Part shown: positions 1 to 64,000 of the stretch, piece after piece
Position numbering within the stretch: the stretch's first letter is position 1
Layout: the number at the start of each line of letters is the position of its first letter
NCBI GenBank assembly: GCA_964528595.1
Contig: CAZGTM010000008.1
Location: 1,133 to 65,132, forward strand
DNA: 64,000 bases
Direction: 5' to 3'
From: an uncultured Rhodospirillaceae bacterium
Lineage (GTDB): Bacteria; Pseudomonadota; Alphaproteobacteria; UBA2966
The notes under the pieces: model-generated
The model's database searches: none
What the model was told of the DNA's origin: nothing
The model's input: the letters and a program-made list of their open reading frames with translations, nothing else
Made by a program: the position numbers and the translations under genes

Positions 1-552
1 AAGGTTCCGGGCTTGGCAAAACTTCGCGATACGCCGTTCTGCCTCTGCTTTGGTGGCTTCGTACTGGTTGCCTTTCACGTCTCCCGGCTCGGAAAGACGC
101 TCAAAGGCGACGCCGTTCTCGACCGGCGCGGCATAGGCCGTGCTGACATAATTCAGGCGGACCGGTTGTTTGAAACTTTCGAGGTACTTGAGCAAATTCT
201 CGGTGCCACCGACGTTGGTGGCATAAACGTCGCCGCCCCCGTTGCTCTGATCCTCAAAGGTGGCGGCAAAGTGCCAAACATCGGTCGTCGTGGCGGCAAT
301 ACGTTCCGCGTCGCATTCTCCAAGGCCGCAGCCTGACGCCCGCACGTTGCCGTCGATGCTGGTGAAACTGGCCGCGGGATCTTTGGGAAAATCTCTGTGC
401 GTTCCGCCAATCCTGTCGATCGTCGGAAGAAGCGATCGTTCCGGCGCGTTTCGCACCAGGGCGAACACCTGCAATCCCTGGCGCAACAATTGGGCGGTAA
501 AAAATGCGCCGAGAAATCCCGTTGCGCCGGTGACGAATGCGGTCCTGGCCAT
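1..552 (-). CDS. NAD(P)-dependent epimerase/dehydratase family protein, N-terminal portion only (gene runs off the window start)
   Basis: Reverse-strand translation from the ATG (complement of 550-552) gives MARTAFVTGATGFLGAFFTAQLLRQGLQVFALVRN..., a Rossmann GxxGxxG N-terminus. The frame stays open to position 1. The ATG overlaps the TGA of the upstream methyltransferase (ATGA coupling). Absent from the ORF track because it is partial. Confidence 0.6.
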   Translation of the reverse strand, partial: MARTAFVTGATGFLGAFFTAQLLRQGLQVFALVRNAPERSLLPTIDRIGGTHRDFPKDPAASFTSIDGNVRASGCGLGECDAERIAATTTDVWHFAATFEDQSNGGGDVYATNVGGTENLLKYLESFKQPVRLNYVSTAYAAPVENGVAFERLSEPGDVKGNQYEATKAEAERRIAKFCQARNL

Positions 553-1706
553 CAGAGACCGGTCTTGGGTTTTTCGGCCGAAATCAACGTATAAAGGTAA
601 GTCGTCGGGGTCACTTCGACGTTGGTGAACCGGGCCTCGTCGAGCATGCGGGATACCTCACCGTAGGACCGGATCTTTCCGGCCGGGCTGATGAGCTGCA
701 TCAGCAGTGAAATGGCGAACGTTTCGTCGGGCGTATCCGCCGATGTCCGCATTGTTTCGTAGATCAGCAAACGCCCTCCCGGCGGCAGTGCCTTGAAGGC
801 TTTGCGCAGCAACAGCTTTACCGTGTCGTCGGGCCAATCGTGCAGCACCCGCATCATGATGATGGTGTCTGGACCCTCGGGGAAATCATCCCGGAAAAAA
901 TCGCCGGGGAATATTTCGATACGAGAATTGAGGGCTGGGAACGGCGTCAGGTAATCCTGTGCCTGGGCGCAAATCTGCGGCAGGTCGAACAGCACGACGC
1001 CCAAATTCGAATACTGCGAGGTTAACGTCGCGGCTAGGCGCCCGCTGCCGCCGCCGACATCGAGCAGCCATTTGCTGTCGCTGAAGTCATGGTATTCCAT
1101 CAGCAGCAACGCCGGAACGACGCCGCTCTCGTGCATCAGGTCGGCGTAGTTGCTGGAGAGGTTATCGCCGTCGCCGAAAAAGTAGGCGAAATTCGTTGTC
1201 GTCGGTGCGTCTTCGACCAGAGCCGTCTCGAGTTCCCGGCAGGCATCGTAAAGGCTTTCGAACAGTTTGACGTTGGCGCCCTGGTATTCCGGACGGCCCT
1301 TGACGAGATAGGTCGCGGATATCGGCGAGTTGCCGTAGAAATCTCCTTCCTTCTCCAGAAGATTAATGGCGACCAGACTATCGAGAAACAAGGCGCAGGG
1401 GTTTTCGGGAATTTTCAGGTGTTCTCTGAGATGCGCCAGGTTCAATGATTTGTTCGACAGGTAGGTGAAAAGGTCGCGCTTCAGCGCAACGGCCAACAGC
1501 TGAGTTCGAAACGCCCCGGTCATGATGCCGAAGAGTTCCGATTCATGCCGTGTCAGAAGCGAACGGTCAACCTGTTCGCGCTGAAATTGGTCAATCGAAA
1601 TGACGCACCCCCAGTAAATCGAACCACATGTCGTTCCCCGTACCAAACATCGGCCTGCCAACGTCGAACTGACATTGTCAAACCGGGCGGTGCCCCCCAA
1701 AAGCAA
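552..1706 (-). CDS. Class I SAM-dependent O-methyltransferase (family 2 O-MT-like)
   Basis: 384-aa ORF with the SAM-binding motif LLDVGGGSGRLAA plus the downstream O-MT motifs PGGRLLIYE and RVLHDWPD. The true start is possibly the internal MTGAFRTQLLAV at 1523. Translationally coupled to the epimerase gene. Confidence 0.8.
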   Translation of the reverse strand: MLLGGTARFDNVSSTLAGRCLVRGTTCGSIYWGCVISIDQFQREQVDRSLLTRHESELFGIMTGAFRTQLLAVALKRDLFTYLSNKSLNLAHLREHLKIPENPCALFLDSLVAINLLEKEGDFYGNSPISATYLVKGRPEYQGANVKLFESLYDACRELETALVEDAPTTTNFAYFFGDGDNLSSNYADLMHESGVVPALLLMEYHDFSDSKWLLDVGGGSGRLAATLTSQYSNLGVVLFDLPQICAQAQDYLTPFPALNSRIEIFPGDFFRDDFPEGPDTIIMMRVLHDWPDDTVKLLLRKAFKALPPGGRLLIYETMRTSADTPDETFAISLLMQLISPAGKIRSYGEVSRMLDEARFTNVEVTPTTYLYTLISAEKPKTGL

Positions 1707-1707
1707 A

Positions 1708-1807
1708 CTGCCAAATTTAATTTGGCAGCCTGTTTGTTAAACAATAAGTCTTAATTAAACATCTAGGCAATTGAAATATTTCAATAAATAGGAACCGATT
1801 TCCTATT
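1708..1807. promoter_or_regulatory. AT-rich divergent promoter/operator region carrying three perfect palindromes
   Basis: Palindromes: CTGCCAAATTTAATTTGGCAG (1708-1728), TTGAAATATTTCAA (1771-1784) and AATAGGAA-ccgat-TTCCTATT (1787-1807). They lie in an AT-rich island between the divergent O-MT and tusA-like genes of an otherwise GC-rich sequence. Confidence 0.5.
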
Positions 1808-1953
1808 TCGTCCTATCGCTCACGGCAATTTGTGCTAAGGCCGGTTGAAATTAAGAAGATGCTAATATACGATTTCGGCAATGTCGTCGGGTGCGGACGG
1901 GTGTATATTCACCGCAGCCAATTCACCGAACCAAAGACCTGAGGGAACCTACC

Positions 1954-2184
1954 ATGTCGGATTTTGACACCGAACTCGATGCCCGCGGCCTCAACTGCCC
2001 GCTGCCCATTCTCCGCGCCAAGAAAGCCATCACCGGCATGGGGTCCGGCGAGGTTCTCAAGGTCGTTGCCACCGATGCCGGGTCGGTCAAGGATTTCGAA
2101 GCCTTCTGCCGCCAATCGGGCGACGAACTGATGGATTCGACCCAGGACGGCAGCGAATACCACTTCCTGATCAAGAAGGCCTAA
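1954..2184 (+). CDS. tusA: TusA-like sulfurtransferase (SirA/YedF/YeeD family)
   Basis: MSDFDTELDARGLNCPLPILRAKKAI... carries the diagnostic CPxP motif. About 77 aa. The start is taken at the internal Met (1954) of ORF 1891..2184. Confidence 0.8.
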   Translation: MSDFDTELDARGLNCPLPILRAKKAITGMGSGEVLKVVATDAGSVKDFEAFCRQSGDELMDSTQDGSEYHFLIKKA

Positions 2185-2232
2185 TTCGCCGACATACATT
2201 TGAGAGGGCGCGCGTTGACCGTGCGCCCTTTT

Positions 2233-5200
2233 CTATTCGGCGGGCGTAGCGGCCGGCGGCGGGCCGTGGGGTTCGGCTTTATCCTTCGCCGTCTCAAGCT
2301 CGCTGAGTTTGCGGGCGATGTGGCCGGAGGGTTTGGCGAAGCGGGCCAGCAGGAGGTAGAGCACCGGCACGATCAGCAAGCTCAGGACAGTCGCAAAACT
2401 AACGCCGCCGATGATGACGACGCCGAGCGAGCGGCGCGCTTCGGCGCCGGCGCCGGTGCCGATGGCCAGGGGCAGGGCGCCGAACGCCGTGGCGATGGAG
2501 GTCATCAGGATGGGCCGCAAGCGGTTGACGGAGGCCTCCGTGACCGCGGTCAGGATATCCTCCCCCTTGTCGCGCAATTGATTGGCGAACTCGACGATCA
2601 GGATGGCGTTCTTGGCCGTCAGGCCGATCAGCATGATCATGCCGATCTGGCTGTAGACATTGAGCGTCACCCCCTCGATCAGCAGCGCTCCCAAGCCGCC
2701 GGTCACCGCCAGCGGCACCGACAACATGATGATGAAGGGGTGGATGAAGCTCTCGAACTGCGCCGCCAGGGCCAGAAAGACGATAATCAGCGCCATGGCG
2801 AAGGTGAACAGGAGGGAGTTCGAGGATTCGCGGAATTCGCGGCTGGCGCCCGTCCAACTGATGCGGGCTTCGGTGGGCAAGGCCTCGCGCGCCGCGTCAC
2901 CCAGTTCCTCAACCGCTTGGCCCAGCGTATACCCAGGCGCCACCGATGCCGTGATGGTTACCGCCCGCATGCGGTCTGCCCGTTTCAACTCCTGCGCCCC
3001 GGCGCTTTCGCGGAAGTGTACGAGGTTGGCCAGCGGGACGAGAACATTGGTTGACGACGAGCGCACGTAGATGTTGGTGAGATCGTGTGGGCTGGCGCGT
3101 TCCTCGGGTCGGGCCTGCAGGATGACATTGTAGAGTTTGCCGCCCTGATCGAACGTCGTGACGTAGCGCGACCCCAGCAAGGTCTCCAGCGTGCGGCCCA
3201 CTTCTTCAACCGGCACGCCGAGGTCGGCGGCGCGGTTACGGTCGATATCGACGAACAGTTCGGGCCGGCTTTCCTCGAAATCCGAAATAACGTTAATCAG
3301 ACTGGGGATGGACCGTGATTCGTCGATCAACCGGTCGCGCCACTCCTTCAGCGTTTCGTAATCCGGTCCCCCCATCACCATGCGGACCGGTGCACCAAAG
3401 CGGCGGCGGCCCAGACTGGCCGGGCTGACGGCAAAGGCGCGCACCCCGGGCACGGTCATCAGCTTGGGGAAGATCTCCTTGACGACGTCCTTCTGGGCAA
3501 TTTCGCGTTCGCCCCAGGGCACCAGGCGCAGGATGATGAAAGCCTTGTTGACCGGACCGGGCCGGCCCCAGCTCGGCGCCACGATGGTGAGCATCGACCA
3601 GGCGTCGCCGCGCTTGATGATGGGCTGCAGGCGTCCTTCGATCTGGTCGACATAGCGCCGCGTGTAATCCAGGCTGGCGGCGTCGGGCGCCGTGATGGGA
3701 ATGAAGATCGCGCCGCGGTCCTCGATCGGGGCGAATTCCTTGGGCACCACCGTCCATAGGCCGAATGCCACGGCCGACAGGGCGCCTCCCACGGCGACCA
3801 CGACCAGCGGCATGGCAAGCATACGCCCGACCAGCCAGCGGTAGCCCGAATGCATGCCGTCGAACAGACGCTCAGTCAGGCGGTAAAGGCCCGCCTCCTC
3901 GTTGGGGTTGACCAGCAGCTTGGAGCACATCATGGGCGTCAAGGTCAGCGCCACGAAGCTGGAAAACGCCACGGCGGTGGCGACGGCGATGCCGAATTCG
4001 GTGAATAGCCGACCGGTTTCCCCCTCCATGAAGGAGATTGGCACGAACACGGCCACCAGCACGATGGTCGTGGCGATGACGGCGAAGGCGATCTGGCGGG
4101 TGCCGCGCACCGCGGCCAGCAGGGTGTCCTCGCCGTTCTCCATGCGGCGGTGGATGTTTTCCAGAACCACGATGGCGTCGTCGACCACCAGTCCGATCGC
4201 CAGCACCAGCGCCAGCAGGGTGAGGATATTGATCGAGAAACCCAGAGCCGCCAGCACGCTGAGCGAGCCGATGATCGAAACCGGGATGGCGACCGCCGGG
4301 ATCAGGGTGGCGCGCAGGCTGCGCAGGAAGATGAAATTGACGGCGATGACCATCACCAGGGCGATGGAAATGGCGATGAAGACCTCGTAGATCGCCTCGC
4401 CGATGAAGACTGCCTGGTTGTAGGCCACCTCGAGCTTGACGCCGGGCGGCAACGAGCTTTGCAGCTTATCCATTTCGGCGATAACGCCGTTCGCCACCTC
4501 CAGCGTGTTGCCCTTGGACTGCTTGACGACGCCGAGGCCGATGGCGTTGCGGCCCGCCACGCGCAGGTCGGTGCGGTCGTTTTCGGCCCCGAGCTCGATT
4601 TCGGCCACTTCACCTAGACGGACGAAGTATCCGCCCGCTTCCCGCACCACGACATTTTCGAAGTCGGCCACATCGCGCAAACTGGAATCGGTGCGCACGG
4701 ACATTTCTCGTTCGACCGATTCGATGCGCCCCGAGGGCAGCAGCACGTTCTGGCGGCGCAGCGCGGTTTCCACGTCCTGCACGGTCAATTGGCGCGCCGC
4801 CAGGGCGTTTTTGTCGAGCCAAATGCGGATGGCATAGCGCCGCCCGCCGCCGATGCGGATGTTGGCGACGCCGGCGACGATGGAAAGGCGATCCCTGAGA
4901 AAACGGTCGGCGTAGTCGGTGAGTTCCAGGCTGCTCAGGCGGTCGCTGGTCAACGCCAACCACATGATGGAGCGGGCGTCATCGTCGGACTTGGCGATAC
5001 GCGGCGCGTCCGCCTCGATGGGCAGCTGGCGGACGGCCCGGCTGACGCGGTCCCGCACGTCGTTGGCGGCGCTGTCCATGTCGCGCTCGACGCCGAATTC
5101 AATGGAGACGGATGACGACTCTTCCCGACTGGTTGACGTGACGGACGTGATGCCCTCGATGCCGGCGACGGCGTCTTCGATGATCTGGGTTACCTGGCTT

Positions 5201-5379
5201 TCAATAATCGTCGCCGAGGCGCCGCGGTAGACCGTGCTGACGGAGACGACGGGCCGGTCGATGTCGGGCATTTCCCGGACGCTCAGGCGCTGGTAGCCGA
5301 ACAGGCCGAAGATGACGAGCACGAGGCTCATCACCGTCGCCAGAACCGGCCGTTTAATCGATGTATCGGAAAGCAGCAT
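2233..5379 (-). CDS. RND multidrug efflux pump, inner-membrane permease (HAE1/AcrB family)
   Basis: ORF of about 1050 aa with 12-TM AcrB architecture. Canonical N-terminus MLLSDTSIKRPVLATVMSL when started at 5379. The longest ORF extends to 5454 with an Arg-rich leader that I consider non-coding. Confidence 0.93.
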   Translation of the reverse strand: MLLSDTSIKRPVLATVMSLVLVIFGLFGYQRLSVREMPDIDRPVVSVSTVYRGASATIIESQVTQIIEDAVAGIEGITSVTSTSREESSSVSIEFGVERDMDSAANDVRDRVSRAVRQLPIEADAPRIAKSDDDARSIMWLALTSDRLSSLELTDYADRFLRDRLSIVAGVANIRIGGGRRYAIRIWLDKNALAARQLTVQDVETALRRQNVLLPSGRIESVEREMSVRTDSSLRDVADFENVVVREAGGYFVRLGEVAEIELGAENDRTDLRVAGRNAIGLGVVKQSKGNTLEVANGVIAEMDKLQSSLPPGVKLEVAYNQAVFIGEAIYEVFIAISIALVMVIAVNFIFLRSLRATLIPAVAIPVSIIGSLSVLAALGFSINILTLLALVLAIGLVVDDAIVVLENIHRRMENGEDTLLAAVRGTRQIAFAVIATTIVLVAVFVPISFMEGETGRLFTEFGIAVATAVAFSSFVALTLTPMMCSKLLVNPNEEAGLYRLTERLFDGMHSGYRWLVGRMLAMPLVVVAVGGALSAVAFGLWTVVPKEFAPIEDRGAIFIPITAPDAASLDYTRRYVDQIEGRLQPIIKRGDAWSMLTIVAPSWGRPGPVNKAFIILRLVPWGEREIAQKDVVKEIFPKLMTVPGVRAFAVSPASLGRRRFGAPVRMVMGGPDYETLKEWRDRLIDESRSIPSLINVISDFEESRPELFVDIDRNRAADLGVPVEEVGRTLETLLGSRYVTTFDQGGKLYNVILQARPEERASPHDLTNIYVRSSSTNVLVPLANLVHFRESAGAQELKRADRMRAVTITASVAPGYTLGQAVEELGDAAREALPTEARISWTGASREFRESSNSLLFTFAMALIIVFLALAAQFESFIHPFIIMLSVPLAVTGGLGALLIEGVTLNVYSQIGMIMLIGLTAKNAILIVEFANQLRDKGEDILTAVTEASVNRLRPILMTSIATAFGALPLAIGTGAGAEARRSLGVVIIGGVSFATVLSLLIVPVLYLLLARFAKPSGHIARKLSELETAKDKAEPHGPPPAATPAE

Positions 5380-5389
5380 GCGCGACCGC

Positions 5390-6601
5390 CTAGCCCGACG
5401 TGCCGGCGGGCTTTTTCGCCCCCGCCGTCGGCATGCCGGCGGGCTTCTTGGCATCGGAACTGCCGTCCGGCTTCTTCGCTTTGGGTTTGCCGCCTTTCTT
5501 GAAGCCGCCCGGCGGTAGGATTTTGACGGCCTGGCCCTTGCGCACCTTCTGGATGCCGGCGGTGACGACCGGCGTGCCGGCCGCTAGGCCGGACAGGATT
5601 TCGATTTCCCCCTTCACGTGTTCGCCGGTCTTGACGGCGACCTTGTCGGCCTTGCCGTCCTTGATGGCGAAAACATAGCGCGCATCGCTGGAGGCGATCA
5701 GGGATTCTTCCGGTATCAGGATGGCGTTCTTGCGCACCGCCGCCGTGAGCGTGGCGGCCAGGAACATGCCGGGGCGCAGCTTGGCGTGCTTGTTGTCGAA
5801 GTGGGCGCGGATTTCGACCGAACGCGTCACCGGGTCGACCCGGCTGGAAACCGTGCCGACCTTGCCCCGGAACACGTCACCGGGATAGGCGGCGCTGGTG
5901 GCCGAAACCGTCTGGCCTTTCTTGACGAACGCCAGCGCCGTTTCGGGGACGCGGAAATCCACCTTGATGCGGGACGTGTCGTCCAATGTGGTGATTTCGG
6001 TGCCGGGCGTTATCAGGGCGCCGAGGGAGATACGGCGAAGACCCAAGCGCCCCGAAAAGGGAGCCCTGACGACGGTTTCGTCCAACCGGGCTTCGTCGGT
6101 GGCGACCCGCGCCTGGGCGGCCTGCAGCAGACCGAACAGATCCTGGACCCGCGCTTCCGGTACGTTTCGGTTCTTCAGCAGGCGTTTGGCGCGGTCATAC
6201 AATCGCTTGGCGTTGTCCCGGCTGGCGTGGGCCTCGGCCAGTTCGGCGTCGAGCTCGCCGGCTTCCAGTTCCAGCAGCACGGCGCCTTTCTTGACCCACT
6301 GGCCTTCGCGGAAACGGATATTGCCAACCATGCCGGTGACCTTGGCCGTGACGACGACCGCTTCGTTGGCCTGCGCCGTGCCGACGGCATCCACGGTGAC
6401 CACGACGTCGCCGGTGCGCGCCGGCTTGACTTCGACCAGCGCCGGGCGTCCACCGCCGCGGCCACCCTTTTTTGCCGACTTATCGCCGCCGCTTAGCCAC
6501 GGCAGCTTGTCGGCATAGGGGATTTGATCGCGGTACTGCCAGCCGCCGTACCCCATACCCGCAATGACCGCCACGACGACCAACTGGGTGATTACTCTCA
6601 T
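5390..6601 (-). CDS. RND efflux membrane fusion protein (HlyD/AcrA family periplasmic adaptor)
   Basis: 403 aa with an N-terminal TM anchor ([13 protein letters not shown]) and coiled-coil plus beta-barrel adaptor regions. Sits immediately upstream of the RND permease (10-nt gap). C-terminal Lys/Pro-rich tail. Confidence 0.85.
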
Positions 6602-6747
6602 CCGCTATGCCTCACAGTACGCCCGACAAATATCAAGGGCGCGGCAGGTCCCGCGCCGGGCTGGCATTAAAGCGTGAAAACACGGAAAATGACAGCGCCG
6701 CACAGGTTTTCTCACGCTGTCGTTACATCCCGGAAAGGCCCCCGCCC

Positions 6748-7686
6748 GTGACCACTCAGCTCTATTCCCACCCTTCGTTTCTCGACCATCGCACGGGGGA
6801 TTATCACCCGGAAAAACCGGCGCGCCTGACGGCCGTGCTGGAAGCCCTGGGAACGGACGAATTCTCGGACCTTGAACGGCTGGAAGCGCCGCCGGCGGAC
6901 CTCAACCGGCTCGAACTCGTGCATCCGCTCGATTTTGTCAAAGGTGTTCTCGACGCCTTTCCGGATGAGGGCGGGGAGGCCCCGCACCGGCACCTTGATC
7001 CCGACACTGTCGTGTCCAGCGGATCCAAGGAAGCCTCGTTGCGCGCGGTGGGCGCTTTGTGTGCCGCCGTCGACGCCGTTATGGACGGGGCCGCCGATAA
7101 TGCGTTTTGTGCTGTGCGGCCGCCCGGCCACCACGCCGAACCGCGCCGGGCCATGGGGTTCTGCCTGTTCAGCAACGTCGCCATCGCAGCTCAGCACGCC
7201 CGCGCCGAATACGGCTTGACCCGGGTAGCCGTGGTCGATTTCGACGTCCATCACGGCAATGGCACCCAGGCCGCCTTTTGGGACGACGCCGACCTGTTCT
7301 ACGCCTCGACCCACCAGTATCCCCATTATCCCGGCACCGGCGCGGCGGATGAGACGGGCAAGGGCAACATCTTTAATGCGCCGCTGCCGGCGGGAGCGGA
7401 CGGGACGGCATTCCGAGGCGCCATGACCGATTACGTCCTGCCGGCGATGAATAATTTCGCGCCGGAACTCGTGCTGATCTCGGCCGGTTTCGACGCCCAT
7501 GCCGACGACCCGCTGGCCGAACTGAACCTGGTCGAGGAGGATTTCGCCTGGGCCACGCGGGAATTGATGGACTTGGCAGGCATCCATGCCAACGGACGTG
7601 TGGTATCGGCGCTGGAAGGCGGATATGATCTCGCCGCCCTGGGCCGCAGCGCCGCCGCCCATGTCCGTAAATTGATGAGTGCTTAG
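6748..7686 (+). CDS. Histone deacetylase superfamily amidohydrolase (HDAC-like / acetoin-utilization AcuC / acetylpolyamine aminohydrolase-like)
   Basis: [26 protein letters not shown]-terminus. Zn-ligand motifs: [11 protein letters not shown] and [13 protein letters not shown] near the C-terminus. Start taken at GTG 6748; the longer ORF from 6607 adds an Arg-rich leader. Confidence 0.8.
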
Positions 7687-7695
7687 GAGAGAATA

Positions 7696-9111
7696 TTGGA
7701 TTCGGAGGAGTTTCGCCACCACGGCCACCAGTTCGTCGATTGGATGGCCGAGTATATGAACACGGTTTCAGACCAGCCCGTGCGTTCCGGCGTGGCGCCG
7801 GGTGACATCGCAGCCCAGCTGCCGGCATCCGCACCCATGGCCGGCGAGGACATGGCGGATATATTCGCCGACTTCCAAGAGATCGTCATGCCCGGCATCA
7901 CGCACTGGCAGCATCCGCGGTTCTTCGCCTATTTCCAATCCAACACCAGCCCGCCTTCCATTCTGGCGGAAATGCTGATGTCCACCGTGGCCGGCAACTG
8001 CCTGTTGTGGCAGACCTCGCCCGCGGGTACGGAGATGGAAACCCGCATGATGGAATGGCTGGCCGAGATGATCGGCCTGGGCAGTGAATTTGAAGGCGTC
8101 ATCCAGGACTCCGCCTCCAGTGCCACGCTCTGTGCCATTTTAACCGGGCGCGAAAAAGCCACCGGCTGGAAGGTCAACGAGGATGGTTTGGGCGCCGTGC
8201 CGACGCTCGCAGCCTATGCCTCGGTTGAAGCGCATTCCTCCATCGAAAAGGATGTGATGGTTGCCGGTTTGGGGCGCAACAATCTGCGCAAGATCGCCGT
8301 CAATGCGGAGTTTTCAATGATCCCCGCGGAGCTTGAAGCAGCGATCGAAGCCGACGTCGTAGCCGGCATCAAGCCCGCCGTCGTTATTGCCTGCCTCGGC
8401 ACGACGGGGGTCGGCGGCATGGACGATCTGCGCGCCGTTGGCGAGATTTGCCGCCGCCACAATGTCTACCTGCACGTCGATGCCGCCTGGGCCGGCACCG
8501 CTTTGGTGCTCGAGGAAAACCGGCATTTGATCGACGGCATCGAATACGCCGACAGCTTCATTTTCAATCCGCACAAGTGGATGTTCACCAATTTCGATTG
8601 CACCGCCCATTTCGTGCGCAATCCCGGCGACCTCACGCGCACGCTGTCGATCCTGCCGGAATACCTGAAGGGGCGTGAGACCGGCAGCGTGATTGACTAC
8701 CGCGACTGGAGCGTGCAACTGGGCCGGCGCTTCCGGGCGCTGAAGCTCTGGTTCGTCATGCGCAGCTTTGGCGTTGAAGGCATCCGGCAAATTATCGCCA
8801 ACCATATCGCCTGGGCGGCGGAGCTTTACGAGGTCGTCGACGCCGATCCGGAATTCGAGATCATGTCGCCCTTAAGGCTCTCGCTTTTCAGCTTCCGCTA
8901 CCGCCCCGCCGGCATCGAAAATGACAATGACCTGAATGCTTTGAACGAGCGCCTGTTGAATGCCATCAACGACGACGGCCGCACGTATCTGGCCCAGACC
9001 CTGGTCAACGGCCGCTACGTCATCCGCTTCGTGACGGGGCAAACGGCCACGACGCGCGACGATGTCCTGGCGGCCTGGGCGGCGGTCAAGGAGATAGCCG
9101 AAAGTCTATAA
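7696..9111 (+). CDS. Aromatic-L-amino-acid decarboxylase (PLP-dependent group II decarboxylase)
   Basis: 471 aa. The PLP-lysine motif NPHKWMFTNFDC and overall DDC/TyrDC-like sequence. Starts 10 nt after the HDAC-like gene. Confidence 0.85.
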   Translation: MDSEEFRHHGHQFVDWMAEYMNTVSDQPVRSGVAPGDIAAQLPASAPMAGEDMADIFADFQEIVMPGITHWQHPRFFAYFQSNTSPPSILAEMLMSTVAGNCLLWQTSPAGTEMETRMMEWLAEMIGLGSEFEGVIQDSASSATLCAILTGREKATGWKVNEDGLGAVPTLAAYASVEAHSSIEKDVMVAGLGRNNLRKIAVNAEFSMIPAELEAAIEADVVAGIKPAVVIACLGTTGVGGMDDLRAVGEICRRHNVYLHVDAAWAGTALVLEENRHLIDGIEYADSFIFNPHKWMFTNFDCTAHFVRNPGDLTRTLSILPEYLKGRETGSVIDYRDWSVQLGRRFRALKLWFVMRSFGVEGIRQIIANHIAWAAELYEVVDADPEFEIMSPLRLSLFSFRYRPAGIENDNDLNALNERLLNAINDDGRTYLAQTLVNGRYVIRFVTGQTATTRDDVLAAWAAVKEIAESL

Positions 9112-9185
9112 AGATCACCGCATTAGCTCGGTCCTTGCCCCCATCGCGGGGCGGGCCTAAACTCCGGGCGAATTGAGGAGGAATA

Positions 9186-9452
9186 ATGGCCAAGGCCCCG
9201 GAAAAGAGCGGTGAAATACCGCCGGAAATAGCCAAACTGAGCTTCGAGGAGGCCCTGAGCAGCCTCGAGGACATCGTCGAACGGCTGGAAAGCGGCGACG
9301 TCAACCTTGATGGGTCGATCGACATATACACGCGCGGCACCGCCTTGCGGCTTCATTGCGAGGCCAAGCTGAAGGATGCGCAGGCCAAAATCGACAAGAT
9401 CGTCAAGGGGCCGGGCGGCGGTGTTGCCACCGAGCCCGCCGATGCCGACTAG
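9186..9452 (+). CDS. xseB: Exodeoxyribonuclease VII small subunit
   Basis: 88-aa protein: [52 protein letters not shown]. Conserved position upstream of ispA-dxs. Confidence 0.85.
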
Positions 9453-9466
9453 GCTTTCCGAAGAAT

Positions 9467-10357
9467 ATGTCTGAACGACTAGACACCGCACTGCGTGATT
9501 GCGCCGACGATTTGGCGCGTGAACTGAACGCCATCCTGCCCGAGGCGGAAGGCCCGGAATCCCGCCTGCACGACGCCATGCGTTATGCAACGCTGGTTGG
9601 CGGTAAACGTTTGCGTCCCCTGTTGGTTTTGACCAGCGCCGAGCTTTTCGGCGTCGCCCGCTCGTCGGCTTTGCGGGTGGCGTCCGCGGTGGAACTGGTT
9701 CACACCTATTCGCTGATACATGATGACCTGCCCTGCATGGACGACGATGACTTGCGGCGCGGTCAGCCGACCGTCCACAAAAAATATGATGAGGCGACCG
9801 CCGTCTTGGCGGGCGACGCCCTGTTGACCCTGGCGTTCGAGGTGTTGGGGCACGAGACCTGCCATCCGGATCCGCTTGTCAGGGCGCGGTTGGTGCTTGG
9901 CCTGGCGGAGGCTGCCGGCGCCCACGGCATGGTGGCCGGGCAGATGATCGATCTGCAGGCCGAGCAACTGGCCCCGGACGTGAGTACGATTACCCGCTTG
10001 CAGCAATTGAAAACCGGCGCGTTGATCGCCTATTCCTGCGAGGCCGGCGCGATATTGGGCCGGGCTCCGGAGGCGCAAAAACATGCCTTGCACGCCTACG
10101 CTCATGATCTCGGGTTGGCCTTTCAGATTGTCGACGATCTGTTGGACGCGGAAGGCGACGAATCTGCGGTGGGCAAGGCGGTGGGCAAGGACGCCGGCCG
10201 CGGCAAGGCGACATTTGTCTCGGAAATGGGCGTTGAACGCGCCAGAACACAGACGAAAATGCTGGCGGATCAGGCCTCTAGGCATTTGGAACCGTTCGCA
10301 GAAAAGGCCGATTTGTTGCGTGAAATTGCCGCCTTTGTGATAAACCGTAGTATTTGA
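9467..10357 (+). CDS. ispA: Farnesyl/geranylgeranyl diphosphate synthase (short-chain trans-prenyltransferase)
   Basis: First and second Asp-rich motifs LIHDDLPCMDDDDLRRG and FQIVDDLLD. Start at the internal Met 9467 (MSERLDTALRD). Confidence 0.9.
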   Translation: MSERLDTALRDCADDLARELNAILPEAEGPESRLHDAMRYATLVGGKRLRPLLVLTSAELFGVARSSALRVASAVELVHTYSLIHDDLPCMDDDDLRRGQPTVHKKYDEATAVLAGDALLTLAFEVLGHETCHPDPLVRARLVLGLAEAAGAHGMVAGQMIDLQAEQLAPDVSTITRLQQLKTGALIAYSCEAGAILGRAPEAQKHALHAYAHDLGLAFQIVDDLLDAEGDESAVGKAVGKDAGRGKATFVSEMGVERARTQTKMLADQASRHLEPFAEKADLLREIAAFVINRSI

Positions 10358-10380
10358 ACAGTAATTGACGAGTTTTTAAC

Positions 10381-12303
10381 GTGCCGAACACGAGCAAGAC
10401 GCCGCTATTGGATACCGTCGCTGGCCCGCCGGACATTCGGGACTTCGACGACGAACAACTGCGCCAGCTGACGGATGAAGTCCGAACCACCATGATCGAC
10501 GCCGTTTCCAGGACCGGCGGACATCTGGGCGCCGGACTGGGCGTGGTTGAGTTGTCGGTGGCCCTGCATCACATATTCGAAACGCCCACGGACCGATTGA
10601 TTTGGGACGTTGGGCATCAGTCCTACCCCCATAAGATTCTGACGGGCCGGCGCGACCGCATCGGCACCTTGCGCCAGGGCGGCGGCATCTCTGGCTTCAC
10701 CCGGCGCTCCGAAAGTGAGTACGACCCGTTCGGCGCGGCCCACAGTTCCACCTCGATCTCCGCCGGCCTCGGCATGGCGGTGGCGCGCGATCTGGCCGAC
10801 GGCGACAACCGCGTGATCTGCGTCATCGGCGACGGCGCCATGACGGCGGGCATGGCCTACGAAGCCATGAACAACGCCGGGTCCATGTCGAGCCGCCTGA
10901 TTGTCATCCTCAACGACAACGACATGTCCATCGCGCCGCCCGTGGGCGCCATGAGCGCCTATCTTTCCCGCCTGATTTCCTCGCATCCCTATCGGGGTTT
11001 ACGCAACATCGCCAAGCAGGTGGCGCAAAAACTCCCCGACAGCGTCGAACGCACCGCTCGCTTGGCCGAGGAATACGCCCGTGGCATGGCGACGGGCGGC
11101 ACGCTGTTCGAGGAAATGGGCTTTTATTACGTCGGTCCGGTCGACGGTCACAATTTCGACCACCTCCTGCCCGTGCTGCGCAATATCCGCGACAGCGAAC
11201 AGGACGGCCCGGTATTGCTTCACGTCGTGACGCGCAAAGGCCACGGCTACGCGCCCGCGGAAGACAGCTATGACAAGTATCATGGCGTTTCCCGCTTCGA
11301 CGTCGTCACCGGCGCACAGGAAAAACCGACGCCCAATGCGCCGAGCTATACCGGCGTTTTCGCCAACTCCCTGATCGCCCAGGCCGAATTGGACGACCGA
11401 ATTGTGGCGGTAACTGCAGCCATGCCGTCCGGCACCGGTATTGATAAATTTTCCGAACTGTTTCCCGAGCGCAGTTTCGACGTCGGGATCGCAGAACAGC
11501 ATGCGGTGACCTTCGCGGCGGGCATGGCGACGGAAGGCTACAAGCCCTTCGTCGCAATCTATTCGACATTCCTGCAGCGCGCCTACGATCAGATCGTGCA
11601 CGACGTCGCGCTGCAAAGCCTGCCCGTCCGGTTTGCCATTGACCGCGCCGGCCTGGTCGGCGCCGACGGCGCCACGCACGCCGGCGCCTACGATCTTGCC
11701 TACCTCACCTGCCTGCCGGGCATGGTCGTGATGGCGGCGGCGGACGAAGCCGAGCTTGTCCACATGGTGGCGACGGCTGCCGCCTACGAAGACGGTCCCA
11801 TCGCTTTCCGCTATCCGCGCGGCGAAGGGGTCGGCATCGATCTGCCGGAGCAGGGCGAGGTTCTGGAGATCGGCAAGGGACGAATCTTAAGGGAAGGCAC
11901 CACGGTCGCCATCCTGTCCCTCGGTACGCGCCTCGGCGAATCGCTGAAGGCGGCGGAGGAACTGGCCACCCGCGGGTTGTCGGTGACAGTGGCCGATGCC
12001 CGATTCGCCAAACCGCTCGACCATGGTCTGGTGACGCGCCTGGCGCGGGATCACGAAGTCCTGATCACCATCGAAGAAGGCGGATCCGGGGGCTTCGGCG
12101 CGGCGGTCCTGCATTATCTGGCGACCGAGGGCGCGCTGGATGAGGGCCTCAGGATCCGGCCCATGATGCTGCCCGACGCGTTGATCGACCACGACAGCCC
12201 GGCCAAGCAATACGAGACGGCTGGATTGGATGCCGCCGCCATCGTCGAGACGGCATTGAACGCCCTGGCCGAAGACGACAGCGAAGCCAACGCCCGCGCC
12301 TAA
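10381..12303 (+). CDS. dxs: 1-deoxy-D-xylulose-5-phosphate synthase
   Basis: 640 aa. ThDP-binding [18 protein letters not shown] and [14 protein letters not shown] motifs. Canonical xseB-ispA-dxs operon. Confidence 0.95.
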
Positions 12304-12335
12304 CCATCGAGCCCGATCCGGGCTATATTCACGGC

Positions 12336-13109
12336 ATGACCAAGACGGCGAAAAAGCGGCTCGACCTCCTGCTGGTCGAGCGTGGTTTGGTGGAAAGCCG
12401 GGGTAAGGCGCAGGCCCTGATCATGGCGGGCAAGGTCTATTCGGCCGAGAACCGCCTCGACAAACCCGGCCACCGCATGCCCGAAAACCAGGCCTTGTCG
12501 GTGCGTGGCCAGGACCATCCCTGGGTCAGCCGGGGCGGTCTCAAGCTCGCCCATGGCCTCGACTTTTTCGACATTGATGCAAGTGGCGCGACCGCCGTCG
12601 ACGTCGGTGCGTCGACCGGCGGCTTCACCGACGTGTTGCTGCAGTCGGGCGCGAAAAAGGTCTACGCGGTGGATGTCGGCCATGGCCAGTTGGCCTGGAA
12701 GCTCAGAACGGATGAGCGGGTCGTCGTTTTGGAAAAAACCAACGCCCGGTACCTGACGGCTGACCAGATTCCCGATCCGGTCGACCTGATCGTCTGCGAC
12801 GCCAGCTTTATCGGGCTTCGCACCGTCCTGCCCGCCGCCATGGTGCTGGCCCGGCCGGCGGGGCATCTGGTGGCGCTGATCAAGCCGCAGTTCGAAGTCG
12901 GCAAGGGCCGCGTCGGAAAGGGCGGCGTGGTGCGCGATCCCGAACTGCACCGGGAGGTCTGCGACACCATTTCGGAATGGATCGGGGGCTTGCCGGATTG
13001 GCGGGTCCTGGGCCTGACCGAAAGCCCGATAAAAGGTCCCGAGGGCAACATCGAGTTCTTGATCGCAGCGCAAAAGACCACAGGTATAGACGATGCTTCC
13101 CCTGCATGA
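12336..13109 (+). CDS. tlyA: TlyA-family rRNA 2'-O-methyltransferase (hemolysin A homolog)
   Basis: N-terminal S4 domain (KKRLDLLLVERGLVESRGKAQALIMAG) and an FtsJ-like MTase domain (VDVGASTGGFTD). Conserved position after dxs. Confidence 0.85.
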   Translation: MTKTAKKRLDLLLVERGLVESRGKAQALIMAGKVYSAENRLDKPGHRMPENQALSVRGQDHPWVSRGGLKLAHGLDFFDIDASGATAVDVGASTGGFTDVLLQSGAKKVYAVDVGHGQLAWKLRTDERVVVLEKTNARYLTADQIPDPVDLIVCDASFIGLRTVLPAAMVLARPAGHLVALIKPQFEVGKGRVGKGGVVRDPELHREVCDTISEWIGGLPDWRVLGLTESPIKGPEGNIEFLIAAQKTTGIDDASPA

Positions 13110-13974
13110 CGACAATCCGACCCATATCCGGCCCTATGTCACCTGGACGATAATCGGGCTCTGCGTCGTCATCTTTCTCTGGCAGTTCTCCCTGGATGCA
13201 CGCGGCGGCCGTGAGGCGGTCTATGGACTGGGACTAATTCCGTCGGTGCTGTTCGGCGAAAATCACTTGCCGCCGCAGCTGGCGCATGCGCCCGCCATCC
13301 TCACGCCCATCACCTCAATGTTCCTGCACGGCGGCTGGATGCATCTGATCGGCAACATGCTTTTTCTCTGGGTGTTCGGCAATAACATCGAAGACGCCAT
13401 GGGACATTGGCGCTACATCGGATTCTATCTTCTCGCCGGTCTCGCCGCGGCCGGCGGGCAAATCGCCTCCGACCCGTCGTCCGTCATTCCCATGATCGGC
13501 GCCAGCGGCGCCATCTCCGGCGTGCTCGGCGCCTATTTGATGTTGTACCCGAAAGCCCGCGTTTTGATGCTGGTCTGGCTTGGTTTCCTGGTCACGACCA
13601 TCCGCGTGCCGGCCCTGATCGTCCTCGGGCTTTGGATCGTCATGCAGATATTCAACGCCACGCTGTCGGGCGGCGGTGGAGGCGGCGTCGCCTGGTGGGC
13701 TCACATCGGCGGCTTTATCGCCGGCATGGCGCTCATCCCGTTGTTCCGCCACAAGCACATTCCATTGTTCGGACACGGCTATGAAGGCCACGGGCGCGGG
13801 GGCTTTGCACGGAGCGGCGACGATCCCTCGCGCAAACCGTTCGTGCTGCGCACCGGCGGCGAGCGGCCTGCCGCCTCGACGGCCGCCAAGGGGCCCTGGA
13901 AGCGGCGTAAGAACACGCCGCCGGGACCGCCGCCCCGCCGTAACAAACCCGGACCCTGGGGGCGTCGCCGCTAG
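13093..13974 (+). CDS. Rhomboid family intramembrane serine protease
   Basis: Catalytic GASGAISG serine motif and the downstream AHIGG histidine. Multi-TM. Pro/Arg-rich C-terminal tail. Confidence 0.8.
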   Translation: MLPLHDDNPTHIRPYVTWTIIGLCVVIFLWQFSLDARGGREAVYGLGLIPSVLFGENHLPPQLAHAPAILTPITSMFLHGGWMHLIGNMLFLWVFGNNIEDAMGHWRYIGFYLLAGLAAAGGQIASDPSSVIPMIGASGAISGVLGAYLMLYPKARVLMLVWLGFLVTTIRVPALIVLGLWIVMQIFNATLSGGGGGGVAWWAHIGGFIAGMALIPLFRHKHIPLFGHGYEGHGRGGFARSGDDPSRKPFVLRTGGERPAASTAAKGPWKRRKNTPPGPPPRRNKPGPWGRRR

Positions 13975-13979
13975 CGTCC

Positions 13980-15242
13980 ATGGCGGATCTCGACGTCGAA
14001 GTTTCGCGCCTCGGCGCCCGTGGGGACGGCATTGCGGATAGCCCCAACGGGCCTTTGTACGTGCCGTTTTCGTTGCCCGGAGAACGCTTGCGGGTAAAGC
14101 CCGGCGCCAAGCGGGGCGTGGGGCGAACGGCGAGCGTAGTTGAAATCCTCCAGGCAGCGCCCGAGCGGACCAAGCCCCCGTGTCCGCACTTCGGTGACTG
14201 CGGCGGCTGCGCCCTGCAGCACATGTCCGGGCCGGCGGAACTGACCTGGAAGCGGACGCTGGTCGCCGAGGCCCTGGCGCGCCGGGGATTTAGCGCCGTC
14301 CTCGTCAACGAAGCGCATGCCGTCCCGCTCGGCGCCCGGCGGCGCACAACCTTGCACGCGGTTCGCGCCGGCGGGCGGATAATTCTCGGTTTCAACGCCA
14401 GGGCCAGTCATCGGCTGGTCCCCGTGACGGTGTGCGCCGTGCTTGATCCGCGCTTGAGCGCTTTGATCGAACCGCTACGGGTCTTGGCCGGCCATCTGCC
14501 GATACCCAAGCGGGGGCTGGAACTATCGCTGACGGCCACCGCAGCCGGCGTCGACCTGCTGATCGGCGCGCGGGGATCACCGGAACTCGAGGCGCGGGAG
14601 CAGCTGACCGATTTCGCGCTGGCCCACGACCTGGCGCGGGTTTCCTGGGGTCGGCGGGATCCCGAATTGATTATATTGTCGCAGAGCCCCCAGGTATCCC
14701 TCGGCGGTGTGGCGGTCGTCGTTCCGGCGGGCGGATTTCTGCAGGCCGGGCCAGATGCCGAGGCATTCCTGATCGAACGGGTCGGCGCCTATCTCGGCCA
14801 ACCCCGGAAAGTCGCCGATCTTTACGCCGGGGTCGGAACCTTCGCGCTGAGTTTGGCGGCAGCGGGCGCCCAGGTTTCCGCCTTCGATGGCGACGATACG
14901 GCGATCGCGGCCCTGCAGGCGGCCGTCAACGCCGCCGCCGGACGCCTCAGGGTGACGGCAAAGTCACGCGATCTGGCCGAGCGACCGCTAACTGCAGCCG
15001 AACTGGCGGATTTCGACGCGGCCGTGCTCGACCCGCCGCGCGCTGGGGCGGCGGCGCAGGTTGAAGAATTGTCCCGGTCCGACGTGGCGACAATCGCCTA
15101 CGTCTCCTGCCACCCCGGCACGTTCGCGCGGGATGCCCGGATACTTGTCGACGGTGGCTACGCCCTGATCGACGTCACCCCGGTCAACCAGTTCCAATGG
15201 TCACCCCACGTCGAACTGATCGGCCGTTTTGAAAGGCAATAA
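13980..15242 (+). CDS. 23S rRNA (uracil-C5)-methyltransferase, RlmD/RumA family (TRAM + Fe-S + SAM MTase)
   Basis: Cluster CPHFGDCGGCALQH (4Fe-4S ligands), a TRAM-like N-terminus and a C-terminal SAM motif DLYAGVGTF. Confidence 0.8.
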   Translation: MADLDVEVSRLGARGDGIADSPNGPLYVPFSLPGERLRVKPGAKRGVGRTASVVEILQAAPERTKPPCPHFGDCGGCALQHMSGPAELTWKRTLVAEALARRGFSAVLVNEAHAVPLGARRRTTLHAVRAGGRIILGFNARASHRLVPVTVCAVLDPRLSALIEPLRVLAGHLPIPKRGLELSLTATAAGVDLLIGARGSPELEAREQLTDFALAHDLARVSWGRRDPELIILSQSPQVSLGGVAVVVPAGGFLQAGPDAEAFLIERVGAYLGQPRKVADLYAGVGTFALSLAAAGAQVSAFDGDDTAIAALQAAVNAAAGRLRVTAKSRDLAERPLTAAELADFDAAVLDPPRAGAAAQVEELSRSDVATIAYVSCHPGTFARDARILVDGGYALIDVTPVNQFQWSPHVELIGRFERQ

Positions 15243-15245
15243 CGC

Positions 15246-15818
15246 CTAACGGTCCATGCCGTGGTATTCGGGGTTGGGCATCATGTCGACGGCCAGGGCG
15301 ACGCGGTTGCTCATGTTGAAGAAGCCGGCGACCTCGGCGATTTCCCAGATGTCCGAATCGGAAAAACCGTGGTCGCGCAGACCCTGGCGGTCTTCTTCCG
15401 ACATGTTCTTCGGGTTCTCCGTCAGCTTGACCGCGAAATCGAGCATGGCGCGCTGGCGCGGTTCCAATTCGGCGTTGCGGTAATTCATCACCATCAATTC
15501 GCCCAGCATGGGATCGCCGGAATACTGGCGCACGGCCTGGCCATGGGCGACCAGGCAATAGACGCATTTATTCTCGGACGACACCGCCACGGCGATCATT
15601 TCGCGCTCCAGCTTGCTCAAGCCCCCCTCGCTCAGCATCAACTCGTTGTACATGTTGACGAAGGCGGAAAGCTTCTTCGTGTTCCACGAATAAGCCTGCA
15701 GCACATTGGGAATCATGCCGAGTTTTTCGGTGCATTTGTCGAAGTAGGCCTGCATCTTGTCATCGAGTTCGGCCGGCGGCAGGTCGAGCGCCATGATGTG
15801 GTCGGGCTGTGCGGACAT
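15246..15818 (-). CDS. Carboxymuconolactone decarboxylase family protein (AhpD-like peroxidase-related enzyme)
   Basis: 190 aa with the AhpD-type CxxC motif (ENKCVYCLVAHG). Confidence 0.75.
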   Translation of the reverse strand: MSAQPDHIMALDLPPAELDDKMQAYFDKCTEKLGMIPNVLQAYSWNTKKLSAFVNMYNELMLSEGGLSKLEREMIAVAVSSENKCVYCLVAHGQAVRQYSGDPMLGELMVMNYRNAELEPRQRAMLDFAVKLTENPKNMSEEDRQGLRDHGFSDSDIWEIAEVAGFFNMSNRVALAVDMMPNPEYHGMDR

Positions 15819-15853
15819 GGTGGGGGTCTCCGGTTGGACGAAAATAGAAGGTG

Positions 15854-16927
15854 TTAGTTACCCGTCTGGCCGCGGTGGCGCAACAGGTGATCGGCCAGGG
15901 TGCAGGCCATCATGGCCTCACCGACAGGAACGGCGCGGATGCCGACGCAAGGATCGTGACGGCCCTTGGTCTCCACATCGGTATCGTCGCCGCCGGTCGT
16001 AATGGTCTTGCGCGGCGTCTGGATACTGGACGTCGGTTTGACGGCAAAGCGGACGACGACGTCCTGACCGGATGAAATGCCGCCCAAGATACCGCCGGCG
16101 TTGTTGGAGAGGAATTCCGGCCCGTTCGGTCCGGTGCGCATTTCATCGGCGTTCTGTTCGCCGCTCAGCGCCGCGGCGCCGAAACCGGCGCCGAATTCGA
16201 CGCCCTTGACGGCGTTGATGCTCATCATGGCCGCCGCCAGATCGCCGTCGAGCTTGCCATAGATCGGCGCCCCCCAGCCGGCCGGCACGCCTGAAGCGAC
16301 GATCTCGATCACCGCACCGATGGAGGAGCCGCGCTTGCGGATGGCATCGAGTTCGGTTTCCCAGCGTTTGGCCGCTTCGGCGTCGGGGCACCAGAACTCG
16401 TTCTCACCGATGGCATCCCAATTCCAGGCGTCATAATCCACCCGGTCGTCGCCCATCTGCACCATGGCGCCGCGCACGGACACGCCGTCGCCGAGGATCT
16501 TGCGCGCCACCGCGCCGGCGGCGACACGCACGGCCGTCTCCCGCGCCGAGGCGCGGCCGGAGCCCCGGTAATCGCGCACGCCGTATTTTTCCCGGTAAGT
16601 GAAATCGGCGTGACCCGGCCGGTACTTGTCCTTGATTTCGTCGTAGTCCTTGGAGCGCGCGTCGATGTTGGCGATCTCCAGGGCGATGGGGGTTCCCGTC
16701 GTCAGCCCCTCGAAAACGCCCGACAGTATGTGAACCTCGTCGGTCTCGCGCCGCTGCGTGACGAAGCGAGACGTGCCCGGGCGGCGGCTGTCGAGCCAAG
16801 GCTGGATATCCGCCTCGGTCAGAGGGATGCCGGGCGGCGTACCGTCGATCACGCAGCCGATGGCCGGCCCGTGGCTCTCCCCCCAGGTGGTGACGCGGAA
16901 GAGGTGGCCGAAGGTGTTATGGGACAT
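15854..16927 (-). CDS. aroC: Chorismate synthase
   Basis: [30 protein letters not shown]-terminus and full-length AroC similarity. Start at the internal Met 16927. Confidence 0.92.
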
Positions 16928-16938
16928 CGGTCCGCGAT

Positions 16939-17751
16939 CTAGACGGTGGAAATGTCGGGGGCGTCGACGGCCTTCATGCCGACGACGTGATAGCCGCAAT
17001 CAACGTGGTGGACCTCACCGGTCACGCCCGCCGAAAGGCCGCTCAGCAAGTAGAGGGCGGAGCCGCCGACCTCATCGATGGTGACGTTCCGGCGCAGCGG
17101 CGAATTGAGCTCGTTCCACTTGAGAATGTAGCGGAAGTCGCCGATCCCGGAGGCGGCCAGGGTTTTGACGGGTCCGGCCGAGATCGCGTTGACGCGGATG
17201 TTCGAGCGGCCGAGATCCTCTGCCAGGTAACGTACGCTGGCCTCCAGCGCCGCCTTGGCCACGCCCATGACGTTGTAATGGGGAATGACCTGTTCGGCGC
17301 CGTAATAGGTCAGGGTGATCATGCTGCCGCCCTCGTTCATGATCGCTTCGGCCCGGCGGCACAGCGAGGTGAACGAATAGCAGCTGATATCGAGGCTCAT
17401 CAGGAAGTTTTCGCGGCTGGTGTCGACGTAACGGCCCTTGAGTTCGTCCTTGTCGGAATAGGCGATGGCGTGCACGAGAAAATCGATTTTGCCCCAGGCG
17501 CTTTCCAGCTCGCTGAATACCGCCTCGACGCTGGCCTCGTCGCTGACATCGCAGGGCATGACCATGGTGGAGCCAAGCTGGTCGGCCAGCGGGCGCACGC
17601 GTTTTTCCAAAGCCTCGCCCTGAAAGGTGAAGGCGAGCTCCGCCCCATGTTCCGCCAAGGCCTTGGATATCCCCCAGGCAATGGAGCGATCATTGGCCAC
17701 ACCCATGATCAGGCCCTTCTTGCCCGCCATCAACGATGTCGTGTCCGACAT
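16939..17751 (-). CDS. fabI: Enoyl-[acyl-carrier-protein] reductase (NADH), FabI
   Basis: [19 protein letters not shown]... and YxxxK-type SDR catalytic region typical of FabI. Adjacent to aroC as in many alphaproteobacteria. Confidence 0.9.
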
Positions 17752-17842
17752 ATGTTCCTCGCAATTTCGTACCGAATTTCAAGTGGTTCGCGGCATCGTA
17801 CACCAAAGGCGGGGGGCGTCAAACCAAGGCGGGCCCGCAACC

Positions 17843-18691
17843 TCATACCGCTTCTTGCGCTCCCGCCTGCCGCCCGATGGCGGCGTTAATCTCCGCGCCG
17901 AACAGAAAAACCGCGCCCAAAAGATAGAAAAAGATCATGGCGATAACCACGCCGCCCAGGCTGCCGTAGGTGATGTCGTAATTGTTGAAGTGGCCCAGAT
18001 AGAGCGTAAAGGAGGCCGCCGCAGCGCCCCACAGGACCAAGGTGAGCAGCGCGCCGGGCAGGATCGCCTTCCAGGGCGGCCGCCGGGCGGGCAGCATGCC
18101 GTACAGCGCGCTCAGCAACAACAGGACGAAGGCGACGCCGATCAGGCTGCGGAACGGGCCAAGCTCAAACGCCGGCAAATCGATGAAGCCCAATTGCGCC
18201 GCCGCGTCCTGGCAGAGGATGGGAGCCAGGATCAGCACCGTCACGCTGATCACGATCAGGACGCCGCCGACCATCACCAGGCCGATGCTTTCCAGTCGCC
18301 GCCGCCAAAAGGGGATCGGGGATTTTTCCCCGAAGGCGCGCTCGATACCGGCCCTGGCGCCCTCCACAGCCGAGGCCGCCGTCCAGACAGCGCCCGCCAT
18401 ACCGATGGTCAGCAGGCCGCCGCGCAATTCCTGCAGGACCTGCAGGATCGGTTCCTCGAACACGGCCGCCACGTGTTCGGGCATGTTCTCCAGCACGAAG
18501 GCGACGATCATGGTGCCGGCCTCGGTATTACCGATGAAGCCGGCCAGGGCGACGATGAAAATGAGGAAGGGAAAGAGGGTCAAGAGCGTCATGAAAGCGA
18601 GGTGACCGGCGATCAGGGGGGCGCCATTGCGGATGAATCCCACAAAAGCGGAGCCCAGTACCCGGAATGCGCTGTGACCGATGCGGAGCAT
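17843..18691 (-). CDS. YihY/BrkB family inner-membrane protein (formerly called RNase BN)
   Basis: 282 aa, multi-TM. N-terminal FRVLGSAFVGFIRNGAPLIAGHLAFMTLLTLFPFL characteristic of YihY/BrkB. Confidence 0.75.
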   Translation of the reverse strand: MLRIGHSAFRVLGSAFVGFIRNGAPLIAGHLAFMTLLTLFPFLIFIVALAGFIGNTEAGTMIVAFVLENMPEHVAAVFEEPILQVLQELRGGLLTIGMAGAVWTAASAVEGARAGIERAFGEKSPIPFWRRRLESIGLVMVGGVLIVISVTVLILAPILCQDAAAQLGFIDLPAFELGPFRSLIGVAFVLLLLSALYGMLPARRPPWKAILPGALLTLVLWGAAAASFTLYLGHFNNYDITYGSLGGVVIAMIFFYLLGAVFLFGAEINAAIGRQAGAQEAV

Positions 18692-18800
18692 GAGCGTGAG
18701 AGTAGCGCCTCCCGGCTGTCAAACCCATACCTTTGGGCGTTTTACATTTTGTCGAATAGCGAATGGCGGTACTCTGCCAGCCTTCAAAACGGAGCTTGGA

Positions 18801-19481
18801 ATGACAGAGTACAATTACGCCGATTTCAGCCTGAAGCGCGAGATGCCGCCGTTCGATGAATTCCGCGACCGGCTGCACGCCGGGGAACGGGCGCCGGACT
18901 TCCCGCTGGAGGACCTTGCCAGCGGCGCGACCGTGCAACTGCGGGACTTGTGGAAAAAAGGCCCGGCGATCATCGAGTTCGGCTCCTTCACCTGACCGTA
19001 CTGCGCCATGGCGGCCGAGGCGATGGACGACCTCGCCGACCGCCTGGCGGACCGAGCCGTGAGCTCGGCCTTTCTGTACACTCGTGAAGCCCATCCCGGC
19101 GAAAACTACCGCCACCACACCTCGATGGACGGCAAGCGCGCCAACGCGAGGGCCTTTCAGGAGCATGTGAACCTGAGGCGGCCGATCCTGCTGGACGATC
19201 TCGAAGGCACGGCCCACAAGGCCTACGGTATCCTGCCGAACATGACCTGGATCATCGGCAAGGGCGGCATGATCCTTTACAAGGCCGCCTGGACGGGCGT
19301 CGAAGATGTCGAAGACGCTTTCAACAGTCTGATGGACGGTCACGCCCGGCGCATCAAGGACCAACTGGTGCCTTTCTACAGCGAACGCTTCGCCTGGCGG
19401 ACGCGCGATGAGGACGGCTTCAAGGGCGGCCTGGAACGCGCCGGTCCGCAGGCCGTGTCGGACTTCTACGACAAGGAATAG
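18801..19481 (+). CDS. Candidate selenoprotein: thioredoxin-fold peroxiredoxin/deiodinase-like protein with in-frame TGA (Sec) at codon 18993-18995
   Basis: ORFs 18681..18995 and 19008..19481 share one frame and are separated only by a TGA. Read through, the product is ...APDFPLEDLASGATVQLRDLWKKGPAIIEFGSFT-U-PYCAMAAE... The TGA sits at the catalytic Cys position of the redoxin/deiodinase motif. ATG at 18801 has a GGAG RBS. Confidence 0.6.
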
Positions 19482-19544
19482 CAGGACGCTGTCGGACCGG
19501 GGTTAATTTCATTGAACAAATCGACCCTACCCCCCCCATCCTAT

Positions 19545-19567
19545 CCTTCCCCCGCCAGGGGGGAAGG
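19545..19567 (+). terminator. GC-rich hairpin after the selenoprotein gene (candidate terminator)
   Basis: CCTTCCCC-cgccag-GGGGAAGG perfect 8-bp stem. The downstream T-tract is weak. Confidence 0.4.
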
Positions 19568-19601
19568 AACTCACATTGGAAATTCGCCCAAACATTAAAA
19601 G

Positions 19602-19624
19602 CCCTCCCCCTTGACGGGGGAGGG
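19602..19624 (-). terminator. Rho-independent terminator for the minus-strand 3-HAO operon
   Basis: CCCTCCCCC-ttgac-GGGGGAGGG 9-bp stem. On the minus strand it is followed by CTTTTAATGTTT. Confidence 0.55.
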
Positions 19625-19687
19625 TTGGGTGGGGGTGGGGCCACAAGAACTAAATTGGGTTAGCTGATTTCAGCTCGTGGGTAGGAT

Positions 19688-20251
19688 TTACAATTGGACC
19701 CAGCCATCCGGCGGCGAGCCCTTGCCCGGATGCACGGTACCGCAGTTGGGACACTTGCGCGCTTCCTCGTCTTCGTGGAAGGCGTCGTAGATTTTCGGCA
19801 GGGCCGTGACGATGCCGCTGGGACCGCCGAGGGGCACTTCGATGCGGTGGACGCGGGCCTCGCACTCGAAGCAGTACCACTCGAAGCCTTCCTTCATGCC
19901 GTCCATGCGCGGGCTCTCGACGACGATGCCAACGGACCCTTCCTGCGGCCGTTGCGGCGCGTGGATGGTGTGCGACGGCATCATGAAGACCTCGCCCTCG
20001 CGGATCGGCACGTCATAGATCGCACCGTTGTCGGCGATCTTCAGCATCATGTCGCCCTTCACCTGGTAGAACCATTCCTCCACCGGGTCGTCGTGGAAGT
20101 CGACGCGCGTGTTGGGGCCGCCGACCACCATGACGATCATGCCGCTTTCGTCGTGCAGCAGCTTGTTGTTGACCGGCGGCGTCAGGGACGCCTGGTTGTC
20201 GGCAATCCATTGCTGGAAATTGAAGGGGATCAATGTCGGATGTAACGGCAT
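19688..20251 (-). CDS. nbaC: 3-hydroxyanthranilate 3,4-dioxygenase
   Basis: Cupin core: PFNFQQW, VDFHDDPVEEWFYQVKGDM, MPSHTIHAPQRP. C-terminal rubredoxin-like CxxC...CxxC (WYCFEC...CPNCG). Same length and motifs as characterised HAAO/NbaC. Confidence 0.9.
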   Translation of the reverse strand: MPLHPTLIPFNFQQWIADNQASLTPPVNNKLLHDESGMIVMVVGGPNTRVDFHDDPVEEWFYQVKGDMMLKIADNGAIYDVPIREGEVFMMPSHTIHAPQRPQEGSVGIVVESPRMDGMKEGFEWYCFECEARVHRIEVPLGGPSGIVTALPKIYDAFHEDEEARKCPNCGTVHPGKGSPPDGWVQL

Positions 20252-20288
20252 GGCGGAAACTCCCCCGGTCGATGATTACAGTTGAAAC

Positions 20289-21260
20289 CTATTCGGCGGC
20301 TATATCGTCCGTGACCAGACCGCAGCTTTCAAGGGCTATTTTTGTCCGGACCTTTTCGTCCTCCGTCAAATCGAGCATCGGCCGGCGCACCGGACCTCCG
20401 GCCTGGCCCAGCAATTCCTGCCAGTATTTCTGGTGCGCCTGCGGTTTGCCGCCGGGGCGGGTGCCTTTCAGGGCCTGGCGAACGGGTTCCAGGCTGTCGC
20501 GCACCGTCCGGGCTTCCTCGACGCGGCCGGCGAACGCGAGCTCGGTGTATTCATGCATGCGCCGGTCGGCCTTGGTCTGGATCAGATAAGGGGGGGAGGA
20601 GCAGAGGTAGAGCTGCCAGCCCAGTTCCACGATGTTGTCGAACCATTCATCCTCGGAGGCCGAACTCACCAGTATTTTGTCGCCGGCCAGGCGCGTGAGC
20701 TCGGCGTACATGTCGCGCGGCACGCTGTACTTGATGGCGACGATGTTGTCGAGATCGGCAATGCGGTTGCACAGTTCGGGGCTCATCAGATAACCGCTGT
20801 CGGGATGGCTCCACATGGCGATGCCGAGGCCGGTGCGCTCTGAGATGTAGCGGTAATATTCGTACAAGAGATCATCCCGATCCGCTACGAAATGGAGGAC
20901 GGGCGCATGGACGACGATGTAATCGGCGCCGACGTCCTCGGCATGCCGGGTCAGCTCGAGGACGGTATCCAGGTTCTGGTCTGACACCGACATGATGGTG
21001 TTGCCGGCATCACCGGTGGCCTCGACGGCAAGCTCGAACGTGCGCTTGCGTTCCTCAACGGACATCGAGAAAAATTCGCCCTGCTTGCCGGCGATGAACA
21101 GGCCCTCGATGCCGAGGTCCTCGATCCAGTGGCGGATGTTGGCGCGAAAACCGTCCTCGTCGATGGAAAGATCCGGTTTGAACGGGGTCAGCGCCGCCGC
21201 CCAGATGCCCTTCATGTTCTGCCGCGCATAAGCCTTGGCGTCCTGCTTGTCGTACTTCAT
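20289..21260 (-). CDS. Dihydrodipicolinate synthase/N-acetylneuraminate lyase family (class I aldolase, DapA-like)
   Basis: About 323 aa, TIM-barrel DHDPS-family signature. Start at the internal Met 21260 (MKYDKQD) preceded by GGAGGAG. It overlaps the stop of the upstream Mo-hydroxylase gene by 4 nt. Confidence 0.75.
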   Translation of the reverse strand: MKYDKQDAKAYARQNMKGIWAAALTPFKPDLSIDEDGFRANIRHWIEDLGIEGLFIAGKQGEFFSMSVEERKRTFELAVEATGDAGNTIMSVSDQNLDTVLELTRHAEDVGADYIVVHAPVLHFVADRDDLLYEYYRYISERTGLGIAMWSHPDSGYLMSPELCNRIADLDNIVAIKYSVPRDMYAELTRLAGDKILVSSASEDEWFDNIVELGWQLYLCSSPPYLIQTKADRRMHEYTELAFAGRVEEARTVRDSLEPVRQALKGTRPGGKPQAHQKYWQELLGQAGGPVRRPMLDLTEDEKVRTKIALESCGLVTDDIAAE

Positions 21261-23398
21261 CGATTTTTCTCCTCCGCGGCACGCATGGCGCGCCACACCC
21301 GTTCACTGGTGAGCGGCATGGCCAAATTTTCGACCCCCAGCGGGCTGAGGGCGTCCAGCACCGCGTTCAAGATCGCCGGCGGGGCGCCGATGGTTCCCGC
21401 CTCGCCGACGCCTTTGGCTCCCAGCAGATTAAAGGGCGACGGCGTTTCAAGCGAGCGCAGGCCGATTTCCGGCATATCATCGGCTCTCGGCAGGGCATAG
21501 TCCATCAGCGATCCCGTCAACAGCTGGCCGTCCTCATCGTATACGATACGCTCCATCATCGCCTCGCCCAGGCCCTGGGCGATGCCGCCCATCACCTGAC
21601 CCTCCAGCAACAGGGGATTGACGATGGTTCCGGCGTCATCGACACAGAATAGTCGCTCTACCGAGACGGTGCCGGTCTCCCGATCGACCGAAGCCGTCGC
21701 GACGTAGCAGCCGTTGCCCCAAGCCTCGCCCTCGTTGTGGTAGACCGCCTCCGCTTCCACCGCTTCACCGGGGCTGGCGCGTTGCGACAATTCCAAGGCC
21801 TCCCGGGCGGCCTGCAGCAGGGCGCTGCCGCCGATGGCCGTCGACCGGCTGGCCAGCGCCCCGATCCCGGCCGGCGAGGTTGCGCTATCGCCGAACAAGA
21901 CAGTGATTCGACCGGGATCGATCTCGAAAACGTCGGCGACGATCTGGGCGTAGGCGGTTTGCCGCGCCTGCCCCTGGGAACTTGATCCGGAGGCGGCGGT
22001 GATGGCGCCATCCGCCTCGACCCGCACCCGGGCGCTCTCCCAGCCTTGACCGCTGGGTTCGACATACGCCGAGATGCCGATACCGAACAGCTCTCCGGCA
22101 TCGCGCCGCCGCCGGCGTGACGCCTTCAGTTCGGTATACCCGCTTAATTCAGCCGCCGCTTCCAGGGTGGCCTCCAAATCGCCGGAATCGAGAACGCTGC
22201 CCGTCGTGTGGCGGTGGGGGAACCGGTCCTTGCCGACGACGTTCCGCCGGCGGATTTCCAGGGGGTCGAGGTCCAGCTTCCGGGCGGCGGCATCGACCAG
22301 CCGTTCCATCAGCAAAGCGGCTTCCGGCCGACCAGCGCCGCGATAGATGCCCACCGGCGCGGTATGGGAGCCATGGGCGGCGACATCGATGTCGACGGCG
22401 GCAATATCGTAGGGGCCCGGCAGTATACGCCCCGCGTTCCAGACCGGAACGGCGGCGCTGAAGGGCAGCCAATTGCCCAATGGACACCGGATTTGGGCCC
22501 GCACGGCCAGAAAACCACCCTCCTGTGAAAGTGCCAGTTCGCCCTGGGATTTCGCGCCCCGTCCGTGGCTGGCGCTCAACAGGTCCTCGGCGCGGCTGGC
22601 CACCCATTTGACACAGCACTTGAGTTTGCGGGCGGCGAAGGCGGTCAGAACTTCCTCGGGGTAAACGGACGCCTTCATGCCGAAAGCGCCGCCGACATCC
22701 GGCGCGACCACGCGGATTTGTTCTTCATCGAGGCCGATAATTTCGGCGATATTCCGGCGGGCGCGGTGCGGCGCCTGGCTGGTCGTCCACAGGGTGAGGG
22801 TGTCCCGGTCCTCGCGCCATTCGGCAACCATGCAGCGCGGCTCCATGGGGGAGGGAGCAAGGCGAGGGTGTTCGACCTCGACCTGCACCGTGGAAAACGC
22901 CGCCTCGAAGGCCGCGTCGCAATCGTTCGAGCGCCAATTTTTGGCAATCAAAGCTGTTTCGACGCCATCGCTTTCAAGTTCTTCCAGATCGGCGAAGATC
23001 AGTTCAGCCGCATCGGTTGCCGCCGCCTGGGTGTCCGCGATGACGGCGGCGATGGGTTGGCCGATCGCGGTAACCCTGTTATGCGCCAGAATTGAGGTCG
23101 GCGGAATGCGCATATCCTCGATGAGGGGGTTTACGGGAAGCGAGCCCAGACCGGCGACATCGGCACCACTGATGACGGCCACGACGCCCGGGAAATTGCG
23201 GGCGTCGTCGAGGTCGAGCGAATTGATTTCGGCATGCGCCAGGGGACTGCGGAGAAAGGCGAGGTAGAGGCATCCCGGCGGCGTGACGTCGCCGACGAAC
23301 CGACCGCGCCCCGTCAACAACCGGTCGTCTTCCCTTCGTTTGACGGGCCGCCCGACCCAGTTACCGGGTTGTTCCGAATTATCGGCCAATGCAGTCAA
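21257..23398 (-). CDS. Xanthine dehydrogenase/aldehyde oxidase family molybdopterin-binding large subunit (CoxL-like)
   Basis: 713 aa. The N-terminal GRPVKRREDDRLLTGRGRFVGD motif and Ald_Xan_dh_C-type domains. No 2Fe-2S or FAD small-subunit genes are adjacent. Confidence 0.85.
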   Translation of the reverse strand: MTALADNSEQPGNWVGRPVKRREDDRLLTGRGRFVGDVTPPGCLYLAFLRSPLAHAEINSLDLDDARNFPGVVAVISGADVAGLGSLPVNPLIEDMRIPPTSILAHNRVTAIGQPIAAVIADTQAAATDAAELIFADLEELESDGVETALIAKNWRSNDCDAAFEAAFSTVQVEVEHPRLAPSPMEPRCMVAEWREDRDTLTLWTTSQAPHRARRNIAEIIGLDEEQIRVVAPDVGGAFGMKASVYPEEVLTAFAARKLKCCVKWVASRAEDLLSASHGRGAKSQGELALSQEGGFLAVRAQIRCPLGNWLPFSAAVPVWNAGRILPGPYDIAAVDIDVAAHGSHTAPVGIYRGAGRPEAALLMERLVDAAARKLDLDPLEIRRRNVVGKDRFPHRHTTGSVLDSGDLEATLEAAAELSGYTELKASRRRRRDAGELFGIGISAYVEPSGQGWESARVRVEADGAITAASGSSSQGQARQTAYAQIVADVFEIDPGRITVLFGDSATSPAGIGALASRSTAIGGSALLQAAREALELSQRASPGEAVEAEAVYHNEGEAWGNGCYVATASVDRETGTVSVERLFCVDDAGTIVNPLLLEGQVMGGIAQGLGEAMMERIVYDEDGQLLTGSLMDYALPRADDMPEIGLRSLETPSPFNLLGAKGVGEAGTIGAPPAILNAVLDALSPLGVENLAMPLTSERVWRAMRAAEEKNR

Positions 23399-23436
23399 TT
23401 CCGTTACCGCCCAAAGATTGCGACCGACACCTTGCG

Positions 23437-24240
23437 TTATTGGTGATCGAGCCTCAAGCCCTTGATCTGAAGTTCCCCGGCGTTGCAGGGGGGCCGGTCC
23501 GGCTTGGCAGCGGCCCGGATCAGTTTCGGCGGCGGTGGAACTCCGGATATTTCGAGAATCAGTTTCCGTCGGATGGCGCGGGCAAAATCCTTGAAGCCAT
23601 CGGCCACGATAACGAAGGCGCCGGGGCCGCCGATAACGCAGTCCTCGAAATAAGCGTCCAGATTGAGTAATTGCGACAGGCGGTAGGGGCCGGGGCGCTG
23701 GTTGATGATGGGCAGACCGTTGATGGTGATGCCGGCGGACACGGCCCGGTCGCGGGCCGGCGCCACGACGTCTCCCTTGTTGTTCGGCCCGTCGCCGGAG
23801 ATGTCGATGATGCGACGGCGGGAGTCGAAGCCGTTGCCGTCAAAGCTCGGCGCCAGGGTATCGAGCAAGGCGCTGATCGACGTCCAGAATTCAGTTCGAA
23901 TTTGGGGTCGGCCGACGGCTTCGGCGAATCGGGCGGCACTTTTGGCATCCGAGAGTTCGGTCCAATTCACCAGAACCCGCTGGACGCCCGGCCCGGCCCA
24001 TTCGACGTAAGCCACGGCGATGCGCCCGAAGCGGCCGCTTCGAATGGCCGCGATGACGTCCCGGTGCCTGAGGGCATTGACGAAGCCCTGCCGTTGCAGT
24101 CTTGCTTCCTTGCGATCCATGCTGCCGGAAATATCCGCCGCCAGGATCAGCTCCAGATCAACCTGACGCGCCACGGCTGTCTGTCCGTCGGCAACCGTCC
24201 AGATCAAGGCAACGGCGGCAAGTAGAAATCGACCTTGCAT
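23437..24240 (-). CDS. Secreted von Willebrand factor A domain protein (DUF1194-like)
   Basis: Signal peptide MQGRFLLAAVALIWTVADGQTAVA and a MIDAS motif DISGSM. Start at the internal Met 24240. Confidence 0.65.
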   Translation of the reverse strand: MQGRFLLAAVALIWTVADGQTAVARQVDLELILAADISGSMDRKEARLQRQGFVNALRHRDVIAAIRSGRFGRIAVAYVEWAGPGVQRVLVNWTELSDAKSAARFAEAVGRPQIRTEFWTSISALLDTLAPSFDGNGFDSRRRIIDISGDGPNNKGDVVAPARDRAVSAGITINGLPIINQRPGPYRLSQLLNLDAYFEDCVIGGPGAFVIVADGFKDFARAIRRKLILEISGVPPPPKLIRAAAKPDRPPCNAGELQIKGLRLDHQ

Positions 24241-24277
24241 CAAGCACCTGTCCGCAATCCGGCGCCGCCGGCCGGGG

Positions 24278-25336
24278 CTATTTCTTCTTGAGGCCCTTTC
24301 GCACATCGTAATCGTTGCCCGGCGCCCAATCCTTCACCAGATGGGTGAACGCCTTGTCGTTTTCCGGCAGGACGATGCGCAGCGTCATATGCTGGTCGCC
24401 CCGCACACCCGTCTTGCGTTCGGCGACCCCCTTGCCCCGCAGGCGCAAGCGCGTGTTGGTGTTCGAGCCTTTCGGTACCGTGAGGCTGACCGGCCCGTCG
24501 ATGGTGGGAACCTCAATATGGGCGCCTAAAACGGCCTCCTGGATGGTGACCGGTAGTTCGACGTGGATGTCCTGACCGACCTGAACGAATACAGGGTGCG
24601 GGAGAATGTTGATTTCCACCAAGGCGTCGCCGGCGGGTTTGGCCCCGAGACCCGTCTTGGCCGCTTCGCCCATGCCCTTGAGGCGGATGATCTGACCTTC
24701 CTCCACGCCGGCGGGAACGGCGACGTAGACATCCTTGCCGTTCTTCAGCGTCAGCCGCTTCTTGCCGCCCTTGATGGCGTCCAACAGGCCGATTTCCAAC
24801 TGGTAGCGGTGGTCGCCTGCCTTGCCCTTCGGCTGGTCTTCCCGGCTTTCCTTTTTGCCGCGGAAAAACGGCTGAAAGATATCGCTGGCGGAAAATCCGC
24901 CGAAGCCGAAATTTTCGAATGCGGCCGCTTCGACCTTGGTTTGCTCGGACGCCGTTGCCGTCGCCTGCGGCGCCTCCGCACTGGCGGCGTTCGCCGCAGA
25001 AGCGGTCGCCGAGGCCTTTTCCGATTGTCCGCGGTTGCCGGTCGATTTGCGTTGAGCGCTGCGGGGTTTGGCCCTGGAGCGTTTTGCGCCCGATTGGCGG
25101 AAATTGGTCTGGTGTTTACCCGATGCGTCGATTTCGCCCCGGTCGAAACGGCTGCGCTGGCGGGCGTCGCCCAACAGGTGGTAGGCCGCGGCGACTTCCT
25201 TGAAGCGTTCGGCGGCCAGCACGTCGCCTTGTTGGCGGTCCGGGTGCCATTGCTTGGCCAGCCGCCTGTAGCTTTGTTTGACCTCGGCCTGGCTCGCGCC
25301 GCGCGAAACGCCGAGGACTTCATAGGGATCTAGCAT
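24278..25336 (-). CDS. J-domain protein with DnaJ C-terminal substrate-binding domains (CbpA/DjlA-like co-chaperone)
   Basis: N-terminal J domain with HPD (YRRLAKQWHPDRQ). A Gly/Ala/Ser-rich linker. A C-terminal DnaJ_C region (GEAAKTGLGAKPAGDALVEINILPHPVF). Confidence 0.8.
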   Translation of the reverse strand: MLDPYEVLGVSRGASQAEVKQSYRRLAKQWHPDRQQGDVLAAERFKEVAAAYHLLGDARQRSRFDRGEIDASGKHQTNFRQSGAKRSRAKPRSAQRKSTGNRGQSEKASATASAANAASAEAPQATATASEQTKVEAAAFENFGFGGFSASDIFQPFFRGKKESREDQPKGKAGDHRYQLEIGLLDAIKGGKKRLTLKNGKDVYVAVPAGVEEGQIIRLKGMGEAAKTGLGAKPAGDALVEINILPHPVFVQVGQDIHVELPVTIQEAVLGAHIEVPTIDGPVSLTVPKGSNTNTRLRLRGKGVAERKTGVRGDQHMTLRIVLPENDKAFTHLVKDWAPGNDYDVRKGLKKK

Positions 25337-25510
25337 GGCGCGCCCACTTACCCCCTTGGTTTTGAGTTCAGGCGGGATGATGCGTGAGACGGTTCTGGTC
25401 GTATGTTAAGGCGGCATTTTACCGCTGCGAAGGTCATTTTCGCGTGTTGAATCATACCAAATTATTAACGCCTGTGGATTTGCCGGCGGCGGCGGCCCGA
25501 GACCCGGAAT

Positions 25511-28429
25511 TCAGGGCATTTTCTTGTTCTTTTCCCAGGATTCTGTAAGCCGTTGGGCGCCCACCAGTTCGTGGGGCAGCATTTCGGCGCGCAGTTCGCC
25601 AAGGAAGCGCTTGGCGGTCTGGTGTCCGTTGTCGGCCGCCAGCGACCACCAGAGATAGGCGCGGGCCAGATCCTCGTCCACGCCGGCGCCGTCGCGATAA
25701 AGCCCGCCGACATAGAACTGGGCGTCCGGATCGCCCTTTTCCGCCGCCGGTAGCCAAAGGTCCAGGGTGGCCTCGTAGTTGCGCGCGCGGTAAGCCAGCA
25801 GTCCGGCATCCAGAATTCCGGAGGGCGGCGGGGCGGAATTCGGTGACGTCGATACCGCAATGGTTTCCGGCGCCAGGGCGGCGGTACGCACGGATTTCCC
25901 ACCCGTTTCCAGTTCGTTGAAGCCACTGCCCGAACCCTCGGCGGCTTCCTTTATCTCTGCCGCCCGGGCCTCGGCCACGATGACCGGCGAGGGCGGTTTG
26001 GGCAGTGCGGGGGGCGTGGGTTTGGCGGCTTCAACCTTGGGCGCGTCCTGCTGTTCGGTTTCGTCGGTTGTGACCGAAGCGGGCGGCGGCGGCGCGGCGG
26101 CCGGTTTTTCCGCTGGCACCGACTTGTTCGCTTCGTCTATTAGGACCTGGGACGGCGGAACCGGTTCGGCGGGCAACGCGGCAGCCGTTTGCGTGCGGGC
26201 CTCCTCGACGAGGACCGGTGAGGGCGGTACGGCTTGGGGGGCGGCGGCCTTCAATCTTTCGGCTATTTCGGCCTTGCGCTTCTCTTCTTCGGCCTTCAAT
26301 TCCGCGGCGGCATCGGCCGCCGCCTGCCGTTTTGCCTCATCGGCTTCGCGCTTCTCCGCCTCGGCCCGCAATCTGGCGGCAACCTCGGCCTCGGCCTTCC
26401 GTTTCGCTTCTTCGGCTTTGCGCTGAACCTCGGCTTCCGCTTCCGCCTTGATACGGGCTTCTTCCGCCCTGCGTTTCCGCACCTCTTCTTCTTCGGCTTT
26501 GCGTTTGGCATCGGCGGCAAGTTGCTTTGCCGCTTCGGCCTTGCGCTTGGCTTCGGCTTCCGCCTCGGCTTCCGCCTTGAGGCGGGCGTAAAGTTCTTCG
26601 GCCCGGCGTTTTTCCTCAGCCAGGCGTTTTTCTTCTTCCTCCCGGCGTTTACGCTCGGCTTCCGCAACCGCCCGCGCTTTAGCCTCTTCCGCTGCCTTGC
26701 GTTTCTCCTCCGCCAGGCGCCGTGCGTCAGCTTCCCGCTTGGCCGCATCCGCCTTGGCTTTTTCCAGCGCTGCTACTTTCCGCCTGGCTTCGGCTTCCGC
26801 GGCAATTTTTTCGGCCGTGCGCGCCGCTTCCTCCGCCCGGACGCGCTCCTCCTCCTCGGCCTTCTTTTCGGCGGCAATGCGCGCCTTGGCTTTGAGGATT
26901 TGCAACTCGGCTTCCTTGCGCCGCTCCTCGGCTTCCTTACGCGCCGTTTCCGCCGCCTCTTCGATCAGGATGGGCGAGGGCACGGCTTGGCGTTTGGCGA
27001 TGGCGGCGGCGAGCTCCTGCTCGGCCTTGCGTGCCTCCGTTTCGGCTGATTTGGCGGCATTACGGACTTTTTCCGCTTCCGCGACGGCGATCTTGGCAAT
27101 CCGTTCCTGCTCGGCCAACAGGACTTCCGCCGCCTTGCGGCGTTCCTCCGCCTTGGCCACGGTCGCTTCGAGGTCCTTGCGTTTGCGTTCGGCCTCGGCA
27201 ATCGCGGCCTCGGCGGCACTGCGCCGGTTTTCGGCATCGATCCGGCGCTGTTCCGCTTCCTCGGCGGCCGTTTCGGCGGCAGTGCGCGCGACCTGGGCCC
27301 GAACCGCTTCCGTCGCCTTGCGTTCGGCTTCCTCCTGGGCAGCCAGGGCGGCGGCCTTTTCCTCTTCCAGTTTTGCCGCCGTCACTTCCGCCGCACGGCG
27401 GGCCGCCGCCGCCGCGGCTTCGGCGGCATTGCGGGCGGCCTGGGCGCGGGCGATATCGGCGGCTTTGCGGTCTTTCTCGGCTTTCGCGGCATCCTCGGCC
27501 GCCTTCAATTCCATGGCCCGGCGTTCAGCCTGGGTGACCTCGCTGGACTGCTGGGCGGCCGCCGCAACGCGGGTGGCTTCGTCCCTGGCGGCTTCCGCCT
27601 TGACGGCCTCGGCGCGCGCCGCCTCCGCCTTGGCGGCTTCTTCCTGCAACTTTTCTTCGGCCAGCCGTTTGGTGTCTTCTGCCAGTCGCTTGGCTTCCTC
27701 CGCCAGGCGTTTGGCTTCGGCTTTGCGGCGGATTTCAGCGGCGCGGCGTTCCGCTTCAGCCTGTTTGCGGGCGGTTTCCGCCTTGCGCGCCGCCTCGGCT
27801 GCCTCCGCCGCCTGCTTTTTCGCTTCGGCTGCGGCTTCGGTGGCGCGTTTTTCGGCTTCGCCGGAATCAGGCGGGGTATCGGTGGGTGCCGGTGTCACGC
27901 CCTTAGAGATCAGTAGGGCCAGCTTTTCCATTGCCTTGCGATTTCCCAGACGCGAGGCCTGGTAGTACCAACTCAGGGCGGTGACATCGCTTTTTTCGAC
28001 GCCGACGCCGTTTTCAAACATCAGGCCGAGGTTGTATTGCGCAATATGGTGGTTCTGTTTCGCCGCCCGCGTGAACCACTTGGCCGCTTCCTTGGGATCC
28101 TTGGAGGTGCCCTGGCCACGCAGATACATATTCCCGAGATTGGCCTGGGCCCGGGCAAAGCCTTGCTCGGCGGCTTTACGGTACCAGATCAGGGACTGCT
28201 TGAAATCCTTGGGTACGCCTTGGCCGACCCGGTAGAGGTGGCCGATGTTTCGTTGTGATGCCGGGTCGCCCTTTTCCGCCAGCGGCAGCCATTCCTTATA
28301 GGCCTTGGCGTAGTCGCCGATTTCATAGGCGGCGAGGCCGGCGGCAAAATCGGCGCGCGCCGGAGCTGCGGCGGCAAACGACAGCACCGCCGTAACAAGA
28401 AGGGCGTAAAGAAATCGTACTGAAGTCAC
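25511..28429 (-). CDS. Secreted Sel1-repeat protein with a long E/A/K/R-rich coiled-coil core and a Pro-rich segment
   Basis: 972 aa. A signal peptide, then N-terminal Sel1 repeats (GDPASQRNIGHLYRVGQGVPKDFKQSLIWYRKAAEQG...). About 570 aa of AEAKRLAEEAKRLAEDTKRLAEE-type low complexity, then a PPSPV Pro-rich stretch. C-terminal Sel1 repeats (GDPDAQFYVGGLYRDGAGVDEDLARAYLWW). Confidence 0.8.
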   Translation of the reverse strand: MTSVRFLYALLVTAVLSFAAAAPARADFAAGLAAYEIGDYAKAYKEWLPLAEKGDPASQRNIGHLYRVGQGVPKDFKQSLIWYRKAAEQGFARAQANLGNMYLRGQGTSKDPKEAAKWFTRAAKQNHHIAQYNLGLMFENGVGVEKSDVTALSWYYQASRLGNRKAMEKLALLISKGVTPAPTDTPPDSGEAEKRATEAAAEAKKQAAEAAEAARKAETARKQAEAERRAAEIRRKAEAKRLAEEAKRLAEDTKRLAEEKLQEEAAKAEAARAEAVKAEAARDEATRVAAAAQQSSEVTQAERRAMELKAAEDAAKAEKDRKAADIARAQAARNAAEAAAAAARRAAEVTAAKLEEEKAAALAAQEEAERKATEAVRAQVARTAAETAAEEAEQRRIDAENRRSAAEAAIAEAERKRKDLEATVAKAEERRKAAEVLLAEQERIAKIAVAEAEKVRNAAKSAETEARKAEQELAAAIAKRQAVPSPILIEEAAETARKEAEERRKEAELQILKAKARIAAEKKAEEEERVRAEEAARTAEKIAAEAEARRKVAALEKAKADAAKREADARRLAEEKRKAAEEAKARAVAEAERKRREEEEKRLAEEKRRAEELYARLKAEAEAEAEAKRKAEAAKQLAADAKRKAEEEEVRKRRAEEARIKAEAEAEVQRKAEEAKRKAEAEVAARLRAEAEKREADEAKRQAAADAAAELKAEEEKRKAEIAERLKAAAPQAVPPSPVLVEEARTQTAAALPAEPVPPSQVLIDEANKSVPAEKPAAAPPPPASVTTDETEQQDAPKVEAAKPTPPALPKPPSPVIVAEARAAEIKEAAEGSGSGFNELETGGKSVRTAALAPETIAVSTSPNSAPPPSGILDAGLLAYRARNYEATLDLWLPAAEKGDPDAQFYVGGLYRDGAGVDEDLARAYLWWSLAADNGHQTAKRFLGELRAEMLPHELVGAQRLTESWEKNKKMP
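26150..27860 (-). repeat. Low-complexity coding repeat (GC-rich GCn/GAn codon reiteration encoding E/A/K/R)
   Basis: Reiterated gcggc/ttcgg/cttgg units. They generate many overlapping spurious ORFs on both strands in the ORF track. Confidence 0.7.
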
Positions 28430-28464
28430 TGTCTCTCGATGTATTCAGTTTAAACCGGATAGCA

Positions 28465-28935
28465 TCAGTTCTGAATCTTCCAGGTGCCGTCAGGTTGGCG
28501 GCAGGCCGTACCGTAGGCTTCCTCGGTTCGGCCGCCGACGGTGATGGTCTGCTGGAACTCCCGGCAGTACGTACCTTGCGCGGTTTGGTAGGTTCGCTGC
28601 GGCGTTACCGTACCGCTGTTGCCCGAATCCGGGTTTTTCCAAGTGTTCGAGGTGCCGGAAGGTTTGGTTTCCAAAGTCGCCTGCTGAGTGCGATTCAAAT
28701 ACATCATGTCGGCACGGTCGAGGGTCTTGCCGACGCTGGAGCCGGCCAGCGAACCAAGCAGCGCGCCCATGGCGATACCGACGTCCCGGCCCTTGCCTTT
28801 GCCCAATTGAGCGCCCGCGACGGCGCCGACGGCAGCACCTACGACGGTGCCGATTTTTTCCTTTTCACCCGCACCCTCGCACGCAGCAAGAGACAGAACG
28901 ATGATGCCGATGGCGGCGAATCTGACGTATTTCAT
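28465..28935 (-). CDS. Outer-membrane lipoprotein, glycine-zipper (17-kDa surface antigen / SlyB-like) family
   Basis: Lipobox LSLAAC, a Gly-zipper (GAAVGAVAGAQLGKG...GIAMGALLGSLAGSSVG) and a C-terminal Cys pair. Confidence 0.75.
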   Translation of the reverse strand: MKYVRFAAIGIIVLSLAACEGAGEKEKIGTVVGAAVGAVAGAQLGKGKGRDVGIAMGALLGSLAGSSVGKTLDRADMMYLNRTQQATLETKPSGTSNTWKNPDSGNSGTVTPQRTYQTAQGTYCREFQQTITVGGRTEEAYGTACRQPDGTWKIQN

Positions 28936-29149
28936 ACCTGACTATGCCCCCTAAAGCATTGAGATCATTAATATTTCTATACCTTTGGCGGTCCAACCCC
29001 TCGAGCCGCCGATCCGCCGTCGGAGTATAACAGCAAGCGGCGGCGCAAGGAGAGAGATTTTGCTACCATGACGACCCCGAAAATTGGCCTGTAAGGTCGA
29101 CATTCCTTGAGCGGCACTCTAAAAATGGCCCGCCAGCCGCGTAAGTGCG

Positions 29150-29794
29150 GTGGCTTCCAGAGGACCTTATGAACGGATTAGAGCAGAAATATGGCGGGCG
29201 GCGGTGAGTGACCTAGAAGATCCGTTTGAGCGGTTTGCCGGCTGGCTTGAAGAAGCGGCCGAGACCGAACCCAATGACCCGACCGCCATGGCGCTGGCGA
29301 CCGTCAATGCCGACGGCGCACCTTCCGTGCGCATGATCCTGCTTAAAGGTTCCGACGAACGCGGCTTTGTCTTCTATACAAATTTGGAGAGCCGTAAAGG
29401 GGACGACCTTGCCGCCAATCCTCGGGCCGCCTTGTGCTTCCATTGGAAGAGCCTGCGCCGGCAGGTCCGTATCGAGGGCGTGGTGGAAGCCGTTTCCGAC
29501 GAGGAGGCGGACGCCTACTTTGCCAGCCGTCCCCGCGACAGCCGCATCGGGGCCTGGGCGTCCGACCAATCCCGGCCCATGGCGGGACGTTTCGACCTCG
29601 AGAAAGCCGTCGCCAAGTACGCCGCCAAGTACGCCATCGGTGATATTCCCCGCCCGCCGCATTGGTCCGGCTACCGCATCGTGCCGGCACGCATTGAGTT
29701 CTGGCGCGACCGCCCGTTCCGGCTGCATGAGCGACTGGTCTTTAGCCGAGAGCCCGGCGCGGATACCTGGCGCACCGAAATTTTGTTTCCCTGA
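29150..29794 (+). CDS. pdxH: Pyridoxamine 5'-phosphate oxidase
   Basis: [24 protein letters not shown], the RIEG motif, and a C-terminal [31 protein letters not shown] start. Confidence 0.88.
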
Positions 29795-29796
29795 GG

Positions 29797-30768
29797 TTGG
29801 AGAGTTCTGGAATTTCGATGACGGAAAACCCATCCGCAAGCAGCCAGCAGACAAACACCACCGTCGGCGCCATCGACCCCCAGAAAGCGCGCCTGATGCG
29901 CTGGGCGACTTACGCTTCGGTCAGCGTGGCGACGATCCTCATCGCCATCAAGATGTGGGCCTGGCTGGCGTCTGATTCGGTGGCGCTGCTGAGTTCGCTT
30001 GTCGATTCGATCCTTGATGTCGTGGCATCGATGGTGAGTTTGATCGCGGTGCGTCAAGCGCTGGAACCGGCGGACGACGAGCACCGTTTCGGCCACGGCA
30101 AGGTGGAATCCCTGGCCAGTATGGGCCAGGCGGCCTTCATCGGCGGCTCCGCCGTATTTCTGGTTTTCGAAGCGGGCCACCGGCTGATCCGCCCGCAGCC
30201 CGTCAGTCACGGTGAAATCGGCATCATGGTGATGGTTGTCTCGATCGCACTAACGCTGCTCCTCGTCCTGTTCCAAGGCTATGTCGTGCGCAAAACAGGC
30301 TCCATCGCCGTCTCGGCGGACAGCCTGCATTACCGCAGCGATCTGCTGGTCAACGTCGGCGTTATTGTGGCGCTGCTCGCCGTCATGCTGCTCGACTGGC
30401 AGATCGTCGACGCCTTGGTGGCCTTCGCCATCGCCGGCTACATCCTGCGCGGCGCCTGGACCATCGCCCGGCAGTCGTTCGACATGCTGATGGACCGCGA
30501 ATTTCCCGATGAGGAACGCCGCCGCATCCGCGACATCGTCATGGCGCACGAGGAGGTTTACGAAATGCACGACTTGCGCACCCGCTCCTCGGGCGTGAAC
30601 TCCTTTATTCAGTTGCACCTCGAACTGGACGATGAATTGACGCTGTTGCGGGCCCACGAAATAGCGGACGAAGTGGAGCTCAAAATTCGCATGGCCTATC
30701 CGGGTTCCGACGTTATCATCCATCAGGATCCGCAGGGCGTTCAGGAAGCTCACCGCAGCTACATCTGA
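29797..30768 (+). CDS. Cation diffusion facilitator family divalent-metal efflux transporter (FieF/MMT-like)
   Basis: Six-TM CDF core with HRFGHGKVESLASMGQAAFIGGSAVFL... and a C-terminal cytoplasmic domain. Confidence 0.85.
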   Translation: MESSGISMTENPSASSQQTNTTVGAIDPQKARLMRWATYASVSVATILIAIKMWAWLASDSVALLSSLVDSILDVVASMVSLIAVRQALEPADDEHRFGHGKVESLASMGQAAFIGGSAVFLVFEAGHRLIRPQPVSHGEIGIMVMVVSIALTLLLVLFQGYVVRKTGSIAVSADSLHYRSDLLVNVGVIVALLAVMLLDWQIVDALVAFAIAGYILRGAWTIARQSFDMLMDREFPDEERRRIRDIVMAHEEVYEMHDLRTRSSGVNSFIQLHLELDDELTLLRAHEIADEVELKIRMAYPGSDVIIHQDPQGVQEAHRSYI

Positions 30769-30800
30769 GTGTCGGCGGCAAAGCGTAACGGGGTCGTCAG

Positions 30801-32345
30801 ATGATCACGGAAGATCAGACCGAGGTTGTCCGGTTTCTCTCAGACCCCTTGTCGTACGGGACCGGCGCGGACGGCGTTCAGCGCATCGATACGCACGGCG
30901 CCGTCGTATTCCTGACCGGTGATCGCGCCTACAAAATGAAGCGCGCGGTCTATTTCGAATACATGGACTTCTCGACCTTGGCGCGGCGTGAGCGGTTTTG
31001 CCGGGCCGAGGTCGAACTCAATTCCCGCACCGCGCCGGATCTCTACATCGGCGTTGTCGCCGTTACCCGGAGTCCGGAAGGATCTTTCGCTTTGAACGGC
31101 GGGGGCGAGGCCGTCGAGTGGCTCGTCGAAATGCACCGTTTCGAGGAAAGCGGCGTTCTGGACAAAGTGGCCTTGCGCGGCGAATTCGACGATCGTCTGG
31201 CGGCCCAGCTGGCGGAGACGGCCTGCGATTTTCTCGCATTCGCCGAGGTCCACCGGGAAGAGGACGCTTGTGACACGATCGCCGATATCGTCGCGGAAAC
31301 CGCCCGGCTGTTGCCGGAAGGCGTGGGCTCGATGTTTGAAAAGGACGACGTCGACAGATTGACGAGGGCGCAGCGCGGTGCCGTCGAACGCCTGGGGCCT
31401 TCCTTGGAAGCACGCAGGCTCAACGGCTTTGTGCGCCACGGCCACGGTGATTTCCACCTGCGCAATGTTTGTCTGATCGATTGCCGGCCGACGCTGTTCG
31501 ACGCCATCGAGTTTAACGACCGGCTGGCAATTTCGGACGTCCTCTACGACTTGGCGTTCTTGCTGATGGATCTCATCCACCGGAACCTGGGCGCCCAGGC
31601 CAATCTGATCCTCAACCGTTATCTGGAGCGCACCGGCGATTACGTGGGCATCGAGTTGCTGTCGTTGTACCTCTCCGTACGGGCGGGGATACGGGCCTTT
31701 ACCGCGGTTCCCGCCGCCGCCAGCCAAAGCGACCCGGAAGTCGCCGAGCGCGTGCGGGTGGGCGCCAGGGAATATCTCGCCCTGGCCGCCGGTTTCCTCG
31801 AGCGGTCACGGCCAACCCTGGCCGCCGTCGGCGGCTTGTCGGGCAGCGGTAAATCCACCCAGGCCAAGGTTGTGGCACCGCTGCTGCCCGGGTCCGCGGG
31901 CGGTGTTGTCCTGCGTAGTGACGTCATGCGGAAGACCATGTTGGGCAAAGCGGAGACGGAACGGCTCGGTCCCGAAGGGTATTCACGCGAGATGTCCGGC
32001 CGGGTGTACGAGGCTTTGCGCTCGACCGCCGCAAAGCTCCTGGCCGCCGGACATTCCGTCGTGGTCGATGCCGTGCATGCCAACGAGGCGGAGCGCACCG
32101 CCATTGCCGCCGTCGCTGCGGCGGCTGACGCCGATTTTACCGGATTGTGGTTTACGGCGGAGCTCGAGACCATGGCGGCGCGGATCGAAAAACGCACGCA
32201 CGACGCCTCCGACGCCACGGTCGAGGTTTTGCGGCAACAAAGCGGCTACGATTTGGGCGACTTAACCTGGCGTCGAATTTCGACGGACGGCAGCAAAGAA
32301 CAGACATCTCGCCTCGTCAGGGAGGCGCTTGGGCGCGCGTCATGA
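30801..32345 (+). CDS. Bifunctional protein: N-terminal aminoglycoside-phosphotransferase-like kinase fold plus C-terminal P-loop (AAA_33/gluconate-kinase-like) ATP-binding domain
   Basis: N-terminal APH-like region (HGDFHLRNVCLID catalytic loop). C-terminal Walker A GGLSGSGKST. Confidence 0.65.
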   Translation: MITEDQTEVVRFLSDPLSYGTGADGVQRIDTHGAVVFLTGDRAYKMKRAVYFEYMDFSTLARRERFCRAEVELNSRTAPDLYIGVVAVTRSPEGSFALNGGGEAVEWLVEMHRFEESGVLDKVALRGEFDDRLAAQLAETACDFLAFAEVHREEDACDTIADIVAETARLLPEGVGSMFEKDDVDRLTRAQRGAVERLGPSLEARRLNGFVRHGHGDFHLRNVCLIDCRPTLFDAIEFNDRLAISDVLYDLAFLLMDLIHRNLGAQANLILNRYLERTGDYVGIELLSLYLSVRAGIRAFTAVPAAASQSDPEVAERVRVGAREYLALAAGFLERSRPTLAAVGGLSGSGKSTQAKVVAPLLPGSAGGVVLRSDVMRKTMLGKAETERLGPEGYSREMSGRVYEALRSTAAKLLAAGHSVVVDAVHANEAERTAIAAVAAAADADFTGLWFTAELETMAARIEKRTHDASDATVEVLRQQSGYDLGDLTWRRISTDGSKEQTSRLVREALGRAS

Positions 32346-32448
32346 CGTCGCAGCCCCGGCGTAGATTACCGCTTGGCAATTACATGAGACGTCCCAACGT
32401 GTTAAGTATCTAAGGAACGATTGCTGTAGGCAGCAAAGGGAGGCGAAT

Positions 32449-33318
32449 ATGGCGATCAAGACAATCCTTATTCCGATGAGCGGGATGGCCGGGATTTCGG
32501 CGCCGCTGGACGCGGCCTTGACGGTCGGCAGGCGGCTCGGTGCGCATGTCGAAGCGTTGCATGTCGCCATCGATCCACGTGATTCCGTGGCCTATGTCGG
32601 CGAAGGCATGACCAGCGCCATGATCGAGGACGTCATGGCCAGCGCCGAGCGCGAGGCCAACGAAAGGCGCGCCCGCGCCCGCGAACGTTTCGCCGACGCC
32701 TGTACGCGCTGCAGCGTCAGCGAAACTACCACGCCTTCGGCCGACGGCGGTGGCACGGCGCATTTGGAAGAGGTCGTGGGCCGCGAAGAAGATTATGTCG
32801 CCTCACGCGGCCGGTTGGCCGACCTGATCGTTGCCTGCCGTCCGCAGGACGATGACGATGCGGCGCCTTCCGCCACGTTGGAAGCGGCCTTGATGGACAC
32901 CGGCCGACCGGTGCTTGTCGTCCCGGCCGGCGAGACCATAGAGAATTTGGGCAAAACCATCGCCATCGGCTGGAACGGCAGCCCGGAATCGGCGCGCGCG
33001 GTCAGCGCTGCGCTACATTTTCTCGGGGAAGCCGAAACCGTTGTGGTATTGGAGGTGGAGGAAGCCGGTAAACACGGCCCGAGCGCTGAGGATGTGGTCG
33101 AATATCTGGCCTGGCACGGCGTCACCGCTAGCAGCCGGGACGTGCAAAGCGGCGCGGGTTCGGTGGGCGAGAGCCTGCTGGCCGCAGCGGCGGAAGCCGG
33201 CGCCGATATGGTCGTCATGGGCGCCTACACCCACAGCCGCATCCGCCGGCTGATATTCGGCGGCGTGACGGGCGATGTATTGAGGACGGCATCGGTGCCG
33301 GTCTTGATGGCGCACTAG
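32449..33318 (+). CDS. Tandem universal stress protein (UspA family)
   Basis: Two Usp domains. The second ends with the ATP-binding-type motif VVMGAYTHSRIRRLIFGGVTGDVLRTASVPVLMAH. Confidence 0.8.
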   Translation: MAIKTILIPMSGMAGISAPLDAALTVGRRLGAHVEALHVAIDPRDSVAYVGEGMTSAMIEDVMASAEREANERRARARERFADACTRCSVSETTTPSADGGGTAHLEEVVGREEDYVASRGRLADLIVACRPQDDDDAAPSATLEAALMDTGRPVLVVPAGETIENLGKTIAIGWNGSPESARAVSAALHFLGEAETVVVLEVEEAGKHGPSAEDVVEYLAWHGVTASSRDVQSGAGSVGESLLAAAAEAGADMVVMGAYTHSRIRRLIFGGVTGDVLRTASVPVLMAH

Positions 33319-33349
33319 AGCGCCGTCTTTGGAGTGAATTGGTCAACGA

Positions 33350-34090
33350 ATGAATAACGCCGAACGCAGAACCTTAATCCTCACCGGCGCCAGCCGGGGT
33401 ATCGGCCACGCCACGGTCAAGCGCTTCAGCGCCGCCGGCTGGCGGGTCATCACCTGCTCGCGCCAGGAATTTTCCGAAAACTGCCCCTGGGAAGCGGGGC
33501 CCGAGGATCACGTCGTCATCGACCTATCGAGCATGGAAAATCTGGCCAAGGGCGTGGAAACTCTGAAGGAACGCCTCAACGGCGGGCCATTGCATGCCCT
33601 GGTCAACAACGCGGCGATTTCGCCGAAAGGTCCGAACGGTGAACGCCTCGACTGCCTCAATTCCGAAATGATTCTCTGGCGGGACGTCTTTCACGTCAAT
33701 TTCTACGCCCCCATCGTGTTGGCCCGCGGCTTGTTCGAGGAACTGAAGGCCGGCCAGGGCAGCATCCTCAACGTTACGTCCATCGCGGGCAGCCGCGTCC
33801 ATCCCTTTGCCGGGGCGGCCTATTCGACCTCCAAGGCAGCGTTGGCGTCATTGACCCGCGAAATGGCGGCTGATTTCGGCCCGCACGGCGTGCGCGTCAA
33901 CGCCATCTCGCCGGGCGAAATCGAGACGGCGATGATCGGACCGGAATACCAGGCGCTGGCCGACGAAATCCCCATGCACCGGCTGGGCCGGCCGGAAGAG
34001 GTCGCCTCCATGATCTACGTGTTGTGTTCCGAGCAGTCGTCCTACGTCAACGGATCCGAAATCCACATCAACGGCGGCCAGCACGTTTGA
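33350..34090 (+). CDS. SDR family NAD(P)-dependent oxidoreductase
   Basis: TGASRGIG cofactor motif. The YSTSK catalytic motif. PGEIETAM. Confidence 0.85.
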   Translation: MNNAERRTLILTGASRGIGHATVKRFSAAGWRVITCSRQEFSENCPWEAGPEDHVVIDLSSMENLAKGVETLKERLNGGPLHALVNNAAISPKGPNGERLDCLNSEMILWRDVFHVNFYAPIVLARGLFEELKAGQGSILNVTSIAGSRVHPFAGAAYSTSKAALASLTREMAADFGPHGVRVNAISPGEIETAMIGPEYQALADEIPMHRLGRPEEVASMIYVLCSEQSSYVNGSEIHINGGQHV

Positions 34091-34264
34091 CCGCCGGAGA
34101 AATCGGCGTGGTTTCCCTTGATTTAGGCGGCTCCTTGTATCCGCCGGACCCATGCAATTTCTGCGGATTTGAATTGCAAAAAAATCACACGTCGTAATTC
34201 CGAATTAGGCCTATATGGGGCTCAAGACATTACTTGTTCTGGCTCATTTCAGAGGAGACCCATC

Positions 34265-34501
34265 ATGGCCGGTCAGAATGAAATCAACCCGGTAACGCCT
34301 TTCTCCGGATTTGTCGTGACCACCAGTGAAATCATTGCCCCCGTAGCGAGCTCGATCGCCAACGGTTTGATTTACCTATCCGGAAAGGTCACCGAATATC
34401 TTAACCGCGACCATGCCATGAGTGCACCGGCGCCCGCGCCGCACGTCTCCCTGGTCGTCACCCCCGGCAATTTTGTGACGGACGCGTTTACGCGCCGCTA
34501 G
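34265..34501 (+). CDS. Hypothetical small protein (78 aa), no recognisable family
   Basis: ATG 34265 is preceded by GAGGAGACC at ideal spacing. The ORF is followed 20 nt later by a canonical terminator. The longer ORF from 34169 lacks an RBS. Confidence 0.45.
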   Translation: MAGQNEINPVTPFSGFVVTTSEIIAPVASSIANGLIYLSGKVTEYLNRDHAMSAPAPAPHVSLVVTPGNFVTDAFTRR

Positions 34502-34521
34502 ATAGTCGCAAATCGAAAGAA

Positions 34522-34552
34522 AAGCCCGCTGTTTCAGCGGGCTTTTTATTTG
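34522..34552. terminator. Bidirectional rho-independent terminator
   Basis: AAGCCCGCTG-tttc-CAGCGGGCTT stem followed by TTTTATTT on the plus strand. Lies between convergent genes (orphan ORF and ABC permease). Confidence 0.8.
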
Positions 34553-34571
34553 GGAGTGGCCTCAGGCCCGA

Positions 34572-35423
34572 TCAGCCGGGCGTGAGACCGCGAAGACGTT
34601 CGTTGCGACGGCGCAGCAGTTCAAGCGTCGTCAAAAGGGCAATGGAAATCATCACCAAGATCGTCGCCACCGCCAGGATGGTCGGACTGATCTGTTCACG
34701 AATGCCGGCCCACATCTGGCGCGGAATGGTGCGTTGTTCAAAGCCCGCCAGGAACAGCACCACGACAACCTCGTCGAACGATGTGATGAAGGCAAACAAA
34801 GCGCCGGAAATCACGCCCGGCAAGATCAGCGGCATGGTGATCTTAAAGAACGACGTTGTCGGGTTGGCGCCGAGATTGGCGGCCGCCCGGGTCAGGGAAT
34901 TGTCAAAGCCGATCAGGGTGGCCGTTACGGTGATCACCACGAACGGCGTGCCCAGGACCGTGTGCGCCAGGATAATGCCCAGGAAGGATTGGTCCAGGCC
35001 GATGCTGGAATAGAAGAAATACATGCCGGCGGCCGAAATGATCAGCGGCACGATCATCGGCGAAATCAGCACGCCCATGGTCAGCGCCCGATACGGCATA
35101 TGCGGTTTGCTCAAACCCAAAGCTGCCAGCGTGCCGAAAAAGGTCGCCAGGATGGTCGAGGCGATGGCGATGATGAAACTGTTCTTGACCGAATGGGTCC
35201 ACTGGGTGTTGGTGACGAAGTCCTCGTACCAGCGCAGGGAGTAGGCATCGGGATCGAACGAAAGCATGCCTTGGGTAAAGGTGAAGTAGGGCTCCACGTT
35301 GAAGCTGAGCGGGATGATGATCAGGATGGGCGTGATCAGAAACACGAATATGCAGGCGCAAATGAAGCGGAACGTGTAATACCACGTCGTCTCGAGGGGC
35401 CCTGCGTAACTTGGTAATGCCAT
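34572..35423 (-). CDS. ABC transporter permease (PotC/PotI-like, polyamine-type)
   Basis: 283 aa. EAA-like loop region AAANLGANPTTSFFKITMPLILPGVISGALFAF. Confidence 0.85.
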   Translation of the reverse strand: MALPSYAGPLETTWYYTFRFICACIFVFLITPILIIIPLSFNVEPYFTFTQGMLSFDPDAYSLRWYEDFVTNTQWTHSVKNSFIIAIASTILATFFGTLAALGLSKPHMPYRALTMGVLISPMIVPLIISAAGMYFFYSSIGLDQSFLGIILAHTVLGTPFVVITVTATLIGFDNSLTRAAANLGANPTTSFFKITMPLILPGVISGALFAFITSFDEVVVVLFLAGFEQRTIPRQMWAGIREQISPTILAVATILVMISIALLTTLELLRRRNERLRGLTPG

Positions 35424-35427
35424 GGCT

Positions 35428-36693
35428 CTATCCCAACCGCATGTTGTCGACGCCGACGATCTTGTTGTAAATCAGATACAGCGCCAGCACCGAGAACAGC
35501 AGCAGGGCACCCAGAGCTCCCGCCAAACCCCAGTTCAGGGAAGACTGCATGTGATAGGCGATCTGGTTCGAGATCAAAGTGCCGTCCGTGCCGCCGACCA
35601 GGGCCGGCGTGATGTAATAACCGATCGACAGAATGAAGACGAGAATGCTGCCGGCGCCGATGCCCGACAAAGTTTGCGGCACGTAGACCCGGATAAAGGC
35701 GACCACCGGGTTGGCGCCCAACGACAGTGCCGCCCGCATGTAACTCGGCGGGATCGTCTTCATCACGCTGAACAGTGGCAAGACCATGAAGGGCAGCAGA
35801 ATGTGCGTCATGGCGATAACCGTACCGGTGAGATTATGTATCAGCTGCAGCCTGTTTTCGTCGCCCACCAATCCAAAGAAAACAAACAGGTCGTTTAGAA
35901 CGCCCTGGGATTGAAGCATGGCGATCCAGGCGGTAGTGCGCACCAGCAGCGAGGTCCAGAACGGCAGCAGCACGAAGATCATCAGCAGGTTCGAATAGCG
36001 CACCGGCAAGGTCGCCAGCAAATAGGAAATCGGGTAGGCGAGCACGACGCAGATCAGCGTTATGGCAAGACTGATGGCGAACGTGCGCATGAACAGCATG
36101 CCGTAAATCCGGCGTTTTTCTGGCTGCATCACGATATCGCCGGTGGTGTTGTCGTATTTCATGTCCACCGCGTTGAGATAATAGCCGATCGTGTAGGGGG
36201 CCGTGTTGCGCTTGATGACCGTCCAGGTTTCCACTTCCTTCCACTTGCGGTGCATTTTCAGCACGATGGGCTTGTAGGGGCCTTCCTTGACTTTTTTGGA
36301 TTTGCGGGCGGAGCCGGTAATCATGCCGCGAAGACCGGATTTCTCATAATTCAGCCGCGTCGCCACCTTGCCGATCTCACGGGACTTGGCCCCGGCCTGC
36401 AGGTCCTGGATCAGGGCCGCGAAAACCGGCTCCTCCGGCAGGTCCTTGCCGTCCCAGTCCTTCAGCGCTTCGGTGGTTTTGGGCATCAAGGTGCTGACAT
36501 GCCAGTTATCGACGCTGCGCATGGTCATATCGAAGATGGGAATGAGGAAAGAAAAAAGAATAAATATGAATAGAGGGGCCACCAGAAGCAGGGCACGCAC
36601 CCGGCTTCGGCGCATGGCTTTGTTCAGGCTGGCTTTCAGGGGCCGGCCGTCGGCCGCAAGGACAACTCCGTTTGCCGTCGTATCTTCAGCCAT
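35428..36693 (-). CDS. ABC transporter permease (PotB/PotH-like, long form)
   Basis: 421 aa. LSLGANPVVAFIRVYVPQTLSGIGAGSILVF permease signature. 4-nt gap to the downstream permease. Confidence 0.85.
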   Translation of the reverse strand: MAEDTTANGVVLAADGRPLKASLNKAMRRSRVRALLLVAPLFIFILFSFLIPIFDMTMRSVDNWHVSTLMPKTTEALKDWDGKDLPEEPVFAALIQDLQAGAKSREIGKVATRLNYEKSGLRGMITGSARKSKKVKEGPYKPIVLKMHRKWKEVETWTVIKRNTAPYTIGYYLNAVDMKYDNTTGDIVMQPEKRRIYGMLFMRTFAISLAITLICVVLAYPISYLLATLPVRYSNLLMIFVLLPFWTSLLVRTTAWIAMLQSQGVLNDLFVFFGLVGDENRLQLIHNLTGTVIAMTHILLPFMVLPLFSVMKTIPPSYMRAALSLGANPVVAFIRVYVPQTLSGIGAGSILVFILSIGYYITPALVGGTDGTLISNQIAYHMQSSLNWGLAGALGALLLFSVLALYLIYNKIVGVDNMRLG

Positions 36694-36794
36694 TCAATTC
36701 CCCATCGAAATAAAGCGCGCCGGACGTCGTTGGAAATTTCTTGTTGGTTGGATTGCGGGGCAGGCGAACCTGCCCCGCGCACCAATGTCGAGCC

Positions 36795-37898
36795 TTACTT
36801 CAGCAACCAAGCTGCGAAACGTTCATTCATTTCGTCAGCATTGTCCGCCCACCAGGAGAAATTGGTGAGGAAACCCTGATCGGCATATTTGGTCGGCATG
36901 TGCGGTCCCATTTCGATGCCGAGAGTGGCATGCTTGGAAACCATCGGACCGGAGGACTTGCGGGCCGGGCCGTAGGAAATGAACTTGGCCTGATCGGCCA
37001 GACGCTGTGTGTCGGTCGCGAATTTCACGAACTTCATCACGGCGTCGATGTTCTTACCCTTGGCGGAAACCGCCCAGCCATCGATGTCCAGGACCTGACC
37101 GTCCCAGAGCATGGAGAAAGGCTGCTTTTCCTCGGCGATGGCGGAGAACCAACGACCGTTGTAGCCCGTGCCGAACACGGCTTCGCCGTCGGCCAGCAAC
37201 TGCGGGGGAACGGCGCCTTCCGTCCACCAGATCACGTCCTTCTTGATGGTCGCAAGTTTGTCGAACGCGCGGTCCTTGCCTTCGTCGGTGTCCAGAACGT
37301 CATAGATCTTGCTCAGCGGAACGCCGTCTGCGATCAGCGCCCATTCGAGGTTGTTAATCGGTTTTTTCTGCAGGGTGCGCTTACCCGGGAAGTTCTTGGT
37401 ATCGAACACGTCAGCCATGGTTTTGGGCTGCTTGCCGCCCCAGGCATCGCTGCGATAAGCAAAAACGGTCGAGTAAATGATCTGCGGAACGAAGCATTCC
37501 GAAAGCAGCGTGCCTTCAAGGAAATCCTTGGAAGCAGGGGTGCCGTCGGGCGCCTTTGCCATTTCCATGTCGATATCGATCGGACGGAACATGCCTTCGT
37601 CACAGCCGGTGATGGCGTCGGACAGAACCACGTCGACCAGATCCCAGGTGACGTTTCCGGCTTCCGTCTGGGCACGCATTTCGGCCAGACCGCCGCTGTA
37701 ATCAATGGAATTGATCTTCACGTCGGGGTTCTTTTTCATGTACGGCTTGTGATAGGCGTTCATTTGGCTGGCCGTGTAGGCGCCGCCCCATGAAACGACA
37801 TTCAGGTCGACAGCCTGGGCCGTCGTCGCCAGACCGGCAAAGGCAATGCCCGCGACTGCAAGAGTTGATAATTTCAGCAACTTACTCATTTGATACAT
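36795..37898 (-). CDS. ABC transporter periplasmic substrate-binding protein (PotD/PotF-like, polyamine-type)
   Basis: Signal peptide MSKLLKLSTLAVAGIAFAGLATTAQA. Family-1 SBP fold with SWGGAYTASQ. Confidence 0.8.
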   Translation of the reverse strand: MYQMSKLLKLSTLAVAGIAFAGLATTAQAVDLNVVSWGGAYTASQMNAYHKPYMKKNPDVKINSIDYSGGLAEMRAQTEAGNVTWDLVDVVLSDAITGCDEGMFRPIDIDMEMAKAPDGTPASKDFLEGTLLSECFVPQIIYSTVFAYRSDAWGGKQPKTMADVFDTKNFPGKRTLQKKPINNLEWALIADGVPLSKIYDVLDTDEGKDRAFDKLATIKKDVIWWTEGAVPPQLLADGEAVFGTGYNGRWFSAIAEEKQPFSMLWDGQVLDIDGWAVSAKGKNIDAVMKFVKFATDTQRLADQAKFISYGPARKSSGPMVSKHATLGIEMGPHMPTKYADQGFLTNFSWWADNADEMNERFAAWLLK

Positions 37899-37991
37899 CC
37901 TCCTTGTTGGTATCGGTATTTTTGTTAAGCGTTCTACTATCCTTGTCTGCCGAGCTTGGTGACGCGGACCAAGCCCTCTATCCGTTGACGG

Positions 37992-39098
37992 CTACGCGTC
38001 CAGTGCCCGGCAATCGTCGGCTTCCCAGCCGATTTGCGTGACCTCCCCTTCCTTGAGGTGAACATGGCCGTGAGAGTTTGGAACCTTCACGATGAATTCG
38101 TCGTTGCCGGAAAGACTGACCCGGCTGCGAATGTGGTCTCCCAGATAAATAAGCTCCACCACCTTCGCTTCCAGCGAGTTGGCTGAACTTTCCTTGGCCG
38201 CCCCGATGGTGGTGCGTTCCGGGCGGAGCGATAATGTCGTCCGCGATCCGACTCCGTCGATATTCACGGCAAGCGCTTTGACCATGCCGCCGCCGCCTTC
38301 CAGCTCCACTTGGCAATAGTCCCCGTTGACTTCCTTCACCTCGCCGTAAAGTCGGTTGTTCTCGCCTATGAAGCCGGCGACGAACGCATTCAGAGGTTTT
38401 TCATAAAGCTCATCGGGTGGCGCCAGTTGCTGGACGATGCCGTCATCGAACACCGCGATGCGGTTGGACATGGTCAGCGCTTCCGACTGATCGTGGGTAA
38501 CGTAGACCATGGTGACCTGCAGGTTCTCGTGGATATGCTTGATCTCGTACTGCATTTCCTCGCGCAGGTTCTTGTCCAGGGCGCCGAGCGGTTCATCCAT
38601 CAACACCAGGCTGGGTTCGAACACCAGGGCCCGGGACACGGCGACGCGCTGCTGCTGACCGCCCGACAATTGCGCCGGTCGGCGGTCGCCAAAGCCGCCG
38701 AGACGCACCATGTCGAGCGCCCGGTTGACCTTTTCGCTGACCTCGGATTTGCCCATGCCGCGCACTTCCAGGGGGAAGGCGAGGTTTTCGGCCACCGTCA
38801 TGTGGGGGAACAGCGCGTAATTTTGGAAGACCATGCCGATGCCGCGCTTGTGCGGGGGCACGTTATTGATGGGGACGCCTTCCAGGTAAATTTCGCCGTG
38901 GGTGGCCGGTTCGAAGCCCGCCAACATCATCAGGCAGGTTGTCTTCCCTGAGCCGGATGGGCCGAGCATCGTGACAAACTCGCCTTTTGCCACATCCAGA
39001 TTGAAATCTTTTACGACAAGCGTTTCACCATCGTAACTCTTTTGCACTGATTCAAAACGAACCAGTGGCTCCGACCCGTCAGACATTAATTCCACCAT
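37992..39098 (-). CDS. ABC transporter ATP-binding protein (PotA-like)
   Basis: Walker A GPSGSGKTT, the signature LSGGQQQRVAVSRAL, Walker B LVLMDEPLGALD, and a C-terminal TOBE-like regulatory domain. Confidence 0.9.
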   Translation of the reverse strand: MVELMSDGSEPLVRFESVQKSYDGETLVVKDFNLDVAKGEFVTMLGPSGSGKTTCLMMLAGFEPATHGEIYLEGVPINNVPPHKRGIGMVFQNYALFPHMTVAENLAFPLEVRGMGKSEVSEKVNRALDMVRLGGFGDRRPAQLSGGQQQRVAVSRALVFEPSLVLMDEPLGALDKNLREEMQYEIKHIHENLQVTMVYVTHDQSEALTMSNRIAVFDDGIVQQLAPPDELYEKPLNAFVAGFIGENNRLYGEVKEVNGDYCQVELEGGGGMVKALAVNIDGVGSRTTLSLRPERTTIGAAKESSANSLEAKVVELIYLGDHIRSRVSLSGNDEFIVKVPNSHGHVHLKEGEVTQIGWEADDCRALDA

Positions 39099-39303
39099 CC
39101 CCGCTATGTCATTTGGCCTGACTTTGTTGCCAGTGCCGGCTTTTTATTTTGTTCAATTAAACCTAACACGGAAAATTCTTCAAACAGAACCGAGAATATC
39201 GAATATTTCCTGTGCCTGGCTCAAATTGGCTAGGTTGGAGCCTAACACCGGTTTTGATCTTGATTTTGTCTCAGGAGCGACAGGTTCGGAGCCAAATGCG
39301 CAT

Positions 39304-40227
39304 ATGACCATGGAATATTTACGCAAACACTGGCGGGGGGATCTCCCGTTTGCGCTGACCTTTTGGGTCAATCTGGTGCTTTTGCGCACCCTCATCGTCT
39401 ATCTCGAAGACTTCGTCCATCCGCCGTTTCTGGAGAAGTCGGCGGCGGTCATTGCCTTGTCGTTTCTCTATTTTCTGGTGTTCGACGTGGTCGTTCTGAT
39501 CTGGCAAGTCAGGGGGACGATCAAGGCCAGCGACCGTTACGCCGCCGCGTACGGTTCGCCGATCATGGTCACGGGATCGCATTTCGGCATCGCCGTCTGC
39601 CTGTTGTTCACCGGATTTGCCAGCCATACGTCGTATCAGTCACTGTTTGTCAAAGACAGTTCAAACAGCGAAAACCGGTTGTCGTGGAGCCACAGCCTGC
39701 TCGGCGACTACACCCTGACGCCCGCCCGCGATAATTCGCGCATTCATGTCGAAGGCGATTTCAGGATCGGCATTTCCGACGAACTGGCGGGCATGCTGGA
39801 GAAGATGCCGTCGGTTGGCGCCATCGTTCTGACCAGCAATGGCGGACGGGTCACCGAAGGCCGCCGGCTGGCTCAACTGTTCAAAAAGTCGAACCTGGAT
39901 ACCTATGTTTACGGCGAGTGCAAATCAGCCTGCACGACGGCCTTCATCGGGGGCCGGAAGAGGGTGCTGGGGCCCCGCGCCAAACTTGGATTCCATCAGT
40001 TCAGTCTGGACGGCGCTTATTTCAATCCCTATGTCGACGCCGAAGCCGAGCAGAAAATCGATCTGGACTTCTACACCCTGCAGGGCATCGGCAACGAATT
40101 CCTGGAAGAGGTTTTTCAGGCCACCCATAACGAGATGTGGTTCCCCGAGCCGGAAGCCCTGCGGGCCGCCGGCGTAATCCACCAAATCCTGCCGGAGAAT
40201 GAGGATTTCCGAAAGTCGGATTGGTAA
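39304..40227 (+). CDS. Membrane protein with C-terminal ClpP/crotonase-fold (NfeD/SppA-like, COG3904-like) domain
   Basis: N-terminal TM helices. C-terminal SNGGRVTEGRRLAQLFKKSNLDTYVYGECKSACTTAFIGGRKRVLGPRAKLGFHQ resembles the serine-protease-like S49/ClpP core. Start taken at Met 39304; the longer ORF from 39106 is unlikely. Confidence 0.45.
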   Translation: MTMEYLRKHWRGDLPFALTFWVNLVLLRTLIVYLEDFVHPPFLEKSAAVIALSFLYFLVFDVVVLIWQVRGTIKASDRYAAAYGSPIMVTGSHFGIAVCLLFTGFASHTSYQSLFVKDSSNSENRLSWSHSLLGDYTLTPARDNSRIHVEGDFRIGISDELAGMLEKMPSVGAIVLTSNGGRVTEGRRLAQLFKKSNLDTYVYGECKSACTTAFIGGRKRVLGPRAKLGFHQFSLDGAYFNPYVDAEAEQKIDLDFYTLQGIGNEFLEEVFQATHNEMWFPEPEALRAAGVIHQILPENEDFRKSDW

Positions 40228-40306
40228 CGGAACAGCTAGGGGTGCCGGCGGCCATTGCGGCTTCCGCCGGCCCGAACCGGCGGCGCCACGATGGAGCCGG
40301 TCTTGG

Positions 40307-40741
40307 TTACGTCGTACAGGCTTTGGCGCCGGCCGGGCGTTCGGGCGCGTTATCGAGAAGGCTCTTCAAGGCGCTTTCGCTGGTTTGCGCCACGACGCGC
40401 GCCAGTTCGCCTTTCGGCGAGAGCATGACCAGCGTCGAGCGCCTGACGACCCTCAGCTTTTTCGAAATCGGGGAACCTGCGTGAATATCCCAATCAGCAT
40501 ATATAAAGGCGATGTTCCTGTCGTAGTCGGCGTTGCCTGATCTCAGTTGCCGGATCACACGGACCTGGCGCTGGCAGGTGCCTCACCACTTGGCGCCGAA
40601 ATCAAGGACGACCGAACAGCCCTTGGCCAGCGCCGCATCAAGTGCCTTCGGCGAATAGGGTGTGTCCCCGTTCCCCGCGTTCGCCGCCGTGGCGCCCATT
40701 AGCGCCAGGGCGCCCGCGGCCAGCATTCCAATTTTATTCAA
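40307..40741 (-). CDS. Candidate selenoprotein: periplasmic thioredoxin-like protein (Trx/TlpA-like, CcdA partner) with in-frame TGA (Sec) at 40583-40585
   Basis: Minus-strand frame continuous from TTG 40741 (RBS GGAGGAG 6 nt upstream, 3 nt after the ccdA stop). Read through, the product is (M)NKIGMLAAGALALMGATAANA|GNGDTPYSPKALDAALAKGCSVVLDFGAKW-U-GTCQRQVRVIRQLRSG...VVRRSTLVMLSPKGELARVV... It has a signal peptide and the Trx motif W-C-G-P-C with the first Cys replaced by TGA. The ORF track reports only the 83-aa part after the stop. Confidence 0.6.
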
Positions 40742-40759
40742 TTTCAACTCCTCCCCATC

Positions 40760-41524
40760 TCATATCGAAACGGATAGATCCTGTAACCAGAGCGGCAGGA
40801 TATTCAAAACACGGCCCTCCAGCCAATGGTCAACGCCCAATAAAATGCCCACGCCGACACACAAAAACGTGATCCCCAGGACGGGTTTGGCGCGCTCGGA
40901 AAGGTATCCGAACGCTTTTTGCCGTCGCTGGATGACTTCGCGGGCGCCGAAGGCCAGCGCCAGGATGACGCTGGAGACACCCAGCGCGAAGGTCGCCATG
41001 ATGCCACCGGCCCAGGCCAGGCTTTCCCCTTGCGAGGCCAGCGCGATGGCGCCGCCCAGCGTGGGGCCGATGCAGGGCGACCAAATCGCCCCCAGCAGAA
41101 AGCCGCCGATGAACTGACCGCCGAGGCTGGTGGCCGCGCCGCCCGCCTCGAGTCCGCGCAGACCCGTATCGGCGCGGGCGGCGAATACCGCGGTTAGGGC
41201 CGCAAAGCCGTCATTCAGGCGCGGCACCAAAAGAACCACGCCAAAACCGATCATCAACCAGGCGCCCGTCGTGGTCATCAGGCGTTGATCGAGACCGATG
41301 GACGCCCCCGCCACCAGCACAAACATGCCGACCACGACGAAGGACAGGCTGAGGCCCGCAGCCATGACCAGCGGCCCCCGCCGGTCGGCCTGCAGCGAAG
41401 AGGCCAGCACGATGGGCAGCACAGGCAGAACGCAAGGATTGATCAGCGTCAGCAACCCGGCGAGATATCCCAACACCAGTTCAAGCACCGCAGTCTCCAA
41501 ATTTCGACCGTCAAATAGAGACAT
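40760..41524 (-). CDS. ccdA: Cytochrome c-type biogenesis / thiol-disulfide electron-transfer membrane protein CcdA (DsbD beta-domain family)
   Basis: Two conserved Cys in TM segments: LINPCVLPVLP and AIWSPCIGPTLGGA. Six TM helices. Confidence 0.88.
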   Translation of the reverse strand: MSLFDGRNLETAVLELVLGYLAGLLTLINPCVLPVLPIVLASSLQADRRGPLVMAAGLSLSFVVVGMFVLVAGASIGLDQRLMTTTGAWLMIGFGVVLLVPRLNDGFAALTAVFAARADTGLRGLEAGGAATSLGGQFIGGFLLGAIWSPCIGPTLGGAIALASQGESLAWAGGIMATFALGVSSVILALAFGAREVIQRRQKAFGYLSERAKPVLGITFLCVGVGILLGVDHWLEGRVLNILPLWLQDLSVSI

Positions 41525-41809
41525 GAAAGCCGGATTGGCTTCCAGTCACTTTTCCTTCATCAAAACCAGAATTTTTTCATCTGTGTCGCCGGGACGGCGT
41601 CGCCTTGAGCAAATAATAACTATTTTCGAAGGAACGTCTGGAAGCGGGCTGGAAAATCAATTTTCATCGCCTACACCTAACGCGGCGCAAAGCGCCGGTG
41701 AACATACGAAATGGATATGGGCTCATCGGTCGGCGGTCCCTTTTTTTGTGCTTTGTGTCTATTGTGCGATTGGGAATGGTCAATCAAGACACCGGACATC
41801 ATTGTCGGT

Positions 41810-43609
41810 CTAAATATCCTCCAGTCCAGCTTTCCTCAGGCCGTCAATCAGGTCCTCCTGGCAGGAAATCCGATAGTCGCCAATGATATTGGCAAGGTCC
41901 GGGTAGGCAGCCTGGAGAGCCTCGCACTCGGCTCGGGCATCTTCCACCTGCCCCAGATGGGCGAGTGCGGCGATGCGTACAGCCGCAAAGTGAAAGATCT
42001 GTGAACTACCGGTGGCCGACCCTTCAAAATTTCGGGCCTTGGTTGACATTTCAAGAGCACGGTCATAGTCGCCAAGGGAAAAATGAGCTATCACCAAAGC
42101 ATCTAAAAACTGATGTGCCAGAATGTCGCGCGGGCTCAGGCGCATGGCCGCTTCTATATGTTTGATGCCTTCATTGGCACGTCCGACATACACCAAAGCC
42201 CGCCCGAGTGTGCTCCGGATGGAGGCTGAATTTGGATTGACGGCCAGGCCTTGCTCCAGGACAGGCAAGGCTTGCTCAAGCCGGCCCAGGATGCAGCCCT
42301 GCATCACCAACACAGCACCAAGTCCCCAATAGGTATTTACATCGTCGTGACCCAATTCAACAGCTCTGCGCCCTTCCGCAATTGCTTCGTCGAATGTGGC
42401 GGAACGATTCTCGGTGATGTTTGTGTAGGCCTGCATGCCCAGGGCTCGTGACACCCCAGTATGTGCCTGCGGTAGATTGGGATCGAGCGAAATCGATTGG
42501 CGAAACAAATCCTCCGATTTTGCGAGACTTTCGGGTGTTGGACGTACTAAGCCCTGCATCCCTCGCTGGTATAGGTCCCACGCATCAATGTTTGCCGGAT
42601 GTTTGCGAATGGACCGCTCGCGTTCAGCCCGGGTAAGTTCGGGTTCAATGGCTCCGGCGACAGTTCCGGTTATCTCGTCTTGGAGGTCGAATATGTCTAT
42701 GAGATTTCTGTCGTAGCTTTCAGCCCAGATATGGCTGCCTGTGGAACCATCTATTAGCTGAGCCGAAATCCGCAATCGGTCCCCGGCTTTTCGAACGCTA
42801 CCTTCAAGCACATAGCGCACATTCAAATCCTTTGCGACGTCGCGAAGGTCGGGCGATTGCCCCTTGTAGGAGAAGGTCGAGTTGCGGGCTGTCACTTGAA
42901 GCCATCCGATCCGCGACAAGGCAGTGATAATGTCTTCGGTGATGCCGTCTGAAAAATACTCCTGTTCCAGATCACTAGACAAATTGTCGAACGGTAACAC
43001 TGCAATCGCCGGTTTTTCAGGCGCCGCTACTGAAGAACCAGTTTTGATTGGTTCTATCCCGACACGATATGCGCGGATCGGCAATTCGATGTTTTTGACA
43101 CGATGTTCGCCCATATCCTCGACAGTAATGTCGAGCCGGTGACGAACCTGATCAGCGACGATGCCGGTCAGGCAGATGCCACCCGGTTCTGCCAGGCTTT
43201 CCAACCGTGCGGCTATATTGACGCCGTCACCATAAATTTCACCATCGTCATCAATAACCTCACTCATATGGATCCCGATGCGGAACAACAGGCGCTGATC
43301 TTCCGGTATATCCCTGTTCTCGTCCCGGAACCGACGCTGAACTTCGACGGCCATTTCGACGCAACCGACGACGCTGCCGAATTCAGCAAGGATCGCATCT
43401 CCGGCATAATGGTTTACCTTGCCTCCCCGGCCCTCAATGGCGCGGGTCAGCGTGGATAGTCCGGAACGTAGCGCCTCGTGCGTGGCGTCTTCGTCTAGCC
43501 CTGTTAGTCGTGAATACCCTGCAACATCGGCATAAAATATAGCTGCCAGTTTTCGCTGGTATGGTTGGTCCGCCATATGCCTCCCCCAGGCATAGATCTT
43601 CATGATCAT
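41810..43609 (-). CDS. Class III adenylate/guanylate cyclase catalytic domain fused to TPR repeats
   Basis: N-terminal CHD (FYADVAGYSRLTG...GDAILAEFGSVVGCVEMAVEVQ...GIHMSEVI...GDGVNIAARLE) followed by a TPR-like C-terminal half. Confidence 0.8.
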   Translation of the reverse strand: MIMKIYAWGRHMADQPYQRKLAAIFYADVAGYSRLTGLDEDATHEALRSGLSTLTRAIEGRGGKVNHYAGDAILAEFGSVVGCVEMAVEVQRRFRDENRDIPEDQRLLFRIGIHMSEVIDDDGEIYGDGVNIAARLESLAEPGGICLTGIVADQVRHRLDITVEDMGEHRVKNIELPIRAYRVGIEPIKTGSSVAAPEKPAIAVLPFDNLSSDLEQEYFSDGITEDIITALSRIGWLQVTARNSTFSYKGQSPDLRDVAKDLNVRYVLEGSVRKAGDRLRISAQLIDGSTGSHIWAESYDRNLIDIFDLQDEITGTVAGAIEPELTRAERERSIRKHPANIDAWDLYQRGMQGLVRPTPESLAKSEDLFRQSISLDPNLPQAHTGVSRALGMQAYTNITENRSATFDEAIAEGRRAVELGHDDVNTYWGLGAVLVMQGCILGRLEQALPVLEQGLAVNPNSASIRSTLGRALVYVGRANEGIKHIEAAMRLSPRDILAHQFLDALVIAHFSLGDYDRALEMSTKARNFEGSATGSSQIFHFAAVRIAALAHLGQVEDARAECEALQAAYPDLANIIGDYRISCQEDLIDGLRKAGLEDI

Positions 43610-43883
43610 TCTAGAGTCAGTTGGTCAGATAACAATGGGTTTGGAGAAGTTGGAGTTAAAGCGTGAGTCTGTTTTGGGTCATCATCGGACCCGCACACCA
43701 GCATCAACAAATGGTCTTTACGCCCATCAAAGCGGATCTCGGTTCTCAGGAGCTCCGCATTCCAGCGCAAAGTTGACCGGCAAAAAAACCGAGGTGCACC
43801 GACGTGGCGGGAAAATTGTTTGCTAGCCACTAAGCGACATGCAACTTTCTGAAGCGGTGAATAGCTCGGGGGGGTAAATACGC

Positions 43884-44324
43884 ATGACCAGCAAACTCTA
43901 CTTTGAAGATATCCAAGTGGGCGACAAATTTGTCGGCGATACGGTCGTCGCCGAACGGGAGAAAATGCTGTTCTTCGCTGAAGAATTTGATAACCAACCG
44001 ATGCATCTCGATGTGGATGCCGCACGGGCCATGGGCTTAAAAGACATCATTGCCCCCGGGGCCTACATATTCGCCCTGAACGCGAAATCACAGCGGGCCA
44101 TTTGGAAACGTCTTCATATGCTGCCCAGTGGACTTGGCATCAGCGTCAGTTTTTTGTTGCCGGTGTATGCCGAGGACACGCTAACCGCGCAGCTGGAGGT
44201 TCTAGCAACGCGACAGAGCAGCAAACCGGGACGCGGTTGGATCGACACAAAAGTGACGATTAGAAATCAAAGCGGTGATGTCGCCGTCGACTGCGAAGCA
44301 GCACTACTGTTGGTTGGCAGGTAG
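43884..44324 (+). CDS. MaoC-like (R)-specific enoyl-CoA hydratase/dehydratase hot-dog protein
   Basis: 146 aa. FEDIQVGDKF...FAEEFDNQPMHLDVDAARAMG typical of the MaoC/PhaJ family. Confidence 0.8.
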   Translation: MTSKLYFEDIQVGDKFVGDTVVAEREKMLFFAEEFDNQPMHLDVDAARAMGLKDIIAPGAYIFALNAKSQRAIWKRLHMLPSGLGISVSFLLPVYAEDTLTAQLEVLATRQSSKPGRGWIDTKVTIRNQSGDVAVDCEAALLLVGR

Positions 44325-44448
44325 CGTTCGCAAATGACCGCAATAGGTTGCTTGCCGACGACCGCAGCGGCTTGGAGAGTTTTGCGGCAGGCGACGAAAA
44401 GCGAAAGACCAGGCTACTCGCGTGGGGCCAAAAGCAAGATCGGCCCCC

Positions 44449-45831
44449 TCAGCGCAGGCCTTCCTTCGCGACATGTGCTTCCGTCTCGTCGAGGGCTTTG
44501 CCAAGCCGGCTGATCATCTCACCGATTTCCGCTTCGGAAATTATCAGCGGCGGACACAGGCCGATGTTGTCGCCCATGGCGCGGACGATCAGGCCGTGGT
44601 CGGCGGCGCGGTCGGCGAGGTAGGGGCCGACGCCCTGACTGGGATCGAAGCTGCGTTTTGAGCCCTTGTCGGCGACCAACTCGAGCGCGCCGATAAGGCC
44701 GATGCCGCGGGCCTCGCCGACCAGGGGATGATCGCCCAGCGCCTTCAATCCCTGCTGCAGGCGCGGGCCGACGGCGGCGGCATGCTCGAAAACCTTGCGT
44801 TCAGCCAGCAATTCAAGGTTCTTGTTGGCCACGGCGGCGGCAACGGGATGGCCGGAATAAGTAAAGCCGTGGCCGAAGATGCCGATGCGGTTGCTCTCTT
44901 CCTTGACCCCTTGATAGATCTCCTCGCTGATGACGACGGCGGAGATCGGCAGGTAGGCCGACGAGAGCGCCTTGGCGACGGTCATGGTGTCGGGCTTGAT
45001 GCCGAAGGTCTGGCAGCCGAACGGATTGCCGGTGCGGCCGAAGCCGCAGATGACCTCGTCATCCAGGAACAGGACGTCGTGTTTGGCCAGCACAGCCTGG
45101 ATTTTCTCGAAGTAAGTGGCCGGCGGCACGATCACGCCGCCCGCGCCCATGACGGGCTCGGCGATGAAGGCGGCGACGGTCTCCGGGCCTTCGTCAACGA
45201 TCAGCTGGTCCAGGTTGGCGGCCAGGCGGTCGGCGTATTCCTCTTCCGTTTCGCCGTCCTCGGCGCCGCGGTAGTGGTGCGGACAGTCGGTGTGGATGAA
45301 GCGTTCGAACGGCACGTCGAAGGAGCGGTGGTTGTTGGGCAGGCCCGTTAGGCTGGAGGCCACCAGCGTGATGCCGTGGTAGGCGCGCTGGCGCGAGACG
45401 ATCTTCTTCTTCTCGTGCTTGCCGCGCGAATTGTTGTAGTACCAGACCATCTTGATCAGGCTGTCGTTGGCCTCGGACCCGGAATTGGCGAAAAAAACCC
45501 GGCCGCCGTCGATCGGCACCATCGTGTTTAAGCGTTCGGCGAGGTCGATCGCCGGGTTCGTCGATTTGTGCGCGAACGTGTGATAGTAGGGCAGCTTCCT
45601 CATCTGTTCGGCGGCGACTTCGACCAGTTCCTCGACGCCGAAGCCCAAGGCGGTACACCACAATCCGGCCAGGCCCTCGATATATTCCTTGCCCGTGTCG
45701 TCATAGACATAGACCCCCTTGCCGCTGTCGATGATCAGCGGACCCTTTTCCTCGTGCACGGCCAGGTTTGTGTAGGGGTGCAGGACGTTGGCGATATCGC
45801 GCGCGGCGGGTGAGTTGACCCGGTCAGACAT
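44449..45831 (-). CDS. Class III (omega) aminotransferase, aspartate aminotransferase superfamily
   Basis: 460 aa. PLP-fold-type-I omega-TA pattern including GLWCTALGFG and the lysine region SFDxxxGxxVAKALSSAYLPI-type. Beta-alanine/putrescine--pyruvate-TA-like. Confidence 0.8.
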   Translation of the reverse strand: MSDRVNSPAARDIANVLHPYTNLAVHEEKGPLIIDSGKGVYVYDDTGKEYIEGLAGLWCTALGFGVEELVEVAAEQMRKLPYYHTFAHKSTNPAIDLAERLNTMVPIDGGRVFFANSGSEANDSLIKMVWYYNNSRGKHEKKKIVSRQRAYHGITLVASSLTGLPNNHRSFDVPFERFIHTDCPHHYRGAEDGETEEEYADRLAANLDQLIVDEGPETVAAFIAEPVMGAGGVIVPPATYFEKIQAVLAKHDVLFLDDEVICGFGRTGNPFGCQTFGIKPDTMTVAKALSSAYLPISAVVISEEIYQGVKEESNRIGIFGHGFTYSGHPVAAAVANKNLELLAERKVFEHAAAVGPRLQQGLKALGDHPLVGEARGIGLIGALELVADKGSKRSFDPSQGVGPYLADRAADHGLIVRAMGDNIGLCPPLIISEAEIGEMISRLGKALDETEAHVAKEGLR

Positions 45832-45982
45832 AAGCGTGCTCCATTTACGGATAGAGAAACATGGTCGGGGCGCCGGTTCGGCGGTCCGCGAATAGAACGA
45901 CTTTCCCGCGGCTCTGTCAAAGATCGATTGGTCACATTACCATGCGGGCGGGATCAACAGGATTGAGAGCGGAAACCAGGTC

Positions 45983-46915
45983 ATGAAGGCGGAGGAATTC
46001 GATTTAAGCCTCGACGGCGGCGTCACATTGCATGCCTACCGCTGGGAGCCCGAGGGAACACCAAAAGCCGTCATCCAAATCGTCCACGGCATGGCCGAGT
46101 ATGCCGCCCGCTACGCCAGGTTTGCCCAAGCGGCGACAGCCGAGGGTTACGCCGTCGCAGCACTGGATCTGCGCGGTCACGGCAAATCGGCGGCCTCGCC
46201 CGACGACTGGGGATTTTTCGCCGAGCGCGACGGCTGGAACAAAGTCGTCGGTGATCTGGCGGCGCAGTGTAAATGGATCAACTCCGAATACCCGGACCGG
46301 CCGGTGTTCCTGTTGGGGCATTCCATGGGCTCGTTCCTGGCGCAGCAATTGATGATCGAGCACGGCGGCGATTATGCGGGCGTCGTCCTGTCGGCCTCGA
46401 ACGGGCCCGTCGGGCCGCTGGGCGCCGTGGGCGCGTTTCTCGCCCGGCTGGAGGTGCTGCGGTTGGGGCCAAAAGGCATCAGCGGGTTGCTGGGCGCAAT
46501 GTCGTTCGGCGCTTTCAACAAGCCCTACAAACCGCCCCGGACGGATTTCGACTGGCTGTCGCGCGACGACGCCGAAGTCGACAGGTACGTCGCCGATCCG
46601 CTCTGCGGCTTTGATTTCCGCGCCAGTTCCTGGCGCGACATGATCGACGCCTTGGGCCGCCTTTACGGCACGGCGGCGTTGGCCCGTATCCCCAAGGATT
46701 TACCGGTCTTCATCCTGGCCGGGACGAACGATCCGGTCGGCAACATGACCAAGGGCGTCGACAAGCTGATCGCCGTCTACCAGGGCGCGGGGCTTGCGGC
46801 CGTCGAAAGCAAGTACTACGACGGCGCGCGCCACGAAATCCTCAACGAAACCAACCGGGACGAAGTCACGGCGGACATCCTGGGCTGGCTGGACCGGGTG
46901 GCTCCGCAGGTTTGA
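45983..46915 (+). CDS. Alpha/beta hydrolase (lysophospholipase/monoacylglycerol-lipase-like)
   Basis: Nucleophile elbow GHSMGS and the HGMAEY oxyanion region. 310 aa. Confidence 0.75.
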   Translation: MKAEEFDLSLDGGVTLHAYRWEPEGTPKAVIQIVHGMAEYAARYARFAQAATAEGYAVAALDLRGHGKSAASPDDWGFFAERDGWNKVVGDLAAQCKWINSEYPDRPVFLLGHSMGSFLAQQLMIEHGGDYAGVVLSASNGPVGPLGAVGAFLARLEVLRLGPKGISGLLGAMSFGAFNKPYKPPRTDFDWLSRDDAEVDRYVADPLCGFDFRASSWRDMIDALGRLYGTAALARIPKDLPVFILAGTNDPVGNMTKGVDKLIAVYQGAGLAAVESKYYDGARHEILNETNRDEVTADILGWLDRVAPQV

Positions 46916-47060
46916 AAGAACGCGATTTCGCGTCCTAGGCCTAGTTTTTCACTGGCCTGTGCGTTGCCGCGCGGGCAATATTCCTGCGGGCGGGCGTCTT
47001 CAACGGCGGCAGCGCAATTAGAAAAAACTCAAGACAACGGCGAGGCGAAAGGAATTCCCC

Positions 47061-48698
47061 ATGAAAGGACTGATGCAGGATTGGCCGCTGCTGATCTCAT
47101 CCCTGATCGACTATGCGAAGGATTATCACGGGGACCGCGAGATCGTGTCGCGCACCGTCGAAGGCCCGATCCACCGCTACACCTATGCGGACGCGCACGG
47201 ACGCTCCAAGCAATTGGCCAACGCCCTTGGCAAGCTGGGCGTCAAGCTGGGCGACCGCATCGCGACGCTGGCCTGGAACGGCTATCGCCACTTCGAGCTT
47301 TACTACGGCGTTTCCGGCAGGGGCGCGGTGCTCCACACCATCAATCCGCGGCTTTTTGCCGAACAGATCATCTACATCGTCAATCATGCGGAAGACGACT
47401 ACATCTTCACCGATCTGACGTTCGTTCCGCTGTTGGAGCAGTTGCACGACAAGTTCGAAGGCGTGAAGGGCTTCGTCATCATGACCGACGAAGAGCACAT
47501 GCCGGAAACCAGCCTGCCCAACGCGCTGTGCTACGAGACGCTGCTGGCGGCCGAAAGCGCCGACTACGACTGGCCCGAATTCGATGAAAATACCGCCTCG
47601 TCGCTGTGTTACACCTCTGGCACCACCGGCAATCCCAAGGGCGTGCTCTATTCGCACCGCTCGACCGTGCTGCACAGCTTCATCGTCTGCATGACCGACA
47701 CCTTGGCGCTGTCGTCCATGGACACCGTGCTGCCCGTGGTGCCGATGTTCCACGCCAATTGCTGGGGCATCGCTTACGCCGGGCCGATGTGCGGCACCAA
47801 ACTGGTGTTTCCCGGCGCCGGCATGGATGGCGCCAGCGTCTACGAAATGCTGGAAAGCGAAAACGTCACCATGACGGCGGGCGTACCCACCGTCTGGCTG
47901 ATGCTGCTCAACCACATGCGCGAGAACAATTTGACGCTGACCGAGCTCAAACGCGTGGTCTGTGGCGGTTCGGCGGCGCCGCGCGCCATGATCGAGGAAT
48001 TCGAGGAAGCCCACGGCGCGCGCATGGTTCATGCCTGGGGCATGACGGAAATGAGCCCCATCGGCACCTGCGGCACGCTCAAGACCGGCATGGAGGATCT
48101 GCCGGCCAAGGAGCGCTACGACATCCAGGAGAAACAGGGACGCGGCATTTACGGCGTCGAAATGAAGATCGTGGATGACGGGGGCGCCGCCCTGCCTTGG
48201 GACGGCGAAGCCTTCGGTGACTTGCTGGTGCGCGGCCCGGCCATCTGCTCGGGCTACTTCAAGGAAGAGGGCGGTAAGGTCCTCGACGACGGCAACTGGT
48301 TCACCACGGGCGACGTCGCCAACATGGACGGCGAGGGCTACATGCAGATCGTCGACCGCTCGAAAGACGTCATCAAGTCGGGCGGCGAGTGGATCAGTTC
48401 GATCGATCTGGAAAACACCGCCGTCGGTCATCCCGAAGTCGTCGAGGCCTGCGTCATCGGCGTCTATCACCCGAAATGGGACGAACGGCCCTTGCTCTTG
48501 ATTATTAAATCGGAGGGCAGCGAGCTCGATAAGGACGGCATGCTGGCCTATCTCGACGGTAAGATCGTCAAGTGGTGGATGCCCGACGACGTGGTCTTTG
48601 TCGACGAACTGCCGCACACGGCGACGGGCAAGTTGCTGAAAGCGGCGCTGCGCGAGGAATATCAGGATTACAAACTGCCGACGGCCGAGAGCGCCTGA
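47061..48698 (+). CDS. AMP-dependent acyl-CoA synthetase (fatty-acid--CoA ligase family)
   Basis: AMP-binding motif [19 protein letters not shown] and the C-terminal [16 protein letters not shown] motif. The equally long antisense ORF (47097..48740) has no motifs. Confidence 0.88.
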
Positions 48699-48716
48699 CC
48701 GCTTGACGCCGCCGCC

Positions 48717-49712
48717 ATGACCAGCCTCGATCCCCGTCATCCGCTATTCGAGGACGGGCGGCGAGGTCTGTTTGCCTTGCGCTATCCCGAACTCTGGCTG
48801 GCCGGCGGAATGGTCATGGTCATGCTGGTGCTGGCTGGTGTCCTGGGCGCGCCCATCGTTTTTCCGGCGGGCACCAGCCTCAATTTTCTCGGACTGCACT
48901 ATTCGCTGCCGGTGGCGATGCCGTTGGCCTGGTTCGCGCTGGTTTTGTTCGCCCGGGCAATGGGATTTTCCGATCGCCGGGACGATGTCCCGTGGTCCCA
49001 AAGAATCCTGCGCTACCTTTCGTTCATCGTCAGCCTAAGCGTCGTGATCTGGTGTCACCTCAACATCAAGCTTTGGCTGCCACTCCTCAATCCGGCGTCG
49101 TTCGACGCAGCCTACCAGGCCAGCGACCTCTGGCTGGGGCCGCTGGTCGGGGGCATGACCTGGATCCGAGCCGAGGTGGCCGGGTACGTCCCAACGGTCG
49201 ATACATGGTACCTGTTTTTTTTCATCTTCCTGTTCTTCGCCTCGTTCGTCTATCACGCGGTGTTTGACGAAAAGAACCTGAGCCGTGTTTTTCTGGCAAT
49301 CCTGCTGATAGAGACCATCGGACCGTTTTGTTACCTCATCGCGCCGGCGGCCGGACCGTTCATCTATGAGCCCAGCGTCAACCAGGTGGCGCACATGAAC
49401 CAACAGGTGATGTGGCAGGCGCATCAGGACATCCGTAGCCTCGGGACCGCTTGGCTGGCCGAAAACGGCCGCTACTACCTGCCAGCCGGGCTGGCGGCGA
49501 TGCCGTCGTTGCATGCCGGCGCCCCGTGGATCTTCGTCCACTACCTATACAAGGCGCGTTCGACACTGCTGCCGATCAGCCTGCTGATGTTCGCTTGGAT
49601 CCTGATCGAGGCCGTCGTGGCCAAATGGCACTATGTGGTCGACCTGCCCGCTGGCATCGTCCTGGCGATCATCTGCATCTGGCTGTCGGAGCGGTTCCAC
49701 ACCGCCGAATAA
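48717..49712 (+). CDS. PAP2_C-type (sphingomyelin/IPC-synthase-like) integral membrane protein
   Basis: Multi-TM protein with the C-terminal motifs PSLHAGAPW and KWHYVVDLPAG. These resemble the SGHT and HYxxDV motifs of sphingomyelin-synthase/PAP2 phosphotransferases. Confidence 0.5.
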   Translation: MTSLDPRHPLFEDGRRGLFALRYPELWLAGGMVMVMLVLAGVLGAPIVFPAGTSLNFLGLHYSLPVAMPLAWFALVLFARAMGFSDRRDDVPWSQRILRYLSFIVSLSVVIWCHLNIKLWLPLLNPASFDAAYQASDLWLGPLVGGMTWIRAEVAGYVPTVDTWYLFFFIFLFFASFVYHAVFDEKNLSRVFLAILLIETIGPFCYLIAPAAGPFIYEPSVNQVAHMNQQVMWQAHQDIRSLGTAWLAENGRYYLPAGLAAMPSLHAGAPWIFVHYLYKARSTLLPISLLMFAWILIEAVVAKWHYVVDLPAGIVLAIICIWLSERFHTAE

Positions 49713-49714
49713 TC

Positions 49715-52042
49715 TCAAACGTCGGCAACATCAGGGGGTTGTGCCGGCACGGTAAAACTGATGGTCGTGCCCATGCCCTCCTTGCTGGCGGCGGATATAT
49801 TGCCGCCATGTTTTTCGACGAAATCCTTGCAAAGCAGCAGTCCGAGCCCGGATCCGGTTTCGCCGTCGGTGCCGGGGGTGGAGTGGTTGGCATCGATCCG
49901 GAACAATTGATCCAGGTGCTCGTTACTCATGCCGATGCCGGTATCGGTGACGGTGAAAGTGATTTGCCCGTTCTGTGATCGGCCGTGAGCGGCTTCGGCG
50001 CTTACGACGACGCCACCTCGGGGCGGCGTGAACTTAATCGCGTTGCTCACGAGATTTCGTATGACTGTGGTCATCATGTCGGGGTCCGCGACGAACTCTA
50101 TTTCGCCCGGCAGCAAATTCACCTTCACGCCTTTCAAATCGGCCACATCCCGGAGTCCATCCATTCCGGCGTCAAACAGGTCGCTGGTGGATAACGTCTC
50201 GGGATTGATCTTGACCGTGTTCATTTGCGACCGGCCCCAGGCCAAAAGGTCTTCGAGGAGCTGATAGAGTTTACGGCCGCTGGTGCTCACCGAATGCGCC
50301 ATATCCAGCATTTCCTCGCGGCTCATTTCCCCGCCCATGCGGTCGATCAAATCGGCATAGCCAATCATGACGTTGAACGGATTCTTCAGATCGTGGGCGA
50401 TGATCGAGAAGAATCTGCTTTTTTGCTGGTTGAGCAACAACAACTCGTCGCGTTGCCGAGCCAATTCCAGTTCCACCAGTTTGCGGTCCGTGATGTCGCG
50501 GCTTACGCCCATCAGCGTTTCCGGCTCGCCAAGTTCATCGCGGACCAGGATGGCGGCGGCATGGACATGTGCGATGCCGCCGTCGGCCCGAACAATCCTG
50601 TACTCGATATCGAACTCGTCGTCGTCGGAAAAGACGCGATCCAATGCTTCCCGGACGCGGCCGGCGTCTTCCGGATGCAGGCTGTCGAGAAAATCGGCCG
50701 CCGCCTCGCCGGTATAGGTCCCCGGCGCCAAACCCCAGATTTCGTGGTTACGGTCGTCCCAGTAGTGGCTGCCGTCCTTGATATTCCATGAAAAGGTGCC
50801 GATGCCGCTGGATTTCAGCGACAAACTCAGCCTTTCCTCGCTTTCCCTAAGTACCTGCTCGGCCTTTTTCAGTTGGGTAATATCGTGGATTTGGCCGAGG
50901 ATAAACTGCGGTGCGCCGTCGGAATCGCGAAGATGGGCGGAAAAGACCCTGGCCCAGATGACATCTCCATCCTTGTGGACGTAACGTTTCTCCAGCACGA
51001 AGTTGTCCAGCGATCCGGCCTCTGCCTTTTCATCGAGCGATTCGGTCGGGCCGACATCATCCGGGTGCGTGACATCGCGCCAGTTCATCTGCAGAAATTC
51101 CGGCTCCGAATATCCCAGGATATCGCAGAAGGTTTGATTGACCTTCAGATAGGAGCCGTCGACGCCGTGCAAGGCCATGCCGGCGGCGCTGGTCTCGAAG
51201 GCGCCGCGAAACTGTTCCTCGCTTTGCCGGAGTTCGATTTCCGCCCGACGGGCGCGTTCTTCCGTTTCGACTTGTTCGGTGACTTCCCGCCCCGTCCCCC
51301 GATAACCCTGGAACTCACCATTGTCGTCGTAAACCGGACGGCCACTGATCGACAGCCACACCGAACGCCCGTCTTCTAGGATGTATTCGTAACAAAAATC
51401 GCGGAACGGGTTACGGGCTTCCAGGCACGCCAAGTGCTCCTGCCAACTGTCGTCATCAGCATTGGCGGCAATTTCGTAACGGGTTTTACCGAAAGATTCC
51501 TTAGCGCCGCCTTCGGTAACGTTGAGCAGGCGTTCCGACAATTGCGTAAACCGGTGTTCCGCGTCGGTCTCCCAAACCCAGTCCGACGTCGACGCGGCGA
51601 AGTCCCGGAAACGTTCCTCGCTTTGTTGCAGGGCCTCGGCCGACTGCCTGCTCGTCGTGATGTCGGTGTAGGTAACGACCAGGCCGTCGTCCGGTGTTTG
51701 ATTGACTAGCGCTTCGTAGGTGTTTTCGCCCCGGACTGTTATTTCAGTACGCGACTGGGTTTGGTCCCAAATCAGGTCGAGTCTTTCCGCCGCCAGCTTC
51801 GCGGGGACTCCGTCCCCGAATTCACCTCTTTCGGCAAGGTACAAAGTCAGATCGATATTGGGCATGCCGAGCTTCAGGAACCCTTTGGGAAGCTGGAGGA
51901 TTTCTTCGTATTGATCGTTCCAAAGGACAAGGCGGCGGGCGCTGTCAAACATCGCCACACCTTGTGAGATGTGTTCCAGAACTACCGCCAGGAGGTCAGA
52001 TTTTTCCGTCAATCCCTTTGCTCCCGCGCCGTCCACGGGCAT
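49715..52042 (-). CDS. Multi-PAS sensor histidine kinase
   Basis: Several PAS/PAC units. HisKA (FFSIIAHDLKNP). HATPase_c (TVTDTGIGM...GSGLGLLLCKDFVEKHGG). Confidence 0.9.
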   Translation of the reverse strand: MPVDGAGAKGLTEKSDLLAVVLEHISQGVAMFDSARRLVLWNDQYEEILQLPKGFLKLGMPNIDLTLYLAERGEFGDGVPAKLAAERLDLIWDQTQSRTEITVRGENTYEALVNQTPDDGLVVTYTDITTSRQSAEALQQSEERFRDFAASTSDWVWETDAEHRFTQLSERLLNVTEGGAKESFGKTRYEIAANADDDSWQEHLACLEARNPFRDFCYEYILEDGRSVWLSISGRPVYDDNGEFQGYRGTGREVTEQVETEERARRAEIELRQSEEQFRGAFETSAAGMALHGVDGSYLKVNQTFCDILGYSEPEFLQMNWRDVTHPDDVGPTESLDEKAEAGSLDNFVLEKRYVHKDGDVIWARVFSAHLRDSDGAPQFILGQIHDITQLKKAEQVLRESEERLSLSLKSSGIGTFSWNIKDGSHYWDDRNHEIWGLAPGTYTGEAAADFLDSLHPEDAGRVREALDRVFSDDDEFDIEYRIVRADGGIAHVHAAAILVRDELGEPETLMGVSRDITDRKLVELELARQRDELLLLNQQKSRFFSIIAHDLKNPFNVMIGYADLIDRMGGEMSREEMLDMAHSVSTSGRKLYQLLEDLLAWGRSQMNTVKINPETLSTSDLFDAGMDGLRDVADLKGVKVNLLPGEIEFVADPDMMTTVIRNLVSNAIKFTPPRGGVVVSAEAAHGRSQNGQITFTVTDTGIGMSNEHLDQLFRIDANHSTPGTDGETGSGLGLLLCKDFVEKHGGNISAASKEGMGTTISFTVPAQPPDVADV

Positions 52043-52177
52043 TTTCGCCCATTTCCCGGGTCCGTGGCGAGTCCGATTACGCTTCGGTGATCAAGGCCTC
52101 TTGCCAACGCTTCATACATTAAGAGTAAGATAGTTCAATCAGTTCGTTTAAGTATTTCTCGCGAACAACACAGGGGG

Positions 52178-53308
52178 GTGTCGGTTGTGACAACTGTGCT
52201 AACGGAATCCGGGCCGGTGGACGTGACGGCGGGCCCGGGCGGCGTTGACCAGCTTTGGCTGTCGACGCAGGAGACGGAAGCCGTATCCGGCTGGAGCCTG
52301 AAACCGGAAGGCTTGTGCCGAGGCGACGTTTGCATGCCCGTGCCGGGTGGCCAGGCGGACGAATACGTCCGCGACGATGTCATAAATCTGGCGGCGTTCT
52401 GGCGGCGTATGGACAAGCCTTTGGCCCACAGCCGCAACGGCGAGGTTTGGGCCTTTGGTGAAAGCGCAGGCGATCGGACGGCGACATTGAGATCGCTGGA
52501 TGCGCCGGAGTTTACGTTGCCCGACTTGGACGGCAAGGCTCACAGCCTGTCGGATTATCGCGGCAAGAAGGTTTTCTTAGCGACCTGGGCATCCTGGTGA
52601 GGCTGTCGTGCTGATCTGTCCGTGTGGCAGAAAATTTACGACGATTATCGGGACCGGGACTTCATTTGCATCGCCGTGGCGATGGACAACGATGTTGAGG
52701 CGGCACGCCCCTGGATCGAGGAGGCCAACCCGACCTATCCGGTGCTGATCGATCGCTTTCACCGGCTGGCCGATCTTTACAACATGGTCAACGTGCCGCA
52801 GGCGGTGTGGATCGACGCTGCCGGCAGGATCGTGCGGCCGACCGAAAATGCCGGTGCGTTCGAAGGCTTCCGAGCGTTCGACTTCGAGACCATGACGATG
52901 CCGGACGAGGTCACTGCCACGGTCAAAGGTGCCAAGGCGACCTACGCTGCCGCGGTAGCGGATTGGGCCGAAAAAGGCGCCGACAGCGTTCACGTTTTCG
53001 CGCCGGAGGAGGCCGAGGCCCATCTGGAGGCGCCGAACGAGGATGTCGCCCGAGCGCACGTTTTGTTTCGCCTGGGATTGCACCTAGGTCAGCTTGGCCA
53101 CCAAGATGAGGCCGACGAAGTTTTGGCCCTGGCCAGTGAGCTGCATCCCGACTCCTGGACGATCTGGCGCCAGACCGCCGAAAAACTCGAGAACGGGTTG
53201 GCGGCGGGGCCGGCATTCTGGCAACGCGTTCAGGCCCTGGGTGAACGGCACTACTATCGGCCGGTCGACATGGCCGGCATGCCAAGAGAAGGACCGCCGA
53301 CGCGTTGA
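52178..53308 (+). CDS. Candidate selenoprotein: redoxin (TlpA/AhpC-TSA family thiol-disulfide oxidoreductase) with in-frame TGA (Sec) at 52598-52600, plus N- and C-terminal extensions
   Basis: ORFs 52178..52600 and 52622..53308 share one frame and are separated only by a TGA. Read through, the product is ...LDAPEFTLPDLDGKAHSLSDYRGKKVFLATWASW-U-GCRADLSVWQKIYDDYRDRDFICIAVAMDNDVEAARPWIEEANPTYPVLID... This matches the TlpA/redoxin pattern APxFxLxDLxGKxxxLxDxxGKxVxLxFWASWCxPC with Sec in place of the first Cys. The start is uncertain (GTG 52178 or 52187). Confidence 0.55.
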
Positions 53309-53327
53309 CCCGGGCCGCTTGCTTCAG

Positions 53328-54230
53328 CTACGCCAGGCGGTACGCACTTTCAAGCGCGGGCGGTCCGTCGCACCTGGCGCGGCCGGTTTCGACCATATGG
53401 ACGAGGTGTGCGTGGACGGAGCGTTGGGCTGCCGGGTGCAGAAACGCCGGCACATCGGCGTACATCACCTCAACCATATTGGCGATCGTGGCTTGATCGT
53501 TTTCAAGGCAAGCCAGTATCTGGGCTTCGCGTTCCTCGCGATGGGCGATGTAGGCTTCGACGAACGGTTTGGGCGCAGTGATGGCCGGCCCATGGCAGGG
53601 GCGGTAAATCTTGTCGTCCCGCTTCAAGAGCAGCCTGAGGCTCCGCATGTAAGCCTGCATGTCGCCGTCGGGCGGGACGATCACCGTGGTCGACCAACCC
53701 ATCACATGGTCGCCGGTGAACAGCGTCTTTTCTTCCCGCAGGGCGAAGCACAGGTGGTTGGAGGTATGGCCCGGCGTATGCACCGCCTCAAACGACCATG
53801 CGTCTCCCTCGACGATATCTCCGTGGCGCAAGGTGTGGTCCGGGCTGAAATCGTGATCCGCCCCTTCCTCGATCTGACCTCCCGATTCCGGACGGCCCGA
53901 GCCATGCGGCCCGAAGCCATAGGTCGGCGCGCCCGTCTTTTTCTTCAAGAGGCGGGCGGCGGGGGAATGATCACGATGGGTGTGCGTGACCAGAATATGA
54001 CTGACCCTGACGCTATCGAGCGCCGTCAGCAGGGCATCGACGTGGGTTGCCAAATCGGGACCGGGATCGATGACCGCCACATCCCGCCCGCCGACGATGA
54101 ACGTGCCGGTCCCGTTGTAGGTGAACGGACCGGGATTTTCGGCGATGACTCGCCGGACCAGCGGCGAAAGGGGTTGGGACGCGCCGTAATCGACGTCATC
54201 CTCCCGAACGAAGGGGATTTCGGCACTCAT
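53328..54230 (-). CDS. MBL-fold metallo-hydrolase
   Basis: The HxHxDH motif (VTHTHRDH) and the downstream HTPGHTSNH. Start at the internal Met 54230. Confidence 0.85.
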   Translation of the reverse strand: MSAEIPFVREDDVDYGASQPLSPLVRRVIAENPGPFTYNGTGTFIVGGRDVAVIDPGPDLATHVDALLTALDSVRVSHILVTHTHRDHSPAARLLKKKTGAPTYGFGPHGSGRPESGGQIEEGADHDFSPDHTLRHGDIVEGDAWSFEAVHTPGHTSNHLCFALREEKTLFTGDHVMGWSTTVIVPPDGDMQAYMRSLRLLLKRDDKIYRPCHGPAITAPKPFVEAYIAHREEREAQILACLENDQATIANMVEVMYADVPAFLHPAAQRSVHAHLVHMVETGRARCDGPPALESAYRLA

Positions 54231-54514
54231 GGAACGGATTGTTTCTCCGAAAATTGACCGCGACCAGGATCCCCATACTAGCGGCATACGGCACCGCGTC
54301 GCACGCGTTTCCGGCACCGTCAAAAAATTGAATTGATCACCGTTCCAATCGCCGTTTCAACGCAGACTTGCAATTGACGGAACTGATGTGGTCTATTCGG
54401 CGCGCGCGGGGCGAGACCAACCAATACAGGTGGACGGTAAAACGTTGGTATTGGGGCGTCATGTCGGGGACAGCCACCTCCACTCACTTGGGTGGCATCC
54501 CATGAAGGTGAAGA

Positions 54515-57181
54515 ATGTCGAGCCCTGCGGGTAGTGGTACATTTGGGGGTAGAGAGGCCGGGGAGGAGCTCGATTCAGAGCCCTTGACCCAAGCGGTCAG
54601 TGATTTCCCGGTCGCCGTGGTGATCCATGTCGGCGGCGTCATCCGCTATGCCAATCTCGCGGCGGCGCGACTGCACGGGATGGAGAGACCGTTTTCCCTT
54701 ATCGGCTGCCAGGCACGCGAATTCGTTCACCCCGACGATTTGAACCAAGCGTTGGAACGTGGCAGGCAGGTGCGCCAGACGGGCATCGCAGCGCCGCCCT
54801 TGGACCTTCGGCTACGGCGCCAGGATGGCCGGTACGTGCCGGTCCAGTCCCACATCTCGCTCACGCATTTCAAAGGCGAAGCTGCCGTTTTGGCGGTTTA
54901 CAGCGATATCTCCGAAAAAAAGGAGGCCGAAGAGGCGCTCCGTCAAAGCGAGGCAAATCTGCGCTACGCTATGGACGCCACCCAGGAAGCGCTCTACGTC
55001 CACCACGACGGAAAGATACTCGGTTTTAATGATCGCCTGCTCGACATGTTTGGTTACGACGCGGAGGAGATAAGCAAAAAAAACGTGATGGAATTCGTTG
55101 CGCCGAGGTATTTGGAGAAGGTCCAAAGGCAACTGAACATCCCGGGCGACGGATTTTACGAATCCGCGATGCTGCACAAAGACGGGCGTGAAATTCCCGT
55201 CGAGGTATCGGTCAAAATCAGAGAAGAAGACGACCGGGCCCTAAGATACGTCGCGGTCCGGGACATCTCAGAGCGTTTCCGGGCGGAACAAAAACTTCGC
55301 GAACGCGAGCGTATGTTGTCGGAAGCTCAGCGCATCGGACGCATCGGTCACTGGCGGATGATGGCCGATCTAAACAAGGTGGAATGGTCGGATCAGATGT
55401 ACGCTATTTACGGCATGGATCCCGAAAATTTCGATATGTCATTTAACGGCGTCTCATCCCGGGTTGATCCCGAGGGCCTCAAGAAAGCGCTTGAGGACCG
55501 GCAGGCCGCCATCACCTCGGGCGAGCCCTACACGTTTCAGTATGGCTTCACCACGCCCTCGGGCGAGAGAAAAGTGATCCGGGGCGAGGGCAGGCCCGAG
55601 TATGACGAAACGGGAAAGTTACATTCGATCTTCGGCGTTTCGCAGGATGTGACCGAGCGAGTACAAGCGGAGATCGAACTCAGCGAAAGCGAGGAGAGGT
55701 TCAGAACGCTTCTGGAGGCCGCTCCAATTCCCCTCGTGATCTCGGTGGAGGGGAAATTTGTTTACGCCAACACGCCGGCCCACGAACTCTTGGCGGTTCC
55801 TGACGGCGAACTGCTTGGCCGGGCGCCGGAAGATTTCTACGTCGACAAAGCGCTTTGTGAACGCGCCTTCGAAATGGTTCGGATGGATGGTCAGATCGCA
55901 AATCTCGATGTCGAGATGCACCGGACAGATGGCGTCCTAATTGGAACCTCCATCAACTCCAAGCGCGTGCGTTACGCGGGCCATGAGGCCGTGTTTACCG
56001 GCATCGTCGACCTTTCCGATTTGCGCACCGCCCAGGCCCAGCTTCACCAGGCGCAGAAAATGGAGGCGGTCGGTCAGCTGACCGGCGGAATCGCCCACGA
56101 CTTCAATAATCTGTTGGCCGTCATCCTCGGCAATGCTGAGATGGTCGTGGAGGATGTGGGCGAGGGCGTCGTGCCGCCCGTCGAAATCGCAAATTCGATT
56201 GTTACGGCGGCGGAACGCGGTGCCGGTCTCACCGACCAACTCCTCGCGTTTTCACGCAAACAGACTTTGGCGCCCGAAGCCATCAAACTCAACGATCAGG
56301 TCGAGCAGCTGGTTGAATTGTTGCGCCGGACCTTGGGTGCGACGATCGAGGTGAAGATATCCGGCGAGGTCCGGTTGTGGACGGCACTGGCCGATCCCGG
56401 CCAATTTCACAACGCGCTGTTGAACATGGCGGTCAATGCGCGTGACGCCATGCCGGACGGCGGCAACCTTCTGATCGAAACCAGGAATGTCCATGTCGAC
56501 GGGTCGTCGGCGGCCGGCCAGGCGGGATGCCCCGTGGGGGACTACGTATTGCTGGCGGTTTCGGACACCGGCAGCGGCATGCCGCAGGAGGTGGTGGAGC
56601 GCGTATTCGAGCCTTTCTTCACGACAAAGGATCCGGGAAAGGGCACCGGCCTTGGACTAAGCATGGTGTTCGGCTTCGCCAAGCAATCTGAAGGGCATGT
56701 CGAGGTGGACAGCGAAGTAGGTGAGGGTACGACCATTAATTTGTACCTCCCGCGCGCTACATCGGGGGAGAAATTTGGACCAGAGGACCGGGAGCCGGTA
56801 ATCCGGTCGGATAAAGGTGAACTTATTCTGGTGCTTGAAGACAGCGCGGAGGTGCGGGATTTGGTAACGGCGCATTTGCGTTCGCTTGGCTACCGGGTGT
56901 TGGAGGCTGGGAGCGGAGACGAAGCGTTGCAGTGCCTTGCCGAGGATCGAAAAGTGGATTTGCTGCTTTCGGATGTGATCCTGCCCGGCGGTATGACGGG
57001 CCCCGATGTCGCCCGTTCCGCCTTGGACCGGAACCCGGCCCTGAAGATTATATATATGTCCGGATACACGGATGATGTCGTGCTGGATAACGGGAAATTG
57101 GACGGCGATTACGTCCTTTTGCAAAAACCCTTCCGTAAACAGGATCTGGCCGAAACGGTAAGCCGGATCTTGACGATCTGA
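54515..57181 (+). CDS. Hybrid sensor histidine kinase/response regulator with multiple PAS domains
   Basis: Several PAS/PAC units. HisKA (GGIAHDFNNLL). HATPase_c (DTGSGMP...GTGLGLSMV). C-terminal receiver (ILVLEDSAEVRD...DLLLSDVILPGGMTG). Confidence 0.9.
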   Translation: MSSPAGSGTFGGREAGEELDSEPLTQAVSDFPVAVVIHVGGVIRYANLAAARLHGMERPFSLIGCQAREFVHPDDLNQALERGRQVRQTGIAAPPLDLRLRRQDGRYVPVQSHISLTHFKGEAAVLAVYSDISEKKEAEEALRQSEANLRYAMDATQEALYVHHDGKILGFNDRLLDMFGYDAEEISKKNVMEFVAPRYLEKVQRQLNIPGDGFYESAMLHKDGREIPVEVSVKIREEDDRALRYVAVRDISERFRAEQKLRERERMLSEAQRIGRIGHWRMMADLNKVEWSDQMYAIYGMDPENFDMSFNGVSSRVDPEGLKKALEDRQAAITSGEPYTFQYGFTTPSGERKVIRGEGRPEYDETGKLHSIFGVSQDVTERVQAEIELSESEERFRTLLEAAPIPLVISVEGKFVYANTPAHELLAVPDGELLGRAPEDFYVDKALCERAFEMVRMDGQIANLDVEMHRTDGVLIGTSINSKRVRYAGHEAVFTGIVDLSDLRTAQAQLHQAQKMEAVGQLTGGIAHDFNNLLAVILGNAEMVVEDVGEGVVPPVEIANSIVTAAERGAGLTDQLLAFSRKQTLAPEAIKLNDQVEQLVELLRRTLGATIEVKISGEVRLWTALADPGQFHNALLNMAVNARDAMPDGGNLLIETRNVHVDGSSAAGQAGCPVGDYVLLAVSDTGSGMPQEVVERVFEPFFTTKDPGKGTGLGLSMVFGFAKQSEGHVEVDSEVGEGTTINLYLPRATSGEKFGPEDREPVIRSDKGELILVLEDSAEVRDLVTAHLRSLGYRVLEAGSGDEALQCLAEDRKVDLLLSDVILPGGMTGPDVARSALDRNPALKIIYMSGYTDDVVLDNGKLDGDYVLLQKPFRKQDLAETVSRILTI

Positions 57182-57232
57182 CATATGAATGATGGTCGAT
57201 ATCAATTACCGGCCCGTCAGGGGCGCCATTAG

Positions 57233-59617
57233 ATGAGGGCGTTGGAACGGACAATTTGGGTGCCCGCCGGCATATTCGTTGCGTTGGCGCTGGCGTTGTC
57301 ATGGCTGTGGCAGGTCAACGACGCCAACACGGCGGCGCGTATCCGCTCGAACACGGCTCTGGTGGCGGAACAGATCTCGGTCCGCCTGGATTCACTCATC
57401 TCCGCGCGTCTCACGTTGGCGGAACATTTTCGCCGCGAATGGGCCGGCCGGGATGAATCCGATCAGGCTTCTTTCGTTCGCGAAGCACATTCGCTGCACA
57501 AGTTGTTCCCAAATTTCCAAGCCATAAGCTGGATCGACAACGACGGCATGATTCGCTGGGTCACGCCGCTCAAAGGCAACGAAGCGGCACTGGGGCTGAA
57601 TATCCGCCGACATGCCTTCGCCGGCCCCGTTCTTGCCGCCGCGGAAAAAAGCGGTACGACGCAAGTGACGCCGCCCATCGACCTGGCCCAGGGCGGCAAG
57701 GGTTTCGTCGCCTATGGCCCGCTGAAGAACAGGAACGGCGCCGCCGGGTTCATTAATCTCGTATTCCGCATTCATCCCCTGATACGGACTGCCGTGGAAT
57801 CCAGCGCGGCGGATGATTACATCCTCGCCATCTCGGACGGCGAGTTTCCCGTCTTTGGCGCAGCCTCTGCCGAAGGCGCAAACGCTGAGACGGTCCGACG
57901 CCATTTCACGATTGCCAACCGGACCTGGACGATTTCGCTTCGGCCCACGGCTGCCCACCTTGCGTCAAATTCGTCGCAGACCGTCAAGGTCATCCTTTTG
58001 TTCGGCTTGGTCCTCTCCGCCGTGTTGGCGTTCGTGCTCCGGCTGTACCTCCTGCGGCAGGAGGGCCGAAAACTGGAAATCGTTGAGCGCAGATGCATTG
58101 AAAGCGAACTCGTCCGTTCCCAGGAGCGCTTCCGCGATCTGGCGGAAACCAGCTCTGATTTCTTTTGGGAAATGGATGCTGATCTCAGGGTTTCAAACGT
58201 TTCCGCGAAGTGGTCGGATATAACCGGCGTGCCGAGAGAGCAGGTTATCGGTACGATCCAGGGACCCGGCGACGCGGGTGACCTGCCGCAATCGGTCTGG
58301 GACGCCCATCTCGCCGACTTCGAGGCACGCCGGGCGTTCAGCGAATTTCGCTACCCGCAACAGCATGCGACGCGCGGCACCATTTGGCTGTCGTCAAGCG
58401 GCAAGCCGGTGTTTGATGACAAAGGAAATTTCACCGGATATCGCGGCACGGGACGGGATGTTACCGACCGAAAGCGCGCGGAGGAAGCTCTCGAGGAAAC
58501 CCTGGCCGAGTTCAGCGCCGTCATGGAAGCGATAAATTACGGCGTACTCTTTATGGATGCCGATCTTCGGGCGCGGATCGCCAACAAGGCGTTCCAGAAG
58601 ATGTGGAACTTCCCGGACGAATTGATCGAGAGACAGGCGACCATGAAGGAATTCGTCGAGCAAAACCGGCACACCGGCCTTTATCCTGTGCGCGACGAAG
58701 ATTTCGACGATTATGTGGCGGAGCGGGTGGCGCGGGTTCGTCAGGGCGCTATTCCGCCGACCGAAATGGTCCGCGCTGACGGGGTCGTACTGCTGTATCA
58801 GTGTTATGCCCTGCCGAACGGCGGCCGCATGCTGACCTATTTCGATATTACCGAGCGCAAGAAAATCGGTGACAGCCTTAAGATCGCCAAGGAGAAGGCG
58901 GAGTATGCGGACCGGGCCAAAACGGAGTTTCTCGCCAACATGAGCCACGAGCTGCGGACACCCCTGAATTCGATCATCGGTTTTTCCGAAATACTCAAAA
59001 TCGAGGCGTTCGGCCCCATCGGGGACGTCAAGTACCGGGAATATGCCTCCGATATCAACGCCTCTGGCAGTCATCTTCTGGAGTTGATTGGTGACATCCT
59101 CGATGTATCGAAGATCGAAGCGGACCAGCTGGAATTATCCGAGAGCGTCTTGGATCCCGGAGAACTGGTGGACAGCTGCCTGCGCATGATGCGGGAGCGG
59201 GCCAACCGCGGTGGCATCAGCCTGGAAACCGAAGTTCGCGTTAGTCCGACGCACTTCGTCGGGGATGCCGTCCGCCTGAAACAGATCATCCTCAATCTGC
59301 TTTCCAACGCCATCAAATTTACGCCGGCCGGGGGATCGGTCAAAGTCGCCGGGTTTCTGGAAGACGATGGGCTGACGATCCAGGTTTCGGATACCGGGGT
59401 CGGTATCGCGCCGGAGGACATGGTCAAAGTGATGACGCCGTTCCAGCAGGTGCTGCGCGATCATGATCGGGCTTCGGAGGGCACGGGGTTGGGCGTTCAT
59501 CTCTGCAATTCCCTGACCGAGTTGCACGGGGGTGAGTTTTCCATGGAAAGCTGCCCCGGCAAGGGAACCACCGTAACCCTCAGGTTTCCACCGGAACGAT
59601 CGGTACGTCTCACTTAA
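57233..59617 (+). CDS. Sensor histidine kinase with N-terminal periplasmic sensing domain (CHASE-like), TM, PAS domains, HisKA and HATPase_c
   Basis: TM1 after MRALERTIWVPAGIFVALALALSWL, a second TM near aa 250, and PAS units. HisKA (MSHELRTPLNSIIGF). HATPase (DTGVGIAPEDM...GTGLGVHLCNSL). Confidence 0.88.
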   Translation: MRALERTIWVPAGIFVALALALSWLWQVNDANTAARIRSNTALVAEQISVRLDSLISARLTLAEHFRREWAGRDESDQASFVREAHSLHKLFPNFQAISWIDNDGMIRWVTPLKGNEAALGLNIRRHAFAGPVLAAAEKSGTTQVTPPIDLAQGGKGFVAYGPLKNRNGAAGFINLVFRIHPLIRTAVESSAADDYILAISDGEFPVFGAASAEGANAETVRRHFTIANRTWTISLRPTAAHLASNSSQTVKVILLFGLVLSAVLAFVLRLYLLRQEGRKLEIVERRCIESELVRSQERFRDLAETSSDFFWEMDADLRVSNVSAKWSDITGVPREQVIGTIQGPGDAGDLPQSVWDAHLADFEARRAFSEFRYPQQHATRGTIWLSSSGKPVFDDKGNFTGYRGTGRDVTDRKRAEEALEETLAEFSAVMEAINYGVLFMDADLRARIANKAFQKMWNFPDELIERQATMKEFVEQNRHTGLYPVRDEDFDDYVAERVARVRQGAIPPTEMVRADGVVLLYQCYALPNGGRMLTYFDITERKKIGDSLKIAKEKAEYADRAKTEFLANMSHELRTPLNSIIGFSEILKIEAFGPIGDVKYREYASDINASGSHLLELIGDILDVSKIEADQLELSESVLDPGELVDSCLRMMRERANRGGISLETEVRVSPTHFVGDAVRLKQIILNLLSNAIKFTPAGGSVKVAGFLEDDGLTIQVSDTGVGIAPEDMVKVMTPFQQVLRDHDRASEGTGLGVHLCNSLTELHGGEFSMESCPGKGTTVTLRFPPERSVRLT

Positions 59618-59630
59618 ACCGGGGCTTTGC

Positions 59631-62600
59631 TCAAACGCTGCCCGCGGCGGCCAACAGTGAGGCATTACCGCCCGCGGCCGTAGTGTCGATACAGAGGTGG
59701 CGCTCAAGCAGCAGCGCGCCGGGCGGCGGCAGTTCGGATATCAGCGGAACAATTGGGCCATCGCGCTCGGCCAGGGCCATACGGTAGGGCTTGATCGCCT
59801 CGGGCGACGCCCACCACAGGACGGCCTGAAAGCCTGACGTTGTTTGCAGGGCAGGGGGCGTCGGCCGACCGTCGAGTAGGGCTGCGGCAGCGTCCGGAAT
59901 GTCGAGATCCAGGTTTGCCAAACTCAGATCGGGAGCGGCAAGCAACACCCGGTTTCCCGCCGACAATGCCACTTGCGCCTGCGTGATTGCCATATCCGCC
60001 GTTGGCCCCAGGCAGAGAATGGTTCCCCTCGGATGATGGCTTAAACGGTTCGACTCGCCGGTCGGGCCTGGCAGGGAGAGCGATGGGGCCGGTTCACGCG
60101 CGGGCAGAGGGCCCCCCGTCAGGCTGTCCAATGCGGACTGAAGTTCTTCCGCCCCGATTTCGCGCGCCTGTGGAGGCGCCCCGTTGGCAGCGTGTTCTAT
60201 GGTGAAGTTGGCGACATAGTGGGGACCGCCCGCTTTCGGTCCGGTACCGGAAAGTCCTTCGCCGCCGAACGGCTGAGAGCCGACGACGGCGCCGATCTGG
60301 TTTCGGTTGACGTAGATGTTGCCGGCGTGAACGCGCTCGACTACCTGTTGGACGCGCGAATCAACCCGGGTGTGAAGTCCGAACGTCAGGCCGTAGCCCT
60401 TCGCGTTGATGCGGTCGACGACGTTATCGAGGTCGGCGGCGTCAAACGTCGCAACGTGCAGCACCGGCCCGAATACCTCCCGTTCGATATCCTCGATGCC
60501 GTCGACGCGGATGACGCAAGGGCTCGCGTAAAGGCCGTGATCCGGAATTTCGAGGATCTTCAGCAGGCGTTTGTCCCGCCGCGCCAACGCCACGTGTTTG
60601 TCGATCATTGCTTTGGCGTCGCGGTCGATCACGGGTCCGATATCGGTGGCGATATCCCAGGGATCGCCGATTTTCAGTTCGTCCATGGCGCCGAACAACA
60701 TCTCCAGGGTGTGGTCGGCGATGTCACTTTGCAGGTAAAGGACGCGTAGGGCCGAACAGCGCTGGCCGGCGCTTTGGAAAGCCGATGCCAGCACGTCCCG
60801 GACGACCTGTTCGGGTAAGGCGGTCGAATCGACGATCATGGCGTTGAGGCCACCGGTTTCGGCGATCAGCGTGGCGCCGGGCGCTGCGCTTTTTGCCATC
60901 GTCCGGTTGATCAGCCGGGCGGTATCGGTCGAGCCCGTAAAGCACATGCCGGCGAGACGCGCATCGGCGGAAATGGCGGCGCCGACGACCGGCCCGTCCC
61001 CCGGCAAGAGGTGCAGGACGTTATTCGGGATACCCGCCTCATGCAGCAGCGCGGCGGCGCGGGCGGCGATCAGCGGCGTTTGTTCGGCGGGCTTGGCGAT
61101 CACGGCATTCCCGGCGGCCAGGGCGGCGGCGACCTGGCCGGTGAATATGGCCAGGGGGAAATTCCAGGGCGATATGCAGCCGATGATGCCGCGGGGCGTC
61201 GAGTGCGGGTCGAGGCGATCGGCTTCAGCGGCGTAGTAGCGCAGAAAATCGACGGCTTCGCGGACTTCGGCGATGGCGTCGGGCAACGTCTTTCCGGCCT
61301 CACGGCTGCACAGCGCGAAAAACTCTTCGGCATGCGCTTCATAGAGGTCTGCTGCGGCGTGTAGAACGGCCGCTCTGTTCTCGGCGGAGCGGCTCGACCA
61401 ACCAGAAATTCCGGCTTCGGCACTTGAAAAGGCCGCTTCAATGTCCGCTGCGCCTGATGGGACGACGAACCCGGCAATATCCCCGGGCGATGCAGGGTTA
61501 CGGACCTCGAACGATGAGCCAGGGCTTTCCGTCCCGCCGCCGGTTGTCGGCACAGCGTGCCATTGGTGGGAGTGATATTTGTTCCGTTGCCGGTCGATGT
61601 CGCTCAGCGTTGCGGTGTCCGTGAAATCCCAACCCTTGGCATTTATTCGTTCCTTTCCGAATATTGCGGCGGGCCGAGTTACCGATGGATTGGCATACTG
61701 GCCGGCAGCGTCCTCGAGTTGGCCGAAGGGGTCAGGCGCCACCGCCGCCGGCGCTACCTCGGGATCGACCACGCGGTTGACGAACGAACTGTTGGCGCCG
61801 TTTTCGAGCAGCCGGCGCACCAGATAGGCCAGCAGGTCGCGGTGCCGGCCGACCGGGGCGTAGATGCGGCAGGCCCGGCCTTTGTCCTCGCGCATGACCC
61901 GGTGGAGCGCCTCCCCCATGCCGTGGAGCCGCTGAAATTCGAAAGGCGTGTCATCATCCGCCATATGCAGGATAGCGGCGGCGCTGTGGGCGTTGTGCGT
62001 GGCGAACTGCGGATAAATCCGATCCGTCATGGCCAACAGGCCGCGGGCGCAGGCGAGATAACAGGCGTCAGTCGCCGACTTCCGCGTAAAGACCGGAAAG
62101 CCGTCCAGGCCCAGGACTTGCGCCCGCTTGATTTCGGCATCCCAGTAGGCGCCTTTGACCAGGCGCACCATGATGCGGCGGTCGTGGCGTGCGGCCAAGG
62201 CGTGGAGCCACTCCAGCACCGGCAAGGCGCGCGCACTGTAGCTCTGGATCACGACGCCGAAGCCGTCCCAGCCGGCCAGAGCCGGGTCGGCGAGAACGCT
62301 TTCGATGACGTCGAGCGAGGGATCGAGGCGGTCGGCTTCCTCAGCGTCGATGTTGAAGCCGATATTGGCCGATTTTGCCAGTGACGCCAGAGCCAGGACG
62401 CGCGGTGTCAATTCGGTTCTGATGCGGTCGCGCTGCGTCGCCTCGAAGCGGGGGTGAAGGGCTGACAGTTTGACTGAAATACCGGGGTTCTCACGCAGCT
62501 CTTCGGAATGGGCCTCTTTGGCAAGGGCCGTAATGGCCGAGGAATAGGCGAGATGGTAGTGCCGGGCGTCTTCTTCCGTACAGGCGGCTTCCCCAAGCAT

Positions 62601-63200
62601 GTCGTAGGAATAGGAATAACCCTTGGCCTCCATGCCACGGGCCCGTTCGATGGCCTCTTCGATCGAGGTGCCGAGCACGAACTGGCGACCCAACTCGCGC
62701 ATCGCCTGCGATGCCGCCGTGCGGATAACGGGTTCGCCGAGCCGCTTCAGGGCGCCGCGCAACACGCCGGCCAGCGTATCGCCGTGCACGTCGAGCACCT
62801 TGCCGGTCAGCATCAGGCCCCAGGTCGAGGCATTGACCAGCGACGAACTGGAATGGCCGAGATGACGGCCCCAGTCCGACGGTGCGATCTTGTCCTCGAT
62901 CAGTTGATCGATGGTCAGTGTATCGGGGACGCGCAGAAGGGCTTCGGCCAGGCACATCAGGGCGACGCCCTCCCGGGTCGAAAGGCCGTATTCGGAGAGA
63001 AACACTTCCATCAGGCCCGGACTGCCCGCCGACCGGATGGCGCGCACCAAATCTGCCGCGTCGGTGTCGATGGTAGCGCGTGCCGTGCGCGAAAGGCCCG
63101 CCTTTTCCACGAGTTCCGGCACGATGGTTGCCTCATCGGCCAAGTACATGGCCTGTATGCGCTGCCTCAGTTCCGGCAAGTCAGGTTTCGCCGATGACAT
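59631..63200 (-). CDS. putA: Bifunctional proline dehydrogenase / L-glutamate gamma-semialdehyde (P5C) dehydrogenase
   Basis: 1189 aa. N-terminal PutA arm/alpha domain, PRODH barrel, and an ALDH domain with the catalytic Cys region. Divergent Lrp-type regulator downstream. Confidence 0.95.
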   Translation of the reverse strand: MSSAKPDLPELRQRIQAMYLADEATIVPELVEKAGLSRTARATIDTDAADLVRAIRSAGSPGLMEVFLSEYGLSTREGVALMCLAEALLRVPDTLTIDQLIEDKIAPSDWGRHLGHSSSSLVNASTWGLMLTGKVLDVHGDTLAGVLRGALKRLGEPVIRTAASQAMRELGRQFVLGTSIEEAIERARGMEAKGYSYSYDMLGEAACTEEDARHYHLAYSSAITALAKEAHSEELRENPGISVKLSALHPRFEATQRDRIRTELTPRVLALASLAKSANIGFNIDAEEADRLDPSLDVIESVLADPALAGWDGFGVVIQSYSARALPVLEWLHALAARHDRRIMVRLVKGAYWDAEIKRAQVLGLDGFPVFTRKSATDACYLACARGLLAMTDRIYPQFATHNAHSAAAILHMADDDTPFEFQRLHGMGEALHRVMREDKGRACRIYAPVGRHRDLLAYLVRRLLENGANSSFVNRVVDPEVAPAAVAPDPFGQLEDAAGQYANPSVTRPAAIFGKERINAKGWDFTDTATLSDIDRQRNKYHSHQWHAVPTTGGGTESPGSSFEVRNPASPGDIAGFVVPSGAADIEAAFSSAEAGISGWSSRSAENRAAVLHAAADLYEAHAEEFFALCSREAGKTLPDAIAEVREAVDFLRYYAAEADRLDPHSTPRGIIGCISPWNFPLAIFTGQVAAALAAGNAVIAKPAEQTPLIAARAAALLHEAGIPNNVLHLLPGDGPVVGAAISADARLAGMCFTGSTDTARLINRTMAKSAAPGATLIAETGGLNAMIVDSTALPEQVVRDVLASAFQSAGQRCSALRVLYLQSDIADHTLEMLFGAMDELKIGDPWDIATDIGPVIDRDAKAMIDKHVALARRDKRLLKILEIPDHGLYASPCVIRVDGIEDIEREVFGPVLHVATFDAADLDNVVDRINAKGYGLTFGLHTRVDSRVQQVVERVHAGNIYVNRNQIGAVVGSQPFGGEGLSGTGPKAGGPHYVANFTIEHAANGAPPQAREIGAEELQSALDSLTGGPLPAREPAPSLSLPGPTGESNRLSHHPRGTILCLGPTADMAITQAQVALSAGNRVLLAAPDLSLANLDLDIPDAAAALLDGRPTPPALQTTSGFQAVLWWASPEAIKPYRMALAERDGPIVPLISELPPPGALLLERHLCIDTTAAGGNASLLAAAGSV

Positions 63201-63350
63201 GTCGCTCCCGCCGTCAGGTTCAGTGGTTAGATCAATTTACCGCCCATTTATTGTGACCCGTTCACGCTAGGATTTGGTCCTGAATACCTTGCAAAACGTA
63301 GGTATATTCACTAAATTATCAGAAATTTACGTTATAAAAACACTAGAAAA

Positions 63351-63809
63351 ATGTCAGAATATAGTGAATTAGACCAAATTGACTTCCGCATTCTGGTCGA
63401 ATTGTCCAACCGGGGCCGCCTGACCGTGACGGAATTGGCGGCGCGCGTCGGCTTGTCCAAGACGCCCTGTCAGGCCCGCATGAAGCGCCTTGAGAAGGAG
63501 GGCTACATTCGGGGCTACCGCGCCGTCATCGACCAGAAGCGCCTCGGCATGACCCATGTGGCGTTCGTCGAGGTCAAATTGTCCGATACCACGGCCCCCG
63601 CGCTCGAGGCCTTCAATCGAGCCGTGCTGAGCATCGTCGATATTGAACAATGCCACATGATCGCCGGCGGTTTCGACTATCTTCTCAAGGTCCGCACGCG
63701 CGGCATGGAGGCCTACCGCCGGCTGCTGGGCGAGGAAATTTCGCGGCTGCCCCACGTCGCGCAGACCAGCACCTACATGTCGATGGAGGAGGTCAAGGAT
63801 CTGGCCTGA
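63351..63809 (+). CDS. putR: Lrp/AsnC family transcriptional regulator (PutR-like proline-responsive activator)
   Basis: HTH_AsnC (LDQIDFRILVELSNRGRLTVTELAARVGLSKTPCQARMKRLEKEGYIRGY) plus a RAM domain. Divergent from putA across an AT-rich 150-bp region. Confidence 0.88.
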   Translation: MSEYSELDQIDFRILVELSNRGRLTVTELAARVGLSKTPCQARMKRLEKEGYIRGYRAVIDQKRLGMTHVAFVEVKLSDTTAPALEAFNRAVLSIVDIEQCHMIAGGFDYLLKVRTRGMEAYRRLLGEEISRLPHVAQTSTYMSMEEVKDLA

Positions 63810-63827
63810 GCAGCGGCCGCCGGAAAC

Positions 63828-64000
63828 CTAAACGATAACGTCTTCCAACGCCTTGGGATGCTGGGTGATTTGCTCACAACCGTCGTCGGTTACGATAAAG
63901 CTGTCGCCAACTTGCGCCCGAAACGATTTTTCAACACTGACCGATCCGTCAACGGCGAAAACCATACCTGGCTGTAGAACCGTCTTGTCGCCGTACACGA
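63828..64000 (-). CDS. M24 family metallopeptidase (Xaa-Pro aminopeptidase/creatinase-like), C-terminal end only
   Basis: The minus-strand frame ending at TAG (63828-63830) reads ...VYGDKTVLQPGMVFAVDGSVSVEKSFRAQVGDSFIVTDDGCEQITQHPKALEDVIV*, the typical M24 C-terminus. It extends beyond the window end. Confidence 0.55.
   Translation of the reverse strand, partial: VYGDKTVLQPGMVFAVDGSVSVEKSFRAQVGDSFIVTDDGCEQITQHPKALEDVIV

Follow-up and report, generated by a model that had tools for sequence, protein, structure and literature searches.

The window analysed here, a 64-kb (64,000-nt) stretch of DNA from an uncultured Rhodospirillaceae bacterium, contains a ccdA gene followed directly by a frame that would encode a thioredoxin-like protein, were it not for a TGA in the middle of the putative active site. 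The question raised by this locus is whether the TGA ends one small gene upstream of another, or whether it lies inside a single gene and is read as selenocysteine (Sec). As a conserved in-frame TGA stands where the first catalytic cysteine should be, the locus is almost certainly a selenoprotein gene that has been split by gene callers. We give a probability of about 0.87 to a fuller reading, in which one gene encodes an exported 144-aa enzyme of the thioredoxin (Trx) fold, the UGA is translated as Sec through SelB and a hairpin downstream, and the product serves as the periplasmic acceptor of CcdA.

A single reading frame across the TGA

The first-pass annotation held that the minus-strand frame stays open upstream of the listed 83-aa ORF and is broken only by the TGA. 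Translation from 40741 to 40307 bears this out: the frame comprises 145 codons with a single internal stop, reading LNKIGMLAAGALALMGATAANAGNGDTPYSPKALDAALAKGCSVVLDFGAKW up to the TGA and GTCQRQVRVIR...ACTT from there to its end. The ORF list for the locus has 40307..40558 (83 aa, GTG start) and 40583..40747 (54 aa), both on the minus strand, and nothing longer. Gene callers divide the gene in the same manner in every source examined, into ORFs of 47-52 aa and 83 aa, and neither of the two short called ORFs has a Pfam match. The TTG start with its ribosome binding site, another claim of that annotation, can be read directly from the sequence. The longer GGGGAGGAG around the GGAGGAG motif begins 3 nt past the ccdA stop (TGA, 40760-40762), a position that implies co-transcription of the two genes, which are separated by 17 nt from the end of ccdA to the start codon. 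The features of the locus are collected in Table 1.

Table 1. Features of the ccdA-trx locus, in window coordinates
Feature	Positions	Strand	Remarks
Full CDS, Trx-like selenoprotein (predicted)	40307..40741	-	144 aa including predicted U53; TTG start, TAA stop
In-frame TGA, predicted Sec U53	40583..40585	-	attacking residue of the U-G-T-C redox motif
Resolving Cys56 codon of UxxC	40574..40576	-	invariant in orthologue alignment; equivalent to Cys35 of E. coli TrxA
Shine-Dalgarno GGAGGAG	40748..40754	-	6 nt upstream of TTG 40741; kept in L001/L003
Predicted Sec-type signal peptide	40676..40741	-	MNKIGMLAAGALALMGATAANA, cleaved before GN; by inspection
Cys42 codon	40616..40618	-	extra Cys confined to the TGA clade
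Cys141 codon	40319..40321	-	in clade-specific C-terminal tail AP-x-RP-x-GA-x-x-C
Candidate SECIS apical hairpin	40549..40569	-	GCC-A-GGUC-[CGUGU]-GAUC-C-GGC; loop starts 22 nt after UGA
Near-invariant 15-nt core	40553-40567	-	CAGGUCCGUGUGAUC; inside the candidate SECIS hairpin
ccdA, DsbD_TM-type membrane thiol:disulfide electron carrier	40760..41524	-	254 aa, or 242 aa from a later start; TGA stop

When C is put in for the U, the product exceeds the cut-offs of Pfam Thioredoxin (PF00085; 27.5 bits, cut-off 23.5) over residues 33-130 and of Thioredoxin_7 (PF13899; 29 bits, cut-off 27), so that the Pfam match spans the TGA. In the hhalign alignment with E. coli TrxA (97% probability) U53 corresponds to C32, C56 to C35 and D47 to the buried Asp D26, which puts the TGA at the nucleophilic cysteine of the Trx box, as had been proposed. 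The best PDB relative of the 144-aa product is 5ZPV/5ZF2 (E 3e-13), and the predicted fold rests on such sequence matches to PDB entries together with the profile matches. One hallmark of the fold is altered: R-R-S-T-L aligns with the G-I-P-T-L of the E. coli Trx cis-Pro loop (Pro76), with Ser for Pro. The same Ser is found in the Cys clade (IPRRSTL) and in 5ZPV (QQSTL), and judging from these sequences the missing cis-Pro is a peculiarity of the whole family and no defect of the window gene. The product does not group with the TlpA/ResA/CcmG family (cd02966), scoring 18.8 bits against Redoxin (cut-off 26.6) and giving no match to AhpC-TSA; matches to the NCBIfam TlpA, DsbE and ResA models fall far below their cut-offs, and none of the NCBIfam selenoprotein models reaches its cut-off.

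The TGA is a stable feature of this gene. The same split gene is found in no fewer than 24 independent contigs of the window's organism, from separate samples, metagenomes and assemblers, and in four further contigs of a sister species. The TGA persists at the same codon in about 10 diverged lineages (L001, L011, L012/L099, L013, L014, L095-L098, L109-L111 and L112) with 37-89% amino acid identity to the window, whose active sites read, with U for the TGA, FGAKWUPTC, FTAKWUSTC, FGASWUPTC, FCSDWUYRC, FGASWUSTC, FTAKWUHTC and FHANWUSTC. The genome-contig scan, in a collection without the window's own species, found one TGA-bearing genome, a Rhodospirillaceae MAG that is also the nearest genome. 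No other stop or indel ever breaks the frame of the TGA forms, the C-terminal half being kept in frame, and purifying selection acts on this single frame on both sides of the TGA, with dN/dS below 0.5 throughout (seven pairs; 0-0.36 before the TGA, 0.17-0.47 after it).

Relatives without the TGA have cysteine in its place. When the 91-aa fragment that follows the TGA was searched with HMMER against 1.84 billion representatives, 112 relatives were obtained, the full-length ones reading W-C-x-T-C, and homologues with Cys at the TGA position number about 100. All 20 Cys-form genome loci have TGC or TGT at this codon and encode full-length Trx-like proteins with the motif W-C-x-[TS]-C, in line with the expectation that ccdA-adjacent genes of related genomes would carry Cys there; no relative was found in which the gene is short and a conserved downstream Trx half is missing.

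That the gene is a pseudogene or the TGA an error, i.e. a Cys-type trx with a nonsense mutation or a miscalled TGC, might be suggested by the two short ORFs lacking Pfam matches and by single-base variants at this codon (GGA in one related 878-bp contig, TGG in another), but is effectively refuted by the recurrence of the TGA in independent samples and distant lineages, by selection on an unbroken frame downstream of it, and by the origin of the TGA-bearing contigs in ENA, JGI, Logan and NCBI rather than in one contaminated read set. The TGG sequence (P0102, W-W-S-T-C) was left aside, having a real TGG and no hairpin on a 926-bp contig.

It is hardly more credible that there are two genes here, one for a secreted peptide of about 30 aa ending at the TGA and an independent one for an 83-aa protein starting at GTG 40558. 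This is what automatic annotation yields in every assembly, but the split would fall right after the W of the W-C-x-x-C box, within one thioredoxin domain, neither half of which could fold alone. The 83-aa piece has neither signal peptide nor Shine-Dalgarno sequence, its GTG sits inside the conserved hairpin described below, and the Cys-form homologues are single proteins.

The single product is probably exported. By eye, its N-terminus consists of an n-region with Lys, a hydrophobic core of 17 residues and A-N-A before the G at the cleavage site; the A/V-x-A cleavage motif is kept in the orthologues, and inspection finds V/A-Q-A type signal peptides in all TGA-form and Cys-form homologues. 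Two additional cysteines, Cys42 and Cys141, co-occur, both being present in nine of nine typical TGA forms and both missing in L013, L108 and the Cys forms, a distribution that would fit a disulfide between them.

A conserved hairpin 3' of the TGA

In bacteria, the SECIS is a stem-loop that directly follows the UGA and whose small apical loop includes a G (PMC1088965, PMC12013277). The candidate at this locus lies 14-34 nt 3' of the UGA, inside the CDS, with a GGUC/GAUC stem and a CGUGU pentaloop, and its sequence is constrained at the nucleotide level. Among all 15-nt blocks of the 294-nt codon alignment, the core alone has six or fewer mismatch cells, and within it the TGA forms show a run of six third codon positions that never vary; in the 20 Cys-form genes these codons differ from gene to gene, and none of the 20 has the complete stem. 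The hairpin is the minimum free energy (MFE) structure, with a probability of 0.91 for the closing pair, and 100% of the stem cells pair in GGUC-CGUGU-GAUC, where a G.U to A-U change keeps the pairing.

The stem is short (4 bp plus 3 bp) and shows minimal covariation within the family; the case for the structure is therefore built on the invariance of synonymous sites and on two non-orthologous hairpins. The 9-mer GUCCGUGUG is found only twice in the window, the second copy lying 18 nt after another in-frame TGA, at 52598, where a CGUGU-loop hairpin is co-optimal with another fold (P = 0.32). In the distant TGA form L112 the stem is another one, of 7 bp, and closes a CGUGA loop; L112 also suggests that the family has gone from Cys to Sec at least twice. 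The loop of the candidate is in this way shared with two hairpins, non-orthologous or diverged, whose stems differ from its own. Folding energies around the TGA were indistinguishable from those of shuffled sequences (MFE z of about 0 for segments of 46-141 nt), and at 61% GC the sequence does not reveal a SECIS by its thermodynamics alone. An Rfam search over the window gave no match, SECIS or other, at the gathering threshold, and around the TGA, with E up to 10, only chance snoRNA-like matches.

Other structures fared less well. The hairpin picked out by the first-pass annotation, CCUGCCAGCGCCAGG, is broken in four of seven lineages, with 85.7% of its cells pairing and no compensation, substitutions in several lineages disrupting its ACCUG/CAGGU stem; the conserved element is the hairpin next to it, GGUC-CGUGU-GAUC. 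A weak alternative proposed by RNAalifold from seven sequences, in which the UGA pairs with AUC, has -3.5 kcal/mol and no covariation, and the candidate hairpin is the MFE structure in most single sequences. Placing GGUC in the loop, by analogy with fdhF, calls for a bulge in the flanking stem and finds no support in folding. The likely SECIS is GGUC-CGUGU-GAUC.

In E. coli fdhF the SECIS is an apical hairpin with the loop GGUC, an essential G23 and U24 and a bulged U17, and its loop lies about 19 nt after the UGA. The candidate resembles it in being a hairpin within the coding region directly 3' of the UGA, in the G-U of its small apical loop, in an unpaired base in the 5' arm of the stem, and in a similar distance of the loop from the UGA (22 nt against about 19). 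It differs in the loop itself, CGUGU(A/C) closed by C-G rather than GGUC, and in an upper stem of only 4-7 bp.

The gene is not the only one in the window with such a codon. A TGA at the active site of another Trx-fold protein, already pointed out in the first-pass annotation, is confirmed at 18993-18995 on the plus strand (FGSFT-U-PYC), and a third, missed there, lies at 52598-52600 on the same strand (W-U-G-C). The former gene is deiodinase-like (T4_deiodinase match of 37 bits, above cut-off), the latter of the UGC-type Prx/TlpA-like kind (AhpC-TSA, 67 bits across the TGA), both being catalogued selenoprotein families (PMC2398784; PMC13188914). All three recoded TGAs correspond to redox-active Cys positions of Trx-fold proteins. 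Searches of the 64-kb window, of roughly 10 kb past its end and of the flanks of nine related loci turned up no selA, selB, selC (tRNA-Sec) or selD. Some Rhodospirillales are documented to have the Sec trait (PMC8124441).

These data also bear on whether the UGA could be recoded as something other than Sec, by hairpin-stimulated near-cognate read-through (as Trp, Cys or Arg) or by a lineage-wide reassignment. One database gene call (P0036) does render the equivalent TGA as Trp. TGA, however, ends 18 of the 39 Pfam-supported genes, ccdA among them, so there is no reassignment in this organism; Trp or Arg as nucleophile would kill the enzyme; and three TGAs in one window at redox-active Cys positions of catalogued selenoprotein families (PMC2398784) are the signature of Sec and not of generic read-through. 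We regard such recoding as very improbable, and decoding as Sec would be brought about by SelB with Sec-tRNA(Sec), recruited by the hairpin.

CcdA as the probable electron donor

The gene directly upstream does encode CcdA, as had been claimed: its product matches Pfam DsbD_TM (50.5 bits) and DsbD_2 (25.9 bits), and the translation shows the two canonical cysteines in NPC31VLP and WSPC151IGP. The partnership suggested by this gene order holds widely, if not throughout. A ccdA orthologue (47-93% identity) is directly upstream in all 18 informative Cys-form loci and in five of seven TGA lineages, while two TGA lineages have no adjacent ccdA and neighbours that are unrelated; L099/L109 is a lineage of this kind. 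In one lineage the Trx-like gene stands beside a cytochrome-oxidase assembly cluster, a neighbourhood that hints at a TlpA-like role.

Taken together with the predicted export, this arrangement suggests how the enzyme would work. The protein would leave the cytoplasm by the Sec translocon and, after cleavage of the signal peptide, reside in the periplasm. Electrons would pass from cytoplasmic thioredoxin to Cys31/Cys151 of CcdA and on to the U53-C56 selenenylsulfide, and the reduced selenol/thiol pair could in turn reduce disulfides or sulfenates of periplasmic clients. CcdA and the Trx-like protein would then amount to a split DsbD, with its beta and gamma domains as two polypeptides.

The alternative that survives best accepts a real selenoprotein but denies its reduction by CcdA, making it an oxidase, an isomerase or a secreted effector, with the adjacency of ccdA a matter of history. 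The two TGA lineages without ccdA are compatible with this, as is the nature of the closest characterised relative, Trxlp of Edwardsiella piscicida, described as a secreted, translocated effector (PMC6636751); and since Ser replaces the cis-Pro, substrate handling may be atypical. On the other hand, ccdA precedes trx at a distance of 20-40 nt across Rhodobacterales and Rhodospirillaceae-like lineages in which CcdA identity falls to 47%, the Shine-Dalgarno sequence just past the ccdA stop points to a shared transcript, and domain scores are DsbD-gamma-like (the Thioredoxin_7 match, along with weak matches to the gamma regions of DsbD and TsoB). We consider this alternative unlikely, though worth keeping in mind, and prefer the reading of the protein as an acceptor of CcdA.

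Related systems and significance

Trx-like selenoproteins with UxxC, including a DsbD-gamma-like group, were catalogued in 2005-2008, and the window gene is of that kind. It shares with those metagenomic proteins the Trx fold, predicted Sec for the first Cys of CxxC, the many Cys homologues, the aquatic or marine origin and, in its candidate SECIS, a hairpin that closely follows the UGA and has a small loop with G. The domain type that it most resembles is that of the DsbD-gamma family, cd02953; its kinship to this family and to the GOS 'Trx-like 2' group is judged by proxies, namely the Thioredoxin_7 match and the weak similarity to the gamma regions of DsbD and TsoB. Unlike members of the catalogued groups, the gene is annotated as two fragments in every source. 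Linkage to ccdA is not mentioned in the catalogues of UxxC Trx-like selenoproteins, where 'DsbD' and 'CcdA' have 0 occurrences.

The arrangement of the locus is that of DsbD (alpha-beta-gamma) and of the CcdA-dependent TlpA, ResA, CcmG/DsbE and Etrx systems, in that a two-Cys DsbD_TM protein is encoded beside an exported Trx-fold acceptor. The window protein departs from the DsbD, TlpA, ResA and CcmG acceptors in its predicted Sec nucleophile in place of Cys and in the change of cis-Pro to Ser, and from TlpA and ResA in being a minimal thioredoxin of about 120 aa when mature, without their insertion. Edwardsiella Trxlp, its best solved relative (PDB 5ZPV/5ZF2, matching residues 19-129), has in common with it P-Y-S, W-C-x-x-C-x-R-Q-x-R, Q-Q-S-T-L (no cis-Pro) and G-E-T-S. 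Trxlp differs from the window protein in its active site, that of a Cys form (W-C-P-V-C), and in its source, a pathogen of the Gammaproteobacteria; the Cys42/Cys141 pair and the C-terminal tail are both missing from it. The only catalogued selenoprotein on a DsbD architecture is TsoB (rhodanese/DsbD fusion-like, NCBIfam NF045694), a 572-aa fusion with a UxxxxU motif; the window protein is not a member, showing a weak local match to the Trx-like C-terminal region of TsoB (18.9 bits against a cut-off of 805).

Current understanding is not overturned by this gene, as metagenomes have yielded UxxC Trx-like selenoproteins since 2005. It does have consequences for annotation. All public assemblies examined, NCBI MAG records included, split or truncate the Trx-like gene and the two further TGA-interrupted genes of the window, so that the selenoproteome of this aquatic alphaproteobacterial group is under-called. 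The shared CGUGN-loop hairpin offers a concrete, testable SECIS determinant for a lineage without a described one.

A bolder proposal can be put forward only tentatively, and we would sooner doubt it than rely on it: that this is the first selenoprotein seen as a dedicated periplasmic acceptor of CcdA/DsbD, with a C-[CGUGN]-G SelB element shared across the lineage and with Cys42-Cys141 as an adaptation to the change from Cys to Sec. If true, a hand-off from Cys-Cys to Se-S would cross the membrane, and the pentaloop hairpin C-[CGUGN]-G, some 21-27 nt downstream of the UGA, would be the simple SelB element of a marine Rhodospirillaceae-like lineage and could serve as a descriptor by which many unannotated selenoproteins might be recovered.

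On the preferred reading, the electrons conducted by CcdA are received by a selenol. From the chemistry of selenium such an enzyme might be expected to have a kinetic advantage and to be the high-reactivity reductase that the first-pass annotation envisaged. The Sec forms of the Rhodospirillaceae-like lineages and the Cys forms of the Rhodobacterales make up a natural pair of orthologues with which to ask what benefit selenium brings where the compartment is oxidising; quicker exchange and protection against over-oxidation would be two examples.

Conservation of the in-frame TGA in trxU

The reading frame outlined by the first-pass annotation was recovered as described: trxU runs on the minus strand from a TTG to a TAA with a single internal stop, the TGA at the predicted Sec codon (U53), and the claimed ribosome binding site, GGAGGAG, does lie 6 nt 5' of the TTG. 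The run GGGGAGGAG starts 3 nt past the TGA stop of the upstream ORF, ccdA. The gene appears in the mechanical ORF list only as two pieces, and no TGA form (a homologue with an in-frame TGA at the Sec codon) is annotated as a single protein in any source. Translated with Cys at the TGA, the gene gives a 144-aa product that scores above cut-off in Pfam for both Thioredoxin (residues 33-130) and Thioredoxin_7. In a profile alignment to E. coli TrxA (97% probability), the TGA codon falls on Cys32, Cys56 on Cys35 and Asp47 on Asp26.

Features of the window and TGA forms of trxU in related loci (* marks the in-frame TGA)
Feature	Position	Strand	Details
trxU	40307-40741	-	TTG start 40741; TAA 40307-40309; TGA 40583-40585
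ORF-list piece 1	40583-40747	-	54 aa, mechanical ORF list
ORF-list piece 2	40307-40558	-	83 aa, mechanical ORF list
GGAGGAG	40748-40754	-	ribosome binding site of trxU
ccdA (DsbD_TM/CcdA)	40760-41524	-	50.5 bits; upstream ORF of trxU
C42 codon	40616-40618	-	specific to TGA clade
R-R-S-T-L region	40441-40446	-	Ser in place of cis-Pro
C141 codon	40319-40321	-	specific to TGA clade
CMD/AhpD-like ORF	15249-15818	-	Pfam CMD 42 bits
Deiodinase-like, FGSFT-U-PYC	18798-19481	+	TGA 18993-18995; T4_deiodinase 37.2 bits, above cut-off; AhpC-TSA 40 bits
Prx/TlpA-like, W-U-G-C	52187-53308	+	TGA 52598-52600; AhpC-TSA 67 bits, Redoxin 54 bits, across TGA
L011			FGAKW*PTCRRQVRVIE; TGA at Sec codon
L012/L099			FTAKW*STCQRQIRVIE; TGA at Sec codon
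L014			FGASW*PTCRSQVRAIK; TGA at Sec codon
L013			FCSDW*YRCIIQVRVIK; TGA at Sec codon
L095-L098			FGASW*STCRRQVRVIG; TGA at Sec codon
L109-L111			FTAKW*HTCQSQIRVIQ; TGA at Sec codon
L112			FHANW*STCSSQKRTV; TGA at Sec codon

TGA is also a normal terminator here, ending 18 of the 39 Pfam-supported genes in the window, ccdA among them. At least 24 contigs, drawn from separate ENA, JGI and Logan assemblies, carry an identical split gene, the sister species has it in four contigs (including the MAG GCA_964343605.1, 'uncultured Rhodospirillaceae bacterium'), and all of the more distant metagenome copies have TGA at exactly the same codon, with flanking sequence conserved on both sides. These TGA forms share 37% to 89% identity with the window protein. 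Over seven pairs, dN/dS (Nei-Gojobori) was 0-0.36 5' of the TGA and 0.17-0.47 3' of it, dS often being near saturation; as the ratio is low on both sides, both halves are translated in one frame. A sequencing error, a pseudogene or two separate genes can therefore be rejected, since the TGA is kept across contigs and lineages and both halves are under selection.

Cys homologues and the candidate SECIS element

When the 91 residues that follow the TGA were used as query, exhaustive HMMER searching returned 112 relatives. Those of full length (132-146 aa), named in the sources only as 'thioredoxin family protein', combine a predicted signal peptide with W-C-x-T-C, VDWD, IPRRSTLV and GRIVAGT; the short ones (47-85 aa) are C-terminal fragments of additional TGA forms. 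Several others (P0004, P0015, P0032 and P0046 among them) are 1,000-2,100 aa long and align with the post-TGA fragment around its residues 25-70, in as many as 11 separate stretches per protein; they appear to be repeat proteins with a VDWD-like segment. The expectation that related genomes would encode Cys at the UGA position was borne out, TGC or TGT being aligned with it in 20 genome loci, mostly of Rhodobacterales. Such Sec/Cys pairing is the classical criterion for calling bacterial selenoproteins (PMC1088965; PMC12013277).

The SECIS hairpin first proposed (CCUGCCAGCGCCAGG) is not conserved in relatives. When nine TGA forms are aligned by codon (294 nt), a single 15-nt block, CAGGUCCGUGUGAUC, stays at or below 6 mismatch cells; it has 2 and lies 16-30 nt 3' of the UGA. 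Third positions are invariant there in six consecutive codons (R-Q-V-R-V-I), as nowhere else in the gene; the 20 Cys forms encode a similar Q-x-R-x-I, but with synonymous variation in these codons. The predicted fold of the block is GCC-A-GGUC-[CGUGU]-GAUC-n-GGC, at or near the MFE in most sequences (closing pair P = 0.91 for GGUC-[CGUGU]-GAUC in the window), and its 4-bp stem is complete in every TGA form versus 0/20 Cys forms. Only one substitution is seen in the stem: three lineages have A for G, giving an A-U pair instead of G.U. All stem cells pair; covariation within the family is slight. Folding energy around the TGA was not in excess over shuffles, and the candidate had no match in Rfam.

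Over both strands of the window, the 9-mer GUCCGUGUG has exactly two copies, against 0.5 expected. Its second copy lies 18 nt past the TGA of the Prx/TlpA-like gene, at nearly the same distance as in trxU, where the CGUGU loop can again be closed, by a 6-bp stem (UCUGUC/GGCAGA); this hairpin (P = 0.32) is co-optimal with another fold that competes with it. In the divergent TGA form L112, a CGUGA loop sits 27 nt 3' of the UGA on a 7-bp stem of unrelated sequence (AACGCAC/GUGCGUU; P = 0.98). A single loop type, C-[CGUGN]-G, thus recurs on three different stems, 21-27 nt 3' of a UGA that is a candidate for Sec. A scan of about 0.9 Mb (window and related loci, both strands) for this loop arrangement with open frames on both sides found only these two gene families and two evident junk matches. 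That the CGUGU-loop hairpin is a SECIS element is well supported by these comparisons, though not proven.

Probable Sec decoding and other TGA-interrupted genes

The window, the 10 kb past its end and the sequence flanking related loci yielded neither sel genes nor tRNA-Sec. Three Trx-fold genes of the window are interrupted by a TGA that in each case stands at a redox Cys, which is good indirect evidence that the organism decodes Sec; some Rhodospirillales are known to have the Sec trait (PMC8124441). One of the three genes, the deiodinase-like one, had been singled out from the sequence alone; it scores 65.6 bits with NCBIfam deiodinase_rel, below cut-off, and the region 3' of its TGA folds (z = -2.1 over 68 nt) with the CGUGU loop missing. 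The third, the Prx/TlpA-like gene, was missing from that first list. Gene calling breaks it into pieces of 127-137 aa and 228 aa. Its read-through product has ...KKVFLATWASW-U-GCRADLSVWQ..., and it matches the 'UGC-containing Prx-like/TlpA' family, which like the deiodinase-like one is a catalogued bacterial selenoprotein family (PMC2398784; PMC13188914).

The window also carries a CMD/AhpD-like ORF that looks full length. CxxU selenoprotein forms of this family are known.

Family traits, ccdA linkage and probable function

The TGA clade has two additional Cys of its own (listed for the window, L001, L011, L014, L095-L099 and L109): C42 and C141, the latter in a C-terminal tail AP-x-RP-x-GA-x-x-C. 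They are jointly present or jointly absent and never occur in Cys-form homologues, the simplest reading being a C42-C141 disulfide that would staple the tail. Ser replaces the Trx cis-Pro throughout the family (Sec clade, Cys clade and Edwardsiella Trxlp, PDB 5ZPV), which is unusual among Trx-fold oxidoreductases.

In L108 22-426 (GCA_044232415.1 JAZHCE012978421.1), the Sec codon is GGA (Gly), the SECIS core CAGAUCCGUGUGAUC is kept and both clade-specific Cys are missing, reflecting either a recent Sec loss or an error on a single 878-bp contig. L112 71-340 (ENA ERZ27295809 k141_1024516) is W-W-S-T-C in the database because the gene call rendered its TGA as Trp; this Sec form is divergent, low in GC and devoid of the C-terminal Cys tail, which suggests a second Cys-to-Sec transition in the trxU family.

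TGA conservation, Cys homologues, the candidate SECIS and ccdA synteny together make the initial call of trxU as a Sec-containing Trx-like selenoprotein a well-supported one. A TlpA/ResA-type identity was rejected (Redoxin score below cut-off), as was TsoB (18.9 bits vs 805). UxxC Trx-like selenoproteins, described from Sargasso Sea and GOS data and listed in a 2026 review (PMC13188914), are already known, and trxU adds a member; by analogy it would work like them, and very probably it falls within or next to one of these groups. The publications describing them make no mention of ccdA linkage.

The gene ccdA lies directly upstream on the same strand in 18/18 informative Cys-form loci and 5/7 TGA lineages, the aligned ccdA-trx gap having the length of the signal-peptide region. 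As this synteny persists with CcdA identity down to 47%, the pair is an old two-gene module, predicted to be equivalent to the DsbD beta and gamma domains on separate polypeptides. In the sister species (L001 6445-9758) the pair is followed by a DUF3299, ZrgA, ABC/FtsX (zinc-uptake-like) cluster, and the window's convergent membrane-protein gene is missing there; what moves as a unit is therefore ccdA-trxU alone, and ccdA is the sole consistently linked neighbour. In one TGA lineage (L109 9815-10255, L099 3001-3408) ccdA is not adjacent, the gene lying between a GFO_IDH_MocA oxidoreductase and peptidase M32, beside a cytochrome-oxidase assembly cluster (SURF1-COX3-CtaG-CtaB-COX1-COX2), a weak hint of a TlpA-like role.

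The window CcdA has both canonical Cys, one in an NPC and one in an SPC motif. Most probably the pair forms part of a relay in which cytoplasmic thioredoxin would reduce CcdA, CcdA would reduce the U53-C56 selenenylsulfide of the presumably exported protein, and the latter would in turn reduce periplasmic clients. By general selenium chemistry, Sec at the attacking position would be fully ionised and more nucleophilic, as well as a better electrophile and leaving group in exchange reactions, and its over-oxidation would be reversible, properties that plausibly matter in an oxidising compartment.

What the first reader, a model, noticed from the sequence alone, without database searches (positions are those of the whole stretch)
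52178..53308. Third in-frame TGA: TlpA/redoxin-family gene with TWASW-U-GC active site and unusual N- and C-terminal extensions
ORFs 52178..52600 and 52622..53308 are in the same frame. They are separated by a single TGA (52598-52600) followed by GGC TGT. The read-through protein shows the redoxin pattern APEFTLPDLDGKAHSLSDYRGKKVFLATWASW-[TGA]-GCRADLSVWQKIYDDYRDRDFICIAVAMDND...YPVLID, aligning to TlpA/ResA FWASWCxPC...vSxDe...fpvllD with the first Cys position as TGA. The spacing to the next Cys is U-x-C, one residue shorter than the canonical CxxC. That could be real, as an unusual UxC redox centre, or could reflect an indel. The protein also carries about 100 N-terminal residues with a CxxxxC pair (GLCRGDVCMP). 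It has an acidic alpha-helical extension of about 130 residues at the C-terminus. The gene sits among PAS sensor kinases.
Basis: partly seen in the sequence, partly recalled or inferred. Interest (0 to 1): 0.8.

Follow-up and report, generated by a model that had tools for sequence, protein, structure and literature searches.

The report
Known UGC selenoprotein gene, mis-split
The in-frame TGA is a genuine selenocysteine codon in a thioredoxin-fold redox protein, but this "U-G-C" selenoprotein family has been catalogued since 2008, so the gene is an ordinary member that gene callers split in two.

Summary
One reading frame, 52187 (or 52178) to 53308 on the + strand, carries a single TGA at 52598-52600 in the context TWASW-TGA-GGC-TGT.

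It is not an error or a pseudogene:
- 100 of 107 distinct homologous sequences from genomes and metagenomes have TGA at exactly this codon. They include Alpha- and Gammaproteobacteria, Myxococcales and Acidimicrobiia.
- The rest have TGC or TGT, and these Cys forms read WASW-C-G-C. The one-residue-short U-x-C spacing is therefore a family trait, not an indel.

A hairpin 17-34 nt after the UGA meets all four published bacterial SECIS criteria. It is kept in 99 of 100 Sec forms. It holds the three most constrained synonymous sites of the whole gene.

The family is already known. [quoted passage not shown] The N- and C-terminal extensions are part of that model.

The function has not been tested. 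The best inference is a cytoplasmic selenenylsulfide oxidoreductase with a second, invariant CxxxxC pair.

The finding is real and ordinary, so interest is low.

The parts
52187..53308 (+). Complete recoded CDS, 373 codons including Sec138, ending at stop TGA 53306-53308. An alternative start is GTG 52178. Gene callers report it as two ORFs of 127 aa and 228 aa.
   Evidence: Full-length Cys homologues of 360-376 aa align end to end. NF041054 covers profile positions 6-349 of 354.
52187..52486 (+). N-terminal alpha/beta domain (~100 aa) with the invariant C44-x4-C49 pair (nt 52316-52318 and 52331-52333) on a beta-hairpin.
52499..52834 (+). Thioredoxin-fold (TlpA/ResA/DsbE-like) catalytic domain with the active site W134-A-S-W-U138-G-C140-R141 and the cis-Pro motif N202-V-P204.
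52598..52600 (+). UGA codon read as selenocysteine (U138). The partner Cys140 is TGT at 52604-52606.
   Evidence: TGA at the homologous codon in 100 of 107 distinct sequences, TGC or TGT in the others. It aligns with the first Cys of CxxC in ResA and Etrx.
52604..52643 (+). Bacterial SECIS-type stem-loop inside the coding sequence. The upper stem is 52615-52620 paired with 52626-52631. The apical loop is CGUGU at 52621-52625. A lineage-specific lower stem is 52604-52610 paired with 52637-52643.
   Evidence: Folds. The stem is kept in 99 of 100 Sec forms against 2 of 7 for the others. It holds the lowest synonymous-site entropy in the gene. Covariation at pairs 18-34 and 19-33. It meets the four bSECIS criteria.
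52859..53305 (+). C-terminal all-helical domain (~150 aa) with a TPR-like stretch and the conserved motif H320-P-x-S-W...R328.
   Evidence: Weak Pfam TPR_14 and TPR_2. TPR matches in the PDB profile search at positions 285-326. Helices H240-350 in the model. Conserved columns.

Best explanation
This is one gene for a ~373-residue cytoplasmic selenoprotein of the known U-G-C (WAxxUGC) branch of TlpA/ResA-like thioredoxin-fold proteins.

Shown here: the UGA at 52598 sits on the nucleophilic first Cys of the ancestral W-C-x-x-C motif. A conserved stem-loop starts 14 nt after it (5-6 bp stem, loop CGUGU beginning 20 nt after the UGA).

Inferred: this stem-loop acts as the bacterial SECIS that recruits SelB with Sec-tRNA(Sec), so the ribosome inserts selenocysteine instead of terminating.

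Inferred from the chemistry of thioredoxin-fold enzymes and of C-x-C motifs: Sec138 attacks a disulfide or an oxidised substrate. It is then resolved by Cys140 into a strained U-G-C selenenylsulfide. That is in turn exchanged with a partner dithiol.

Speculative: the partner may be the invariant C44-x4-C49 pair of the protein's own N-terminal domain, and the helical TPR-like C-terminal domain may bind the substrate or partner.
For: One gene:
- Pfam and NCBIfam matches span the TGA.
- More than 40 full-length Cys homologues align end to end.
- The AlphaFold model of a 59%-identical homologue is a single compact three-domain protein (pLDDT 95, pTM 0.92).

Sec rather than stop or error:
- TGA is at the same codon in 23 of 24 genome loci that showed the motif and in 100 of 107 distinct sequences overall. 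Cys is the only alternative.
- The gene is identical, with the TGA, in an independent assembly.
- TGA is also the ordinary stop of 20 of 43 long ORFs in the window and of this gene itself. The recoding is therefore local, not a changed genetic code.

SECIS:
- The window element meets all four criteria quoted in PMC13188914: 5-nt loop, 6-bp stem, G at loop position 2 followed by U, 20-nt spacing, MFE -13.4 kcal/mol.
- All 100 Sec forms meet them when the conserved hairpin is enforced.
- 99 of 100 Sec forms keep 5 of 5 stem pairs, against 2 of 7 for the others: six TGC forms and one spurious regex match in L047 (p = 5e-15).
- Codons +6, +7 and +8 have third-position entropies of 0.0, 0.69 and 0.43 bit. 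The other 67 conserved four-fold codons range from 0.82 to 1.77.
- Pair 18-34 is C-G 56, U-A 16, U-G 3. Among sequences with Leu at +6, the Gln codon CAA occurs only with Leu UUG (Fisher 7e-4).

Other points:
- Sec use in this organism is supported by two more thioredoxin-fold genes with TGA at the catalytic Cys.
- A cytoplasmic location is supported by the absence of any hydrophobic segment or signal peptide.
- The family is known.
Against: - No selA, selB, selC or selD was seen in the window or in about 10 kb beyond it. The rest of the genome could not be searched.
- The window's own hairpin is no more stable than shuffled sequence (z = +0.23, -0.76). The SECIS evidence is therefore purely comparative.
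- The stem overlaps the conserved peptide L-P/S-V-W-Q, which explains part of its conservation.
- RNAalifold found no double-sided change among the first 24 sequences. The lower stem is not conserved in register (56% paired).
- The Fisher test is not corrected for phylogeny.
- The NF041054 score is 276.8 bits, below the curated cutoff of 300.
- No member has been studied experimentally as far as the searched literature shows.
- The redox mechanism and the role of CxxxxC are inferred.
Confidence: 0.9

Rival explanations
1. The gene is a pseudogene, or the TGA is an assembly artefact. On this view the TGA is a recent nonsense mutation or sequencing error in an ordinary Cys-type redoxin gene, and the U-x-C spacing reflects an indel.
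For: Gene callers treated it as two ORFs. No read data are available for this window.
Against: TGA is at the same codon in 100 of 107 distinct relatives from several phyla, with intact frames on both sides. An independent assembly has the identical sequence. Cys forms also have C-G-C spacing. Synonymous sites just downstream are under strong constraint.
Confidence: 0.01
2. There are two separate functional genes. Translation ends at the TGA and gives a 137-aa N-terminal protein. A second 228-aa protein starts at GTG 52622.
For: A GTG lies 22 nt after the TGA. Databases hold many 228-aa entries.
Against: The thioredoxin fold would be cut inside its active-site helix, with the first strands upstream of the TGA and the rest downstream. 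Cys-form orthologues are single polypeptides. The 22 nt between TGA and GTG encode conserved in-frame residues G-C-R-x-D-L. The 228-aa entries are gene-caller products.
Confidence: 0.03
3. The UGA is read through without selenium. It would be decoded as Cys or Trp by near-cognate or suppressor decoding, or as Cys through the Sec machinery, so the mature protein is not a selenoprotein in this organism.
For: The Sec machinery could not be shown for this genome. One database relative (P0102) has Trp at this position.
Against: A SECIS-type hairpin is maintained specifically in TGA forms. Three separate genes in the window have TGA exactly at a catalytic Cys position. TGA is also a normal stop here. 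The family is listed as a selenoprotein family in the literature.
Confidence: 0.05

Closest known systems
NCBIfam NF041054 'ResA-like WAxxUGC motif-containing protein' (WAxxUGC_long). [quoted passage not shown] 2026, PMC13188914).
   Same: It has the same W-A-x-x-U-G-C motif with Sec encoded by TGA. It has the same ~355-residue three-part architecture, matching profile positions 6-349 of 354. It has the same mix of Sec and Cys forms. NF041054 is by far the best NCBIfam hit at 276.8 bits, against 78 bits for the next.
   Different: It scores 23 bits below NCBI's naming cutoff of 300. Other proteobacterial members also score 275-301. It belongs to an alphaproteobacterial (Rhodospirillaceae-like) branch. 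The equivalence of the 2008 GOS family with the 'long' form is inferred from the motif and Pfam family, not checked sequence by sequence.
ResA, TlpA, DsbE (CcmG) and Etrx membrane-anchored thiol-disulfide oxidoreductases
   Different: The active site is U-G-C, not C-x-x-C, because the Pro of C-G-P-C is missing. It has no signal peptide or membrane anchor, so it is probably cytoplasmic. It carries extra N-terminal (CxxxxC) and C-terminal (helical, TPR-like) domains that ResA and TlpA lack.
Peroxiredoxins (AhpC/TSA, BCP/PrxQ), including Sec-containing Prx
   Same: Pfam PF00578 is the top Pfam hit at 67 bits. The thioredoxin fold is shared.
   Different: The peroxidatic P-x-x-x-T-x-x-C/U motif is absent. 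The sequence here is L-A-T-W-A-S-W-U. Structural and profile matches to Prx are weaker than to the ResA and DsbE class.
E. coli fdhF-type bacterial SECIS, and the general bSECIS consensus model
   Same: It is a stem-loop within the coding sequence just 3' of the UGA, with a small apical loop that has G then U near its start. The spacing is 20 nt, within the 16-37 nt range.
   Different: There is no sequence similarity to the fdhF element and no Rfam match. The stem bases are also fixed by the conserved peptide L-P/S-V-W-Q. SelB binding is untested.

Membership tests
WAxxUGC / UGC-containing TlpA-like selenoprotein family (NF041054) | W-A-x-x-U-G-C active-site motif with U encoded by an in-frame TGA | tested here: met
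   T-W-A-S-W-TGA-G-C-R at 52583-52609. The same motif and codon occur in 100 relatives.
WAxxUGC / UGC-containing TlpA-like selenoprotein family (NF041054) | Full-length match to the 354-position 'long' profile (N-domain, Trx domain and C-terminal helical domain) | tested here: met
   Residues 26-360 match profile positions 6-349 of 354, E = 2.9e-82. Family-invariant residues, including C44 and C49, are present.
WAxxUGC / UGC-containing TlpA-like selenoprotein family (NF041054) | Score at or above NCBI's curated equivalog cutoff (300 bits) | tested here: not met
   The score is 276.8 bits. This is an annotation threshold rather than a biological feature. The NCBI-named Myxococcus protein scores 301, and other clear proteobacterial homologues score 275-294.
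Bacterial selenoprotein gene (general) | Cys-containing homologues that align Cys with the UGA position | tested here: met
   TGC or TGT at the same codon in L013, L019, L022, L032-L035 and L093.
Bacterial selenoprotein gene (general) | bSECIS downstream of the UGA: 3-9 nt loop, at least 4 bp stem, G in the first two loop positions, 16-37 nt spacing, MFE of -7.5 kcal/mol or lower | tested here: met
   Criteria are from PMC13188914. The window element has loop CGUGU, a 6 bp stem, 20 nt spacing and -13.4 kcal/mol. All 100 Sec forms meet them. Comparative constraint is shown.
Bacterial selenoprotein gene (general) | Genome encodes selA, selB, selC (tRNA-Sec) and selD | not testable with these tools
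   There is no tRNA in the window. A crude tblastn with a recalled SelD sequence found nothing. About 10 kb beyond the window shows nothing relevant. Indirect support comes from two other Sec-candidate genes in the window.
TlpA/ResA/DsbE thiol-disulfide oxidoreductases | Thioredoxin fold of the TlpA-like class with a cis-Pro loop | tested here: met
   [not shown]
TlpA/ResA/DsbE thiol-disulfide oxidoreductases | W-C-x-x-C active site | tested here: not met
   The site is U-G-C, and C-G-C in Cys forms. There is a one-residue deletion relative to C-G-P-C and C-K-P-C.
TlpA/ResA/DsbE thiol-disulfide oxidoreductases | N-terminal signal peptide or membrane anchor, with extracytoplasmic location | tested here: not met
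   The maximum 19-residue Kyte-Doolittle mean is 0.83, and 0.37 at the N-terminus. The N-terminus is instead a folded ~100-aa domain.
Peroxiredoxin (AhpC/TSA) | Peroxidatic P-x-x-x-T-x-x-C/U motif | tested here: not met
   The motif is quoted in PMC13188914. Residues -7 to 0 here are L-A-T-W-A-S-W-U, with Leu at -7 and Ala at -3.

The most novel reading that the evidence does not exclude
The invariant CxxxxC beta-hairpin domain at the N-terminus has no characterised structural relative. It could be a built-in redox partner of the U-G-C centre. The protein would then be a self-contained cytoplasmic selenenylsulfide/disulfide relay enzyme whose substrate is chosen by the TPR-like C-terminal domain. 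That would be a function distinct from ResA, TlpA and peroxiredoxins, and nobody has tested it. The family is also mostly Sec, not Cys, in the environmental sequences sampled here (100 of 107). That sample is biased towards relatives of a Sec-form query.
Probability: 0.3. Interest if true: 0.45.

Novelty: new member of a known kind. Interest (0 to 1): 0.2.

Why it matters
For genome annotation, this is one more case where standard gene callers cut a selenoprotein gene into two ORFs (127 aa and 228 aa). They did so in every assembly examined here. At 276.8 bits the protein also falls just under NCBI's naming cutoff, so automated pipelines would miss the Sec codon.

Biologically, the family is widespread in soil and aquatic Proteobacteria and Actinobacteria, and no member has been characterised. 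It has an unusual one-residue-spaced U-G-C centre and a second invariant Cys pair.

The SECIS description given here (loop CGUGU, with synonymous-site constraint at codons +6 to +8) could help build a detector for the family.

None of this changes current understanding of selenoproteins.

Tried and rejected
- Rfam gathering scan of the whole window: no hit.
- tRNA and tmRNA scan: nothing, so no tRNA-Sec locally.
- Single-sequence folding energy as SECIS evidence: rejected, because the hairpin is no better than shuffles.
- RNAalifold on 24 sequences: it recovered only the 5-bp stem, with no double-sided changes.
- The 7-bp lower stem seen in the window: only 56% paired across loci and shifts register, so it is lineage-specific at best.
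- My first automated bSECIS test on unconstrained MFE structures: it passed only 59 of 100. It counted contiguous pairs and failed stems with a bulged U. I replaced it with a test that enforces the conserved hairpin.
I modelled the 59%-identical Cys homologue P0002 and the exact N-terminal window fragment instead.
- Model coordinates are not exposed, so the distance between C44/C49 and U138/C140 could not be measured.
- Conserved gene neighbourhood: none beyond close relatives. The best recurrent neighbour is in 15 of 113 loci. The MBL-fold and PAS-kinase synteny holds only for the Rhodospirillaceae-like relatives.
- selD screen with a recalled E. coli sequence: no hit, but the test is crude.
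- Literature search for 'WAxxUGC': zero papers. The family was found under other names.
- Global TGA reassignment: rejected, because TGA ends 20 of 43 long ORFs and this gene itself.

Full report
**What is in the sequence**

The + strand frame that opens at GTG 52178 or 52187 runs to TGA 53306-53308. It has a single internal stop, TGA at 52598-52600, in the context ...ACC TGG GCA TCC TGG TGA GGC TGT CGT... This reads T-W-A-S-W-*-G-C-R.

With the TGA bridged, Pfam AhpC-TSA (1.7e-18) and Redoxin (1.5e-14) match across it. A weak TPR signal lies near the C-terminus.

Alignment to solved ResA and pneumococcal Etrx puts the TGA on the first Cys of W-C-x-x-C. The second Cys is one residue closer: WASWCG-C against WASWCGPC.

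The start is more likely GTG 52187. The product MTTVLTESG... matches homologue N-termini such as MTTILSELG, and a GGGGGG run lies 8-9 nt upstream.

**Is the TGA real and conserved?**

A protein search returned two kinds of hit:
- many 228-aa entries, which are the fragment after the TGA as cut by gene callers;
- full-length proteins of about 365 aa.

The full-length ones read WASW-C-G-C. Their DNA has TGC, including the Myxococcus protein that NCBI names "ResA-like WAxxUGC motif-containing protein". The U-x-C spacing is therefore a family trait, not an indel.

In 28 genome loci, 23 of the 24 caught by the first motif scan had TGA at exactly this codon. A looser scan added one more TGA and two Cys forms, TGC and TGT. 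The hosts are Rhodospirillaceae-like and other Alphaproteobacteria, Gammaproteobacteria, Myxococcales and Acidimicrobiia.

After adding 80 metagenome loci, 100 of 107 distinct sequences have TGA and 6 have TGC. One further regex match, in L047, is spurious.

The same gene, with no mismatch over its 1131 nt and with the TGA, occurs in an independent assembly, Ga0105010_1000083.

TGA is also the normal stop of 20 of 43 long ORFs in the window, and of this gene itself. The genetic code is standard and the recoding is local.

**SECIS**

A hairpin follows the UGA. Numbering from U of UGA as 1, the stem is 18/19-23 paired with 29-33/34, and the loop is 24-28. In window coordinates the stem is 52615-52620 with 52626-52631, and the loop CGUGU is 52621-52625.

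The 2026 review gives four criteria for a bacterial SECIS:
- a 3-9 nt loop;
- a stem of at least 4 bp;
- G in the first two loop positions, usually followed by G or U;
- 16-37 nt between the UGA and the loop, with MFE of -7.5 kcal/mol or lower.

The window element meets all four: 5-nt loop, 6-bp stem, C-G-U..., 20 nt and -13.4 kcal/mol. All 100 Sec forms meet them when the conserved hairpin is enforced.

On its own the hairpin is not more stable than shuffled sequence. It also overlaps the conserved peptide L-P/S-V-W-Q. The evidence therefore has to be comparative, and it rests on three results.

1. Stem retention. 99 of 100 Sec forms keep all five core pairs. Only 2 of the other 7 sequences do (six TGC forms and the spurious L047 match). 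Several Cys forms break the stem with the same or similar amino acids, for example CUA CCC AUA UGG CAA and CUU GGU UUG.

2. Synonymous-site constraint. I examined 70 conserved four-fold-degenerate codons across 102 Sec-form coding sequences. The three lowest third-position entropies are codons +6, +7 and +8 after Sec, at 0.0, 0.69 and 0.43 bit. All the others lie between 0.82 and 1.77.

3. Covariation. Pair 18-34 joins a synonymous Asp position to the first base of a variable codon. It is C-G in 56 sequences, U-A in 16 and U-G in 3. Among sequences with Leu at +6, the Gln codon CAA appears only with Leu UUG (Fisher 7e-4, uncorrected for phylogeny).

The lower stem seen in the window is not conserved in register.

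**Does the organism use Sec?**

The window has no tRNA. It shows no selD in a crude screen. About 10 kb beyond the window shows nothing relevant. The machinery therefore remains unverified.

There is indirect support from two other thioredoxin-fold genes with TGA at the catalytic Cys:
- a deiodinase-like FGSFT-U-PYC at 18993 (+);
- a signal-peptide thioredoxin, FGAKW-U-GTC, at 40585 (-).

**What the protein is**

An AlphaFold model of the closest full-length Cys homologue is a compact three-domain protein (pLDDT 95, pTM 0.92).

- The C-terminal ~150 residues are helical and TPR-like.

There is no signal peptide or membrane segment. Unlike ResA and TlpA, the protein is therefore probably cytoplasmic. 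The peroxiredoxin motif PxxxTxxC/U is absent.

No gene neighbour is conserved across the family. The PAS-kinase and MBL-hydrolase context is shared only with close relatives.

**Mechanism**

Two things are shown: the position of Sec on the nucleophilic Cys, and the recoding signal.

The chemistry is inferred from established thioredoxin-fold chemistry and from my own knowledge of C-x-C motifs, which are strained and relatively oxidising. On this view Sec138 attacks the substrate, Cys140 resolves it into a U-G-C selenenylsulfide, and a dithiol recycles it.

It is speculative that the recycling dithiol is the protein's own C44/C49 pair. I could not measure distances because model coordinates are not exposed.

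**Comparison with what is known**

- NCBIfam NF041054 "ResA-like WAxxUGC motif-containing protein" (WAxxUGC_long) matches residues 26-360 over profile positions 6-349 of 354. The score is 276.8 bits, against 78 bits for the next family.
- That score is below the curated cutoff of 300. Clear proteobacterial relatives score 275-301, and a Dehalococcoidia member scores 337.
- The literature lists "Prx-like (UGC-containing), pfam00578, motif UGC" with 46 Sec sequences in the GOS data. It was more abundant in non-marine samples (PMC2398784).
- No paper in the searched library uses the NCBI motif name. I found no experimental study of the family.

**Verdict**

The N- and C-terminal extensions and the U-x-C spacing define that family and are not peculiar to this gene.

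What remains open is the function of the family and the role of the second Cys pair.

Noticed in passing
window 18801-19481 (+), TGA at 18993-18995: A second selenoprotein candidate, deiodinase-like and AhpC-like, with the motif FGSFT-U-PYC. Pfam AhpC-TSA (4.4e-10) and T4_deiodinase (2.6e-9) span the TGA. NCBIfam NF038285 scores 65.6 bits, below its cutoff of 250. A strong hairpin lies just downstream (-29.9 kcal/mol, z -3.1).
   Followed up: partly
window 40307-40747 (-), TGA at 40585-40583: A third selenoprotein candidate, a small thioredoxin (Pfam Thioredoxin 2.9e-6) with FGAKW-U-GTC. Its N-terminus looks like a signal peptide (MLAAGALALMGATAANA), so it may be an exported selenoprotein. The downstream fold is not exceptional (z -0.2).
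   Followed up: partly
window 52178-53308 compared with L029 and L116: The gene is identical (0 mismatches in 1131 nt) to contig Ga0105010_1000083 from sample 3300007765. It differs by one base from Ga0117917_1000039 from sample 3300009106. The neighbouring PutA protein is indexed in 40 blocks of the assembly collection. The same organism has therefore been assembled many times, always with the gene split into ORFs of 127 aa and 228 aa.
   Followed up: partly
protein P0102 (alignment A2): One database homologue reads WASW-W-GC, with Trp at the Sec/Cys position. It could be a TGA-to-TGG change or a non-catalytic variant. Its DNA was not fetched.
   Followed up: no
window 53328-54323 (-) and 49715-52042 (-), 54515-57181 (+), 57233-59617 (+): An MBL-fold hydrolase (Lactamase_B with WHD_BLACT) converges on the selenoprotein gene. 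Three large PAS/CHASE histidine kinases surround it. This block is syntenic with an uncultured Rhodospirillaceae MAG (GCA_964343605.1) but is not conserved across the family.
   Followed up: partly
[not shown]
   Followed up: no
loci L004, L005, L007, L009, L010 and similar (SECIS region): A subset of Sec forms uses an alternative register, GACU-U-GCC / GGC-AGUC, with a bulged U in the stem. This recalls the bulged U of the E. coli fdhF SECIS. Others shorten the loop to 3 nt through an extra A-U pair (CCAGGUUGG).
   Followed up: partly
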